Assembly: GCA_951406725.2 (NCBI GenBank)
Contig: OX597833.1
Span: 66,340,001-66,404,000 of the forward strand
DNA from: Octopus vulgaris
Lineage: Eukaryota
Direction of reading: 5' to 3'
DNA length: 64,000 bases
Shown: positions 1 through 64,000 of the stretch, one piece after another
How positions within the stretch are numbered: the stretch's first letter is position 1
Layout: each line of letters begins with the position of its first letter
Made by a program: the position numbers and the translations under genes
The notes under the pieces: model-generated
The model's input: only the letters and a program-made list of their open reading frames with translations
What the model was told of the DNA's origin: nothing
Database searches by the model: none

Positions 1-421
1 ACTCTGGTGGAACAAAATCCCATCGTAACTGTTGATCAACTGACGGAAGCTTGGATTTGGTCATTCAACCATTCATCAACACCAGCGCTAGAAGGAAAAC
101 GACTATCTTTGGCTTCGTGGTCTTCCATCAGGATAATGCTCGGCCACATACAGCGACATTCCAAAGGCTGGAGCAGTAGAATGGGAAACGATGCTTCACC
201 CACCATATTCGCCACGCATTGCCCCATCTGATTATCATTTATTCCGCAGTCTTCAAAATCATTTGGACGAAAAAAGTTTTAATTCTGTAGACGAGATCAG
301 ATCAGTAGTGGAGGAGTAATTTTCCTCACAGACAAGGGAACTTTCGAAGAGGGGCTTTGAAAGTCTACCGGATAGACAGAAGAGCATTGTAGAAAATGAT
401 GGAGAGTATATTTTAGATTAA
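1..421 (+). mobile_element. mariner (Mos1-like) transposase relic, internally deleted and frameshifted
   Basis: Manual translation gives LVEQNPIVTVDQLTEA (HTH region), then VVFHQDNARPH, HPPYSPRIAPSDYHLFRSLQNHL and IVENDGEYILD*, matching mariner HDNARPH and YSPDLAPSD motifs; stops and frameshifts present. Confidence 0.9.
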
Positions 422-1221
422 AAAAGAACTTTGCTTATCTTAATTTAAAAAAATAAAAGTATAAAAAAAATGAACTATATATGGAACTATATATATATGG
501 GACACACAAACATATTAACTAACATATGAAGGAATTAATATTGCCATCGTTGTGATCGATGTTCTGTGGGGACTCAGACTTGGTTACCACTCTTAAGCAC
601 ACACTGCCCTCTCGGGCTGCAGCTCTACACTCCATCATTCGATTTTATTGTACCGTCTTTAATCTTTGTCGCCCTCCAACAGTTTTCCGTCTACTCAGCA
701 TCAATGAGGGAGATACAAAGATTCTGGGTTCTGATAACGTGACAAAAATATTGCACTTTCACCGTCTGATCCTCGTCAACAAATTTTCTTTCAGATTCTA
801 CGTCCATTAGGACTGAATTGTTCGTTCTATTGTGGCATATGTATATTTATTCTTTTTCTTCTGCTGTATAACCGAAAGGCTTAGTTCTGTAATGTATGTA
901 TAATTCTTTTTCTGTTGTATTTATATTTTTTGTTATATACGTACTATTATTTCAGCTTGACGTGATTGTCCTTGTATACATTCGCTAGCTTTTTCCCCCC
1001 GAAGCTCAATGCTCTGGCGCCTCCAGGATTGAGTGGTCTCAATGTTAAATGGCGCGAAATCGCTATAATATCTTGGATTATTGACTGACGAAGAAATCAG
1101 CTGCGAATATTCCGTGTATTGTGTTTTTGCCTAAATCTTCCATCTACTAAGTTTGCGTCTAGTTTTCCATTTGCTCTGCTTTCATTTAATTTTTCTTTGG
1201 TGTGTTCTATCTGTTCAACCC

Positions 1222-1255
<34 letters not shown>

Positions 1256-1346
1256 GTATATGCAATTTAAATACATACACATTTACATACATGTATCTAT
1301 ATGTATATTTAAACTCACAGAGACATATATATATATATATTCATAA

Positions 1347-1403
<57 letters not shown>

Positions 1404-1987
1404 CACATATATATATACATACTCGACGGTCTTTCTTTTAGTTTCCGTGTAAAAATTTCCAGTGACTAGACCAACCTTTGGCTACGATAGAAGACGCAGG
1501 TGCTGAAGCAGCTGTGCACGGGGAATGAACCTGATACTCGTGCTCTTAGTTGTTACAGAACGAACTTCTTAACCAGCAGCCTACAGCCAATGATGTATTC
1601 TTCTCTGCTGAGCAAAACCGTGAATGAGGATGCTTTGGCGTGGATGGAAACGAGGTGTTGGTGGTGATGGTCGTAGTCTGTTGTTATACCAATAAAATTT
1701 ATTATTTCCTCTGTAACATTTGATATTGCAATATATTTTGAATAAAATAAAATAAAATAAAATAAAATTAAATTAAAAATCCCAAAAGTAAACGAAAGAA
1801 GTAGTAATCATGTGACATTGCAAGAAATCGAATTCTTTGTGATTGGTAATTTTTTTTTCTTTTTGTTTGGAAGAAATAAAGACGTAAAAACAAAAATATA
1901 GCGCAAAATTCGAAATACAAAGAAAATTTGTTTGAATAAATATTTTTTTTTGTGTGAATATTAATTAGTAGATATTTGCCAACAGCA

Positions 1988-2021
1988 AGAAGACGAAGAA
2001 GACCAAGAAGAAAAAGAAGAC

Positions 2022-2053
<32 letters not shown>

Positions 2054-2319
2054 AGAAGAAAAAGAAGAAGAAGAAAAGGAAGACGAAGAAGAAGACGAAG
2101 AGAAAGAAGAAGAAGAAGTGGAAGACAAAGAGGAAGAAGAAGACGAAGAGGAAGAAGACGAAGAAGAAGAGGAAGAAGACGAAGAGGAAGAAGACGAAGA
2201 GGAAGAAGACGAAGAGGACGCAGAGGAAAAGGGAAGAAAACGAATAAGAAGAAGACGAAGAAGAAGAGGAAGAAGACGAAGAAGAAGAGGAAGAAGACGA
2301 AGAAGAAGAGGAAGAAGAC

Positions 2320-2351
<32 letters not shown>

Positions 2352-2466
2352 CGAAGAGGAAAGCGAAGAGGAAGACGAAGACGAAGACGAAGACGAAGAA
2401 GAAGAAGAACTAGAAGAAGAAGACGAAGTGGACGAAAAGGAAGAAGACGAAGAGGAAGACGAAGAA

Positions 2467-2501
<35 letters not shown>

Positions 2502-2700
2502 AAAAGTCAAAGAAGACGAAGAGGAAGAAGACGAAGAGGAAGAAGACGAAGAGGAAGAAGAAGAGGAAGAAGACGAAGAGGAAGAAGACGAAGAGGAAGA
2601 AGACGAAGAGGAAGACGAAGAGGAAGAAGAAGACGAAGAAGACGAAGAAGAAGAAGACGAAGAGGAAGAAGAAAATGATGTAGATGACGACGATGGAAAG
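1988..2700 (+). repeat. (GAA/GAC/GAG)n purine-rich trinucleotide array
   Basis: Visible repeat; accounts for the poly-E/R/S/F ORFs. Confidence 0.95.
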
Positions 2701-3104
2701 AGGTAAAAAAGGAAGGAGGAGAGGAAATAGATGAAGGAAAAAGCGATCATAATGGTGATGAAAAAAAGTGGAAAAGAAGAAGAGCGGGAAAATATGAAGA
2801 GATGAAGGAGAAGAGGAAGAACAGCCATAATGAGAAAACAGTGATGACAGCAATGACAAGAGCAACAATGACAACATAAAAAAAACAACAATGTTAATAA
2901 ATAAGTTTTAAAAAATAATGAGGATCACAGCAAAAACATTGATGACAGCAACAATAACAGGAACAATAAAAAAAGCATAGTCGACATTAACAACAACAAC
3001 AACAGCAGCAACAGCAGCAGAAACAGCAGCAGAAACAGCAGCAGTGGCAGCAGCAGTGGCAGCAGCAGTGGCAGCAACAGCAGCAGAAACAGCAGCAACA
3101 GCAA

Positions 3105-3520
3105 GTGGAGGCGCAATGGCAAAGTTGTTAGGGAAGCGGACTCGCGGTCTGAGGATCGCGGTTTCGATTCGCAGACCGGGCGTTGTGTGTGTTTATTGAG
3201 CGAAAACACCTAAAGGTCCACGAGGTTCCGGCAGGGTTGGTGGTGGTAGTGGCGACCCCTGTTGTACTCTCTCGCTCCAACTTTCTCTCACTCTTTCTTC
3301 CCGTTTCTTGGCCCCGTCTCCCTACGCAACCGCTGAGCCTGGATGCGCATTCATCCATCCGTCGATGCTCTCGGTGTCGGGGGTTGACTTGCTTCTTCTT
3401 CTGCGGGTCTTACGAATAGCAAAGGACCACGTTTCGGACTTCTCCCATTACAGACAATCCTGAGGCGCGATCTTGCGAGCTCTGGGACGAAGACTGCTTC
3501 GCGCAACAAACAAACAAACA
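3105..3520 (+). mobile_element. tRNA-derived SINE family C, tail variant 1, ending in (CAAA)n
   Basis: Head gtggaggcgcaatgg...gttaggg...ggtttcgattc has A/B-box-like motifs; near-identical to 14436-14848. Confidence 0.85.
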
Positions 3521-3539
3521 AGCAGCGGCAACAACAGTA

Positions 3540-3730
3540 GTGGAGGCGCAATGACCCAGTGGTTAGGGCAGCGGACTCGAGGTCGTAAGGACGCGGTTTC
3601 GATTCGCAGACCGGGCATTGTGAGTGTTTATTGAGCAAAAACACCTAAGCTCCATGAGGCTCCGGCAGGGTGGGTGTGGCGACCCCTTTTGTACTCTTTC
3701 GCTCCGACTTTCTCTCACTCTTTCTTCCTA
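3540..3730 (+). mobile_element. SINE family C head, followed by a different 3' sequence to ~3990
   Basis: Same head as 3105; diverges after ctttctctcactctttcttcc. Confidence 0.8.
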
Positions 3731-4020
3731 CTTCTGCCACAAAGCAGAGGAACCATGGTGTAACCCACTATGGTGTGGTAAACTTGCAGACCCTAGTCTA
3801 GATTGCGAATCCTCTGAACCCCAGGATGGTTCAGCTCGCCACCCGTTAAAAGCCACCGTTTACGGAATGAAGATAACAACGTAGCTTTGGCGCCCGTGCA
3901 ACCGTCAGTCTATCGCGTGTGGTGGGCGGATCTTCAAGTTGCCGCACGCATTTTTAGTAGCTTAGAGTAGGCTCGAATTAGAGATTATTCTTTGTGGCTA
4001 ATGGCGTGAGTCCTGACTGG

Positions 4021-4393
4021 AAGAAGGAAGAAGAAGAAGAAGAAGAAGAAGAAGAAGAAGAAGAAGAAGAAGAAGAAGAAGAAGAAGAAGAAGAAGAAGA
4101 AGAAGAAGAAAGAAGAAGAAGAAGAAGGAGAAGAAGAAGGAGGAGAAGAAGAAGAAGAAGGAGAAGAAGGAGAAGAAGGAGGAGAAGGAGAAGGAGAAGA
4201 AGAAGGAGAAGAAGGAGGAGAAGGAGAGAAGGAGAGAAGGAGGAGAATGATGATGAGGAGGAGGGGAGGGGGAGAAGGGGAGAAGAAGAAGAAAAAGAAG
4301 AATGAGGGGGAGGAGGAGGAGAAGGGAAGATTAAGAAGAGGAAAAAGAAGAATGAGAAGGAGGAGGAGAAGGGAAGAAGAAGAAGAAGAAGAA
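4021..4393 (+). repeat. (GAA)n/(GGA)n microsatellite
   Basis: Visible repeat. Confidence 0.95.
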
Positions 4394-4784
4394 ATTAAAA
4401 CAGTTTTAGTAAAAACTACAGAAGGAAATGAAACGAATGAGGCAGTAACAATATCCACGGTATCTGATTAGCATATTGCAGTTATCTAATTAGTTAATTA
4501 GTTAGTTTTAATTTTTAATCTTCCAATTATTATGATTATGTATTTTTCCGGTATGATTTTGCTTAAAAACAAAAAAAAACAAACAATTTTGTTCAAAATA
4601 TTTTCTCGCTTCGGTGAAAAAGAAGACAATAATAAAAAAAACTCTGTGTGTTTGAGAGGGAGAAAGAGAGATAAATAGAGAGAGAGAGAGGGGGGAGGGG
4701 AAGAAAGAGAGAGAGAAGGAAGGAAGAGGGAAATAGGTGAGGGAGAGATATATATGTAGTAAACGATAAAAGCAAATTCTTTAT

Positions 4785-4820
<36 letters not shown>

Positions 4821-4856
4821 TTATCTATCTATTTATCTCTCTCTCTCTCTCTATCT

Positions 4857-4906
<50 letters not shown>

Positions 4907-5155
4907 GAATCTATGTATGTATGCATGTATGTATGTATCTATCTATCTAGGATGTCCTCTCCCCCTTTTTTCCCTCCTTTTTCTTCTTTTTTTCATTTCT
5001 CTTTTCTTTTGTTCCTTTTCCTTTTTTCTTTTTCTCTCTTTTTTTTCTTCTTTTATTTTTGTTCTTTGTTTTCCCTTTTACGATCCCTTTTGATCGAAAA
5101 CCTACGCCACCTTTTTTTTCTTTTTTTTGTTTCTTTTGTTTTTTGTTTTTTACAT

Positions 5156-5226
5156 CTCCCAAAAGAAAAGCTCTACCTTGTAACTTGTCCCATCTGTGTG
5201 CAGCCCTGTGTGGCCAATAAAGAAAC

Positions 5227-5305
<79 letters not shown>
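5156..5305 (+). repeat. ~70-bp retroposon-like 3' end plus (ATCT)n tail
   Basis: cccaaaagaaaagctctaccttgtaa...gcagccctgtgtggccaataaagaaac recurs at 23491-23561, again followed by (ATCT)n. Confidence 0.7.
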
Positions 5306-6148
5306 GGATTGTAACCCACCTACACTCAGGCATACTGCTGCAAACGACAACTCTTTAATCGAATGGGCAATGGTGCTTAAAAGTAACTATACACAAATAT
5401 ATTACTAAATGTCTTTTCCAGGTGGTGCTATTAAGTTAGCTATGGCCTGGGCCAATGTGGTCGAAACCTATCTAAGTTATGGCGTGACTCTGTACAAAAC
5501 GTTTAGAAGAGTAAAATTCGTTATAAAAAAAAAGGTATCTTGATCTCACTCGAACTTCAAGTCTTACTTTTAACAGGACATTCAGTCAGTCTTTATTCAG
5601 TTCTGAGTAGCTGAAGAAGCTGTTAAAAGTCTCATTCAAGTCAATTTTATCAATATTATGAAAGAAGTGAGTTATAGATCGATTGAAGCATTGTGAAACA
5701 TGAAAACGGTAAAGAAATAACGCGAACAGCTTCTTACAATGTAAAGAGAAAATGGATAATCTGTTAATTCTTTATATTTCGAGCGAATCCCTCATCTTTA
5801 GAGAAGAAAATAGTTAATGAAGTATCAGACCCAAGAGCTGTCTTATGTACCGTATTATGTGACAGAGGCAGACTTTTAGAGAGGAAGGAAAGAGGTATGA
5901 TAAATAGATGACGCATAGGTGGCTGAATACTGCACAGACATATAAATCTGTAACATAATTCTTCTGACAGAATCAACAGACACAGTAACTACGACAAGGC
6001 TCTACCATTTGAATTAGAAGTAAAGTCCATCTGACTGACTTCCGTACAGTTTCCGTTGAGTCAAATTCACTCACGAGGCATGGATTACACTATACGTCGT
6101 GTAGTGGGACCGACCCTGGGAGTCTCATGATTGTAAAGCAAATCACTA

Positions 6149-6318
6149 TCTGTCTGTCTGTCTGTCTGTCTGTGTCTGTCTGTCTGTGTCTGTCTGTCTG
6201 TGTCTGTCTGTCTGTCTGTGTCTGTCTGTGTCTGTCTGTCTGTCTGTCTGTCTGCATCTGTGTGTCTGTGTCTGTCTGTCTGTGTCTGTCTGTCTGTCTG
6301 TCTGTGTCTGTCTGTCTG

Positions 6319-6353
<35 letters not shown>

Positions 6354-6680
6354 GTCTGTCTGTGTCTGTGTGTGTCTATGTCTGTCTGTGTCTATCTGTC
6401 TGTGTCTGTGTCTGTCTGTGTCTGTCTGTGTCTGTCTGTCTGACTGTGTCTGTCTGTCTGTCTGTCTGTCTGTGTCTGTCTGTCTGTCTGTCTGTCTCTG
6501 CCTGTCTGTCTGTCTGTGCCTGTCTGTCTCTCTCTGTCTGTCTCTGTCTGCCTGTCTGTCTGCGTCTGTCTGTCTGTGTCTGTCTGTCTCTCTCTGTCTG
6601 TCTCTGCCTGCCTGTCTGTCTGCGTCTGTCTGTCTGTGTATGTCTGTCTGTCTCTGCCTGTCTGCCTGTCTGCCTGTCTT
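6149..6680 (+). repeat. (TCTG)n/(TCTGTG)n compound microsatellite
   Basis: Visible repeat. Confidence 0.95.
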
Positions 6681-6900
6681 TCTCTATCAATACATGCAAG
6701 CATATATATATAAACATTTATCTATCTATGTGTGTGTGCGTGCGTGCTTATAAGGGTCAACTCATTGAAATAATCAAGGCATTCATTAATTCTTTAAAAC
6801 TGTTTAAATCTTTTTAGGAACCAGATAAGAATGTTTTGAAAGACAATGATTTTTAATTGGAAATTAAATCATCTTCAATAGAAATTAATTCTACGCGTTG

Positions 6901-6971
<71 letters not shown>

Positions 6972-7004
6972 ATGTGTGTGTGTGTGTGTGTGTATATATG
7001 TATG

Positions 7005-7053
<49 letters not shown>

Positions 7054-7145
7054 GTATGTATGTGTGTGTGTGTGTGCATATGTGTGTATATTTGCATACG
7101 TTTCTGTACATATGTGTGTATAATATATATGTCTAACTATCTATA

Positions 7146-7193
<48 letters not shown>

Positions 7194-7278
7194 TTGCGTG
7201 TTTGCATATGTTAATATATATACACACACAAACACACACACATATATATGCATATATGTATGTATATATGTATATATA

Positions 7279-7335
<57 letters not shown>

Positions 7336-8067
7336 TTACATACGTGCTTGTATTTGCGTGTTTGTATTTGTAAATATATATGTATGTATGTATATATGTA
7401 TATATATGTATGTGTATATATTTGTATGTGTGATCAATTATTTATTCATTCATTAACGCTCATTATTTATACATGCTATCCTCAGGTATGTCTGCAGTAA
7501 AAAATTTCAGCATCCTCTCTTCATCTCTAAAAGATATCGGACTGTCCAACTTCCGGCGGTGTGTAGATATTCATAAGATAACAAAGATATATAAGAACCA
7601 CCCACACCCCTAACTCAAAATAAACCAATTAGAGTGTAATAAAATGTAATTAACTAATTAACTAATTAATTAATTAACTAAATCGAAGGTGGTTATTAAC
7701 GTGTTTAACTTACCGTTCCCAAGTAATAGAATTTTCTTGCATGATGTCGATTCTGTCAACTTGCGTTGATAGTTTTCGCAATTCTCGTCCGTAGCTGGAG
7801 GGAAACGAGAGCCGGAAGTCTCTGTGTGGTTGCTGACTGTGCTGGAAAAAACAGTCAAATCTTCCTCAAATTATTGTTGTTGTTGTTGTTATTGTTCCTT
7901 GACGAAATTCAGCTACAAAGTGTTATTAGTCGGGCCGGAAGTATAGCAAAAAGACACCTGCTGCACGGTGGCGGCACTGAACCCAAAATAACGTGCGTAG
8001 AAAACGAAACAATCATCTTGCCCACGTGACGCTATGATCAAGTAAAGTTGGCAGGTGGAAATTGTAT

Positions 8068-8321
8068 GGAAGCCCGTCGTATATACAGATGTAAGCATGT
8101 GTGTATGTATGTATGTATTTATGTATGTACGTATGCATATGTGTATGTGTGTGTGTATGTATGTATGTATGTATGTATGTATGTATGTATGTATGTATGT
8201 ATGTGTGTATGTGTGTCTGTGTGTATGTATGCATGTAAGTTTGTGTGTGTGTGTGTATGTATGCCTGCTTGTCTGTAAGTATGTTCGTTCGTATGTATGT
8301 ATGTAAGTATGTATGTATGTA

Positions 8322-8352
<31 letters not shown>

Positions 8353-8580
8353 ATGTATGTGTGTGTGTATGTATCTATATATGTATGTATATGTTTATGT
8401 TTGTCCGCCTACCGTTTCACAATCGGTGTTGCTTCATGTCCCTCTAACTTAGCACTTCGGTAAAAATATATGTTAAAATAAGTACCTGACTTAAAAATAT
8501 ATGCTGGGATCGATTGTTCGATTAATTATTTCTAGGTTGTGCCCCAGCATGGTCGTAGTCCAATGACTGAAGCGAGTAAA
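8068..8580 (+). mobile_element. degenerate SINE family A 3' part with expanded internal (TATG)n
   Basis: gaagcccgtcg ... cccagcatggtcgtagtccaatgactgaa flank the microsatellite, as in intact family A copies. Confidence 0.7.
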
Positions 8581-8703
8581 AACGATATACATGCACACAT
8601 ACATACATACAAGCATGCATACATACATAAATATAATATATGTATTTTTATATATCTATATCTATATGTATAAATATAAATACACACACACATATATATA
8701 CAC

Positions 8704-8760
<57 letters not shown>

Positions 8761-8763
<3 letters not shown>

Positions 8764-9270
8764 ATATATATAAAACTGTAGTTGTGTGAGTGTCTGTCTC
8801 CTACGATTTAGATTCCTAACTCCTCCCACATTTTGCGGTGCAGTTTAACCAAAACCGGGTATCTTATAGTCGTGATTAATATCGAGTCCGTCTGTGTATT
8901 AGCGCGCGTCTACGATGAGTCTACGATTTTAAAAATAATTTAACATCATTTTTCATTCCATTTTAATGCATAATTTTTCGTGTGTCGATGGCGGCGGAGT
9001 TGGCGTCCATGGTCACAGCTGCACCTGTTTGCTTCTCCCCCTTCCATCCCTCGTGAAGCTGTGGGGAAGGGAGTGTAAAGAAATCAACGTCGTAATGCGT
9101 TGTCAAGGAGACCAGCGTTCTTTTAGAACAACGACTTCATGGCTTGAAGACACCAAAACAGAAATGGCTAAGAAAGCCCGAATTGGCATCTATAAAGGAA
9201 GTAACTCTCTAAAAATGCTTATATAGTTATTTCCCTTACAAACCCGAGCAACGCCGGGCGATACTGCTAG
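8761..9270 (+). mobile_element. non-autonomous Helitron
   Basis: 5' TC, 3' hairpin cccgagcaacgccggg then CTAG, inserted between A and T with no TSD; related copy at 53658-54156. Confidence 0.8.
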
Positions 9271-9345
9271 TATATATATATATATATATGCATACATACA
9301 TACATACATACATACATACGTACATACATACATACATCTATATTT

Positions 9346-9416
<71 letters not shown>

Positions 9417-9659
9417 GAGTGAGAGAGAGAGAGAGATTAGTGTTTATGTGAGTGTGTGTGTGCGTGTAGTTTATTTATGTTTTGTTTGTTTTTAATTCTT
9501 AGAATATTGTTTACAAAAATTTTATGTTTGAAGTAATATTCTTGAATCGAAAATTAGTATTCATTTCATCAATTTGTATACGCATCAAAACAATTAATCA
9601 GTTTTGTTATAATTATTGTACGTATGTTATATTACCTGGTGGTAAAATTATATATATGT

Positions 9660-10020
9660 AGATTAGATCGACCTCAGTACGCAACTGGTACTAAATTTAT
9701 TAACGCCGAAAGGATGAAAAGCAAAGTCGACCTCGGCGGAATTTGAACTCAGAACGTAAGGACGGACGAAATACCGCTAAGCATTTCGTCCGACGTGCTA
9801 ACGATTCTTTTCTACTCTAGACACAAGGCCTGAAATTTTTGGGGAGGAGGGGCCAGTCGATTTGATCCACCCCTGGACGGAACTGGTACTTAATTTATCA
9901 ACCCCCGAAAGGATGAAAGGCAAAGTCGACCTCGGTGGAATTTGAACTCAAAACGTGAAGACAGACGAAATGCCGCTACGCAATTCGCCCGGCGTGCTAA
10001 CGATTCTGCCAGCTCGCCTC
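9660..10020 (-). mobile_element. SINE family B, two tandem units
   Basis: gaaaggatgaaaggcaaagtcgacctcggcggaatttgaactcagaacg occurs twice; head ...gctaacgattctgccagctcgcc. Confidence 0.85.
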
Positions 10021-10269
10021 CTTATCAATGGTGCAGTGTGGTTTGCATTACTAGGAAGTTCGCATCATAACAGAGAGGTCCCGGGATCGATCCGAGCGCG
10101 TGGTACATTGAGATGTCCTTTTCTTTCATCGCGGGTCGACCTAAGCGTTGTGAACGAAGCAGGGCAGAAGGAAACTGTACAGAATCCCATGAAATAGGTT
10201 GTACACGTAATTCAAAAGGTACAACCTTGTCACACTGTATCAGGCCGGTCTTTAACCGAGAATTACGTG

Positions 10270-10900
10270 TGTGTGAAAGCGCGTGGTTTAGTGGTCAAGA
10301 GATTTCGCATATAATCGTGAAGTCGTGAGTTCGATTCCCGGCGACGCGTTGTGTTCTTGACACTTTGCTCGTTATGGGTACACTTGTCTGTGGAGTACTC
10401 AGCCACTTGCATGTTAATTTCACGAGCAGGCCGTTCCATTGATCAGATCCAGTGGTAGACTCGTCACAGTATAACCGACGAAGTGCCAATTAAAGTTATT
10501 GGACCCACGACTGTAAGGTCGCGAGTTCGACACCCGGTAAGGTGTTGTGACCTTGAGCAAGACTCTTTATTTCACTTTGCTCCAGTCCACTCAGCTGGCA
10601 AAAGTGAGTTGTATCCGTATTTCAAAGATGCCAGCCTCGTTAAATTCTATGTCACGCCGAATTTCCTTAAAAACTGATTTAAGGGTACGCGTGTCTGCGG
10701 AGTACTCAGCCACTTGCACGTTAATTTCACGAGCGAGCTGTTCCTCTGATCGGACCAACTGGAAGCCTCGTCATCATAACCCATGGTTTGCCAATTTACG
10801 TCCTGAGTTCAAAATCCCGCTGAGGTTTACTCCATCTTTTGTTCATCTGGGAGTCAATAAAAACAAAGTACCAGTCAAGTTTTGGGGCCGACTGAATCCA
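10270..10900 (+). mobile_element. cluster of degenerate tRNA-derived SINE pieces
   Basis: tRNA-like heads (gagttcgattcccgg), gaccttgagcaagac body, and the tail gtctgtggagtactcagccacttgcacgttaatttcacgagc twice. Confidence 0.65.
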
Positions 10901-11050
10901 TTATAAACCCCCCTCCACCCCCACCCCCATATTTATGGCCAGGTTCCAGAGTAAGAAATCAATATCAGACTTCTTTGGTAATGTAAGTTGGTTGGAATGG
11001 TAACTATTGATTTCTTCGTTTAAGACAGAAATGAAGATTTGTGGACAGAC

Positions 11051-11109
<59 letters not shown>

Positions 11110-11443
11110 GCTACTACTACTACAGACCGCTGGATATTTCATTTTTAGTAGTAGTATTAGTAGTAGTAGTAGTAGTAGTAGTCAGCTAAAAGTATGGTAG
11201 CCGATGGGATAGTTCTATGATTACAGTTCTTCTTATTCTTTTTCTTCTTCTCTTTCTTCTTCTTCTTCTTCTTCTTCTTCTTCTTCTTCTTCTTCTTCTT
11301 CTTCTCCTTCTCCTCCTCTTTCTCCTACTTCTTTTTTTTCTTCTTGTTCTTGTTCTTGTTCTTTTTCTTATTGTTGTTATTTTTCTTCTTCTTCTTCTTC
11401 TTCTTCTTCTTCTTCTTCTTTTTCGTTTCTCTTTTCCGTCTTC

Positions 11444-11479
<36 letters not shown>

Positions 11480-12199
11480 CCACCATCATCATCATTGTCA
11501 CCATTGTCATCATCCCCCTCCTCTTCTTCCTCCTCTTCCACATCGTATTCTTTCCATCATTTTCTTTTTCTTTAACACACTCTTTCTCTCTTGACTCTCT
11601 TTTCTCTCACTCTCTCACTACTTCTCTCTCCTCCTACTCCTACTCTCTCTCAAAGCAAAACTCTCTCTCCTACCATCTCTCTTAAACTTTCCTCTCTCCT
11701 CCCCCTCTTCCTATTTCACTTTCTAACTGACATCCCCCATTTCTCTCTCTTTCTCTAAATCATTCATTCTATCCCCTTTCTACCCTAAACTCTCTCTTCC
11801 TCTCGCCCCTTCCCCCCTCTCTAATACTTTCTGCCTTTCTCTCTTTAACTCTCTCTAAATCACTCCCCCTTCATTCACATCTTTCTCTCTATCTTTTACT
11901 CACTCTTTCCCTAACTCTCTCCTAATCTCTCTAACTTACTTTCTCTTCATTACTCTCTCTAACTCACCTCCTTCTCTCTGTCTCACCCTCACACTGCTCT
12001 CCCTCTCACTCCAAATCCATCTTTCTTTGAGTTAGTCCCTCTCTCCTCCCCTCTCTCTCCAACTTTCTCTCTCTAATTTATTCGCTCTCTCTTCCCCGTC
12101 TCTCTCATTCTCTTTCTCTTATCCTCTTCCCCTATCTCTGCTTCTCTCTCATTCTCTCATTCTCCTTCTCTCTCTCTCTCTAATTCTCTCCCTCTCGCT

Positions 12200-13010
12200 C
12201 TCTGATTCTTCCCCTCCATCTCTCTCATTCTCTCTTTTCTCTCTCTCTCTCTCTCGTTCTTCCTACTCTCTCTTTCTCCCTCTCTCATTCTCCCTCTCTC
12301 GATCTCTCATTCTTCACTCTATCTCTCTCATTCTCTCTTTCCTCTCTCTCTCTCGTTCTTCCTACTCTCTCTTTCTCCCTCTCTCATTCTCCCTCTCTCG
12401 ATCTCTCATTCTTCCCTCTATCTCTCTCATTCTCTCTTTCCTCTCTCTCTCTCTCTCTCTCGTTCTTCCTACTCTCTCATTCTCCCTCTCTCTCTCTCTC
12501 ATTCTTCCCTCTATCTCTCTCATTCTCTCTTTCCTCTCTCTCTCTCTCTCTCGTTCTTCCTACTCTCTCATTCTCCCTCTCTCTCTCTCTCATTCTTCCC
12601 TCTATCTCTCTCATTCTCTCTTTCCTCTCTCTCTCTCTCTCTCGTTCTTCCTACTCTCTCATTCTCCCTCTCTCTCTCTCTCATTCTTCCCTCTATCTCT
12701 CTCATTCTCTCTTTCCTCTCTCTCTCTCTCGTTCATCCTACTCTCTCTTTCTCCCTCTCTCGATCTCTCATTCTTCCCTCTATCTCTCTCATTCTCTCTT
12801 TCCTCTCTCTCTCTCGTTCTTCCTACTCTCTCTTTCTCCCTCTCTCATTCTCCCTCTCTCATTCTCCCTCTCTCGATCTCTCATTCTTCCCTCTATCTCT
12901 CTCATTCTCTCTTTCCTCTCTCTCTCTCTCTCGTTCTTCCTACTCTCTCTTTCTCCCTCTCTCGATCTCTCATTCTTCCCTCTATCTCTCTCATTCTCTC
13001 TCTCCTCCCC
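12200..13010 (+). repeat. CT-rich minisatellite with ~70-bp higher-order unit
   Basis: Unit ctcattcttccctctatctctctcattctctctttcc(tc)n gttcttcctactct repeated roughly 8-9 times. Confidence 0.9.
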
Positions 13011-13057
13011 CCATTAAGTGTCAGTAGGTGTTACAGCTACGTTTGTTTCATCTTCAT

Positions 13058-13127
<70 letters not shown>

Positions 13128-13363
13128 CACACACAACACACACAACACACGGAAATAACAAAAATTAGGAAGAAACTAAATAAAATGATGATGATGATGG
13201 TGGTGGTGATGATAGTGATGGTGACGACGATGATGATTATGGCGATGATAATGGTGATGATGATGATGATAACAAACGGCGTCTTTTAGTAGTGATTTCT
13301 TCAACGGCACAAGTCCAGGAACGGAATGTGTGTCTTTATTGTGTGTGTGTATGTATGTGTATT

Positions 13364-13400
<37 letters not shown>

Positions 13401-13894
13401 AAGGAGGCGAGCTGGTAGGGCTTTTGAGCACGCTGACCATAATGCTCGGGAGGTCGACATTGCTTGTCATTCTTTCGGGGTCGATAAAATGAATATCAGT
13501 TGAACAATAGGGTCGATGTAATCGACTTATCCAACCACTCGACATTGCTGGCCTTGTGCCAAAATTTGAAACCATCATCATCATCCTCATCATCCTCATC
13601 GTCATCATCATCATCATCGTCAACATCATCACCATCGTCATCATCATCGTCAACATCAACATCGCGGTCATCATCATCATCGTCGTCGTCATCACCATCT
13701 TCATTACCAACATCATATTTATCATTATCAATATCATCATGATCATGATCATCATCATTATTTATGGACCCTTCAATTGTTATTTTCCTCAGATTGACCC
13801 CTATAATCACTCGATGTTTTGAAATTATTTCTGTAATTAAATATTATTAAGAATTGTATAAAAAGTTGTTAAAATACTTTGTGTATTGTAGAAG

Positions 13895-14232
13895 TAAAGG
13901 GTCAAGTCCCCCCTGGGTCATGAATGACCATGGGATTGAACCTAGAAAGTTTCCCCTCCGAGACACAAGTCCGAGCAAGGTTGTTTTACGGAAGAGCAGC
14001 AGTCGCCCATGCATACCGGCCTTCCCCTCTCCACGCCACCGATGTTATCCAAGGGAAAAGCAAAGGGGCCGATACAGTTTGGCCCTTGTGACATCTCAAC
14101 TCATTTCTACAGCTGAAGGAACTGGAACAACGTGAAATAAAGTGTCTTGCTCAAGAACACAACACGCAACCCGATCCGGGAATCGAACTCATTTCCTCAT
14201 GATTGTTAGTCTGACGCTCTGACCACTGAGCC
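13895..14232 (-). mobile_element. tRNA-derived SINE with LINE-like tail
   Basis: Minus strand: ggctcagtggtcagagcg...gagttcgattcccgg (A/B boxes), then gtgttcttgagcaagacactttatttcac. Confidence 0.75.
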
Positions 14233-14435
14233 GTAGAGATATCCTTACGCATAAATTTTAGCAACAAAATTTTATGTGAAACCCAAGGACAATATGAACC
14301 CCGGTTGAGAACCACCGAGGAGGCGTTCCCGATACACAATATGTCTGAAATAAAAGATGGCATGATCACGGTTGGAACGTCTTTGATCATTATTCTGTTC
14401 GATCACTGATGATTAAGAACTAAACAGCAACAACA

Positions 14436-14848
14436 GTGGAGGCGCAATGGTCCGGTGGTTAGGGCAGCGGACTCGCAGTCGGAGGATCGCTGTTTCGATT
14501 CCCAGACCGGGCGTTGTGAGTGTTTATTGAGCGAAAACACCTAAAGGTCCACGAGGCTCCGGCAGGGGTGGTGGTGGTGGTGGCGACCCCTGTTGTACTC
14601 TTTCACTTTAACTTTCTTTCACTCTTTCTTCCTGTTTCCTGTCCCCGACTTCCTACGCAACCGCTGAGCCTGGATGAGCATTCATCCATCCGTCGATGCT
14701 CTCGGTGTCGGGGGTTGAACTGCTTTCTCTTCTGCAGGTGTTACGAATAGCAAAGGACCACGTTTCGGACTTCTCCCAATACAGACAATCCCGAGGCGCG
14801 ATCTTGCGAGCTCTGGGACGAAGACTGCTTCGCTCAACAAACAAACAA
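14436..14848 (+). mobile_element. SINE family C, tail variant 1, with probable TSD agcaacaaca
   Basis: Near-identical to 3105-3520; agcaacaaca at 14426-14435 and 14852-14861. Confidence 0.85.
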
Positions 14849-15199
14849 AGTAGCAACAACAATCCCATGAATTTTATTAGGAATGGTACTGCACGGAATC
14901 ATAAATGTGGTGCTGTGTATACCCATTCTTGTCCCTCTGCAAAAAAAAAATCTTGTGTTTGTTGCGAGTTCAAATTACGCCGAGGTCAGCTTTACTTTTT
15001 CTCCCTCCAAGGTCGAGAAAATAAAATAACAATCAAATACGCTCCTTCACATACACCCGCAAACATAAAAACACACACACAAAAACAGACACACACACAC
15101 ACACATTATTTCTACTTGTCGATAAATCAAGTACCAGTTGCGTACTGGGGTCTACTACCTCCCTCCTCCAAACTTCCGAGCCTTGTGCCTAGAGTAGAA

Positions 15200-15612
15200 T
15201 AGAAAAATAATCCCTTTTTGCTAAAGGCACAAGGTCTTTTGATTACATCGACCCCCAGAATTTCACTGGTACTTAATTTATCGACCACGAAAGGATGAAA
15301 GGCAAAGTTGACCTCGGCAGAATTTGAACTCAGAACGTAACGACGGACGAAATACCGCTAAGCAATATAGTTTTGTTCGTCGCGCTAACGATTCTTATTT
15401 CTTTATTGCCCACAAGGGGCTAAACATAGAGGGGACAACCAAGGACAGACAAAGGGATTAAGTCGATTAGATCGACCCCAGTGCGTAACTGGTACTTAAT
15501 TTATCGACCCCGAAAGGATGAAAGGCAAAGTCGACCTCGGCGGAATTTGAACTCAGAACGTAGCGGCTGCGCATTTCGCCCGGTGTGCTAGCGATTCTGC
15601 CAGCTCACCGTC
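15200..15612 (-). mobile_element. SINE family B, tandem units
   Basis: Two copies of the family B body. Confidence 0.85.
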
Positions 15613-15701
15613 TTCACAAGGCCAAATAATAATAACAATAATAATAATAATAGTAATAATAATAATGATAATAATAACAATAATAATAATAATAATAATA
15701 A

Positions 15702-16234
15702 GTGGCTCTCATGGCTTCTGATCTTAACTGATTGGAAGTGTCATCATGTACATTGTTTTGTCTTGGTATAAAAGATGGGCTACAGCAAATATTCTGCTCA
15801 ATACCACAGATTTGCTTGTCAGTTGTTTGACCTTAACCAGTTGAGCATGTCCCTTAGTGGCTGACGATATGTGCATCTCTGATCACAAGCAGAAGTAGTG
15901 GGGGAGCATCATAGCCATGTGTTGAGAGGGATTCTTTGGGGTTTGAATAATTCACCTCTGGAAACATGGGTGGTTCTTTCAACATCCTTAAACAACCCTT
16001 ATTCAGGGACCTTTTGAGCGGGATGGGCTACTCAACCTGAAGAAAATTCTAACTGGGCCCCACCTGCAAGGTCATGCGCTGTTTCTTTTGATATGAGATC
16101 ACCATGTCGCGCACATATGGTTGTGATGCATGTGCCTAGTGTACCCTTATCAGACGGGTAGTCATGATGGGTATATTGGGCTTCGTATATTTTACCCCAG
16201 TGTCACTTTGATGGCATGAACTGCTCTCTCACTC

Positions 16235-16235
<1 letters not shown>
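15702..16235. repeat. probable interspersed retroposon fragment embedded in (AAT)n
   Basis: Higher-complexity block bounded on both sides by (AAT)n runs; no second copy in the window. Confidence 0.4.
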
Positions 16236-16274
<39 letters not shown>

Positions 16275-17835
16275 TGGAAAAAAAAAATGAAAATAGACTT
16301 AAAATAGAGAAGTTTGATTGGGTGAATTTGTATTTGTTTACAATAACAGAACTGAATACTGCGTTGTTGGATTATTACGGTGATTTTGCTACAAGATAGA
16401 TTATTGATTAAGACATATATATATATTAAAAAAAAAGCAAAACAAAACAAAAATAAATCGAATGGCCTCGAACGTTGTTAGGATTGTCGAACTTAATCAA
16501 GACTTGAATAGACTGATTGGTTTTTTTTTTCTGGAAGCACAAGACGATACAAATGAAAACTAACTAGGGAATCATGGGATACAAACATTAGATCATTAAA
16601 CAGTTTGTTCTCTGCGGTAGTGGTGGTGGTCGTGGCGGTGTTGGTGGTGGCGGCGGTGACTACACTGGTTGTGGGTTGGGTTGGGTTTTTGGTCAGGTGA
16701 GGTGTGTGTGTGTGTGTGTTTTGAAAAGAAAAGAAAGAAAGAAATGAGATAAGAAGTTAATTGCTGTTCGTGATAGGCGACGCTCTGGGTTTAACAAGAA
16801 GTCAAACAAATATATTTGTCTGTCTGTGTGTCTGCCTGCCTGTCTTCTTGCCTGTCTGTCTGTTTGTCAACCTGTCTGTCTGTTTGTCAGCGTGTCTGTT
16901 TAGTTGTCTGCCTGTCAGCCTGTCTCTTTATCTCTGTCTCTATTTTCTCTCTCTCTTCTCCTCTCGTTAACCAGGTAATTATGACAAAAGTAAAATAAAA
17001 TAAAAATGGAAAGCAAAATTGTTAAATAAAAAACAAACAAACTATATTTTCAGTTAAAAAATGGTTCACAGGTTTTGTTGTATGTTGGTGGGGTCATTAT
17101 GCCAATAATAAACACACGCACTGATTTTATTTCATTTCTTTTATTATTATGCTCAGTCAACTGGTAATGACGGTGAGCTGTCAGAATCGTTATAGATGTC
17201 TCTGTGCAATTTTCAAACGCGTTTGCTCTTCATTGAAATATTCACTTCAAAATACGTTTAAATTTTACGATGAACCGCTTCCTCGAGCCGACCAAAGCCT
17301 TGTGAATGGATCTGGTAGACGGAAACTGAAAGAAGCCTCCCCCCATCGCCTCGTTGTATATATTTATGCATATGTGTATGTATATGTGTGTCATTGTGTC
17401 TGTGTTTGTCCACACCATAACCAGCACTTGACAACAAGTGTTGGTGTGTTTACATCCTCGTAACTTAGCGGTTCGACAAAAGTGACTGATGAAATACGTA
17501 CTCGGCTTTAAAAAGAAATAGGTACCGGGCCCGAAGATAAGGTACAAGACACTCAATGTGCCACACAGTGGGACTGAACCCAGAACCATGTGGATAGGAA
17601 ACAAACTTCTTACCACACAGCCATGCCTGCATCTATGGGAGCCGGAGTTTTATAAGATTTAAAGTTATATCAAATCCTTTTCCTTGGAGGAGTGAGAAGT
17701 ATTAGATTTTTTGTCATGAAAGAGCTCCCCCCCCATCTCATACGTGCAATGAAGCCATAGTTTTCAGTAATAGCAGTTCCTGGGTGGAATCGGGGCATCA
17801 AAAGTGACTGCATGTATATGTATATATTTCGTATG

Positions 17836-17899
<64 letters not shown>

Positions 17900-18215
17900 A
17901 TCTATGTACTATCTGAGTATATTCCACCATTGAAGGCAGAGCATTTCTTATGCAGAGCCAGAAATCCGGGATCTGGAATTATCCAGTAATTTTTTTACTA
18001 TTTTCTTTTGTCTCTTTGTCTTCTCTCTTGGTGCTGTATGAGCATTTAATGTGGTTTTAGAGTCAAGTTTTAGCTGCCATTTTCAGCGTGGTGGCATCTC
18101 TTAGATACCCTAAATTATAATTTTAATAATAATTATTACCTTTGAAGGTTTTTATTCCCATGCTGGCCACCTGATAAGATCGATATTTAAATTAACGATC
18201 TTACCCTTATTTATG

Positions 18216-18540
<325 letters not shown>

Positions 18541-18578
18541 TGTTTCCTGATAAACTTTTGTTTATCCTGTTGTTATCC

Positions 18579-18935
18579 TACGTTCTGAGTTCAAATTCCG
18601 CTGAGGTCGACTTTGCCTTTCATCCTTTCGGCGTCGATTAAATAAGTACCAGTTACGCACTGGGGTCGATATAATCGACTTAATCCGTTTGTCTGTCCTT
18701 GTTTGTCCTCTCTGTGTTTAGCCCCTTGTGGGCAGTAAAGAAATAGGTATTTCGTCTGCCGTTACGTTCTGAGTTCAAATTCCGCCGAGGTCGACCTTGC
18801 CTTTAATCCTTTCAGGGTCGATAAATTAAGTACCAGTTACGCGCTGGGGTCGATATAATCGACTTAATCCGTTTGTCTGCCCTTGTTTGACCCCTCTATG
18901 TTTAACCCCTTGTGAGCAATAAAGAAATAAGAATC
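18579..18935 (+). mobile_element. SINE family B dimer
   Basis: Two tandem ~185-bp bodies acgttctgagttcaaattccg...taaagaaata. Confidence 0.9.
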
Positions 18936-19212
18936 GTTAAAGTGGCAGCAAAAATGAGTTACGATATTAGCTCCGACTCTTTACATTCTGGGTTCAAATC
19001 TCGCCGGGGTCCACTTTGCCTTGATAAAGTACCTGTAAAGTAATGGTATGGATGGAATGTACTTAGTTTAAGGCAGCGAGGTAGCAGAATCGTTAGCACG
19101 CCGGACGAAATACTTAGCGGTGTCTGTGGAGTGCTCAGCCACTTGCACGTTAATTTCACGAGCGTATGTACGTATGTATGTATGTATGTATGTATGTATG
19201 TATGTATGTATG

Positions 19213-19243
<31 letters not shown>

Positions 19244-19564
19244 GTATGTATGTGTGTATGTATGCATGCATGTATGTATGTATGTATGTATGTATGTATG
19301 TATGTATGTATGTATGTGTGTATGTATGTATGTATGTATGTATGTATGTATGTGTGTATGTATGTACGTGTGTATGTATGTATGTGTGTATGTACGTATG
19401 TATGTATGTATGTACGTACGTATGTATGTATATATGTACGTATGTATGTATGTATGTATGCATGCATGCATGCATGCATGCATGTATGTATGTATGTATG
19501 TATGTATGTGTGTATGTATATATGTATGTATGTGTGTATGTGTGTATGTATGTACGTATGTATG

Positions 19565-19595
<31 letters not shown>

Positions 19596-20040
19596 GCGAA
19601 ATATATATAACAATATATACATATTATTAATTTTATATGAATGTTTATAGACATAAGTTACGTGAGAATTTAGTTTTTGTAAATTATTATTTTTTTATTT
19701 TTGTTAATTTAATTTTTATTAATTCTATTTGAATTTAATTATGGCTTGCATAGTAAGGTCCGGCGAACCTATTTACATATACGGATACTTATCTGTTAAA
19801 ATTAAAATATAGTATTTGGTATCGAACTATGATAAAGTTATTTAGGGGCCTGATGATTGGGGTTACATTTTAAGAAAGGTTCCTGTAAAACACTGCGTGC
19901 TTAAGGAACCGTAAAAGAACCCCAAGAAACACGTGTAGCTGAGAAATGAGTAGGAAGTATTAAACTAAATTTCTTTTATATGGTGAGATGAAGGGGACTA
20001 CTATATCTAAATAACACACACACACGTATATGTAAATATA

Positions 20041-20252
20041 TATTAATAAAAGAAATTCCAACCTTGTCTGATTTTCACGTTTTATTTACAATCTTATAAT
20101 GATATAATATCAGATAAAATAATATAATAAAATAAAATAAAATAATAGAATGTTAAATGTTCATTCTGGTTGAACTAGTACTTACATGCATTAAATTCTG
20201 CAATCTTCAGGTTCATGTAGTAGTGGTGACAGTCATGCTTCACAATTTTTGA

Positions 20253-20258
<6 letters not shown>
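20041..20258 (-). mobile_element. solo 3' terminal fragment of the PLE at 61498-63250, containing an HHR motif at 20171-20215
   Basis: Matches 61500-61720; minus strand tgaac CTGAAGA ttgca..tgcat GTAA gtac TA gttca. Confidence 0.85.
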
Positions 20259-20305
<47 letters not shown>

Positions 20306-21208
20306 TTTGTGTATTGTAGGTCAGGTACGCAAACTAAATTAACCTCACTAAATGTTGATTAGTAACATAATTGTATCGTTCTTTGACACCTTCTGGAATA
20401 GAAAAGCTAAAAAAAAAAAATCATAGAAAGAAAAGAACAAAATTTGAAAGAAAAGAACAAAATTTGAAAGAAAAGAATCTACCCTCTATGTGGAATACGT
20501 AGTAAAATCAATCCCTGCGGAATTTGAATTTAGCACAAACCAACAAAAAACCAAAAAAAAAAAAACCCCAAAAAAACCAAAAAAAAAAAAAAAAAACCCC
20601 AAATAAACGAAGCAAAAGAAAAACAAGTTGTTTTGAAATGTTGTCCTGTACTTTAGTATTTGATGCTCGAAATCGTTTTACCTTTTCGAAAACAGAAATT
20701 AAGAAATTACGCTCTTAAAAACACACGTACTTATGAAGGAACAAGCAGAACGTAATCTATAACGAAATTAGAAACGAATTAAAGAAAAGATAATTAAGTT
20801 AGACTTCAACGTTCATTGCTAATACGTAAGAAGTTCAATATGATCAGTGACGAAGTAAACCCGAGATAAACAGTCAGTGAGTCTATTACAAAAAGAACCA
20901 AATGCACTTCCAATTATAATTCTGAAGAAAAATGTATTTAGAACACTAATTTGGAACAATGGATTTTTTTTTTGACTTGAATTTCAAGAGTTGGAAGAAA
21001 TAAATTTAATTTAATTGTATGAAAAGGAAAAGAAAAAGGCTCAGAATTATGGAAGGTTCTGCTAAGAAATTGTTAAAGCAGTTTAGTTTTTGCACATTGA
21101 TGATATGGATCTGTTGTGAACCCTTTTAAGTCTCACAAGAACTGGGATTAATTCGGTTTCTAAAGAATATCAGTGACTAAGATTTCAAATCTCACTCTTA
21201 CCCTCGAA

Positions 21209-21576
21209 CCGTCGGTCCGTCAGTCCGTCTGTCCGTCGGTCCGTCAGTCTGTCGGTCCGTCGGTCCTTTGGTTCGTCAGTTTGTCAGTCTGTCGGTCCGT
21301 CAGTCTGTCAGTCTGTCGGTCCGTCAGTCCATCGGTCCGTCAGTCCGTCGGTTTGTCAATCCGTCAGTCCGTCGGTTTGTCAATCCGTCAGTCTGTCCGC
21401 CGGTTCATCGGTCCGTCGGTTCATCGGTCCTTTGGTTCGTCGGTCAGTCAGTCCGTCAGTCCGTCGGTCCGTCAGTCCGTCGGTCCGTCGGTCCGTCGGT
21501 CCTTCGGTTCGTCAGTCCGTCAGTCCGTCGGTCCGTCAGTCCATCAGCCCGTCAGCCCGTCAGTCCGTCAGTCCGT
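21209..21576 (+). repeat. (CCGTCAGT/CCGTCGGT)n 8-mer minisatellite
   Basis: Visible repeat. Confidence 0.9.
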
Positions 21577-22016
21577 AAGGTTAAGTTATTGCTGGCATTC
21601 ATTTTATATTTGACTGGATTAGAGCAACGTGAAAAGAAGTGTTTTTGCCGAAGAATAAAAAGCACCTCACGATCTGCGAATCGAAACCACGACCTTAGTA
21701 TCTTGAGTGAAAAACCTTAGCCAATAGACCACAAAAAAACCCCCACTAAATAAATTACTGGGGCGTTCTTTTTTTTTTCTTTTTCACGGCTACACTGTGG
21801 TACAAAATATACCGATTTCTTTTTAGTCAGTGTTGTATTCTGCTGCATGTAGAGACTGATTTAAACATCTTGGATGCACATAGGAATGTTTTCAATAGCA
21901 GACAAAAAATAAAAAGAAGAATTTCAAAAATATTTTGTAGATTTTAAGGTCCAATAAAAAAAGAAAAGGAATGATGTTTGAATCTAAAATATCTGAAACG
22001 TGAATTATCTTAGGTT

Positions 22017-22864
22017 TAAGGAAGTACCCCCCAAAAACCGGAAGTTTGCAATATTATTTTATTCTCTTAGTTTTTCATGTTTACACTTTTATCGCCTTCA
22101 AAGAATTCTCCATTTGAAGCAATGCCTCGGTCCAGACGCATTTTCCTCCTCCGTTTATTTACTTCACCTCTTCTGCATCTGCAAATTCCGTAGCACCAGA
22201 TTTCGTCACCAGTGATGACCTTCGAAAAGAAAAATAAGGCCCGGATCAACTTCCAACTGTTCTTTCGGTTCATGATATGCATTCAGTCGTGACTGCTTTT
22301 GATCATCCGTGAGCAAGCGAGGCATAGATTTTGCTGCAACTTTTTCCATTCGCAATTCCTCGTTCAAAATTCATTGGGAGGAGCTCCAGGACACATCAGT
22401 CATATCAACTTCATCAAATGTTCCGGGTCGGTCCTTCAAGATCAGTTCCTGAATTTTCATGATGTTTTCATTCGTTTGGGAGGTCAACGGTCGTCCTGAA
22501 CGAGGTTGGTCTTCAAGTAACAAGCATGAAAACTACTCTTAAACTTGTGTTTTGCTCATGGCAACGGCCTCCTAAGCTGTCTGAAGCATGACAACTGTTT
22601 CGACCGCCGTTTTCTCCAGTAGAAAACAGAATTTCAAGGAAGTACGCAGATCCTTCGTTTCAGCCATCACAAAACTCAACGAATAGGGAAGAAGGACTGC
22701 AATACAAAGACGCACTACGTTGCAGTGTGACCTGAGCTGGTGACACCAGTCGGCAGACCGATGCCTGAGGCTCGCATCAAGTGCCTCTTAGCGGCAGAAA
22801 TCTGAACTACAACGAGCTTGTCCTACAGAGCACGTTTCCGGTTACTTTTGGGTACCCTCTTGTA
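22017..22864 (-). mobile_element. mariner element with terminal inverted repeats (TIRs) and decayed, internally deleted transposase
   Basis: Imperfect TIRs (gtacccc..aaaaaccggaa / ttccggttacttttgggtac); minus translation EDQPRSGRP...PRLLTDDQK...KVITGDEIWCY...GEFFEGD. Confidence 0.85.
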
Positions 22865-23380
22865 AATTGCGAATTGGCAAGACATTACCTGAACTCAAAC
22901 CATTCTAACAAACGGCTACCACTTGCAAGCCTGGAAAATACTATTTTCATGGTCGACCTCTCTAAACAAAAATTCAATGATTTACACTTTTTAACTGGTC
23001 AAAATGTTCCAGCTTGGCAATGCAAAACATCAACACTCATAATGGACCCCCTACAGTTACACATCATTTCACTAAAACAACTATTTATTACGAAGCAATA
23101 TATCAAAACCACAAGGTAAATTCCAGTGCTTGAAATAAAGTAATTTCTTAACACATTTCAATTACGTTGTATTATTTTCAACTGCTCTGACGCCATTAAA
23201 CTTTTTATTGTCTTGCTGTTAAAAGTCTGGTGTGCTAATCATAACAGCTTTAATGTCGTCTTCTGTCGTCTGCTTGTTTACATTGTTGTAGCATTTCGCG
23301 CTAAAATGTAAACAAACTGGTTCATTGTTGCTTTTACATAAATGACCTTAACGTCTACTCTGTGACGACACATACTTCCT

Positions 23381-23489
<109 letters not shown>

Positions 23490-23606
23490 ACCCCCAAAAG
23501 AAAAGCTCTACCTTGTAATTTGTACTATCTGTGTGCAGCCCTGTGTGGCTAATAAAGAAACATATCTATCTATCTATCTCTCTATCTATCTATGTATCTA
23601 TCTATG

Positions 23607-23743
<137 letters not shown>

Positions 23744-23759
23744 GTCTGTCTGTCTGTCC

Positions 23760-23791
<32 letters not shown>

Positions 23792-23798
23792 GTCAATC

Positions 23799-23857
<59 letters not shown>

Positions 23858-23923
23858 AATCATATATCTATCATCTATCTATCATCTATCTAGCCATTCA
23901 TCTATCATCTATCTAGCCATTCA

Positions 23924-23995
<72 letters not shown>

Positions 23996-24131
23996 AATCG
24001 TCTATCTATCATCTATCTAGCCATTCATCTATCATATATCTAGCCATTCATATATCATCTATCTAGCCATTCATCTCTCTCTCTCTCCCCCTCTCTCTCT
24101 CTCTCCCTCTCTCTCTCTCTCTATCTATCTG

Positions 24132-24205
<74 letters not shown>

Positions 24206-24257
24206 AATCATCTATCTATCATCTATCTAGCCCTTCATCTATCATCTATCTAGCCAT

Positions 24258-24309
<52 letters not shown>

Positions 24310-25098
24310 ACCTATCTATCCTCCCCCTTTCTCTCTGTATATACATACATATCTACATATACATATACATACACATATCGAAGATGCTTCCGCATTTAGT
24401 TATTTTGTCCTTTCTGCAATATCAGCAAAATTATGCGCTATTTATATTTATATTGTTAAATTTTCTCTACATCATATGTTGAAATCAAACTACATTTATT
24501 TGTAATTCTCACCATGGCGTAATTTCTTTACATTTTTTTTTTGTCATGTCGCTTATATCATCGACTTTCTAGACAATTTGACTGTATGTAGCTTTTCAAT
24601 GTTATAATAGATACATAATTCTGATTATCAGCAATGTATACGTTTATGTGAACACAAATATGTTGTACATACACATTAATAAACACGCACACACATACAC
24701 GCATAAATATACGTATGTGCGCGTGCGCATGTGTTCTCTAATCACAAGTTTGCATCATTGTGTATTTTGTAGTATTAGTAGATCAATACTGCATTTTTAT
24801 TTTAAAACTCAGGATACGTTCTAAACAGCGATGTTTCGTTTTATGATCCAGAAAGTGAAATCACTGAATTCGATAATAAAATTGAAGTATTATAAACGAA
24901 ACATCGCCGTTCTAAATAAACATTTTAGAATTTATCAGGAATGACTTAAATCATCTCGGTGTACATAATTGAAATTGCAATGAATTAAAATAGTTCTTTG
25001 TGTATCATATTTAATGTATATACACCAGTCAAAGACATGTTGCTGTGGGTTTTATCTGAGAGAAAATCTCTTCATAGACCTGTGTTAAAAACAAAATA

Positions 25099-25270
25099 TA
25101 CAGAGGGTGCTGAAAAGTTCCAACTTTAAGGGCATCGCAAAAGGCCTGGCTGGAGGCGCAACTTTCTTTTACAAGGTCTTAGAAAAACTGGAGGACTGCT
25201 GCAATAAGTGTGTGAGTCTGAGGGGAATATGCTGAATAAAATCATAATTAAAAGATACTTCTGTATTTTC
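25099..25270 (+). mobile_element. short mariner relic
   Basis: tacagagggtgctgaaaagttc TIR-like start; LEKLED.CNKCVSLRG resembles a mariner C-terminus. Confidence 0.55.
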
Positions 25271-25785
25271 TAGAAAAATTTAAACTAGAAAGTTTAAATT
25301 TATTGATATTTTTGTTCACAAACGTAAAGTTAATTTCGCTTTGTAAGAACTTTTGAAAACATAGTTTTGATACAGAATTTGAGGAGATCTTGCATTGAGA
25401 AACAAAACCGAACTTTTGTCAACAGGGAAATGCATAGACTAAGCTCATGTTGTCAATCCCACCTCGGTTTGATGAGAGATAGCCTGAAAACTGGACGGAA
25501 ATAGTTGTAACTGGACAAAAACCAGCAGATACGAACAACTGAAAAGAGAAAACTTTACAAGATTTTATTGTAAGATGACAAAGGTATGTTACTGTGAGTA
25601 AGACATGTTATCTGATTTTGGCAAACGAACAGTCATTTACAAAACAGAAAAAAGGATTCTTGGCGAATCAGACGCAAAAAAAATCGTTACTAGAAATAGC
25701 AGTCAATAAAGCATACCAGCTTTTACAAATAAGGCAAAATTCGAAATTAATCAGTGACACACAGAAAATATTCTACTTGAAATAA

Positions 25786-25982
25786 CTCTTTTACTCTTTT
25801 ACTTGTTTCAGTCATTTGACTGTGGCCATGCGGGAGCACCGCCTTTAGTCGAGCAAATCGAACCCCTAGGACTTATTCTTTTGTAAGCCTAGTACTTATT
25901 CTATCGGTCTGTTTTGCCGAACCGCTAAGTTACGGTGGCGTAAACACACCAGCATCGGTTGTCAAGCGATGTTGAGAGGAGA

Positions 25983-26051
<69 letters not shown>

Positions 26052-26259
26052 ATACGCACACATACACACACACACACATTCATATATACATATATACGAC
26101 GGGCTTCTTTCAGTTTCCGTCTACCAAATCCACTCACAAGGCTTTGGTCGGCCCGAGGCTATAGTAGAAGACACTTGCCCAAGGTGCCACGCAGTGGGAC
26201 TGAACCCGGAACCATGTGGTTGGTAAGCAAAATACTTACCACACAGCCACTCCTGCACC
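25786..26259 (-). mobile_element. SINE family A, full length
   Basis: Reverse complement of aggcgcaggagtggctgtgtggtaag...gggttcagtcccactgcgtggcaccttgggcaagtg...aaatgactgaaacaagtaaaagag. Confidence 0.9.
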
Positions 26260-26651
26260 TGTCGATATATTGTTTTTGCTATGAAAACGAAGATTGAAAT
26301 CAATAAACGACAGAAAATTTCTGCTTGAAATCACACAATATAATTATTGTTGTTGTTGTTGTTGTTGTTATTGAAGCATATTTTAGTATTGCAAACGTAA
26401 TTGAGGTCACTTTCTTGTTACAAGTAGCAGCATGATATGTTTATCATTTCGTTACTAAGGACAGTTTTAATGACCAACAAAGTAGCTACTTAGAAAATCT
26501 CTAAAAGAAATGAGAGTAGTAACTAGACTGAAAAAGCCATGTTTATCACCACCTCAATATGGCTGTGCAACATTACTACCGTTTTTAAAGTCAGAAAGAG
26601 CCTCTTCCATGTGGTTATCGAATCAATCTGCACCCGGTATATATTTCAAGC

Positions 26652-26872
26652 AGGCGGCGAGCTGGCAGAAAAGTTAGCACGCCGGGCAAAATGCTTTGTG
26701 GTATTTCGTCCGCCGCTGTGTTCTGAGTTCAAATTCCGCCGAGGTCGACTTCGCCTTTCATCCTTTCGGGGTTGATTAAATAAGTACCAGTTACGCACTG
26801 GGGTCAATATAATCGACTTAATCCGTTTGTCTGTCTCTGTGTTTAGCCCCTTGTGGGTAGTAAAGAAATAGG
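26652..26872 (+). mobile_element. SINE family B monomer
   Basis: ggcggcgagctggcagaa head through taaagaaatagg; flanked by the direct repeat ggtatat(at)atttcaagcagg. Confidence 0.9.
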
Positions 26873-26959
26873 TATATATTTCAAGCAGGGGAGCGAACCC
26901 CTACCATCTTCTAGTAGACGACGGAATCACTAGACCGAACTGTTTCAGGATATTTGTGT

Positions 26960-27316
26960 CGACCATACTGGAGCACTGCCTTTTAGTCGAGCAAATCGAC
27001 CCCAGGATTTATTCTTTGTAAGCCTAGTACTTATTTTATCGAACTTATTCTACCGAACCGCTAAGTTACGGGGACGTAAATACACCAGCATCAGTTGTCA
27101 AGCGATGCTGGGGGACAAACACACACACAAATATATACACATACATATATACGACGGGCTTCTTTCAGTTTCCGGCTACCAAATCCACTCACAAGGCTTT
27201 GGTCGGCCCGAGGCTATGGTAGAAGACACTTGCCCAAGGTGCCACGCAGTGGGACTGAACCCAGAACCATGTGGTTGGTAAGCAAGCTACTTACCACACA
27301 GCCTCTCCTGCGCCTA
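26960..27316 (-). mobile_element. SINE family A
   Basis: Reverse complement of the family A consensus. Confidence 0.9.
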
Positions 27317-27327
27317 TAAAAAAGTAA

Positions 27328-27409
27328 TGTCGGTGGTAGGTTTCGAACTTACGCGGGGAGACCCCGATGGATTTCTAGTCCATCGCCTTAACCACTCGGC
27401 CACGACGAC
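27328..27409 (-). tRNA. tRNA-Ser(AGA), possibly a pseudogene
   Basis: GTCGTCGTGGCCGAGTGGTTAAGGCGATGGA-CTAGAAA-TCCATCGGGGTCTCCCCGCGTAAGTTCGAAACCTACCACCGACA: 82 nt, long variable arm, T6 Pol III terminator just downstream; two acceptor-stem and one T-stem mismatch. Confidence 0.9.
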
Positions 27410-27466
27410 TCACTTACACACACATATGCGCACATACACTCACTCATATATATTATATAAATACAT

Positions 27467-27878
27467 AGGCGCAGGAGTGGCTGTGTGGTAAGTAGCTTGT
27501 TTACCAACCACATGGTTCTGGGTTCAGTCCCACTGCGTGGCACCTTGGGCAAGTGTCTTCTACTATAGCCTCGGGCCGACTAAAGCCTTGTGAGTGGATT
27601 TGGTAGACGGAAACTGAAAGAAGCCCGTCGTATATATGTATGTATATATATATATATATATATATGCATGTGTGTGTTTGTGTTTGTGTGTCTGTGTTTG
27701 TCCCCCTAGCATTGCTTGACAACCGATGCTGGTGTGTTTATGTCCCCGTTACTTAGCGGTTCGGCAAAAGAGACCGATAGAATAAGTACTGGGCTTACAA
27801 AAGAATAAGTCCCGGTGCTCCAGCATGGCCACAGTCAAATGACTGAAACAAGTAAAAGAGTAAAAGAGTAAAAGAGTA
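27467..27878 (+). mobile_element. SINE family A, full length, with (GTAAAAGA)n tail
   Basis: Family consensus with internal (TA)n(TG)n. Confidence 0.92.
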
Positions 27879-27882
27879 TATG

Positions 27883-27916
<34 letters not shown>

Positions 27917-27918
<2 letters not shown>

Positions 27919-28415
27919 TATTAGAAAGTAAACGCAGGTAAAATTACACCATAAAAATCACAACAGAGATACGTCCATAATATAAACAGTATCGTATTAA
28001 TAAATGAATATATAAAATATAACTATGATAATTTTTAAAGGTTTGAGATATCTTACGATCGTTTCATGTAAGTGCTTCCTTTCGAAATGAAATCCAAAAT
28101 TGATAATCATTTATGCAACACCTTTATCACACGATTTTAAATTAGCATCTCTATCATTCTATTGACTACACTGAAATTCATCCTTTTCCCTGATGAGTGG
28201 ATGTGCTACCTAATAATGATTATCAGTTTTGGGTTTCATTTCGAAAGGAAACACATCCATGAAACGATCGTAAGTTATCTCAAACCTTTTAAAATTATCA
28301 TAGTTTTACTTTATATATATATATATATTTGTTAATACAATGCTATTTATATTATGGACGTATCTCTATTGTGATTTTTATGGTGTAATTTTTCCAGCTT
28401 TTACTTTCTAATATA
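27917..28415. repeat. inverted repeat (~195-bp arms) carrying an HHR core at 28190-28272 (+)
   Basis: 27917-28111 is the reverse complement of 28215-28415; CTGATGA gtggatgtg...cacatccat GAAA cgatcg TA; stem I weak. Confidence 0.8.
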
Positions 28416-28530
28416 AAATCGCTCTAATTGATTCTGTAAATACCTTTAAGGTTTTAGAAATTTCTCATATTAAGAGCACTTATCTGAAATATCTAGTACA
28501 CTTTATTCTCAAAGAATATATTTGATTAAC

Positions 28531-28562
<32 letters not shown>

Positions 28563-28668
28563 TGTATGTATGTATGTATGTATGTATGTATGTATGTATG
28601 TATGTATGTATGTACGTATGCATGCATGTATGTATGTATGTATGTATGTACGTACGTACGCACGTATC

Positions 28669-28735
<67 letters not shown>

Positions 28736-28781
28736 GATATGTATATATATATGTAAAGAAGGACACAAGTGGGGTTCAAAG

Positions 28782-28865
28782 ATTCACAACAGCTGTTTCG
28801 GCAGCATTTAATCGATGCATTCTTAGATTACATCATTAACAAATCCCCACCATCATCAGGTAAAT
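28782..28865 (-). ncRNA. hammerhead ribozyme motif (type I)
   Basis: atttac CTGATGA t ggtgg...ctgcc GAAA cagctg TT gtgaat. Confidence 0.7.
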
Positions 28866-29014
28866 TTTAAACATATAAACAGGTAAGGTAGAAATAGAAG
28901 ATGACCACCCCTCCAACTACTATTCCCAGCGTCATCCGCGTTGATATACCAGGATTCTGATGAACTCTATGACTGATTTATTTATCTAAACGTATATATA
29001 AACACATACACATA

Positions 29015-29418
29015 TATGAAGAAAGGCTGAAGACGCACGACTTTTATTCTCTAGAAAAACGACGACGCCGTGGTGATCTCATTCTTGCTCACAACATCAT
29101 AAGCGGAAAGTGTAACCTCTCGAAAGAGCTGTTCTTCACTCCTGCTCCAGAGCCTCGGCTGCGGGGTCACTCCGAAAAGCTCTATCTGCGAAGATTTCAT
29201 CTCAATCGAAGGAGAGGGGCTTTCTCCGTCCGGGTTGCGGATCCGTGGAATAAGCTGCCGGACGAGATAGTGAAGATGCTGACGACCGCTCGGTTCAAAG
29301 TCTCCCTTGACCACAAGTGGCCTGAACTCTTTACTTGAACACCACCCTGTACATAACTCCATGTCCCCCTACATGGAATTGCTTTTTGCTTTTTGAGCAA
29401 AAAAATTAACTAACTAAC
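29015..29418 (+). mobile_element. CR1-like LINE 3' end (ORF2 C-terminus 29015-29338, 3'UTR, (TAAC)n tail)
   Basis: YEERLKTHDFYSLEKRRRRGDLI...RLRGHSEKL...FSVRVADPWNKLPDEIV...FKVSLD, typical CR1 C-terminal motifs. Confidence 0.9.
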
Positions 29419-29495
29419 ATATATGTACGTATACATACATGTAATACTGCGGTTTTAAACACTTCGATCAACGAAGATTATCCTAGTTTAAAAGG

Positions 29496-29872
29496 ATGAT
29501 GGAAGCACCCCGTCGGTTCCGACGACGAGGGTTCCGGTTGATCCGAATCAACGGAACAGCCTGCTCGTGAAATTAACGTGTAAGTGGCTGAGCACTCCAC
29601 AGACACGTGTACCCTTAACGTAGTTCTCGGGAATATTCAGCGTGACACAGAGAGTGACAAGGCCGACCCTTTGAAATACAGGTACAACAGAAACAGGAAG
29701 TAAGAGTGAGAGAAAGAGTACAGCAGGGATCGCCACTACCCCCTGCTGGAGCCTTGTGGAGCTTCAGGTGTTTTCGCTCAATAAACACTCACAACACCCG
29801 GTCTGGGAATCGAAACCGCGATCCTATGACCGCGAGTCCGCTGCCCTAACCACTGGGCCATTGCGCCTCCAC
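29496..29872 (-). mobile_element. SINE family C, tail variant 3, with 11-bp TSD
   Basis: agtttaaaagg at 29485-29495 and 29873-29883. Confidence 0.9.
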
Positions 29873-30134
29873 AGTTTAAAAGGGAGTAATATTAAATACA
29901 AAATATAAAATAAAAAAAAAAATAAGGGAGATTACACCCAAACATCAGCTAATCCAAATATTTGGATGACAAGGAGAGTGTATTGCACAGACGATCTTAC
30001 CTGTAAAGCCAACCCATGGCAATTAAGGACATGTATTTGTTTCTACACACCTGGAACTATTCAAATTCATCACACAACCCTGATTATCCCACCTTTGCTC
30101 TATCCGTTTCCTTTCTTTGTTAGTCTTGGTTGCT

Positions 30135-30716
<582 letters not shown>

Positions 30717-30825
30717 TTTTTTGTCTTAATGTCAGACTTCCTTGTATATTTGCTTTTCCTTCTTTGACTTACTCCCTTTCTCCGTTTTTTCTTTAATTCT
30801 GCCATATCTTTTACTCCATCGAAAT

Positions 30826-30872
<47 letters not shown>

Positions 30873-31261
30873 GATCTTGGTTCCTATCGTTCACTCGCTA
30901 ACACAAACTGTCTGTCTGTCTGTCTCTCTGCATCTTTTTCTCTCACACACAAATATTTAGACGTACACCAACTCTGGAACACACACAGAAACATAGAACA
31001 TATTCGCAAATACATACATACACATGCACACAAACATATACACGGATATATACATATATACCCACAATCTCACTACAGATACATACAGACATATATATAC
31101 ACATACACAAACACACGAACAGAACCATACGCTCACACATATGCGTATATACATATATACAAAACCAAACAGATACAATAAACACATACACGTGTGTATA
31201 TATATATATGTATATATATCTATATACATATATAATATACGTATATATATATGTATGTATG

Positions 31262-31293
<32 letters not shown>

Positions 31294-31297
31294 TGTA

Positions 31298-31343
<46 letters not shown>

Positions 31344-32115
31344 CATATATGCATACATATATATATATATATATAAACATATTTATACATATATACACAT
31401 ACATACATGCACACATATGTATATACATATATATATGCATATACATACATACATATATATACATATATAATACATACATACATATACACACACATACAAA
31501 CACACACACGCATATATATATATATATATACATACATACACACACACACACGCACACACACACACACACACACATATCATTTCTCCCAGTTCCAATCTCA
31601 GAATAATTTCGTTTTCTTCTTTCTTTCTTTCTTTCGTTTCTTTCTTTCTCTCGATCCGTCTGTTTGTCTCCTCCGTTCTCTCTCTGTCTGTTCGTCTCTC
31701 TCTCTGTCTACCGACCCTTCGTCATTCTAGTAAACATACATTAAAACATCAACAACAACATCAACAACATCAACAACTACAGGCAACAGCAGCAACAGCA
31801 GCAGCAACAATAACAGCGCTCAGAGAAGAAAAAAAAAATCTCAACAAAATTACTACAAAAACCAACAAGAAAACAAACCAACAAAACAACACAACAAAAC
31901 AAAACAGCAAGCAAGACAACAATAACAACATCACCAGCAACAACAGCAACAACAATAGGAACAAGACAAACACAACTTTCAATAGACATTTTGTTTAAGA
32001 AAATTTATATCTCCCAAAATAATAGATTGCCTCCGTGCTCTGGTCTGCTTTATTATTATTTTTTTTTCAAACATTGGCTTCTATTTACGGTATTGAACTT
32101 AAGGGTGATGTGACT

Positions 32116-32180
<65 letters not shown>

Positions 32181-32184
32181 ATAT

Positions 32185-32223
<39 letters not shown>

Positions 32224-32439
32224 TATATGTATATATATATATATATATATATGTATATGTATATCAATATATGTCTATATGTATATATATATGTATATAT
32301 ATGTGTATATATGTATATATATATGTATATATATGTATATATATGTATATATATATATATATGTATGTATATCATTGTATATGCACATACATATGTACGC
32401 ATATATAGGCATATAAACGTATAAATGTATATACACACA

Positions 32440-32491
<52 letters not shown>

Positions 32492-32738
32492 CATACATAT
32501 ATATTTGAATATATGAATATATATATAAATATATATTTTGATACACACACGCGCATGTACATATAAATATATACGAATGCACATATAAATATATATATAT
32601 TTATACATATATATGAATAGATATATACATACACACTCAGAAATATACAAATATTTATATATGTATATATCTATATATATATACGTGAATGTATACGTGC
32701 ATGTGTGAATGTATATGAATAGATATCTATATATACAT

Positions 32739-32781
<43 letters not shown>

Positions 32782-33042
32782 AAGCATACATACATATATA
32801 TGTATGTATATATATATATATATATATATTTATATGAACAAAACAGTGAGATGAAAACTTTCAATGTTTGCTTGCAGTGTTTTTCTATACACATATGTAA
32901 ATATTCAGGAACATACATACTCAATGCAAGTTTATACATACGCAAACACACACACGGACATACGTCTAACACTCACATACATAAGAACAACACAATCTTA
33001 CAAAGGCTATACACATAAACACAAATATACACACACGTCCAC

Positions 33043-33245
33043 GAGCCGGCAGAATCGTTAGTACACCGGGCGAAATGCTCAGTGGTATTTCGCTTGTCCC
33101 TACGTTCTGTGTTCAAATTACGCCGAGGTCGACTTTGCCTTTCATCCTTTCGACGTCGATAAATTAAGTACCAGTGAAACAGTGGGGTCGACGTAATCGA
33201 TTCATCTCCTCCCCCATAATTGCTGCCCTTGAGGCAAAATTTGAA
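33043..33245 (+). mobile_element. SINE family B
   Basis: gagccggcagaatcgttag...gtcgactttgcctttcatcc. Confidence 0.8.
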
Positions 33246-33271
33246 ATCATTATCATCATCATCATTATCTA

Positions 33272-33500
33272 TAGAGCGTGTCTTGCATTTGTGGGTTGTT
33301 TTGTTTAGATTATATGATTGGATTGATAGTGTCTTGCGTAGGATGTGGGCTGTTCCTAGCAGGGCTAATTTTTGGACAGTGTTTAGTGTTGAAGATCCAG
33401 GTATACCTTCTAAATTTTTGTTCATATGTCTTTTTATCATGACCGATGCTCCAATTATTATCGGTGTTGTTTTTACCTTCATGCCCCACATTTTGAATAT
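33272..33500 (-). mobile_element. R4/Dong-like (restriction-like endonuclease) LINE 3' end
   Basis: MWGMKVKTTPIIIGA...VQKLALLGTAHILRKTL, resembling the conserved C-terminus of this clade. Confidence 0.75.
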
Positions 33501-33539
33501 TATTAGTATTATTAGTATTATTAGTAGGAGGAAAGTCTT

Positions 33540-33995
33540 CCTCTTACTCCTCCCCTCCAAAACTAAGGACCTAATCCGAAGAATGCGATGGAAGGCGTTT
33601 TTCTATGATAATCCAAAATATAGAGCTGACAATAATAACAATAAATATAACCTCAAATCATATAAGAACCCTCCGCACAACCGTCATCTCGAAAATTTGA
33701 AGCGGGTATGATCAATCTAATTAGAAACAATAAATTCTCCAAATACAAATCCCCCTTCCAAAAAAAAAAAGCCCTCTAACACTATTACATATCTCACATC
33801 TATCTTCTTTCCTCCACCTCACTCTCTATTTTGTATCACATCGAAACTCACTATGACTTAATTTTTCCTCTCACATCGTCTCCGATGAAGGGATATCATT
33901 AATTAATATCCTAGAAACAGCTGTAAGACCTTCTATCTATAAATGTCCTAATATCTATACAGCCTTGGTTTTTTATCTTATTACGCAAAAAATTC
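33540..33995 (+). mobile_element. PLE remnant: N-terminal RT-domain fragment plus degenerate HHR (33878-33929)
   Basis: KTKDLIRRMRWKAFFY...YNLKSYKNPP; gtct CCGATGA agggatat..atatccta GAAA cagctg TA agac. Confidence 0.7.
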
Positions 33996-34007
33996 TTATA
34001 TATATAT

Positions 34008-34060
<53 letters not shown>

Positions 34061-34068
34061 TAAATATA

Positions 34069-34145
<77 letters not shown>

Positions 34146-34390
34146 TGTATGTATGTATGTATGTATGTATGTATGTGTGTATGTATCTATAATTTATTTC
34201 TGTTATTTGTTTTAGTCATCGGACTGCAGCCATGCTGGAGCACCGCCTTGTTTTTTAGTCAAACACGTCGACACTAGTACTTATCGTTTTCTGTAATATC
34301 TCGTACTACCTGTGGTATGCCGAACCGCTAAGTTCCTGGGACGTAAACACCCAAACACCGGTTGTCATGTAGTTGTGGCGCACACACACA

Positions 34391-34454
<64 letters not shown>

Positions 34455-35670
34455 CCGGGCTTTTTCAATGTCCGACTACCAACTCCACACACAAGATTTT
34501 GGTTGACTCGAAGCTAAAGTAGACGACACGCAAGTGGGACTGAACCAAGAACAATGTGAATGGGAAGCAACATTTCTATCACATTGCCATACATACATAC
34601 ATACATACATACATACATACATACATACATACATACATGCATACATACATACATACATACATACATACATACATGCATACATACATACATACATGCATAC
34701 ATACATGCATACATACATGCATACATACATGCATACATGCATACATACATACATACATACATACATACATACATACATACATACATACGTGCACACATAC
34801 ACACATGCATACATATATACATACATACATACATACATACATACATACATACATACATACATACATGCATACATACATGCATACATACATGCATACATAC
34901 ATACATACATGCATACATACATACATACATACATACATACATACATACATGCATACATACATACATACATACATACATACATACATACATACATACATAC
35001 ATACATACATACATACATACATACATACATACATACATACATACATACATACATACATACATACATGATGATGGCTGCAAACTCGGGTTCGAGTATTGCC
35101 ATCGCCTGATCGAATCTCCCAGACATGCGACGCTCCTACATGACTCTTCAGTCCAGTCAAAGATCTACATTCATCATGCATTTCAATGACCAGCCATTTT
35201 TGCATTTTTACGACCAGCCATTTTGCAACTGGTCTGACTGTTTTTGTTTTTCAAGGGATGTCTGTGCATGATGACTTTTGTTAATGAAGAAAAGTTTTGC
35301 ACAAATCCAATTCCCACTCTCTGAAAATGGACAACATAAACTCGAAAAAAAGAACTAGACTACATCATCGAATATTGTCAGTGTCGCAGGTTTTCTCTCA
35401 GTGTTTCCCTCACCTGGAGAGATGTGACAACACAGGGGCCTCCCACCATGTGCCTGGACACAAACCCAAGCAATTCCACGTCCCCGCGCATACATACACA
35501 GTCAACGGTTGTTCAACAGTATGCATACAATTATACGTACATACATACATATATACATATAAATCTCTAGCACTCTATTTGTATATTAATATGCATAAAC
35601 TCATATATGTATGTGTATGTATGCATATATATATATCTTTATACCTATATATATATATGTATATATACAT

Positions 35671-35723
<53 letters not shown>

Positions 35724-36599
35724 CATTTATATATATATACATATAATGAATCCCTATAGTTATGTAACACAGACTTAGAGAAAATTTCATTTAGAAATAC
35801 ACTCCACTCACCAACATACATACATACATACATACATACATACATACATACATACATACATACATACATACATACATACATACACACATACATACATAAT
35901 ACATGCATGCATGCATACATAAATGCATGAATACATACATACATATATACATACATAATACATACATAAATACATACATACATACATACATACATACATA
36001 AATACATACATACATACATACATACATACATACATACATACATACATAAATACATACATACATACATAAATACATAATACATACATAAATACATACATAA
36101 ATACATACATACATACATACATACATACATACATGCATGCATACACATATACATTCATACATACATACATACATACATACGTATATACATAGATATATAT
36201 GAAGATATAAATGTCTTTATCAGAACGCAAGAAACTTAAGAATAAGAACCGAGAGAGAAAGTTAAAAAAAAAATAAAGCGAAATGCGTTCGTTTATTGAA
36301 TCCAGTCTCTAACTAAGCTTGTTAATTTATCAAGTGGAAATGATGTGATGTTTATGGCAGACAGTAAATTAAAATAGAAGACAATAATTGATGAGGGAAA
36401 CGTAATAAAATATTAATACCATTATTACGAGGAATATTAGAAATAAGTACACCAAAATAACAATTTATATACGTGTATATATACATACATACATAAATAC
36501 ATACATACATATATATATACACATACATATATATATACACATACATATATATGTTTGTGTGTGTATGTGTGTGTATAAATATATGTATATTTGTATTTG

Positions 36600-36645
<46 letters not shown>

Positions 36646-36725
36646 TATTTCCATATATATGTATATATACATATATTTCCATATATATGTATATATATAT
36701 ATATATTATATATGAATATTCATGT

Positions 36726-36774
<49 letters not shown>

Positions 36775-36859
36775 AATATGTATATGAATATATTTATACG
36801 TATGCATATATATATATGTATATATATATATGCAAATGCATAATGTATATGTTTGCATG

Positions 36860-36897
<38 letters not shown>

Positions 36898-37849
36898 CAT
36901 TCATACGTTTGTATAGACATGTATACATATGTGCATATATATATATACAATTATACGTATGTCAATATATGGTTATTTGTATACAAATTATGCCTACACG
37001 GTGTTCGGGCACACATCCACACACACCTTCTCTCTCATACATATTTATATACACACATGTATTTACATAACCAGATATGAAAGAAAAAAAATATAATAAT
37101 GAAAACGTCAGCAAAATTGAAGAAAGGAATTGGTAAATTGAAACCTTCGGAATGATCAAAAATAACACAAGAAACTTCTTACCAAAAAAAAAACAAAACA
37201 TAAAAATAAATATCTAAGTAAATAAAGAATACAAACAGACATACAAACAAACAAACAAACAGAATCAACATATTAAACAAACCAAAAAAGTGAAGAACCA
37301 CGCGATAACGCAAAACAAGGGAGACCGCAAAAAAAAAAAAAGAAAAAAAAGAAAAGTTCTTAGAATCTCGCAGAGGCACAAGCACAAAGGAACGAAAAAA
37401 AAACCGTTTTTCTTTTCGTGCAGAAAATTGATTAAATGTTACATAAATATAATTTGGTAAGAATTCAATTTCGCTCTAGTTAAGCTGTTTCACCCTGTGC
37501 AACGTTTGCAAGAAAGGTGTAAAACAGAGAAAAATAAAAAAAAAAAAAACCCAGTTATATAGAAAATACATTTGCTTGTGGTGTTTGTCTGTTGTCTGTT
37601 GTTTTTGTTATTATTATTGTTATTATGAAAGTTATGTAAACTAATAAAAGTTTGATGTTTTATTTTGCCGCTGTGAAGATTCCTCTCTGCTTAGTTTTGA
37701 CTGTCTGTCTGTGCGTCTGTGGCTTTTAAACTTACATTATGCAGATAGGCATACATGTATTCTTGTGTGCAAACAAATAAATGTATGCATGTGAATGCCT
37801 ACAAAGACACACACACACACAAAGACACACACACACACACACACACACA

Positions 37850-37883
<34 letters not shown>

Positions 37884-37899
37884 AAATAAAAGAAGGAAA

Positions 37900-38885
37900 A
37901 TGCACACAGTTTACATACTTTTGATATATCTTATAGGTGGAAGAATATTGTGTTTGTCGACCGGTTTCGCTTTCGCTAATCATGACATTGAAATTATTGT
38001 AATTTCGTACTTTCGTAAGATTTTAATCCATGTTGTATGTGGGGAAGTTTGTGAATGAATAAAAAACCAAGTAGAAAAATCTAAGGGGAGATAATAGGTG
38101 ATCGTTATTACTAGGGACAGAGGAAGTAATTGCTCATCTTTTCGGGGAAGAGATAAGTAAATACATATGCAAAAACTCGGTTCCAAGTATTTCCATCAGA
38201 CACTATTGTGTACATCCTTTTTGCTAAATTAAAAGGGATATTTATTTTGATATGTTTCAGGTGGCGTGAGCTAAACAGAAGATATTGCTTCGAGTCTGTT
38301 GGTGTATGATAAATCTCAGTAACAATTTGGTTGTTGTCTGTTTTTATCATAATATCCAAGAAAGGGAGCTGTTCTTTGCTATATTCCATTGTAAATTGGA
38401 TATTAGGGTTTATATTGTAGTATTGATTTAAATGCCAAAGGTTCATTAATGGCATCCTTCCTAATGATAAAGTAGTCATTCAGATATCTTTCCCAGTTTT
38501 CTTTTATATTTAAAAGTGAAATGGAGATCCATAGTTTTGCAGTGACAATTCACAAATGATTAATTCAAAACATTCCATTATTAGGTTTGCAAGAACAAGG
38601 GCTGCTTTCGTTTCCGTCTCAATTTTGATGATAGTAGGTGACATCAAACAGGAAATAATTGTTCAGACGTATAAATTTTAAAGTTTCAAGAATAGAAACA
38701 TGATTAATGCGTTCCTGGAGTACTTCGGGGTACTTTTCCAGCCAGAATTTCATTGCTTCCATTCCATAGTCATGTGGGATGTTGGTGTAAAGATTAATAA
38801 TATCGAAGGAAACCAATAAGGTCGCTTCATTAGTTCGTTTTGGTGATAGGTGTGAGAGCATAGCTAGATGGACTCTAATGAAATT
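37900..38885 (-). mobile_element. decayed PLE RT with degenerate HHR (37955-37987)
   Basis: [47 protein letters not shown]; tgtc ATGATTA gc gaaa gc GAAA ccgg TC gaca. Confidence 0.85.
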
Positions 38886-38902
38886 AGCATATATGTATAT
38901 AC

Positions 38903-38935
<33 letters not shown>

Positions 38936-38963
38936 TATATATGTATACATATATATATATGTG

Positions 38964-38996
<33 letters not shown>

Positions 38997-39187
38997 ATGT
39001 ATATGTATATATATGTGTGTGTGTATATATGTATATATATGTGTGTGTGTATATGTATATATATGTGTGTGTGTATATATATATATATGTGTGTGTGTGT
39101 CTCTGTATATATATATATATCTATATATATATACATACATCAGCCTTAAATATATATATATGTATGTATTTACACATACACACACAC

Positions 39188-39240
<53 letters not shown>

Positions 39241-39704
39241 CATGCATACATACACACACACGCACACACATATATACATACGTACGCACACAAATATAAA
39301 TATATATGTATATGTATATAAAATTAACTATATCGTCTGTTTGTTTCAGTCATTGGATTGCAGCCATGCTGGGGTATTACTTTGACGGTTTAAGTTGAAT
39401 AAACTACCTCCAGTACTATTTTAAAGCCTAGTCGCTATTCTGTCGGTTATTTTTGCTGAGCCGCTAATTCACAGGGAGCTTAAACAAAGCAACACCAGTT
39501 GTCAAGCGGTGAGGATGGATAAACGCAATCACAAAACATACACGCACACACACACACGAACACACACACACACACACATGTATACACGACAGGCTTCTTT
39601 CAGTTTCCGTTTCCCAAATCCAATCACAAAGCTATAATAAAGATACCCTGACAATGACACCACCACAGGTGAACTGGAGCCGGAACCATATGTTTAAGAG
39701 GCTA

Positions 39705-39851
39705 AAGCTGAGAACTTGTGTTGCGAACTCGAGTTTCACGCAACTGCTATCTTCAGGTGACACTGATATGACTCGGTATTGGTGGTCGTGTCAGTTTCGC
39801 CTGAAGATAACAGTTGCGTGAAACTCGAGTCGCGAGACAAATTCTCAGCTT
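39705..39851. ncRNA. 147-bp hairpin with an HHR motif in each arm (best at 39795-39837, +)
   Basis: tttcgc CTGAAGA taacagttgcgt GAAA ctcgag TC gcgaga; left arm is its reverse complement. Confidence 0.7.
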
Positions 39852-39867
39852 CAGTTTCAATATAAAA

Positions 39868-40436
39868 CCAGAACCTTAGCAACATTTTTTGACCGATCGA
39901 AAACTAAACTTCTTTCAATTAATCGCTTCAGACATCCTTTCTTACCATCCGTTTCGATGGAAGGAATTGACTTACCTGCAAGTCATTCTCTTCGTCTCCT
40001 AGGAGTGATTTTCTGTAATGATTTTTTTTCTTGGAAGACTTACATTGAATCTATTGTTAAATCAACTGCAATGAAGGTGAGCTCACTCCTTCGTTCGAGA
40101 AGTTATCTCACTCCTGAGACTATTCTTTATTGTTATAAGTCCACCATTCGCCCCTGCATTGAGTACTGTTGTCACATGTGGGAAGATGCTCCTGCGGATT
40201 GTATAACTCTGTTGGACCGCATTCAACGCCGTATTTGTAATGATATTGGTCCTTATATCTCTTCTAAATTAGATTCACTCTCTCATTGTCGTTGTGAAAC
40301 TTCCTTGTGTCTTTTCTATAAGTATTTTCATGGACATTGTTCTGCTGAGCTCTCTTCTCTGGTTCCTCCTTTAAGAACTTATCAGCGACCAACTAGACTT
40401 GCATCCAGGTCTCAATTTCTTCCCTCGCACCTCTGA
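39868..40436 (+). mobile_element. CR1/Jockey-group LINE ORF2 C-terminal fragment
   Basis: LRLLGV...YKSTIRPCIEYCCHMW...LLDRIQRR...SLCLFYKYFHGHCSAELSSLVP. Confidence 0.85.
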
Positions 40437-40629
40437 ACTTTGGAGTTCCCTTCCACAGTCTCGTTTTCTTCTTTGATATGACCTTCGGTCTTTTATGTCT
40501 AATGCACAGCGTCACCTACTGACTTCTGTTATATATAGAGATGCAGTTATACAGATGCAGTTATAGCATCCATGTTATTCTAGTAGCTCTTACGTTTTCA
40601 GTGATCTAACGTTTTCAGTGATCTTCGTT

Positions 40630-40847
40630 TATTCTTTTACTTGTTCCAGTCATTTGACTGCGGCCATGCTGGAGCATTGCTTTTAGTTGAAGAAATCGAT
40701 TCCAGGACTTATTCTTTGTAAGCCTAGTCCTTATTCTATCGAACCCTTTTGCGGAATCGCTAGAATACGGGGACGTAAACACATCAGCATCAGTTGTCAA
40801 GCGATGATGGGGGGGACAAACACAGACACCAAAACATATACCATATA

Positions 40848-40881
<34 letters not shown>

Positions 40882-41106
40882 CATACATATATATGTATGT
40901 ATGTATGTATGTATATATATATATATGTATATATATACGACGTGCTTCTTTCAATTTCCGTCTAAGAACTCCACCCACAAGGCTTTGGTCGGGTTGGCCC
41001 GAGGCTATAGTATCAGATACTTGCCCAAAGTGCCACGCAGTGGGGCTGAACCCGGAACCATGTTGTTGTGAAGGAAGCTTCTTACCACACAACCACGCCT
41101 GCGCCT
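40630..41106 (-). mobile_element. SINE family A
   Basis: Reverse complement of the family consensus. Confidence 0.88.
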
Positions 41107-41110
41107 ATAC

Positions 41111-41143
<33 letters not shown>

Positions 41144-41366
41144 TATATGCTCACACGCAGATTTTCAGCAAGCAAGAGTGATGGACTTGCTTGTCATTAA
41201 AGGAATTCCCAGACAACTGCGATAAAACAGTCAGGCGTTGTATTTGCTTGTCAAATCTAAGTATATTGTAAGCATTATATCTTACAATAATAGCTTCCTG
41301 ATGCCAATGGTGCTATATATACATATACATACGTACACGCATACACATATATATATATTTATTTAT

Positions 41367-41492
<126 letters not shown>

Positions 41493-41612
41493 GCTCATAT
41501 ATATATGTATATTTACATATATATACATACATATATAAATATCAATATGTATATATACATATATGTATATATGCATATATTTGTATAACTGCATCTCTAT
41601 ATATAATATATT

Positions 41613-41649
<37 letters not shown>

Positions 41650-41874
41650 TTTATCATATGTATATAGACACATTTACCTTCACACAATATATCTGTGTAT
41701 ATATATATATATATATATGTAAAATGCATACAAAATATACACATACATAATATATATAAATAGATATATTTATAAGTACACACATACATACATACATATA
41801 CACATATATATATGTATATATATATTTGTGTATATATATATGAGTGTGTATATGCATTTGTTTCTATTCGCCTG

Positions 41875-41986
<112 letters not shown>

Positions 41987-42007
41987 GCTATCTATCTATC
42001 TATCTAC

Positions 42008-42065
<58 letters not shown>

Positions 42066-42072
42066 CTATCTC

Positions 42073-42143
<71 letters not shown>

Positions 42144-42567
42144 CTATAAGCATATATTTTCTAATGCAGTATACAATTTGATTAAGAAAGCAAAAAGAAA
42201 AAAAAGAAGTAAAGAATAACAATAGATACGTAAAACAAAAGACAGATGAAAATAATCGCCAGTCTCAAAAGTGAAAAGTTGACAAGCATCTTCAATTGAG
42301 ATTTACTGGGGTGTTACAATTGATCTGACAACCAAGTAAAAAAAAAAAAGCCCCCCCCGCCGAAAACAATGCAAAAATATAATAAAAAAACAAGGTAAGC
42401 AAACAATAACCAGAAGATGAACAAAACGCCCCGGAAAACAAAATGGCGTCTTGAGCTGAAATTGTCCGCCAGAATATTGCCGCTTTGAACAAAGTAAAAC
42501 TTATAAAATAGAACATATAAAAATATGGTTATGTCTATACACACACATACACGCACGTACGCACATG

Positions 42568-42603
<36 letters not shown>

Positions 42604-43155
42604 TTTATCTTGAAATGTTTTATTTAATGAATAAAAGTCCCCAGGAAAAGTTCTTGCCTCATATATATATATATATATACACACAAACATTTCTTTACAT
42701 CTATCTATCTATCTACCTGTCTATCTGTCTGTCTGTCTCTCTGTCTATCTGCCTGTCACTTGTATATATATATATATAGATATATATGTCTATCTATTTA
42801 CACACACACACACACTCTCACTCTCTCATACACACATATAAACACATTTATTTATTTATTTTTGCATTATATATCAGGTGTTTTTAAAACAACACCACTG
42901 TCAGTTACAGGTGTCGGACAGGCCAGCCGAATCAATCACTGGCTCGATGTATTTGCGATGGTGAGTGCTTTACAAGGGATTCTCGTCTTGAAAATCGAGC
43001 AAAACGTATATACACCCTATATTTATTCCAACGCACCACTTTACGGTTTATCGTTGTTCTAGATGATGTATAGTACATCTTCCGTCGGTATTCATCGGCG
43101 AAAGTAATTCAAGTGCATTACTGCCCGGTATATATATATATATAATATAATACAA

Positions 43156-43350
43156 GGCAGCAAGCTGGCAGAAACGTTAGCACGCCAGGCGAAATGCGTA
43201 GCCGTATTTCGTTCAAATTCCGCCGAGGTCGACTTTGCCTTTCATCCTTTCGGGGTCGATAAATTAAGAACCAGTAGTTAACTAGTGTCGATCTAATCAA
43301 CTGGCCCTCTTCCCGCAAATTTCTGACTTTGTGCCTAGAGTAGAAAAGAA
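43156..43350 (+). mobile_element. SINE family B
   Basis: ggcagcaagctggcagaaacgttagcacgcc... Confidence 0.85.
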
Positions 43351-43536
43351 TATGAGTGGAATGTTCTTTTCATTTCTCTGTTTCTCATTTAAGATAATAA
43401 TTCTATGACTACGTTTTTTTTCTTCACTAATTCTTTATATATTTCTTATCCTAAACAGGAAAGAGAAGTGAAAAGAGCATTGCCCACATATTAAACAGTT
43501 GTATATTGACATTTGCTCACCGCTGTATGTATATGT

Positions 43537-43921
43537 AGGAGTGGCTGTGTGGTAAGTAGCTTGTTTACCAACCACATGGTTCCGGGTTCAGTCCCACTGC
43601 GTGGCACCTTGGGCAAGTGTCTTCTATAGCCTCGGGCCGACCAAAGCCTTGTGAGTGGATTTGGTAGAAGGAAACTGAAAGAAGCCCGTCGTATATATGT
43701 ATATATATATTTATATGTATGTGTGTGTGTATGTGTTTGTCCCCCTAGCATTGCTTGACAACCGATGCTGGTGTGTTTATGTCCTCGTAACTTAGCGGTT
43801 CGGCCAAAGAGACCGATAGAATAAGTACTGGGCTTACAAAGAATAATTCCCGGGGTCGAGTTGCTCGATTAAAGGCGGTGCTCCAGCATGGCCGCAGTCA
43901 AAATGACTGAAACAAGTAAAA
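43537..43921 (+). mobile_element. SINE family A
   Basis: Family consensus. Confidence 0.9.
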
Positions 43922-44207
43922 AAAAAAAATATATATATATGTACATACGTATTTAGAGATCTACACAAAGTGGATATCGGGGTTTCCAAAACAAAACTGG
44001 ATCGCTTTCTGTCGTGAGTCCCAGATGAATCTACCTCGTAGCAGGAGGCGCAATTGAGGGCAGCAACATCAAACTCCCTTATTGACCAAATGCCACATAT
44101 CAGGGGAGGCTCTCAATAATAACATTGTAGCAAAACGGCTGTGCTCCATCACGGCCGCAGCTTTGAGCTGAAACCGATAAAAGAATAAAAGAAAGTAGGA
44201 ATATATA

Positions 44208-44413
44208 TGGTTCCGAGTTCAGTCTCACTGCGTGGTACCTTGGGCAAGTGTCTTCTAATATGGCCTCGGGTCGATCAAAGACTTGTGAGTGGATTTCGTA
44301 GACGGAAACTGAAAGAAGCCCGTCGTATATATATATATACTGAAACATGTTATAATGTATATATAAAAATTAAAAATTGTATAATACAGCAGCATTTTCG
44401 AACTTCATTTTTT

Positions 44414-44487
<74 letters not shown>

Positions 44488-44698
44488 ATGTGCTTGTGTG
44501 TCTGTGTTTGTCCCTGTTTCATCGCTTGACAGCCGACGCTTGCGTCCCCGTAACTTAGCGGTTCGGTAAATGAGAGCGATCGAATAAGTACTAGGCTTAA
44601 AAAAGAATAAGTCGTGGGGTCGAATTGTTCGAGTAAAGGCAGTGCTCCAGTATGGCCACATTCAAACGACTGAAACAAATAAAAGAGTATAAGAGTAA
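44208..44698 (+). mobile_element. SINE family A, 5'-truncated, with internal expansion
   Basis: Family consensus. Confidence 0.85.
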
Positions 44699-45312
44699 AG
44701 TGTACGTACGTATGTATGTATGTACTTACATGGCCAAAATACGAAACCACGTGAAGCAAATGCAAATTGAAGCAGTCGAGCCGCCATGCCTGCGAAGTGT
44801 GATATATATGTATGAACGAGAAGCGTCACACCTTTTCGTGGACGAAATAGCCGAGACATTGAACTGTATAAATCGATGTATGAACGGATGTGGCAAAATT
44901 TTAAAGCATTTCCCCTGTGGCATAACATAATAAATGGACGTTACTAAAGTTGAGCTAGTGTTTGACCAAGTTTTTCCTATGAAGTTATGATATCGACTGC
45001 GAAGATTCTCGCCGTCAATTATCATTCAAAGCACTCTCTCACATTCAGACACATGAGTCTCACCCCCCGCCCCGCCAAACCACACACACACACACACACA
45101 CACATTCGCTCGCACGTATACAGCCACAGGCACGCTGCCACACATGCGCAGAAACGTACACAAAGATAAAATGTACGTAGATTTATACACCTCACGCACT
45201 CATACGCATTGAGCTACAGAAGATATATAAACTGGCATGCACACACAGACACACACACATGCATGTATGCTTGCATGTATATACATACATACATACACAC
45301 ACACACACGCTC

Positions 45313-45383
<71 letters not shown>

Positions 45384-45385
45384 GC

Positions 45386-45469
<84 letters not shown>

Positions 45470-45759
45470 TATATATGCATATATATGCCCCAGGTGCCAC
45501 GCAGTGGGACTGAACCCGGAACCATGTGGTTGATAAGCAAGCTACTTACCACACAGCCACTCCTGCGCCTATGTATAATTTATAAATACATACATATATA
45601 TATGTGTATACATATATATATATGTATAGACATATGCACACACACAAACACACACACGCACGCACACACACACACATACATGTATGTATATATGTATGTA
45701 TATATATATCGTTGTGGTCGGTGTATTACCATGTGTCCGATAATCTATTTGGTTTCTTC

Positions 45760-46035
45760 TTGACCACTTCTTCCTCTCTGTCCTTCTTCATGCCTCTGAT
45801 CTCTAATGAGGCCGAGTCTTGCATGGAAGCGTCTGTTGCAAAGTTCACAACGGGTCCCTGGAAAGGCTTCCGTTGTGGCAGCCTCCATTTTCTTTCTTGT
45901 CGATTCTCTTCCTCTTTCTTCTGCCGTTAAGATTTAAATTGATTTGTCACACCGGAGATGGAATGATACCAGCCGGGCCTATCCTGAGCTTCAGTGTCCC
46001 AGGTTTTGGGATCGATTCCAGTCAGTTTTAGGCTT
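45760..46035 (-). mobile_element. RTE-like LINE ORF2 C-terminus
   Basis: Minus translation LTGIDPKTWDTEAQDRPGW...KKEEENRQERK and CELCNRRFHARLGLIRDQRH (RTE terminal Zn-finger-like motif). Confidence 0.75.
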
Positions 46036-46933
46036 TGCTTCAGCTGATCCTTGTATCAGTCTCCCACAGTTTACATTTCCCAAATTCATTCACAAGGCAT
46101 TGGTTGGTTCTGGACCAAAGTGGAAAATACTTGTCCAAGGTGCCTCACAGGAGGATTTGATCTGAAACCGCATGATAGCGAAGTGTGCTTTTTAACCATC
46201 AAACCATGCCGGCGCCTAGAGCCATGGCTGCATCTAGAGTCATGGCTGCGCCTATAAAATTTTTAACATCACCTGAAGAATCGAACGTCGCGTCTGCCAC
46301 CAACCGTATCGCTGTGCTAACCACTGCATTAATGCAGTGTCACATCCATGTATTCTTTTTTAAAAAGTTCATTAATTAACCGACAGAAAAAGAAAATGTA
46401 TTCGTTTATAGACTGTTATAACTTGAGGCGAAATTATTTGAGCGGTAATGGATATGATCTGTGAATTAATTAATAGAAATGTGGATTAATTAAGAGAAAT
46501 AAGTTTGAAGGAGGTTGAAATCCACTTATCACGCCAACTAGAATTAAATCTATTATGAAGTCTCTTAAACGATGACTCGGTAAGTTATTTACAACCTACT
46601 GTCTGACAAGAAATAAGATGTAGGATGGGATACCGTGAAAATATAATAGCTGTGTCATTGTCTGTCAGTCTGTCTGTCTGTCTTTCTCTATCTAGGTTGT
46701 CTCTGTCTGGGGAACACGGGGTTAGAGAGAACGAGAAACATAGAGGATGAAGGATGGTGCTAATGGCAGCCGTATGCAAGTGTGGAGGCAACGTATGTGG
46801 TTTTTCATCCTCTTTCAGTTTCTCTTTAATCTTTTATTACTTCTCTTTCTTTCTGTCTGTTCGTCTGTCTATCAGTCTGGCGTTCACACACATAATGGAA
46901 AATAGAAAGACAGAGAATGAATGACACACATTA

Positions 46934-47011
<78 letters not shown>

Positions 47012-47187
47012 GGAAAAGAGCGATGGTGATGACTGTAGGAGTACGTTTGCGTGACATCAGCCTCTCTGTTATTCTAATTTTAGCCTGTTTTTTGCATATA
47101 TTCGAGCTTTTTGCTTTAGTTAATGATATCTATGCCTGAACCATCCTCCTTCTCCTCCTCCTCCCCCTCATCCTTTCTCTCCCCTAA

Positions 47188-47236
<49 letters not shown>

Positions 47237-48237
47237 GTATACAAACATACAATTACACACAGTATAATATAATATAATATAATATAATATAAATGAATAA
47301 CAACTAGTTCTTTGTAGAATACCACTAAATAAACAGCACAAGGAATTTAAAGAATAATATCGGATTAAAGTATGTTGGCTGTATCATTTAATGTTAAATC
47401 AGTAATATTTTACAACATTGTACGATGGAAAATCTGCGTACACTTAATACTAAAGAACACTGCAAATGATTGCGTTTGTTTTTTTTGACCCGAGTTTCAA
47501 ACCACTGCTATCAAAACAATCGCTCTTTTCTCTCTATGTATCAACATCTTTCCCTTAATATCTCTGTCATGTTCTTTGTCACTGTTACACTGTAATAGCG
47601 AGCCACACACACAAAATGATTAACGGTGCACTGAAAGAAGAAGAATAACAGAGAGGTTGATGCCACACAAACGTGTCCTGCTATCATCACCACCGGTCTC
47701 CTCCCTCACTTCCTCTGTATCTGTCTCTTGATGTGCGACAGTCATTCTCTATTTTTTAAATATTTCATTGTGTCCGCTTCTGCCATTTTCTGACACAAGA
47801 TCCACTAAATTTGGGGGAATTAACGGATTAAATATGCCCAATTATTTCACGTGTACTTTGTTACATCGACTCCGGTAGACTGAAAGACAAAGGTGGTCTC
47901 GGCTGTATTCGAATTTAAAACAAAGAAGCACAACGAAAGTCTCCAAGACATTTTTTCCGATGTTCTAACTATTCTACTAAAAAATCGAAATTCTACTCCC
48001 CTTCCTCTTTCTCCTCCTCCTCACCTTCCTCATCTGCCTCCTCTTTTTTCATCACCTTAGTAGTCTTCCACACCTTCCGCCTGTTTTTCTTTACCTTCCT
48101 CTTCTCCTCCACCTTTCTTCCTCCTCCTTCTCTACCTGCTCTTCATCATCATTGTCATTAATGTATTTCCACTCTTCCTCCTCTTCCTCCTCCTCCACCT
48201 CCTCCTCCTCATCATAATCACCGCCGCCGCCTCCGCC

Positions 48238-48399
48238 ACAACCAGCACCAGCACCACCCGCACAACCACCACCACCACCACCACCACCACCACCACCACC
48301 ATCACCACCATCACCACCACCACCACCACCACCACCACCACCACCATCACCACCATCACCACCACCACCACTACTACCAACAGCACCACCAACTCCAGC

Positions 48400-48430
<31 letters not shown>

Positions 48431-48522
48431 CCACCACCACCACCACCACCACCACCACCACCACCACCACCACCACCACCACCACCACCACCACCACCAC
48501 CACCACCACCACCACCACCACC

Positions 48523-48553
<31 letters not shown>
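48238..48553 (+). repeat. (CAC)n microsatellite
   Basis: Visible repeat. Confidence 0.95.
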
Positions 48554-49239
48554 GCTACAGCAAAGTGACATTATACTCTTTGTAAACAAAACAATTCACT
48601 AATCAGTCGAGATCAATATTTAATCAATTTCCTGTGATTTGGTCATCAATAAATCATTGATCAATATCGAATTTCCGAGTGAAACAACACAACAGGAAAT
48701 TCACACATCCGCCATATTGGTTTTGCAATATCATTGTTGTTGTTGTTGCTGATTTACTCCCAGGTAAATCCTGACCGTGCAACACGTCCGTGACCACCCT
48801 CGCCTCGAACTTACTCTATCAAATGTAACCCCTGATTTTTGAGACCCCTTGCTGGGGGATATGATATTTAGGAAGGTTTAGCTCAGCTATAAGCAATTTG
48901 CGGTCTGCGAGACTTCCTCAATGGTACGCCTCACGAAAAATTATCTTGGGAGTGGCTGTGTGGTAAGTAGCTTGCTTACCAACCACATGATTCCGGTTCA
49001 GTCCCACTGCATGGCACCTTGGGCAAGTGTCTTCTACTATTTGTGCTGAATTTTATTTTATTTGAGAACATAATCTTTGTGGAGAATGGCGATTTGACGT
49101 CTACATCTAGCATGTTGACTGTCCACTTTTCGTGTTCAGTCCTTAATTGGCATATATAAATATTTTAATCTTCGGATTCTTTTTAATATGCTAGTCCACA
49201 GGTTTTAATTGACTAATATCAATTTCTACCCTTAATTAA

Positions 49240-49486
49240 TTTTATATATATATATATAAAAGGCAGTTTGTCTGTCTGTGTGTCTGTCAGGATGTACCCT
49301 CACCCTGACCACGGCTTTCAACCGATTCTGATGAAACTTGACACACACATAGCCCAATGTCATAATTCAAAACTAACGCAGCGAAAATTTTGAAAAGTTC
49401 ACCCAGTTCTGAAAAAAATCGATAAATTCGACATGTAAAAAGGTAACGGGCATTGCATACCCGGGCAACGCCGGGCTATGCTGGTA

Positions 49487-49487
<1 letters not shown>
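49240..49487 (+). mobile_element. short non-autonomous Helitron
   Basis: tatataaaaggcagtttgtctg start; hairpin cccgggcaacgccggg; degenerate GTAG end; 5' part shared with 63267-63651. Confidence 0.7.
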
Positions 49488-49535
<48 letters not shown>

Positions 49536-49539
<4 letters not shown>

Positions 49540-49740
49540 TGTGTGCCGTTGGCGATTTTTTCCCCTCCGTCTTCCCTTCTCTGGATCTTTCCTTTTCCTA
49601 TGTTTCTGACGAAGAGTTCCGCTCGAAACGTTAAACCCTCCTTCTTTCCTTCTTTCCTGAGCATCCAATAATACTATACTTGTTCCACGTCCTCGCGATG
49701 TTGTGTTTTCTCTTTGTGTTTTCATGTTTGGATTAACTAT
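49536..49740 (+). mobile_element. ~200-bp non-coding unit in (TA)n with minimal HHR (49602-49636)
   Basis: gttt CTGACGA a gagt tcc gctc GAAA cgtta aac; (TA)n on both sides. Confidence 0.7.
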
Positions 49741-49748
49741 ATATATAT

Positions 49749-49914
49749 AGGCGCAGGAGTGGCTGTGTGGTAAGTAGCTTGTTTACCAACCACATGGTTC
49801 CGGGTTCAGTCCCACTGCGTGGCACTTTGGGCAAGTGTCTTCTACTATAGCCTCGGGCCGACCACAGCCTTGTGAGTGGATTTGGTAGACGGAAACTGAA
49901 AGAAGCCCGTTGTA

Positions 49915-49971
<57 letters not shown>

Positions 49972-50195
49972 TTATGTGTATGTGTGTGTGTTTGTGTGTC
50001 TGTGTTCCTCCCCCTAGCATTGCTTGACAACTGATGCTGGTGTGTTTACGTTTCCCGTCACTTAGCGGTTCGGCAAAAGAGACCGATGTAATAAGTACTG
50101 GGCTAACAAAGAATAAGTCCCGGGGTCGAGTTGCTCGATTAAAAGGCGGTGCTCCAGCATGGCCGCAGTCAAATGACTGAAACAAGTAAAAGAGA
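49749..50195 (+). mobile_element. SINE family A, full length
   Basis: Family consensus. Confidence 0.92.
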
Positions 50196-50227
50196 TAAAA
50201 TATATATATATCTACACGCACACACAT

Positions 50228-50258
<31 letters not shown>

Positions 50259-50757
50259 GAGAGAGAGTTAAGTTCGGTTTATCTATCACCATAGTGATAG
50301 ATAAACATGAATCCGTCAACTTCCTAGATGTTAGCTTTAATCTAATTACTAATATTTACAAGCCTTATCGTAAGCCTAACTCTAATCTGAAATATATTAA
50401 TTCAGAAAGTAATCCTCGAAGCTGTGCTAAAAAATTTCTAATTTACAATATTTCTAGAAGAATTTCTGCCTTATCTTCTTGTGAGGAAGTTTTCGATAAG
50501 AATTCTGATTACTATAATATAGCCCTTAAAAAGGCCAGTTACAGTAGGAAAATTGAATACCGAGATTTTTCTAGCAATGTTTATACTGGTAAATCGAAAC
50601 TTACTAGTAATGGATTCGATTTTAAATGTTCCAAATCTGAATGGAAGGGTAAATATAAATCAGGGAATAACAATAATGAGAGTAATCCTTTAATTCCAGT
50701 GACTAATGATCGGAAATATAATTATAATTAAGTGTTAAAAGGTTATAATTCTAAGAT

Positions 50758-50979
50758 CGCCATGTTGATTCGCTAGCTTCTGCACGCATTTTTTTCTCTC
50801 CTTTTTTTTTCTCTCCTTGTTTCTCTCCTTGTTTCTTTTCTGTGTATCTTTCTGTCAAAGAGCGTAGGCTCGAAACGTAAAAGACTTGTTTTATTTATAT
50901 TCTTGAGCGCCATACTAATACAATTGTTTGTTTGTATTCCACCTGCCTTCGTCTTTTGTTTATTTTCATAAAGGTTCCC
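50758..50979 (+). mobile_element. 222-bp insertion with degenerate HHR (50847-50884) and 16-bp TSD
   Basis: gttataattctaagat at 50742-50757 and 50980-50995; tcttt CTGTCAA a gagc gtag gctc GAAA cg TA aaaga. Confidence 0.8.
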
Positions 50980-51361
50980 GTTATAATTCTAAGATGGTCT
51001 ATAAGGTGAATAATTTAGGTAATTCTCATTTAGTTTCGAACAAGAACATTATATGGTATGTTATTCCCTTTGCCAGTCAATTTAAAAATTAACTTTGTTG
51101 GGGTGGTGCATAAATTGTTTTTAAAACACTTCAATAAAAAAAGTAGGTATTATGAGATTTTGAACCTGAGATTCATTAAGGCTGCTTTTTCTGTCTCTCG
51201 GAATTTATCTCAGATTATTTCTTCTATTAATGAAAAGAAATCATCTGGTTTTTATCTTCGAGATAACTTGTTTGGTTTTTAGCGAGATAAATTCCATTCG
51301 TACCAATGTTAATGATTTTCTCAATAGCCAGTTTGGTAGCGAGGGTTTGAATTCTAATATA

Positions 51362-51961
51362 TATTTCTTTATTGCCCACAAGGGGCTAAACATAGAAGGG
51401 ACAAACAAGGACCAGACAAAGGGATTAAGTCGATTATATCGACCCCAGCGCGTAACTGGTACTTATTTAATCGACCCCGAAAGGATGAAAGGCAAAGTCG
51501 CCCTCGGCGGAATTTGAACTCAGAACGTAAAGACAGACGAAATACCTATTTCTTTACTACTCACAAGGGGCTAAACACAGAGAGGACAAACAAAGACAGA
51601 CAAACGGATTAAGTCGATTATATCGACTCCAGCACGTAACTGGTACTTAATTTATCGACCCCGAAAGGGTGAAAGGCAAAGTCGACCTCGACGGAATTTG
51701 AACTCAGAACGTAAAGACAGAGGAAATGCCTATTTCTTTACTACTCACAAGGGGCTAAACACAGAGAGGACAAACAAGGACAGACAAACGGATTAAGTTG
51801 ATTATATCGACCCCAGCGCGTAACTGGTACTTATTTAATCGACCCCGAAAAGATGAAAGGCAAAGTCGACCTCGGTGGAATTTGAACTCAGAACGTAACG
51901 GCTGACGAAATACCGCTAAGTATTTCACCCGGCGTGCTAACGTTTCTGCCAGCTCACCGCC
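51362..51961 (-). mobile_element. SINE family B trimer with 16-bp TSD
   Basis: One head plus three ~185-bp bodies; tttgaattctaatata at 51346-51361 and 51962-51977. Confidence 0.92.
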
Positions 51962-52458
51962 TTTGAATTCTAATATAAGTTGCAATAATAGTGGGAGGAA
52001 TAGATTTTTACTTAATGATAATTCAATTGTCGACGGTTCAAGTAGGGGTGAAAATTCTCTTTGTGATTGTGGAAACAAAGAAAATTGCTTATTTGATAAT
52101 TTTTGTAAACGCAGGGAAGTAGTTTATCAAGTTCAAGTTATTTCTGAAGGTAATGGTTACATTTATATTGGTTCTACAAATTATATTAAGAGAAGGGTTT
52201 CGAATCATTACCATTCATTAAGCAACAGGAATAGGGCTTCTTCTACAAGTCTTAGTAATTTCATTTGGAATCTTGAAGATAATAAAACGTTCTTTATTGA
52301 ATGGAGCATTTTATAGACGGTCTTGGCTTATAGGAATGGTAACAGGTTCTGCTCTCTTTGTTCTGAGGAATTGTTTTCGATTTTATTTTCTAGGAGAAGG
52401 CTGCTGAACTCTAAATCTGAAAGGAGTTTTTTTCTGTGTTCATAGGAATTAATGTGTG

Positions 52459-53650
52459 ATTAAAAATTTTAACAAAGAAGTCCATTATGGGTTTTTTATT
52501 CCATCGTATTTTATTGTTGATTCAGCGGTTATTGAAAGTATGTTTCACTCTTCGTATTTACTACTCAAGTTGGTTCCTCTCGTATTGGTTTAAAAAAAAT
52601 TTAAATTAAAATTCTTAAGATATTTTGAGTGTTTTCATTTACGTTCAGGCGCAGGAGTGGCTGTGTGGTAAGTAGCTTGCTAACCAACCACATGGTTCCA
52701 GGTTCAGTCCCACTGCATGGCATCTTGGGCATGTGTCTTCTGCTATAGCCCCGGGACGACCAATGCCTTGTGAGTGGATTTGGTAGACGGAAACTGAAAG
52801 AAGCCTGTCGTATATATGTATATATATATATATATATAAGTGTGTGTGTATATGTTTGTGTCTGTGTTTGTCCCCCTAGCATTGCTTGACAACCGATGCT
52901 GGTGTGTTTACGTCCCCGTAACTTAGCGGTTCGGCAAAAAGAGACCGATAGAATAAGTACTGGGCTTACAAAGAATAAGTCCCGGGGTTGATTTGCTCGA
53001 CTAAAGGCGGTGCTTCAGCATGGCCGCAGTCAAATGACTGAAACAAGTAAAAGAGTAAAAGAGTAAAAGAGTAAAGAGTAAAGAGTTCGTCTGTTATTGT
53101 GAGGCGGTGGGTGGGTGGGTTTTACATTTAATTATCTTGCAACCGTTTCGATTTTTTTGTTTATTTATTTATTTACTAATTGACCCCATGCCGTCAAAAT
53201 TGACGGCTAATTGTAGTGTTTTTGTATTTAGATAAGGTACAAAATAAGGTACAATAAAAACATTCCCTTCAAAATGAAAAGGACCACGTGGTTATTATTG
53301 TACCTTATTTTGTACCTTATCTAAATACAAAAACACTACAATTAGCCGTCAATTTTGACGGCATGGGGTCAATTAGTAAATAAATAAATAAATAGAAAAA
53401 ATCGAAACGGTTGCAAGATAATTAAATGTAAAACCCCCACCGCCTCACAATACGTAAATGAAAACACTCAAAATATCTTAAGAATTTTAATTTGAATTTT
53501 AAAAAAAACCAATACGAGAGGAACCAACTTGAGTAGTAAATACGAAGTGTGAAACAGTGTTTATTATACTTTCAATAACCGCTGAATCAACAATAAAACA
53601 AGATGGAATTAAAAAAACCCATAATGGACTTCTTTGTTAAAATTTTTAAT
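52459..53650. repeat. ~355-bp inverted repeat at the PLE 3' end; left arm split by a SINE
   Basis: 52459-52646 plus 53093-53257 is the reverse complement of 53295-53650. Confidence 0.88.
52647..53085 (+). mobile_element. SINE family A inserted in the left inverted-repeat arm
   Basis: Family consensus; absent from the right arm. Confidence 0.92.
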
Positions 53651-53657
53651 ATGCATA

Positions 53658-54156
53658 TCTTTATATATAAAAGTGAAGTTGTGTGTCTGTCTCCTACAAT
53701 ATAGATTCCTAACTACTCCCACATTTTGCGGTGCAGTTTAACCAAAACCGGGTATCTTATACTTGTGATTCATATCGAGCCCTTCTGGGTATTAGCGCGC
53801 GTCTACGATGAGTCTACGATTTAAAAAAACATTTACCATAATTTTTTTCCATTTTAATGCATTTTTTCGCTATTATATAAGGGAAGTAACTCTCTAAAAA
53901 TGTCTACGATGAGTCAACGATTTAAAAAAAGAATTACCATAATTTTTTTCCATTTTAATGCATTTTTTCGTTATTATATAAGGAAATAACTCTCTAAAAA
54001 TGTCTACGATGAGTCCAACGATTTAAAAAAAAATTACCATAATTGTTTTCCCATTTTTAATGCATTTTTTTGCTATTTTTTGGCTATAACTCTCTAAAAA
54101 TGCTTATATAGTTATTTCCCTTACAAACCCGAGCCAACGCCGGGCGATACTGCTAG
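53658..54156 (+). mobile_element. non-autonomous Helitron with three internal ~100-bp tandem repeats
   Basis: 5' TC, 3' hairpin plus CTAG, A|T site; gtctacgatgagtc..acgatttaaaaaa..taactctctaaaaatg repeated three times. Confidence 0.82.
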
Positions 54157-54610
54157 TATTGTTATAAGGGTCTTTTTGTTATAATTTTGTTATATATATA
54201 TATTTTTGATTTCTTATTTCACCTCTCCCCCTCTATGAAACCCGTTTGTTTTGTGTGGATTGTATATTTCTTCATCGTTTCATCATATTGTCTTCAATGG
54301 CTTATGCTCTTGGGACTGGAAAAAGAAATCCCCAACAGAATCATCATCATCATCATCATTATCGTCGTCGTCTTCGTCGTCGTTGTCATCATCATCATCT
54401 TTGTTGTTCTTATTATCTTGCAACGCATATACATACATACATACATATACATACATACATACATACATATATATGTATGTATATGTATATTCAAACATAT
54501 AAGGGATGGCCATAATAGGACATCCGACTCACTAGAAAGAGCAGCTAAACTCCAAACCACTAATAGTTGTAATTCTGAAATGGAAAGAGAAATAAAAACA
54601 TTTACCCTCT

Positions 54611-54696
54611 CCTTTCTGGACTATGCATAGTTTCGGCAAACTTTTGTAAATAAAATTAATTTATTTACCACTGGCGTTGCCTCGTCAGCAGAAAAG
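54611..54696 (-). ncRNA. canonical type-I hammerhead ribozyme
   Basis: cttttctg CTGACGA ggcaa...ttgcc GAAA ctatgcatag TC cagaaagg: intact core, GUC triplet, all three stems pair. Confidence 0.88.
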
Positions 54697-54764
54697 CCAA
54701 GGACTACCATATATTCAGATTTTTCTAGAATTTTTTTTGCTACCCTAAAATTTATTAATATATG

Positions 54765-54827
<63 letters not shown>

Positions 54828-54833
<6 letters not shown>

Positions 54834-55107
54834 TGTTGTTCCCGGGAAGAGTCATTTTCTTTTTGTGCCTTATAATTTAACACACTCACCGGTAAAATTT
54901 CCACTTATATCTTATTTTTAGAAATTTTAAAATTTCCACTTATTTTTTATTTTTAGAAATTTTAAAATTTCCACTTATTCTTATTTTTTAAAAATAAAAA
55001 TAAAAACAAAAATAAAAATAAGAAATAAGCGGAAATTTTACCGGTGAGTGTGTGTTAAATTATAAGGCACAAAACGAAAATAACTCTCCCCAGACACAAC
55101 AGAATAT
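54828..55107. repeat. inverted repeat (~80-bp arms) with internal short tandem repeats
   Basis: ttttgtgccttataatttaacacactcaccggtaaaatttcc versus ggaaattttaccggtgagtgtgtgttaaattataaggcacaaaa. Confidence 0.85.
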
Positions 55108-55159
55108 GTTTCGACACACGGACTGACATAAAGAATCTTGCAAACCAAATCCCCAAACG

Positions 55160-55207
<48 letters not shown>

Positions 55208-55352
55208 CACACAATACTTTCTGAATTCTATATGCATACTTTAGTTATATAGCCGTCTCCCCTAGCGTTATTCAGCAACTGTAATTAGATATATAATACA
55301 ATGCTATATACTGAATAGTATATTATATATATACACACAATATAATACACTA

Positions 55353-55502
<150 letters not shown>

Positions 55503-55567
55503 TATATATATATATATATCTACATACATACAGGCATATATATATGCACATATGTGCATATGTATAA

Positions 55568-55604
<37 letters not shown>

Positions 55605-55990
55605 CATAGATACATACATATATACATACTCACACACACATATATATATATATATGTATATTAACAAAAATATATATATAATATATATATATCCAATACT
55701 TACCGAAGCAATTGTGTATTATTTCAGTTGCTACCAATTCCAGATCGAATCATTGAACACATTTCGTATATGTCACATTGATTTAAACTCGATATATCTT
55801 CGAGTCGACATAATTACCGTTGCCTCTCACCTCACTTCTGCTCGCCATTGCAGTCAGTCACTCGGTATTTGCCGTGTCAAGAAATATTGACAAAACTTGG
55901 CGTTTTCATTGTGTTGGATTAAGTTAGGCTTGTTATGTGCGATGTAGTGCGCGCTTGTGGGTGGTGGGCGTGGTGGAGAGAGATGCCTGG

Positions 55991-56027
<37 letters not shown>

Positions 56028-56212
56028 GTGTGTGTGTGATAGTTTGTGTAACGGTGTCTATGTCGAGCGGTTTTGTGTGTTGTCATGTGATCGCTGTTCT
56101 AACACGAACGTTATGTGTAAGATGCGATGCGGGCGAAAGTGTGACGTGAGGTCTTTTATGTTAAGTGCAACGGAAGTTTGTTGTTGTGAAGTTAAAACTT
56201 GCCACCATGACT

Positions 56213-56277
<65 letters not shown>

Positions 56278-56854
56278 CCACACACACACAACCAAACACG
56301 CACGCACACGCACACATAACCACATGTCCACCCACACAAGCACACACACAAGCACACAACCACACTCACACACACAACCTCACACACACAACCAAACACG
56401 CACGCACACGCACACATAACCCCCACCCCCGCCCACCCCCCCCCACACACACGACACACACACACAACACACACAAACACACAACCACACACACAACCAC
56501 ACACACACACGCACACGCACGCACATACATACACACAACATACACAGCGCACACAACACATCACACGCACGCACACAACACACACACAACCACACACACA
56601 ACACAAACACACAAACACAACCCACAGCCTACACACACAGCACACACAGCCCCCCTCACACACACAGCACACACAGCCCCCCCCCACACACACAGCACAC
56701 ACACATAACACGCACATGTACACTTATAAACATGAGAGTGAAAGGATGTATTTTTTATAAGTATATAAGCTATGAAAATACACCGAAAAAAGGCTCACCA
56801 CGAGTGTCGAGTCAAATATTTATGCCCCTGTTTTCAACAATATATGAAAGAGTA

Positions 56855-57050
56855 AGGCGGTGAGTAAGGCAGAAACGTAAGCGATCCAGGAAAATGCTTG
56901 GCAGCATTTCGTCCGTCTTTACGTTCTGGGTTCAAATTCCGCCAAGGTCGAGTTAGGCTTCCACCATTTTCGAGCTCGATAAAATAAGAACCAGTCAAAC
57001 ACTGGAGTCGATGTAATCGAAAGCGCCCCTTTTTCCGAAACTGTGGGCCT
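56855..57050 (+). mobile_element. degenerate SINE family B
   Basis: ggcggtgag..ggcagaaacgt...gttcaaattccgccaaggtcga. Confidence 0.75.
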
Positions 57051-57370
57051 TTTTTCAAAAACAAAATCAATAATTTCTGAGGAAGAGTACTGTAAATAAC
57101 AGAAAATGTGTGATTCAGAATAGAGATGGGGGGACGTCTCCGTTGCAAGTCAAAGGATAAAATCTACCCCAGGGATTGAGTATTTTTCTTCATTATTGTT
57201 AATTCAATTCACACTGATACACACAGACACACAGACACACAGACACACACACACACACACTTATATGGGAGTGTCCATGCGTGTTTGAGTGTGTGTAGCT
57301 AATAATGTTTTTAGAAACAAACAGAATTATAAAACTGAATAGTAGGAATGTATGCCAAAATACGCATGAC

Positions 57371-57437
<67 letters not shown>

Positions 57438-57624
57438 ACGTGCGTGTGTGCGTATATATACATATAGATATATATGCGTATATATATGTATATATATATA
57501 TGAACAAATATGTGTATACATATATGTACATATGTATGTATTAATGTCTATATATATATATATATATACACATTCACATATCTGCATATAGAAACATACA
57601 TACACACACATGCACACATACACG

Positions 57625-57668
<44 letters not shown>

Positions 57669-57819
57669 CTTATATACCTGCATATGTGTATATATATATA
57701 TATATATACTTGCGTATGCATATATGTTTTTCACTATCCTCACATAGTATGCATATAAATAAATATATATTTGTATGTACATAAGTATACACACACCAAC
57801 ACAGGCACGCACGAACGCG

Positions 57820-57856
<37 letters not shown>

Positions 57857-57885
57857 GTATGTATGAAAGCATATTAACACACACA

Positions 57886-57937
<52 letters not shown>

Positions 57938-58313
57938 CATACAAACAAATGCCTATACCTATACACTCAAAATACTCAAAACTTTATCTGTACGTCATCC
58001 ATTTCTGTCACGTTCCAATCCAATCTTTCAAAGCTATTAGCTAAGGCTGATACGGCAAATATCTCACTGTTAAAAAAAAAAACAATTCTTGCTGAACAAA
58101 TAAATTTTTATGTATTCTTTTAATGAAGATTTCTCATTTTTAAATCTACATTTACACTTCACGTGTTATTTCGTGTATACATACATTACTCGTGAAACGT
58201 GCATAGAAACAGACTCACAAAAGTTAAAGTTATTCACCCACAAATATACACGCACGTCAAACATACATGTAATATATGTGTTTATACTATATTTTTTTTT
58301 TTTTTTTTTTTTG

Positions 58314-58513
58314 TACTTGTTTCAGTCATTTGACTGCGGCCATGCTGGAGCACCGCCTTTAGAGTGGTGAAAGAGTACAGCAGGGATCACCACCATCCCC
58401 TGCCGGAGCCTCGTGGAGCTTTTAGGTGTTTTCGCTCAATAAACACACACAACGCCCGGTCTGGGAATCGAAACCGCGATCCTCCGACCGCAAGTCCGCT
58501 GCCCTAACCACTG
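58314..58513 (-). mobile_element. chimeric SINE: family C head plus family A tail
   Basis: Family C head joined directly to taaaggcggtgctccagcatggccgcagtcaaatgactgaaacaagta. Confidence 0.85.
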
Positions 58514-58700
58514 ACACACTTCTGTTGTGTCTGCACACGAGTACATCAAAAGATTATTTGTAACTCTATGGCGGACGCCATGGAATCGTCTATAGTAACG
58601 TTGCAGTTTGAAGGTGTTTCAAATGGTTTTTCATGAACCCGAGAATAGGCAGTCCATACATATGAATACATATGAACACATACATATGAATACATATGTA

Positions 58701-58736
<36 letters not shown>

Positions 58737-58780
58737 TATGAAAGAATGGAGTTGAACGACGAATTAATAAAATTCCTTTA

Positions 58781-58864
58781 TTTTCGACATATGTTTCGAT
58801 GGGCTGCATATTCCTAATTGCGAAGGAATAAGGAGTATATTATGCCGCTTTCTCATCTGGAAAA
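58781..58864 (-). ncRNA. hammerhead ribozyme motif with one core substitution
   Basis: ttttc CAGATGA ga...tc GAAA catatg TC gaaaa. Confidence 0.65.
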
Positions 58865-58946
58865 GCAAGGAACTTATGTCAACATCAAGATGCACAAAAA
58901 AATTATTAACCGAATTATCCATAACAAGATAATTCATTCAACTACT

Positions 58947-59031
<85 letters not shown>

Positions 59032-59294
59032 ACACATATATATGTACACACATATATATATATATATGCATACACATATATATGTACACATATATATAAG
59101 AGAACAAAGTGTACGTACGCCGCTATATATATATAAAAATATAAAATGGGACAAAAACGCAAAACATCCGAACAACTAGGTGATGCAAAAGGGGACAACA
59201 AAACATCCAGATAGACGATACAAAAAAAAAAAAAGGACGGGTCACTCGAAGCTTTCTATCCTCAGTCGAGAACCGGATCATCCTCGCAATTTCG

Positions 59295-59983
<689 letters not shown>

Positions 59984-60258
59984 TTTTGCTGCCCTGGTAA
60001 CTATTTATTTTCCGTGTTAATTGTTAACAAGGTAAAATACACTCATCTATTTATATGTATATATATATATATAAATATATATATATACAGGCCGCGATTG
60101 TTTTTATACAATGAACGGCTATGGGGACCCAGTAGAGTAACATAGGGACCAAGGTGGTCCATAAGAAACAAAATGATTAAAAACCATTGCTATAGGTGTC
60201 TATTGTTGAAGGACACAATTTCTTGGTATTATACCGACTTCCCTTCCTTGAAGCAGTT

Positions 60259-60292
<34 letters not shown>

Positions 60293-60304
60293 TCTATCTT
60301 TTTT

Positions 60305-60379
<75 letters not shown>

Positions 60380-60399
60380 CCCTCCCTCTCTCTCTCTCT

Positions 60400-60435
<36 letters not shown>

Positions 60436-60755
60436 ACGTATATATGAAATATTGTACATTTAAACACAAGAGAAAAGCTCCTTTAACAGTTAATTTTTAC
60501 ACGCTAGAAGACGCAGTCAAAACGGCCAAAACCAATTTAAGGGCAATTTTCGAAGACAATGAAAAATAAAAACTTTTACCTTGTTATTTTTTTACAGTTA
60601 TACCTAGGTTTCAGATTTCTTAAATGTACACTATTTTATATTGAGAATCTGTTGTCTATTGACTTTTTATACATGCTAGTGGGTGAAATTTCTAAAAATA
60701 TTCGCCGTCCTTTATATTTTACGTATATATATATATATATATATATACATATATA

Positions 60756-61234
60756 TATACAATTAAAGGCTCCTAAATAAAGATGCCCAGTGCTGGGAAC
60801 ACAAAAAGGGGATGAATTTATCGAGAGTGAAAATCAAAAACATTTACCGATAATTTAAACAACTCGTACCGCGGTTTCTGCTTCTTTCTAGCAAAACACA
60901 GAATATGTTTGCTAAGGCTGGCTTCATCAGCGAGTCGCCTGAATTTAATCGAGGTCCGCAGCGATGTGGGACTATATGTTAAACCCAACTACTAGCAGAT
61001 CTTAACTTTTCAAATCTCTGCGCAGACGCTGCGGACCTCGATTAAATTCAGGCGACTCGCTGATGAAGCCAGCCTTAGCAAACATATTCTGTGTTTTGCT
61101 AGAAAGAAGCAGAAACCGCGGTACGAGTTGTTTAAATTATCGGTAAATGTTTTTGATTTTCACTCTCGATAAATTCATCCCCTTTTTGTGTTCCCAGCAC
61201 TCGGCATCTTTATTTAGGAGCCTTTAATTGTATA
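60756..61234. repeat. near-perfect 208-bp inverted repeat (63-nt spacer) with an HHR in each arm
   Basis: 60756-60963 versus 61027-61234; one mismatch seen. Confidence 0.95.
61055..61128 (+). ncRNA. hammerhead ribozyme motif (mirror copy at 60862-60935, -)
   Basis: actcg CTGATGA a gc...tagcaaa..tttgcta...gc a GAAA ccgcgg TA cgagt. Confidence 0.8.
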
Positions 61235-61348
61235 ACCACATGATTAATATTTTTCTATATGAATAATATTTTCGTCTTATGACTAATTCGTCTTTTGTGC
61301 TGGGCACCTGGTAGTAAATAATATTACTACCCTTCTTGTTTATATTCG

Positions 61349-61423
<75 letters not shown>

Positions 61424-61633
61424 ATGTATATATATATATATATGTATATATGTATATATATATATATATGGGTGTGTGTGATTGTGTATAGAAGAATATA
61501 TTAATAAAAAGAATTCCAACCTTGTCTGATTTTCACGTTTTATTTACAATCTTATAATGATATATTATAAGATAATATATTATAATTGAATAAAATAAAA
61601 TGAAATAGTAGAATGTTAAATATTCATTCTGAT

Positions 61634-61678
61634 TGAACTAGTACTTTCATGCATTGAATTCTGCAATCTTCGGGTTCA
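61634..61678 (-). ncRNA. HHR motif in the PLE 3' region (CUGA->CCGA)
   Basis: tgaac CCGAAGA ttgca..tgcat GAAA gtac TA gttca. Confidence 0.7.
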
Positions 61679-62172
61679 TGTAGTAGTGTTGACAGTCATG
61701 CTTCACAATTTTTGACTGTAGCAAGATGAGTGATTCTGTGCTATAAATACAGCTGGGTAGGCTCCAGAGTGCTAGGTTTTGCAAACTGTATTCTGACCAA
61801 TCAGTGTGTAGTATCACTCAATTACTTAAGCTGATTGGTTGGTTGAGCTGATTGGTTTAGGCATCACGCTTTGTTGGACAGGTCAAGAGTCCTGTATCTT
61901 GACCCTGGCCGAAGCAGCAATTGTTGGGTTATTTTTAGAAATGTTGTAAATATCCTTTGTCAGAGATTTTTATATTTTTATATTTCAATTGTCATCATCA
62001 TCATTGTCAGCACCTTAATTATTGTTGCTAGTGGTGATGGTGGTGGCAATATAACTTTTAACCCTAAATAAGATAATTTTCCTGCTATCTTCGTCTTGAT
62101 CACCTTTAGTATTGTTGTTGTTGTTAGTGGTCATGGTCGTAGCAGTGGAAGTAATACCTCTAAGTATTATTA

Positions 62173-63250
62173 TTATTGCTTATTTAGCTTGGGTTCGAAT
62201 TTATCAATAAAATTCTTTTCTTTGATTTTCCTCTCGATTTCACTTGGGCTGTGTAATTTGTAGAATGGAAATATTATATATATTTTCCGACCACATGTTG
62301 CTAGGTGGTTACTCAAAGGTATCTGACGGACCTCTGGGTCTCTAATCTGTTGCCGGTGTACACGTGAGCGTTCTAATAGTGCGTTTCCCGTCTGACCTAC
62401 ATATATTTCTTCACAATTTGGGCATTTGATGCAGTAAATTAAATTTCTGCTTTTGCAGTTCATATTCGCGTTTGTGAATATTTTCCCGGTTTTTGTGTTT
62501 ATATATTGACCGGTATGTATGAATTGGCATGTGCCACATCGGCTATCATTGCATTTAGATACCGTGAATGTTTGGTCTTTGTTGCTGAGGTCAAATTTTG
62601 CCTTTGTTAGTAATGTTTTCAAGTTTTTAGGCTGTCTTTTACTAAGCACCATAGCTCGATCCTTGATTATGTCTTTTAATTCATTACTTTGGGCAATGAT
62701 TGGTAGGTTTGCTTTGGCAATGTTGAAGATATTCTGGTGACATGGGTTGTGTGTCACTATGAATGGTATGACTTGTTCTTGTTTTCCTCTTCCTTGGGTT
62801 GTCCTAAGTTGTTGTATAGGTATTTTTATAGCCCGCTGTATGCCATTTTCTATAAGTAGAGATGGGTATTTTTGTTTGAGCAAAAATTCTCTTAGTTCTA
62901 TTAGGCGTTTGTTCCTGATATTTGCATCTTCTACAATAGTACAAATTCTTCTGGCTAGGCAGTATGGGATGTTACGTTTTGTATGTGGTGGATGGCACGA
63001 CTTAAAATTTAGGTATTGATGTGTGTCTGTGTGTTTATAGTATATATCTGTGGTGATGGTGGTGTCTTTTTTAATTACCATTATATCCAGGAATGGTAAT
63101 TTGGTACTACTCATCTCCTTTGTAAATTTGAGAGATGGGTGTAGGTTGTTCAGGAGGATATTGAACTCTTCCAGAGTATTTAGAGATTCTGTCCAGATTA
63201 TGAAACAGTCGTCTAGGTATCTCTTCCATGCCTTTTCAATATACTTTCTA
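62173..63250 (-). CDS. PLE reverse transcriptase C-terminal half plus GIY-YIG endonuclease (5'-truncated; element spans ~61498-63250)
   Basis: WKRYLDDCF, LPFLDIMV, YLNFKSCHPPH, CNDSRCGTC, NLIYCIKCPNCEEIYVGQT..R...H, E..FI..F...LN; open frame ~360 aa. The ORF-track start (63366) lies inside the adjacent Helitron. Confidence 0.95.
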
Positions 63251-63266
63251 AATATATATATATACA

Positions 63267-63651
63267 CTAGCAGTATCGCCCGGCGTTGCTCAGGTTTGTA
63301 AGGGAAATAACTATAAAGCATTTTTAGAGAGTTATAGCCAAAAAATAGCAAAAAAATGGAAAACAAATGATGGTAAATTTTTTTTGAGAGTTAAAAAAGG
63401 TAGAGTTGCGTCCCCTAGACGGTCTGTGGTTTGGGTTTCTAATTCTCGACCCCATGTCGAATTTATCGATTTTTTTCAGAACTGGGGGAACTTTTCAAAA
63501 TTTTCGCTGCGTTAGTTTTGAATTATGACATTGGGCTATGTGTGTGTCAAGTTTCATCAGAATCGGTTGAAAGCCGTGGTCAGAGTGAGGGTACGAGAAA
63601 ACAGACACACAGAAACACGCACAGACAAACTGCCGTTTATATAGAGAGAGA
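63267..63651 (-). mobile_element. non-autonomous Helitron (mosaic)
   Basis: Minus strand starts TC(tctctctatataaacggcag) and ends in the hairpin plus CTAG. Confidence 0.82.
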
Positions 63652-64000
63652 TATATATACATACATACATACATATATATATATATATAATATATATATG
63701 TATATATATATATATCGAATACAAAGACCATGCGGAAAATTCTAGGTTTAATAATGGTTCAAAATCCAATGCCACTCTCACAAATCGTTCAATTATCATT
63801 TCCAACAAGTCACATGTTATAGAAATACGTATAAAAAAAAATGTCTCCTACCATTTGGCTGCATTGCTGGGCTGTAAATGTAATTCCTATTCAGAACAGA
63901 GTCATTAGCAAAAAGGACATTGATTGGTTTAGAAGTAGGAAAATTGCAAAGCATTTTACTTCCATCAGAGTTATATGTGTGTGTGTGTGTGTGTGTGTGT

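Follow-up and report, generated by a model that had tools for sequence, protein, structure and literature searches.

Features at the locus

The window analysed here is a 64,000-nucleotide stretch of Octopus vulgaris DNA, in which a 222-nt insert (50758–50979) lies between two copies of the 16-mer GTTATAATTCTAAGAT (50742–50757 and 50980–50995). This 16-mer occurs at no other site in the window and cannot be extended on either side, which bears out the insert size and the exact flanking repeat given in the original prediction. The insert also proves to be nested in a PLE, as had been proposed: the host is a decayed PLE with RT motifs to the left of the insert and GIY-YIG to its right. The relevant features, all on the + strand, are:

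49536–49740, +: solo pLTR of a sister PLE family, a separate insertion, with a canonical A6 core
50268–52452, +: host, a decayed PLE with the RT's C-terminal part plus a GIY-YIG (E 7.5e-6)
50742–50757, +: left duplication copy; its last 4 nt (AGAT) are also the parent sequence at the putative RNA start
50758–50979, +: solo pLTR from a Neptune-type PLE, unambiguous portion; over its last 155 nt it shares 96.8% identity with the upstream pLTR in full-length copy L222
50847–50884, +: minimal type I hammerhead, from its sequence, predicted fold and layout as described in the main text of PMC4209133
50847–50851 and 50880–50884, +: hammerhead stem I
50852–50858, +: hammerhead core C3–A9, with a family-wide U6 (50855) and a private G8A (50857)
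50860–50871, +: hammerhead stem II, preceded by a bulged A and followed by G12–A14
50875–50878, +: hammerhead helix III, a loopless palindrome (ACGT); predicted cut after 50879
50980–50995, +: right duplication copy; its first 6 nt (GTTATA) coincide both with the element 3' end and with the AT-rich pLTR/5'UTR junction found in full-length copies

The host PLE is interrupted by the 222-nt insert and by a 184-nt repeat array. The latter comprises three repeats (51346–51977), has its own exact 16-bp duplication (51346–51361 and 51962–51977) and is presumably a SINE array. The host translation has a CxCX5C linker, no inner cysteines or CCHH in GIY-YIG, and CxxC and CxH around E and N; by these motifs it would be a Hydra-clade PLE, following the definition in PMC8557442. 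An inverted repeat of 110 nt and 97% identity (53152–53400), resembling a PLE inverted arm, lies immediately 3' of the host. Elsewhere in the window there are (i) fragments of another PLE reverse transcriptase (38114–39323, − strand); (ii) a head-to-head inverted pair (60780–61300) of a different family, whose canonical-core hammerhead combines a long stem II with a CCGCGG helix III; (iii) a serine-like tRNA match (27328–27409, − strand; 46 bits) with acceptor-stem mismatches, probably a pseudogene or SINE head; and (iv) a very young PLE family (61480–63230, − strand; L061–L063) with a 4,271-bp tandem unit, two ORFs, copies that are ~99% alike, (TA)n targets and two preferred 3' ends 46 nt apart. 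No GAAAC-type hammerhead was seen in the pLTR of this young family.

Parentage of the insert

Two elements of the window were rejected as the parent. The host PLE is ruled out, and the young PLE at 62176–63390 has an unrelated unit and 3' end, the insert matching just 3 of 30 of its loci. Our results reveal that (i) the unit lies 203–852 nt downstream of an ORF, on the same strand, in 29 of 30 loci picked by RT/EN DNA alone; (ii) some copies of the insert family continue upstream into PLE coding sequence; and (iii) loci L218 and L222 share a layout of pLTR, AT-rich junction, 5'UTR, ORF and second pLTR. Because the unit lies downstream of an RT/EN ORF, recurs upstream and matches the L222 upstream pLTR at 96.8%, we identify it as a pLTR, and we regard it as nearly certain that the insert is the solo pLTR of a coding PLE. 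The original description of an ORF-less unit is accurate in that the insert has no ORF, but this is because it is merely the end piece of an ORF-bearing PLE.

The L218 reading frame stays open over 1,098 codons and includes RVT_1 (E 6e-8), a linker of the form CX4CxxC and an end of GIY-YIG type. Judged by its motifs, the parent would be of the Neptune type. Read by eye, the L218 translation has a CX2-5CxxC linker and cysteines within the GIY-YIG core, which are common to Neptune and Nematis (PMC8557442). The insert family is multi-copy, as expected (2,482 candidates, 40 of them scored; at least 41 matches at 90–100%), shows (TA)n-biased insertion together with tandem and inverted structures, and has the first ATG of its long ORF ~0.7 kb beyond the hammerhead. 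An array on contig C6 consists of 4.47-kb units that are 99.7% identical, so a sister subfamily must have been mobile recently. No tRNA was called in the insert with Rfam, in agreement with the earlier statement that it has no tRNA head and is not a standard SINE.

Taken as one locus, the insert is an ordinary dead transposon fragment. It represents a genuine TPRT-type insertion in which a Neptune-type pLTR stands alone, and this kind is already known. What sets it apart is a U6 core conserved throughout the lineage, for which an A6 sister family serves as control, plus an empty site with microhomology at both junctions.

The U6 hammerhead

The motif has the features of a minimal type I hammerhead, i.e. 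stems I and II (both of which form in the predicted fold), a bulge after A9 and a palindromic 15.2–16.2, but it departs from the invariant core CUGANGA / GAAA / UH. U6 is present in 14,238 of 14,734 exact matches, and the window copy additionally carries G8A. With the rest of the 31-letter motif fixed, the remaining exact matches have A (140) or C/G (356) at position 6. The consensus core therefore reads CTGTTGA and not the restored CTGACGA that had been predicted, because U6 is family-wide. When copies were selected by 3' sequence outside the motif, T6 was found in 69 of 70, 23 of 23 and 18 of 22 copies, counts that omit rows without an alignable motif (20 of 90, 7 of 30 and 8 of 30, respectively; the latter two sets matched fewer than 24 of 32 motif letters and are mostly 5'-truncated copies). 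A6 occurs in 2 of 22 copies of the most diverged subfamily; no A6 subfamily was found in the insert family, where the 140 A6 matches are near mutation level.

The sister family at 49536–49740 has the same layout, as originally noted, and differs at position 6, where 3,332 exact matches have A and 45 have some other base. At position 4 of stem I, the pair is C–G in the insert family and G–C in the sister family, and the sister unit is linked to an endonuclease ~1.7 kb upstream at one of three extended loci.

Subfamily comparison bears on whether the motif is maintained. Between the consensuses of subfamilies A and C, 38 of 175 aligned sites are different, and the 39-nt motif contains none of these; in subfamily B the motif differs at position 7 only, while the flanks diverge among all three; and between subfamilies r1 and r2 the motif differs at position 17 only. 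Positions 7 (N) and 17 (H) are those free in the hammerhead core (PMC3088659), and since the subfamily changes within the motif are confined to them, the pattern suggests that the motif has been under selection in master elements. Because loop II is likewise unchanged between subfamilies, the constraint on the block may stem from protein binding or promoter function instead of catalysis.

As far as sequence comparison goes, the U6 hammerhead has likely been maintained by selection in master elements, probably as a weak, dimer- or protein-dependent cutter or as a binding scaffold. Changes at position 6 lower activity, and a natural A6C hammerhead from a phage shows weak cleavage in Mg2+ that improves in Mn2+ (PMC3088659, PMC7151607). 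The window copy is probably catalytically dead, its G8A breaking the 3–8 pair. In cofolding, the minimum-energy structure differs from a double hammerhead, and the helix III palindrome alone contributes −3.7 kcal/mol. Rfam reports no hammerhead in the whole window at gathering thresholds, nor at E up to 10 in 49400–51200. A U6 core is unreported in the hammerhead-variant literature that we found, although Lunse et al. 2017 or the supplements of PMC4209133 may list one. We also observed a (C/T)GAGC element at 50904–50910, ~25 nt past the cleavage site, which every subfamily and the sister family retain. Pairing of this element with the stem II 3' strand is conceivable, but it is absent from the minimum-energy fold.

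Empty site and junctions

Among relatives of the host PLE, the 16-mer is single in all 22 rows that reach the site (19 distinct places, from 25 non-self loci) and was therefore duplicated upon insertion. Its AGAT ending, seen in both window copies, is absent from all host relatives that reach the site, so the host copy had mutated before the duplication. Of the 30 best copies, most of them within (TA)n, 29 have GTTAT directly 3' of the unit, and the parent PLE reads TCAGAT immediately 5' of the unit. Element and target thus have equal claim to 6 nt of sequence at the 3' junction and to 4 nt at the 5' junction, and the duplication is 6–16 bp long. The 16-bp TSD of the original prediction thus stands as regards its exact flanks and single-copy empty site, but it is not pure target: 10 of its 16 bases match the element's own ends, leaving the middle 6 bp as target only, and the insert including both microhomologies spans 50754–50985.

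The 6-nt match at the start of the duplication suggests a place for the nicked bottom strand to anneal to the RNA in TPRT, and GTTATA in the right duplication copy would be the priming site. The duplication is readable here because the target is not a microsatellite. The clean empty site thereby reveals the use of microhomology at both junctions, which (TA)n targets normally conceal. The earlier claim of target-primed insertion is supported.

5' ends of family copies

We sampled the first 90 of 3,102 exact 3'-end matches, all of them on contig C1; the sample contains linked loci (L188–L190, L327/L328 and L350/L351), and two of its solo calls are 72–75% alignments. In 36 of these copies the 5' end falls at −12 to +12 of the unit start; the others comprise 24 shorter, 28 longer and 2 ambiguous copies, with just 2 of the 90 ends lying between −13 and −115. 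The peak bin is no richer in AT/TA than the bins upstream. Copies of the sister family show comparable clustering, 27 of 30 (selected by hammerhead) starting within −8 to +18 of TCATTC. Both peaks coincide with what we take to be initiator-like hexamers (TCAGAT and TCATTC). The 5'-end cluster near the start of the window copy likely marks the RNA start, as judged from these alignments. D. virilis Penelope has an internal promoter in the corresponding region (PMC2377424), with a start ~120 nt before the hammerhead when PMC2377424 and PMC4209133 are combined.

Junction-bearing copies, i.e. the first 30 of 163 exact matches, provide a comparison. The upstream pLTR stops at the peak point in 1–3 of the 23 such copies that reach it, compared to 36 of 66 in the 3'-end sample (Fisher p 5e-4 at worst); within subfamily r2 alone, the contrast between terminal and junction-bearing copies is weak (p 0.02–0.12). 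That upstream pLTRs rarely stop at the peak argues against both an RT barrier and recombination. A start at the peak also predicts pLTR–ORF–pLTR copies that begin there, and just 1 of the 30 (L253) has a clean beginning at the putative start, which counts against run-off. Most junction-bearing copies derive from longer (multimeric or circular) templates. The base at the 5' junction is G in 15, A in 12 and T in 73 of the first 100 of 208 copies, a flat result for a cap-derived G; the 13 G-junction loci viewed comprise 5 in GA repeats, 2 long copies and 6 with a lone G, A being about as common.

Proposed mechanism and alternatives

The direct observations are the pLTR identity, the empty site, the 6-nt 3' and 4-nt 5' junction matches and the sharp 5'-end cluster. 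With a probability of roughly 0.75, we propose that the solo pLTR was inserted into an older, decayed PLE by TPRT begun inside the element RNA and likely running off the RNA 5' end; for the run-off from the RNA start taken separately, the odds are only slightly favourable. Transcription would start ~4–8 nt upstream of the unit, at the initiator-like TCAGAT, and the transcript would extend past the hammerhead and the AT-rich junction to include the 5'UTR and ORF. The GIY-YIG nuclease would nick AT-rich DNA, usually (TA)n and here the chance GTTATA; the nicked strand would anneal to the junction and prime RT ~210 nt from the RNA start; and the cDNA would end at the RNA start and be joined via AGAT, giving a 6–16-bp duplication. 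Since the copy extends across the cleavage site, its template was RNA that had not been cut. In an anole PLE, RT likewise initiates inside the RNA, requires sequence past the pLTR–ORF junction and uses uncleaved RNA (PMC11167929).

Ordinary 5' truncation, in which RT from the 3' end of a long RNA falls off and the peak arises from AT microhomology or RNA structure, is the usual fate of PLE copies (bioRxiv 10.64898/2026.07.22.740005). It would account for the 28 of 90 copies that are long with scattered 5' ends, for the 24 shorter than the unit and for the commonest junction (−2, 14 of 90), an AT that matches (TA)n flanks. We consider it unlikely, since it leaves unexplained why 36 ends fall within 25 nt and 2 in the next 100 nt upstream, why AT-richer upstream bins hold few ends, why RT traverses the same sequence in junction-bearing copies and why the sister family has its own peak. 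A solo pLTR could also remain after both pLTRs of one full-length copy had recombined, in the manner of retroviral solo LTRs; the target duplication would be retained in this case too, and a full-length copy (L222/L253) does start at the same point. Recombination or deletion has been proposed for rotifer solo pLTRs (PMC3846280). But in junction-bearing copies the upstream pLTR begins at scattered points, so that recombinants of such copies would not peak, and the number of these copies is small (163 exact matches, compared with 3,102 3' ends), which makes this origin very improbable.

The remaining alternatives treat the unit as an element in its own right. A self-propagating SINE-like non-autonomous family, with an internal promoter and a TA tail and copied by the parent enzyme, would be consistent with the dominance of solos in the older subfamily (22 solo versus 4 long) and in the sister family, and with a short pyrimidine-tract duplication common to the window copy and 13 others among the 30 top matches. 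Yet both subfamilies yield solo and long copies with the same diagnostic letters, the pyrimidine-tract duplications vary in form and one carrier (L008) extends upstream, and the anole enzyme requires RNA downstream of the pLTR that solos lack (PMC11167929); we therefore rate this possibility as distinctly improbable. The original prediction had left a choice between a retrozyme and a solo pLTR, of which the latter stands. A retrozyme monomer would be a ~220-nt circular RNA, formed by hammerhead cleavage and ligation and inserted via a PLE enzyme. Its type I hammerhead, low GC (38%) and duplication of more than 4 bp are matched here, and three head-to-tail copies separated by TA runs occur at L009; pLTR plus 5'UTR mini-arrays at 6 of 30 junction loci, and at L290 with four 492–493-bp units, would also be in keeping with it. 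The unit is, however, the pLTR of a coding element, mostly a monomer in (TA)n, with fixed, unpermuted ends; tandems occur in just 1 of the 30 top matches and the window insert is monomeric; one folded family copy shows no excess structure (z −0.27 versus 100 shuffles); the minimal hammerhead has a U6 core and a loopless helix III; and the mini-arrays consist of longer units, each with its own junction. We give this explanation next to no weight.

Mini-arrays

At the same 6 of 30 junction loci, the sequence jumps from the 5'UTR back into the pLTR region. Mini-arrays or dimers of the pLTR with up to ~300 nt of 5'UTR, each with private joints, were observed at L290, L291, L233, L239, L241, L244, L248 and L249. 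The arrays at L290 (contig C8) and L291 (contig C2) have 492- and 468-bp units with a joint private to each locus, and the four units of L290 are near-identical and end in the usual TA tail. These mini-arrays look like products of repeated template jumps or of small circles, and they are possible retrozyme seeds. Contigs of presumed RNA runs contain words of the family; in these assembled contigs, neither a 3'-to-5' back-joint of the unit nor a spliced pLTR is listed, an absence that carries no weight.

Implications and comparison with known systems

The role of the hammerhead for PLEs is an open question, as stated in PMC8557442 and PMC11167929. Here, two sister families in one genome, each with thousands of copies, carry U6 or A6 at a normally invariant base and provide a natural comparison of cleavage and scaffold function, in which the U6 lineage otherwise keeps the motif intact. 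The fixed-start solos make a testable prediction of the RNA start and offer an in vivo parallel to internal RT initiation, and descriptor searches that demand CUGANGA overlook the entire U6 lineage. More tentatively, a wider scenario may be drawn: the U6 hammerhead would still cleave (as a dimer, with an element protein or in Mn2+) and would have been selected through successive masters with at least 14,000 copies; the solo pLTRs would be cDNAs produced by run-off, marking where PLE transcription begins; and template jumps from there back to the 5'UTR would seed new retrozyme-like arrays.

Like EN+ PLEs of the Neptune type, the parent has an RT, a CX2-5CxxC linker, a C-terminal GIY-YIG, partial tandems, inverted arms, (TA)n targeting and a ~200-bp pLTR with a hammerhead (PMC8557442, PMC3846280). 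Solo pLTRs and 8–10-bp duplications have been described for rotifer PLEs (PMC8557442, PMC3846280); compared with EN+ PLE pLTRs, the octopus solos have one preferred start, a U6 core and a readable duplication. The part of PMC13282606 covered does not mention hammerheads. With the minimal hammerheads of metazoan PLEs, the octopus motif shares a short stem I, a base bulged after A9, G10.1–C11.1, a palindromic loopless helix III and a mostly dispersed, single occurrence (PMC4209133). It differs in having U instead of A6 throughout the lineage, the main text of that paper naming a U3–A8 core change alone.

Poseidon_Ac provides an in vitro counterpart, in which RT starts inside the RNA near the pLTR junction, uncleaved RNA is used, product length tracks the RNA 5' end and the hammerhead is protein-assisted (PMC11167929). 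It belongs to a different clade. The octopus junction matches the TA target, but the Poseidon_Ac start site has no such homology to its target, a difference that counts against the proposed mechanism. In Poseidon_Ac the hammerhead and the beginning of the ORF overlap, whereas the first ATG of the octopus long ORF is ~0.7 kb further on. Animal non-LTR retrozymes are similar in their type I hammerhead, small size, low GC and PLE-derived or PLE-mobilized nature, and the mini-arrays fit their layout (PMC7229834, bioRxiv 10.64898/2026.07.22.740005); the preprint derives retrozymes from pLTRs. Retrozymes are tandem, canonical-core, self-paired circles (PMC7229834, PMC7761336), whereas the octopus unit is the monomeric end of a coding element, with a minimal variant core and no notable self-pairing.

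Follow-up and report, generated by a model that had tools for sequence, protein, structure and literature searches.

A hammerhead-like motif lies on the minus strand of the 64,000-nucleotide stretch of Octopus vulgaris DNA analysed here (contig OX597833.1, positions 66,340,001 to 66,404,000; the window), and it raises the question of whether this is a stand-alone ribozyme that could cut an overlapping transcript, as an earlier note on this DNA proposed, or a piece of a mobile repeat. A descriptor search of both strands returned one match in the 64 kb, a type I hammerhead at minus-strand positions 54702-54605; among 100 windows randomised in 1-kb blocks with a first-order Markov model none gave an equally strict match, and loose ones came at 0.07 per window. 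The canonical core reported previously was thus borne out: CUGANGA, GAAA and UH are present, together with three helices and an open stem I (Table 1). An Rfam search of 54500-54755 (E<=10) gave no match to a hammerhead model, probably because the long stem II falls outside these models; the Rfam output for the whole window was dominated by microsatellite matches. On its sequence, the motif at 54,611-54,696 is confirmed as a member of the type I hammerheads. Some details needed revision. Stem I does have 8 bp (about 6 bp are kept across subfamilies), with one G-U pair rather than several; the stem III palindrome spans 12 nt and not 10; and stem III, described as long enough to fold as a monomer, would do so only marginally (4 bp and a UGCA loop at +0.4 kcal/mol, against -15.9 kcal/mol as a duplex). 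The AU hairpin on stem II varies in length within the family described below.

Table 1. Positions of the hammerhead, the repeat and neighbouring elements in the window.
Feature	Position	Strand	Basis or remark
Type I hammerhead with its distal stem I (54702-54699 / 54608-54605)	54605..54702	minus	
Stem I, 5' strand	54696-54689	minus	descriptor
Core CUGACGA	54682..54688	minus	position 7 is A/U/C across the family
Stem II, GGCAA 54681-54677 / UUGCC 54639-54635	54635..54681	minus	5 bp
Stem II extension, internal loop and 9-bp AU hairpin	54668-54660 / 54654-54646	minus	
GAA	54634-54632	minus	descriptor
Stem III, 12 nt, self-complementary	54631-54620	minus	
Predicted cleavage site, after C17 of GUC (C17 = 54619)	54618..54619	minus	hammerhead consensus
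Stem I, 3' strand	54618-54611	minus	descriptor
GGC in internal loop of stem I, predicted to form Watson-Crick pairs with 54675-54673	54696..54698	minus	
GCC in internal loop of stem II, predicted to pair with 54698-54696	54673..54675	minus	
Pyrimidine stretch predicted to capture stem I 3' strand (off fold)	54582..54592	minus	
Main arm, 5'-truncated, covering monomer positions 1-228; its 3' end, at site A, meets microsatellite	54490..54717	minus	
Inverted arm, covering monomer positions 288-325; its 3' end, at site B, meets (TA)n	54719..54758	plus	
TA/TATG microsatellite, target on site-A side	54425..54489		
(TA)n microsatellite, target on site-B side	54759..54832		
Two-armed insertion of younger sister family, 444-445 bp monomer	60756-61352		
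Hammerheads of same design in younger sister family	~60930 (-); ~61060 (+)		
5'-truncated copy of very young Neptune-like PLE	61500-63252	minus	
Older broken PLE fragments	50177-52313 (+); 38138-38888 (-)		

The motif turned out not to stand alone: it sits in one of hundreds of dispersed retrozyme copies that bear Penelope-type insertion marks. In the genome (2.8 Gb, 227 contigs), the copy number that the earlier note had suggested checking came to 345 exact matches of a 22-mer over stem III and 249 matches of both core halves together, with 0 for the reversed controls; a search with the unit gave 2,004 candidates, of which the 40 scored were 90-99% identical. The repeat is a non-coding monomer of ~455 bp (454-468 bp, limits set from the flanks) arranged head to tail, its partial tandems reaching 1,203 bp or ~2.6 units, and tandems with at least two complete ribozymes occur at four loci (L074, L058, L044 and L038); in sister families head-to-tail arrays extend to 9-10 units. 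Related families, recognised by stem III and a common downstream motif, gave 5,859 matches versus 13 in the control. Folded as a circle, the monomer's ribozyme strand had z = -4.5 and its opposite strand z = -2.4. The repeat is accordingly a non-coding unit, a few hundred bp in length, carrying a type I hammerhead, with multi-ribozyme tandems in the family and one ribozyme in the window copy; by such sequence criteria we place it as a new family within the animal non-LTR retrozymes. Contigs of four runs, whose RNA origin is our guess, cover 28 of 30 bins of a family locus in a form from which strand, level and circles cannot be read. Octopus hammerheads or retrozymes were absent from the paper titles and abstract openings that we searched, a scope that takes in little of the subscription literature and is outside Repbase, and the supplement of a survey with mussel and other invertebrate ribozymes (PMC7229834) may show the same hammerhead design.

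The window copy keeps 228 of the ~455 bp in its main arm and lacks positions 326-454; its closest other copy is 98.7% identical. Carrying a single ribozyme and half of the unit, this copy is unable to release a unit by itself and is most likely an inert passenger. A younger sister family is represented 6.3 kb away by an insertion with three other copies that are 100% identical over 304 bp; this family forms a ~10-unit array at G000:C5:72143314-72147616, and its hammerhead has an A-A pair at the base of stem II. Further sister families were seen: one forms long opposed arrays of ~492-bp units whose cut sites are GUA (L172:2138-3545; G000:C1:7117178-7121213), and others have a CCGAUGA core (U4C; L280, L308 and L316). 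Another type I hammerhead family with stem III ACAATTGT and a different loop design was present at L059:2849-2885 and L283:1015-1051. At 54835-55105 an AT-rich, MITE-like sequence with long terminal inverted repeats adjoins the right microsatellite.

The '~270-bp unit' of the earlier note is 269 bp of two opposed arms that end in (TA)n at two fixed sites, an anatomy that recurs through the family. We merged 96 distinct insertions from loci chosen by similarity or exact motif, hence a non-random set, in which 3' ends fall at site A (~228) or site B (~325), ~97 nt apart. Single-armed insertions made up 57 of the 96 (42 at A, 12 at B, 3 elsewhere) and head-to-head insertions 38, among which 32 paired A with B, none A with A or B with B, and 6 had one other end; the remaining insertion was complex. 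If ends were independent and equally likely, the chance of 32 mixed pairs in 32 would be near 2e-10. Microsatellite abutted 109 of 125 A or B ends, and since arms end inside it, target-site duplications are unreadable. Two 3' termini, a one-sided tail, an inverted 5'-truncated arm and an AT-rich target are the marks of insertions mobilised by Penelope-like elements (PLEs), for which partial tandems have been described along with a truncated copy in inverse orientation and a one-sided tail of 30-40 bp (Craig et al., PMC8557442). As reported for a purified PLE protein, both strands of AT-rich DNA are cut and reverse transcription starts at two internal RNA sites bounding the tail, the start site showing no strand difference (Frangieh et al., PMC11167929). 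The strict A+B pairing in the octopus suggests one start site per target strand. No clear pile-up of 5' ends was seen at the cut site (2-3 of 28 junctions between positions 75 and 128), and for the long arms a linear multimer template fits as well as a circle. At L079, L083 and L137 both arms start at the same monomer position within a local hairpin, as fold-back junctions, and at L019 and L054 a similar short repeat is inserted near monomer position 152-157.

The repeat itself has no open reading frame for reverse transcriptase plus GIY-YIG endonuclease as an autonomous PLE does, and the earlier statement that no PLE frame adjoins the motif is upheld, the nearest GIY-YIG fragments lying at 51906-52313 (+) and 62176-63390 (-), the latter from the young element discussed below. 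A search for Neptune-like protein at loci L001-L164 (Neptune loci left out), made with one query that distant PLE clades could escape, gave two distinct matches, none upstream of a monomer: a separate element ~330 bp downstream, and a chimera, L002. This chimera runs from monomer position 347 round the whole unit to position 81, where a Neptune-like family's endonuclease end and 3' UTR follow directly, and after them (TA)n; its opposite arm ends at site A. The partner family, presumably Neptune-like from its similarity to the window frame and its cysteine linker, has 2,571 candidates, its best copies being 86-93% identical with a divergence similar to that of the repeat, and it has two 3' ends of its own ~36 nt apart, in (TA)n. 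Outside the chimera the monomer showed no similarity to the 3' end of this second Neptune-like family. A single template switch is the simplest reading of L002. From the insertion marks and this one chimera, a Neptune-type PLE is the likely mobiliser.

Other candidates for the partner were set aside. The very young Neptune-like PLE in the window belongs to a family with a 4,271-bp unit, frames of 454 and 775 aa, tandems and more than 100 copies identical across 350 aa; a relaxed scan found no canonical hammerhead in it, and as a partner it was rejected by sequence for lack of similarity to the monomer. Locus L026 was dropped as a second chimera, its flank having only 8 matches and appearing to be a duplicated flank. 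By eye, the 3' UTR of the second Neptune-like family (L168-L197) contains what may be a minimal hammerhead, its core being U3-A8 and its stem I 7 bp long.

Sequence variation among the copies supports selection on the hammerhead fold in the family. In 56 aligned copies, 96.1% of cells were paired and two-sided changes numbered 22 versus 4.8 in shuffles, a control that overstates covariation since the copies are related; 20 of the 22 fall at two stem I pairs. In an older subfamily GAGCU/AGCUU has replaced stem II and an 8-nt palindrome has replaced stem III around an unchanged core, and in 34 copies chosen irrespective of the ribozyme both core halves were kept in 20, the free core position 7 being A in 13, U in 11 and C in 10. 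Stem III differs in sequence between families but is in most of them a palindrome, exact or with G-U pairs, that extends through the loop. A double hammerhead, unlike the monomer hairpin, needs a stem III loop that is self-complementary (PMC4209133), and such loops across families point to cleavage as a dimer. A second, minimal hammerhead at monomer ~360-430 (CUGCYGA ... GAAA) was rejected: it carries the low-activity A6C change, its stems fail in the older subfamily, and it is at most a relic.

The internal loops of stems I and II are predicted to be joined by base pairing. Motifs were collected with a pattern free of the triplets and 28 rows with a core were counted by eye, four rows being dropped where a junction replaced the 5' half and three cores re-picked by eye. 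Three Watson-Crick pairs were present in 22 of the 24 motifs (19 GGC/GCC and 3 GGU/ACC) and two were unpaired. GGU/ACC occurs in three families with different stems; at L296 it is found in 3/3 copies, and the apparent sister L308 has GGC/GCC. At a fourth position many families have U-A, A-U or G-U and others U-U; in the window repeat's own family the contact is conserved with no real covariation (1 cell). Though independent changes are few (three families), the relatives suggest that a GGC/GCC contact between loop I and loop II may hold the fold. Base-paired contacts of stems I and II are known in ~40% of hammerheads, which makes the one here a variant of a known device. A separate count of GGC-core-GCC (7,786 versus 376) was discarded because its pattern imposes the triplets; ~15 of 40 fetched places had the right architecture.

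How far this design would serve the window copy was estimated from folding energies, which ignore tertiary contacts and cotranscriptional folding. The active fold lies 7.8-8.8 kcal/mol above the ensemble in contexts of 228-501 nt and 11 kcal/mol above it in the circular monomer, the downstream pyrimidine stretch capturing the 3' strand of stem I; the gap is 3.0 kcal/mol in the 131-nt template proposed in the earlier note, which omits most of this competing strand. In its own context the window copy is therefore predicted to misfold by ~8 kcal/mol. An antisense block of the core from upstream had been considered and is unneeded, the predicted competitor lying downstream. That this motif is the best candidate here for an active ribozyme is doubtful, given the predicted off fold and the younger family 6.3 kb away.

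Taken together, we consider it probable that the locus is a copy of a ~455-base non-LTR retrozyme inserted into a TA microsatellite by a Neptune-type PLE enzyme. A tandem source copy would be transcribed, and adjacent hammerheads would cut out a unit-length RNA, probably while pairing with each other through the self-complementary stem III and stabilised by the 3-4 bp contact of loops I and II; this RNA would probably be ligated into a circle. A Penelope-type reverse transcriptase and endonuclease would then nick both (TA)n strands, one being primed at RNA site A and the other at site B, to give two opposed arms, which at this locus would have stopped after 228 and ~40 nt. A broader form of this proposal, in which a large cephalopod-type retrozyme superfamily with the loop-braced hammerhead is inserted into (TA)n by a Neptune-type dimer that primes both target strands at two fixed sites of a single circular RNA, is offered tentatively, as slightly too uncertain for us to favour.

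The tail, the inverted arms and the (TA)n targets are PLE traits, and they could mark the repeat as the pLTR of an autonomous Penelope-like element, with the window copy as its 5'-truncated remnant; vertebrate retrozymes do resemble pLTRs (10.64898/2026.07.22.740005). We regard this as improbable, since the one query used at L001-L164 met no Neptune-like protein upstream of a monomer and what stands upstream of a unit is another unit. Spread by an ordinary LINE or by duplication of DNA is less probable still. Fragments that we take to be LINE-like do lie in the window, and L1-type twin priming also yields inversions; against this, the repeat carries neither its own poly(A) nor its own simple-repeat tail, its two internal ends are fixed and strictly paired as A+B, its units are circularly permuted head to tail, and the chimera joins it to an element with a GIY-YIG domain.

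Just as unlikely is the view that the window copy works, perhaps co-opted, as a ribozyme that cuts an overlapping host transcript, which the earlier note had envisaged. Its core and stems are intact, the 131-nt piece is close in energy to the active fold, and folding during transcription could precede synthesis of the competing strand. Hundreds of similar copies and the repeat-rich surroundings speak against it, as do the predicted off fold in context and the weak monomeric stem III; when the PLE frame of the window and the 150 longest of its 237 filtered frames were searched, no host domain exceeded the cut-off, and no overlapping host gene was found, although a position within a host intron is possible.

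The probable retrozyme resembles systems already described. Metazoan non-LTR retrozymes from coral, mussel and axolotl (Cervera and de la Pena 2020, PMC7229834) likewise consist of non-coding units that measure a few hundred bp (350-390 bp in mussel) with one type I hammerhead each, low GC, tandem arrangement and a highly paired predicted circle, and some mussel circles share the predicted blocking of the ribozyme. Compared with that account, the octopus family consists mostly of dispersed copies of 0.5-1.5 units; it has a long stem II that carries an internal loop and an AU hairpin, and a Watson-Crick loop contact is predicted. Retrozymes have been argued to be non-autonomous PLE derivatives (Li, Clavereau, Pollet 2026, 10.64898/2026.07.22.740005), the same conclusion on the partner as ours, and solo monomers occur there too. 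That study, as presented, builds on co-occurrence and pLTR similarity in 31 vertebrates, three insects and a coral, with no molluscs, and one of nine predicted retrozymes cleaved in vitro; the octopus case is built on insertion anatomy and the chimera, and no pLTR sequence similarity was found. With the Neptune and Poseidon PAc PLEs (PMC11167929, PMC8557442, PMC4209133) the repeat shares AT-rich targets, 5' truncation, partial tandems, an inverted arm and a one-sided tail between two start sites of reverse transcription. It differs from these endonuclease-bearing elements in having no open reading frame, a tail of ~97 nt instead of 30-40, and a full hammerhead where theirs is described as the minimal form. 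Among pseudoknot-stabilised hammerheads, the type II loop-tail form is detailed by Perreault et al. 2011 (PMC3088659); the predicted octopus contact is of 3-4 bp between two internal loops, in the ribozyme of an animal retrozyme.

As a truncated repeat copy, the window locus itself is of little import, and the family weighs more. Its value lies in the A+B rule, in the chimera and in the loop contact that covaries, and the pairing of loops I and II would explain why standard models miss thousands of these predicted ribozymes. Mobilisation of animal retrozymes by PLEs has so far been proposed rather than demonstrated; here the pairing of A and B arms together with the chimera points to a named partner family and two exact priming sites. 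If the superfamily reading is true, the chimera names the partner, and retrozyme mobilisation would become directly testable in vitro.
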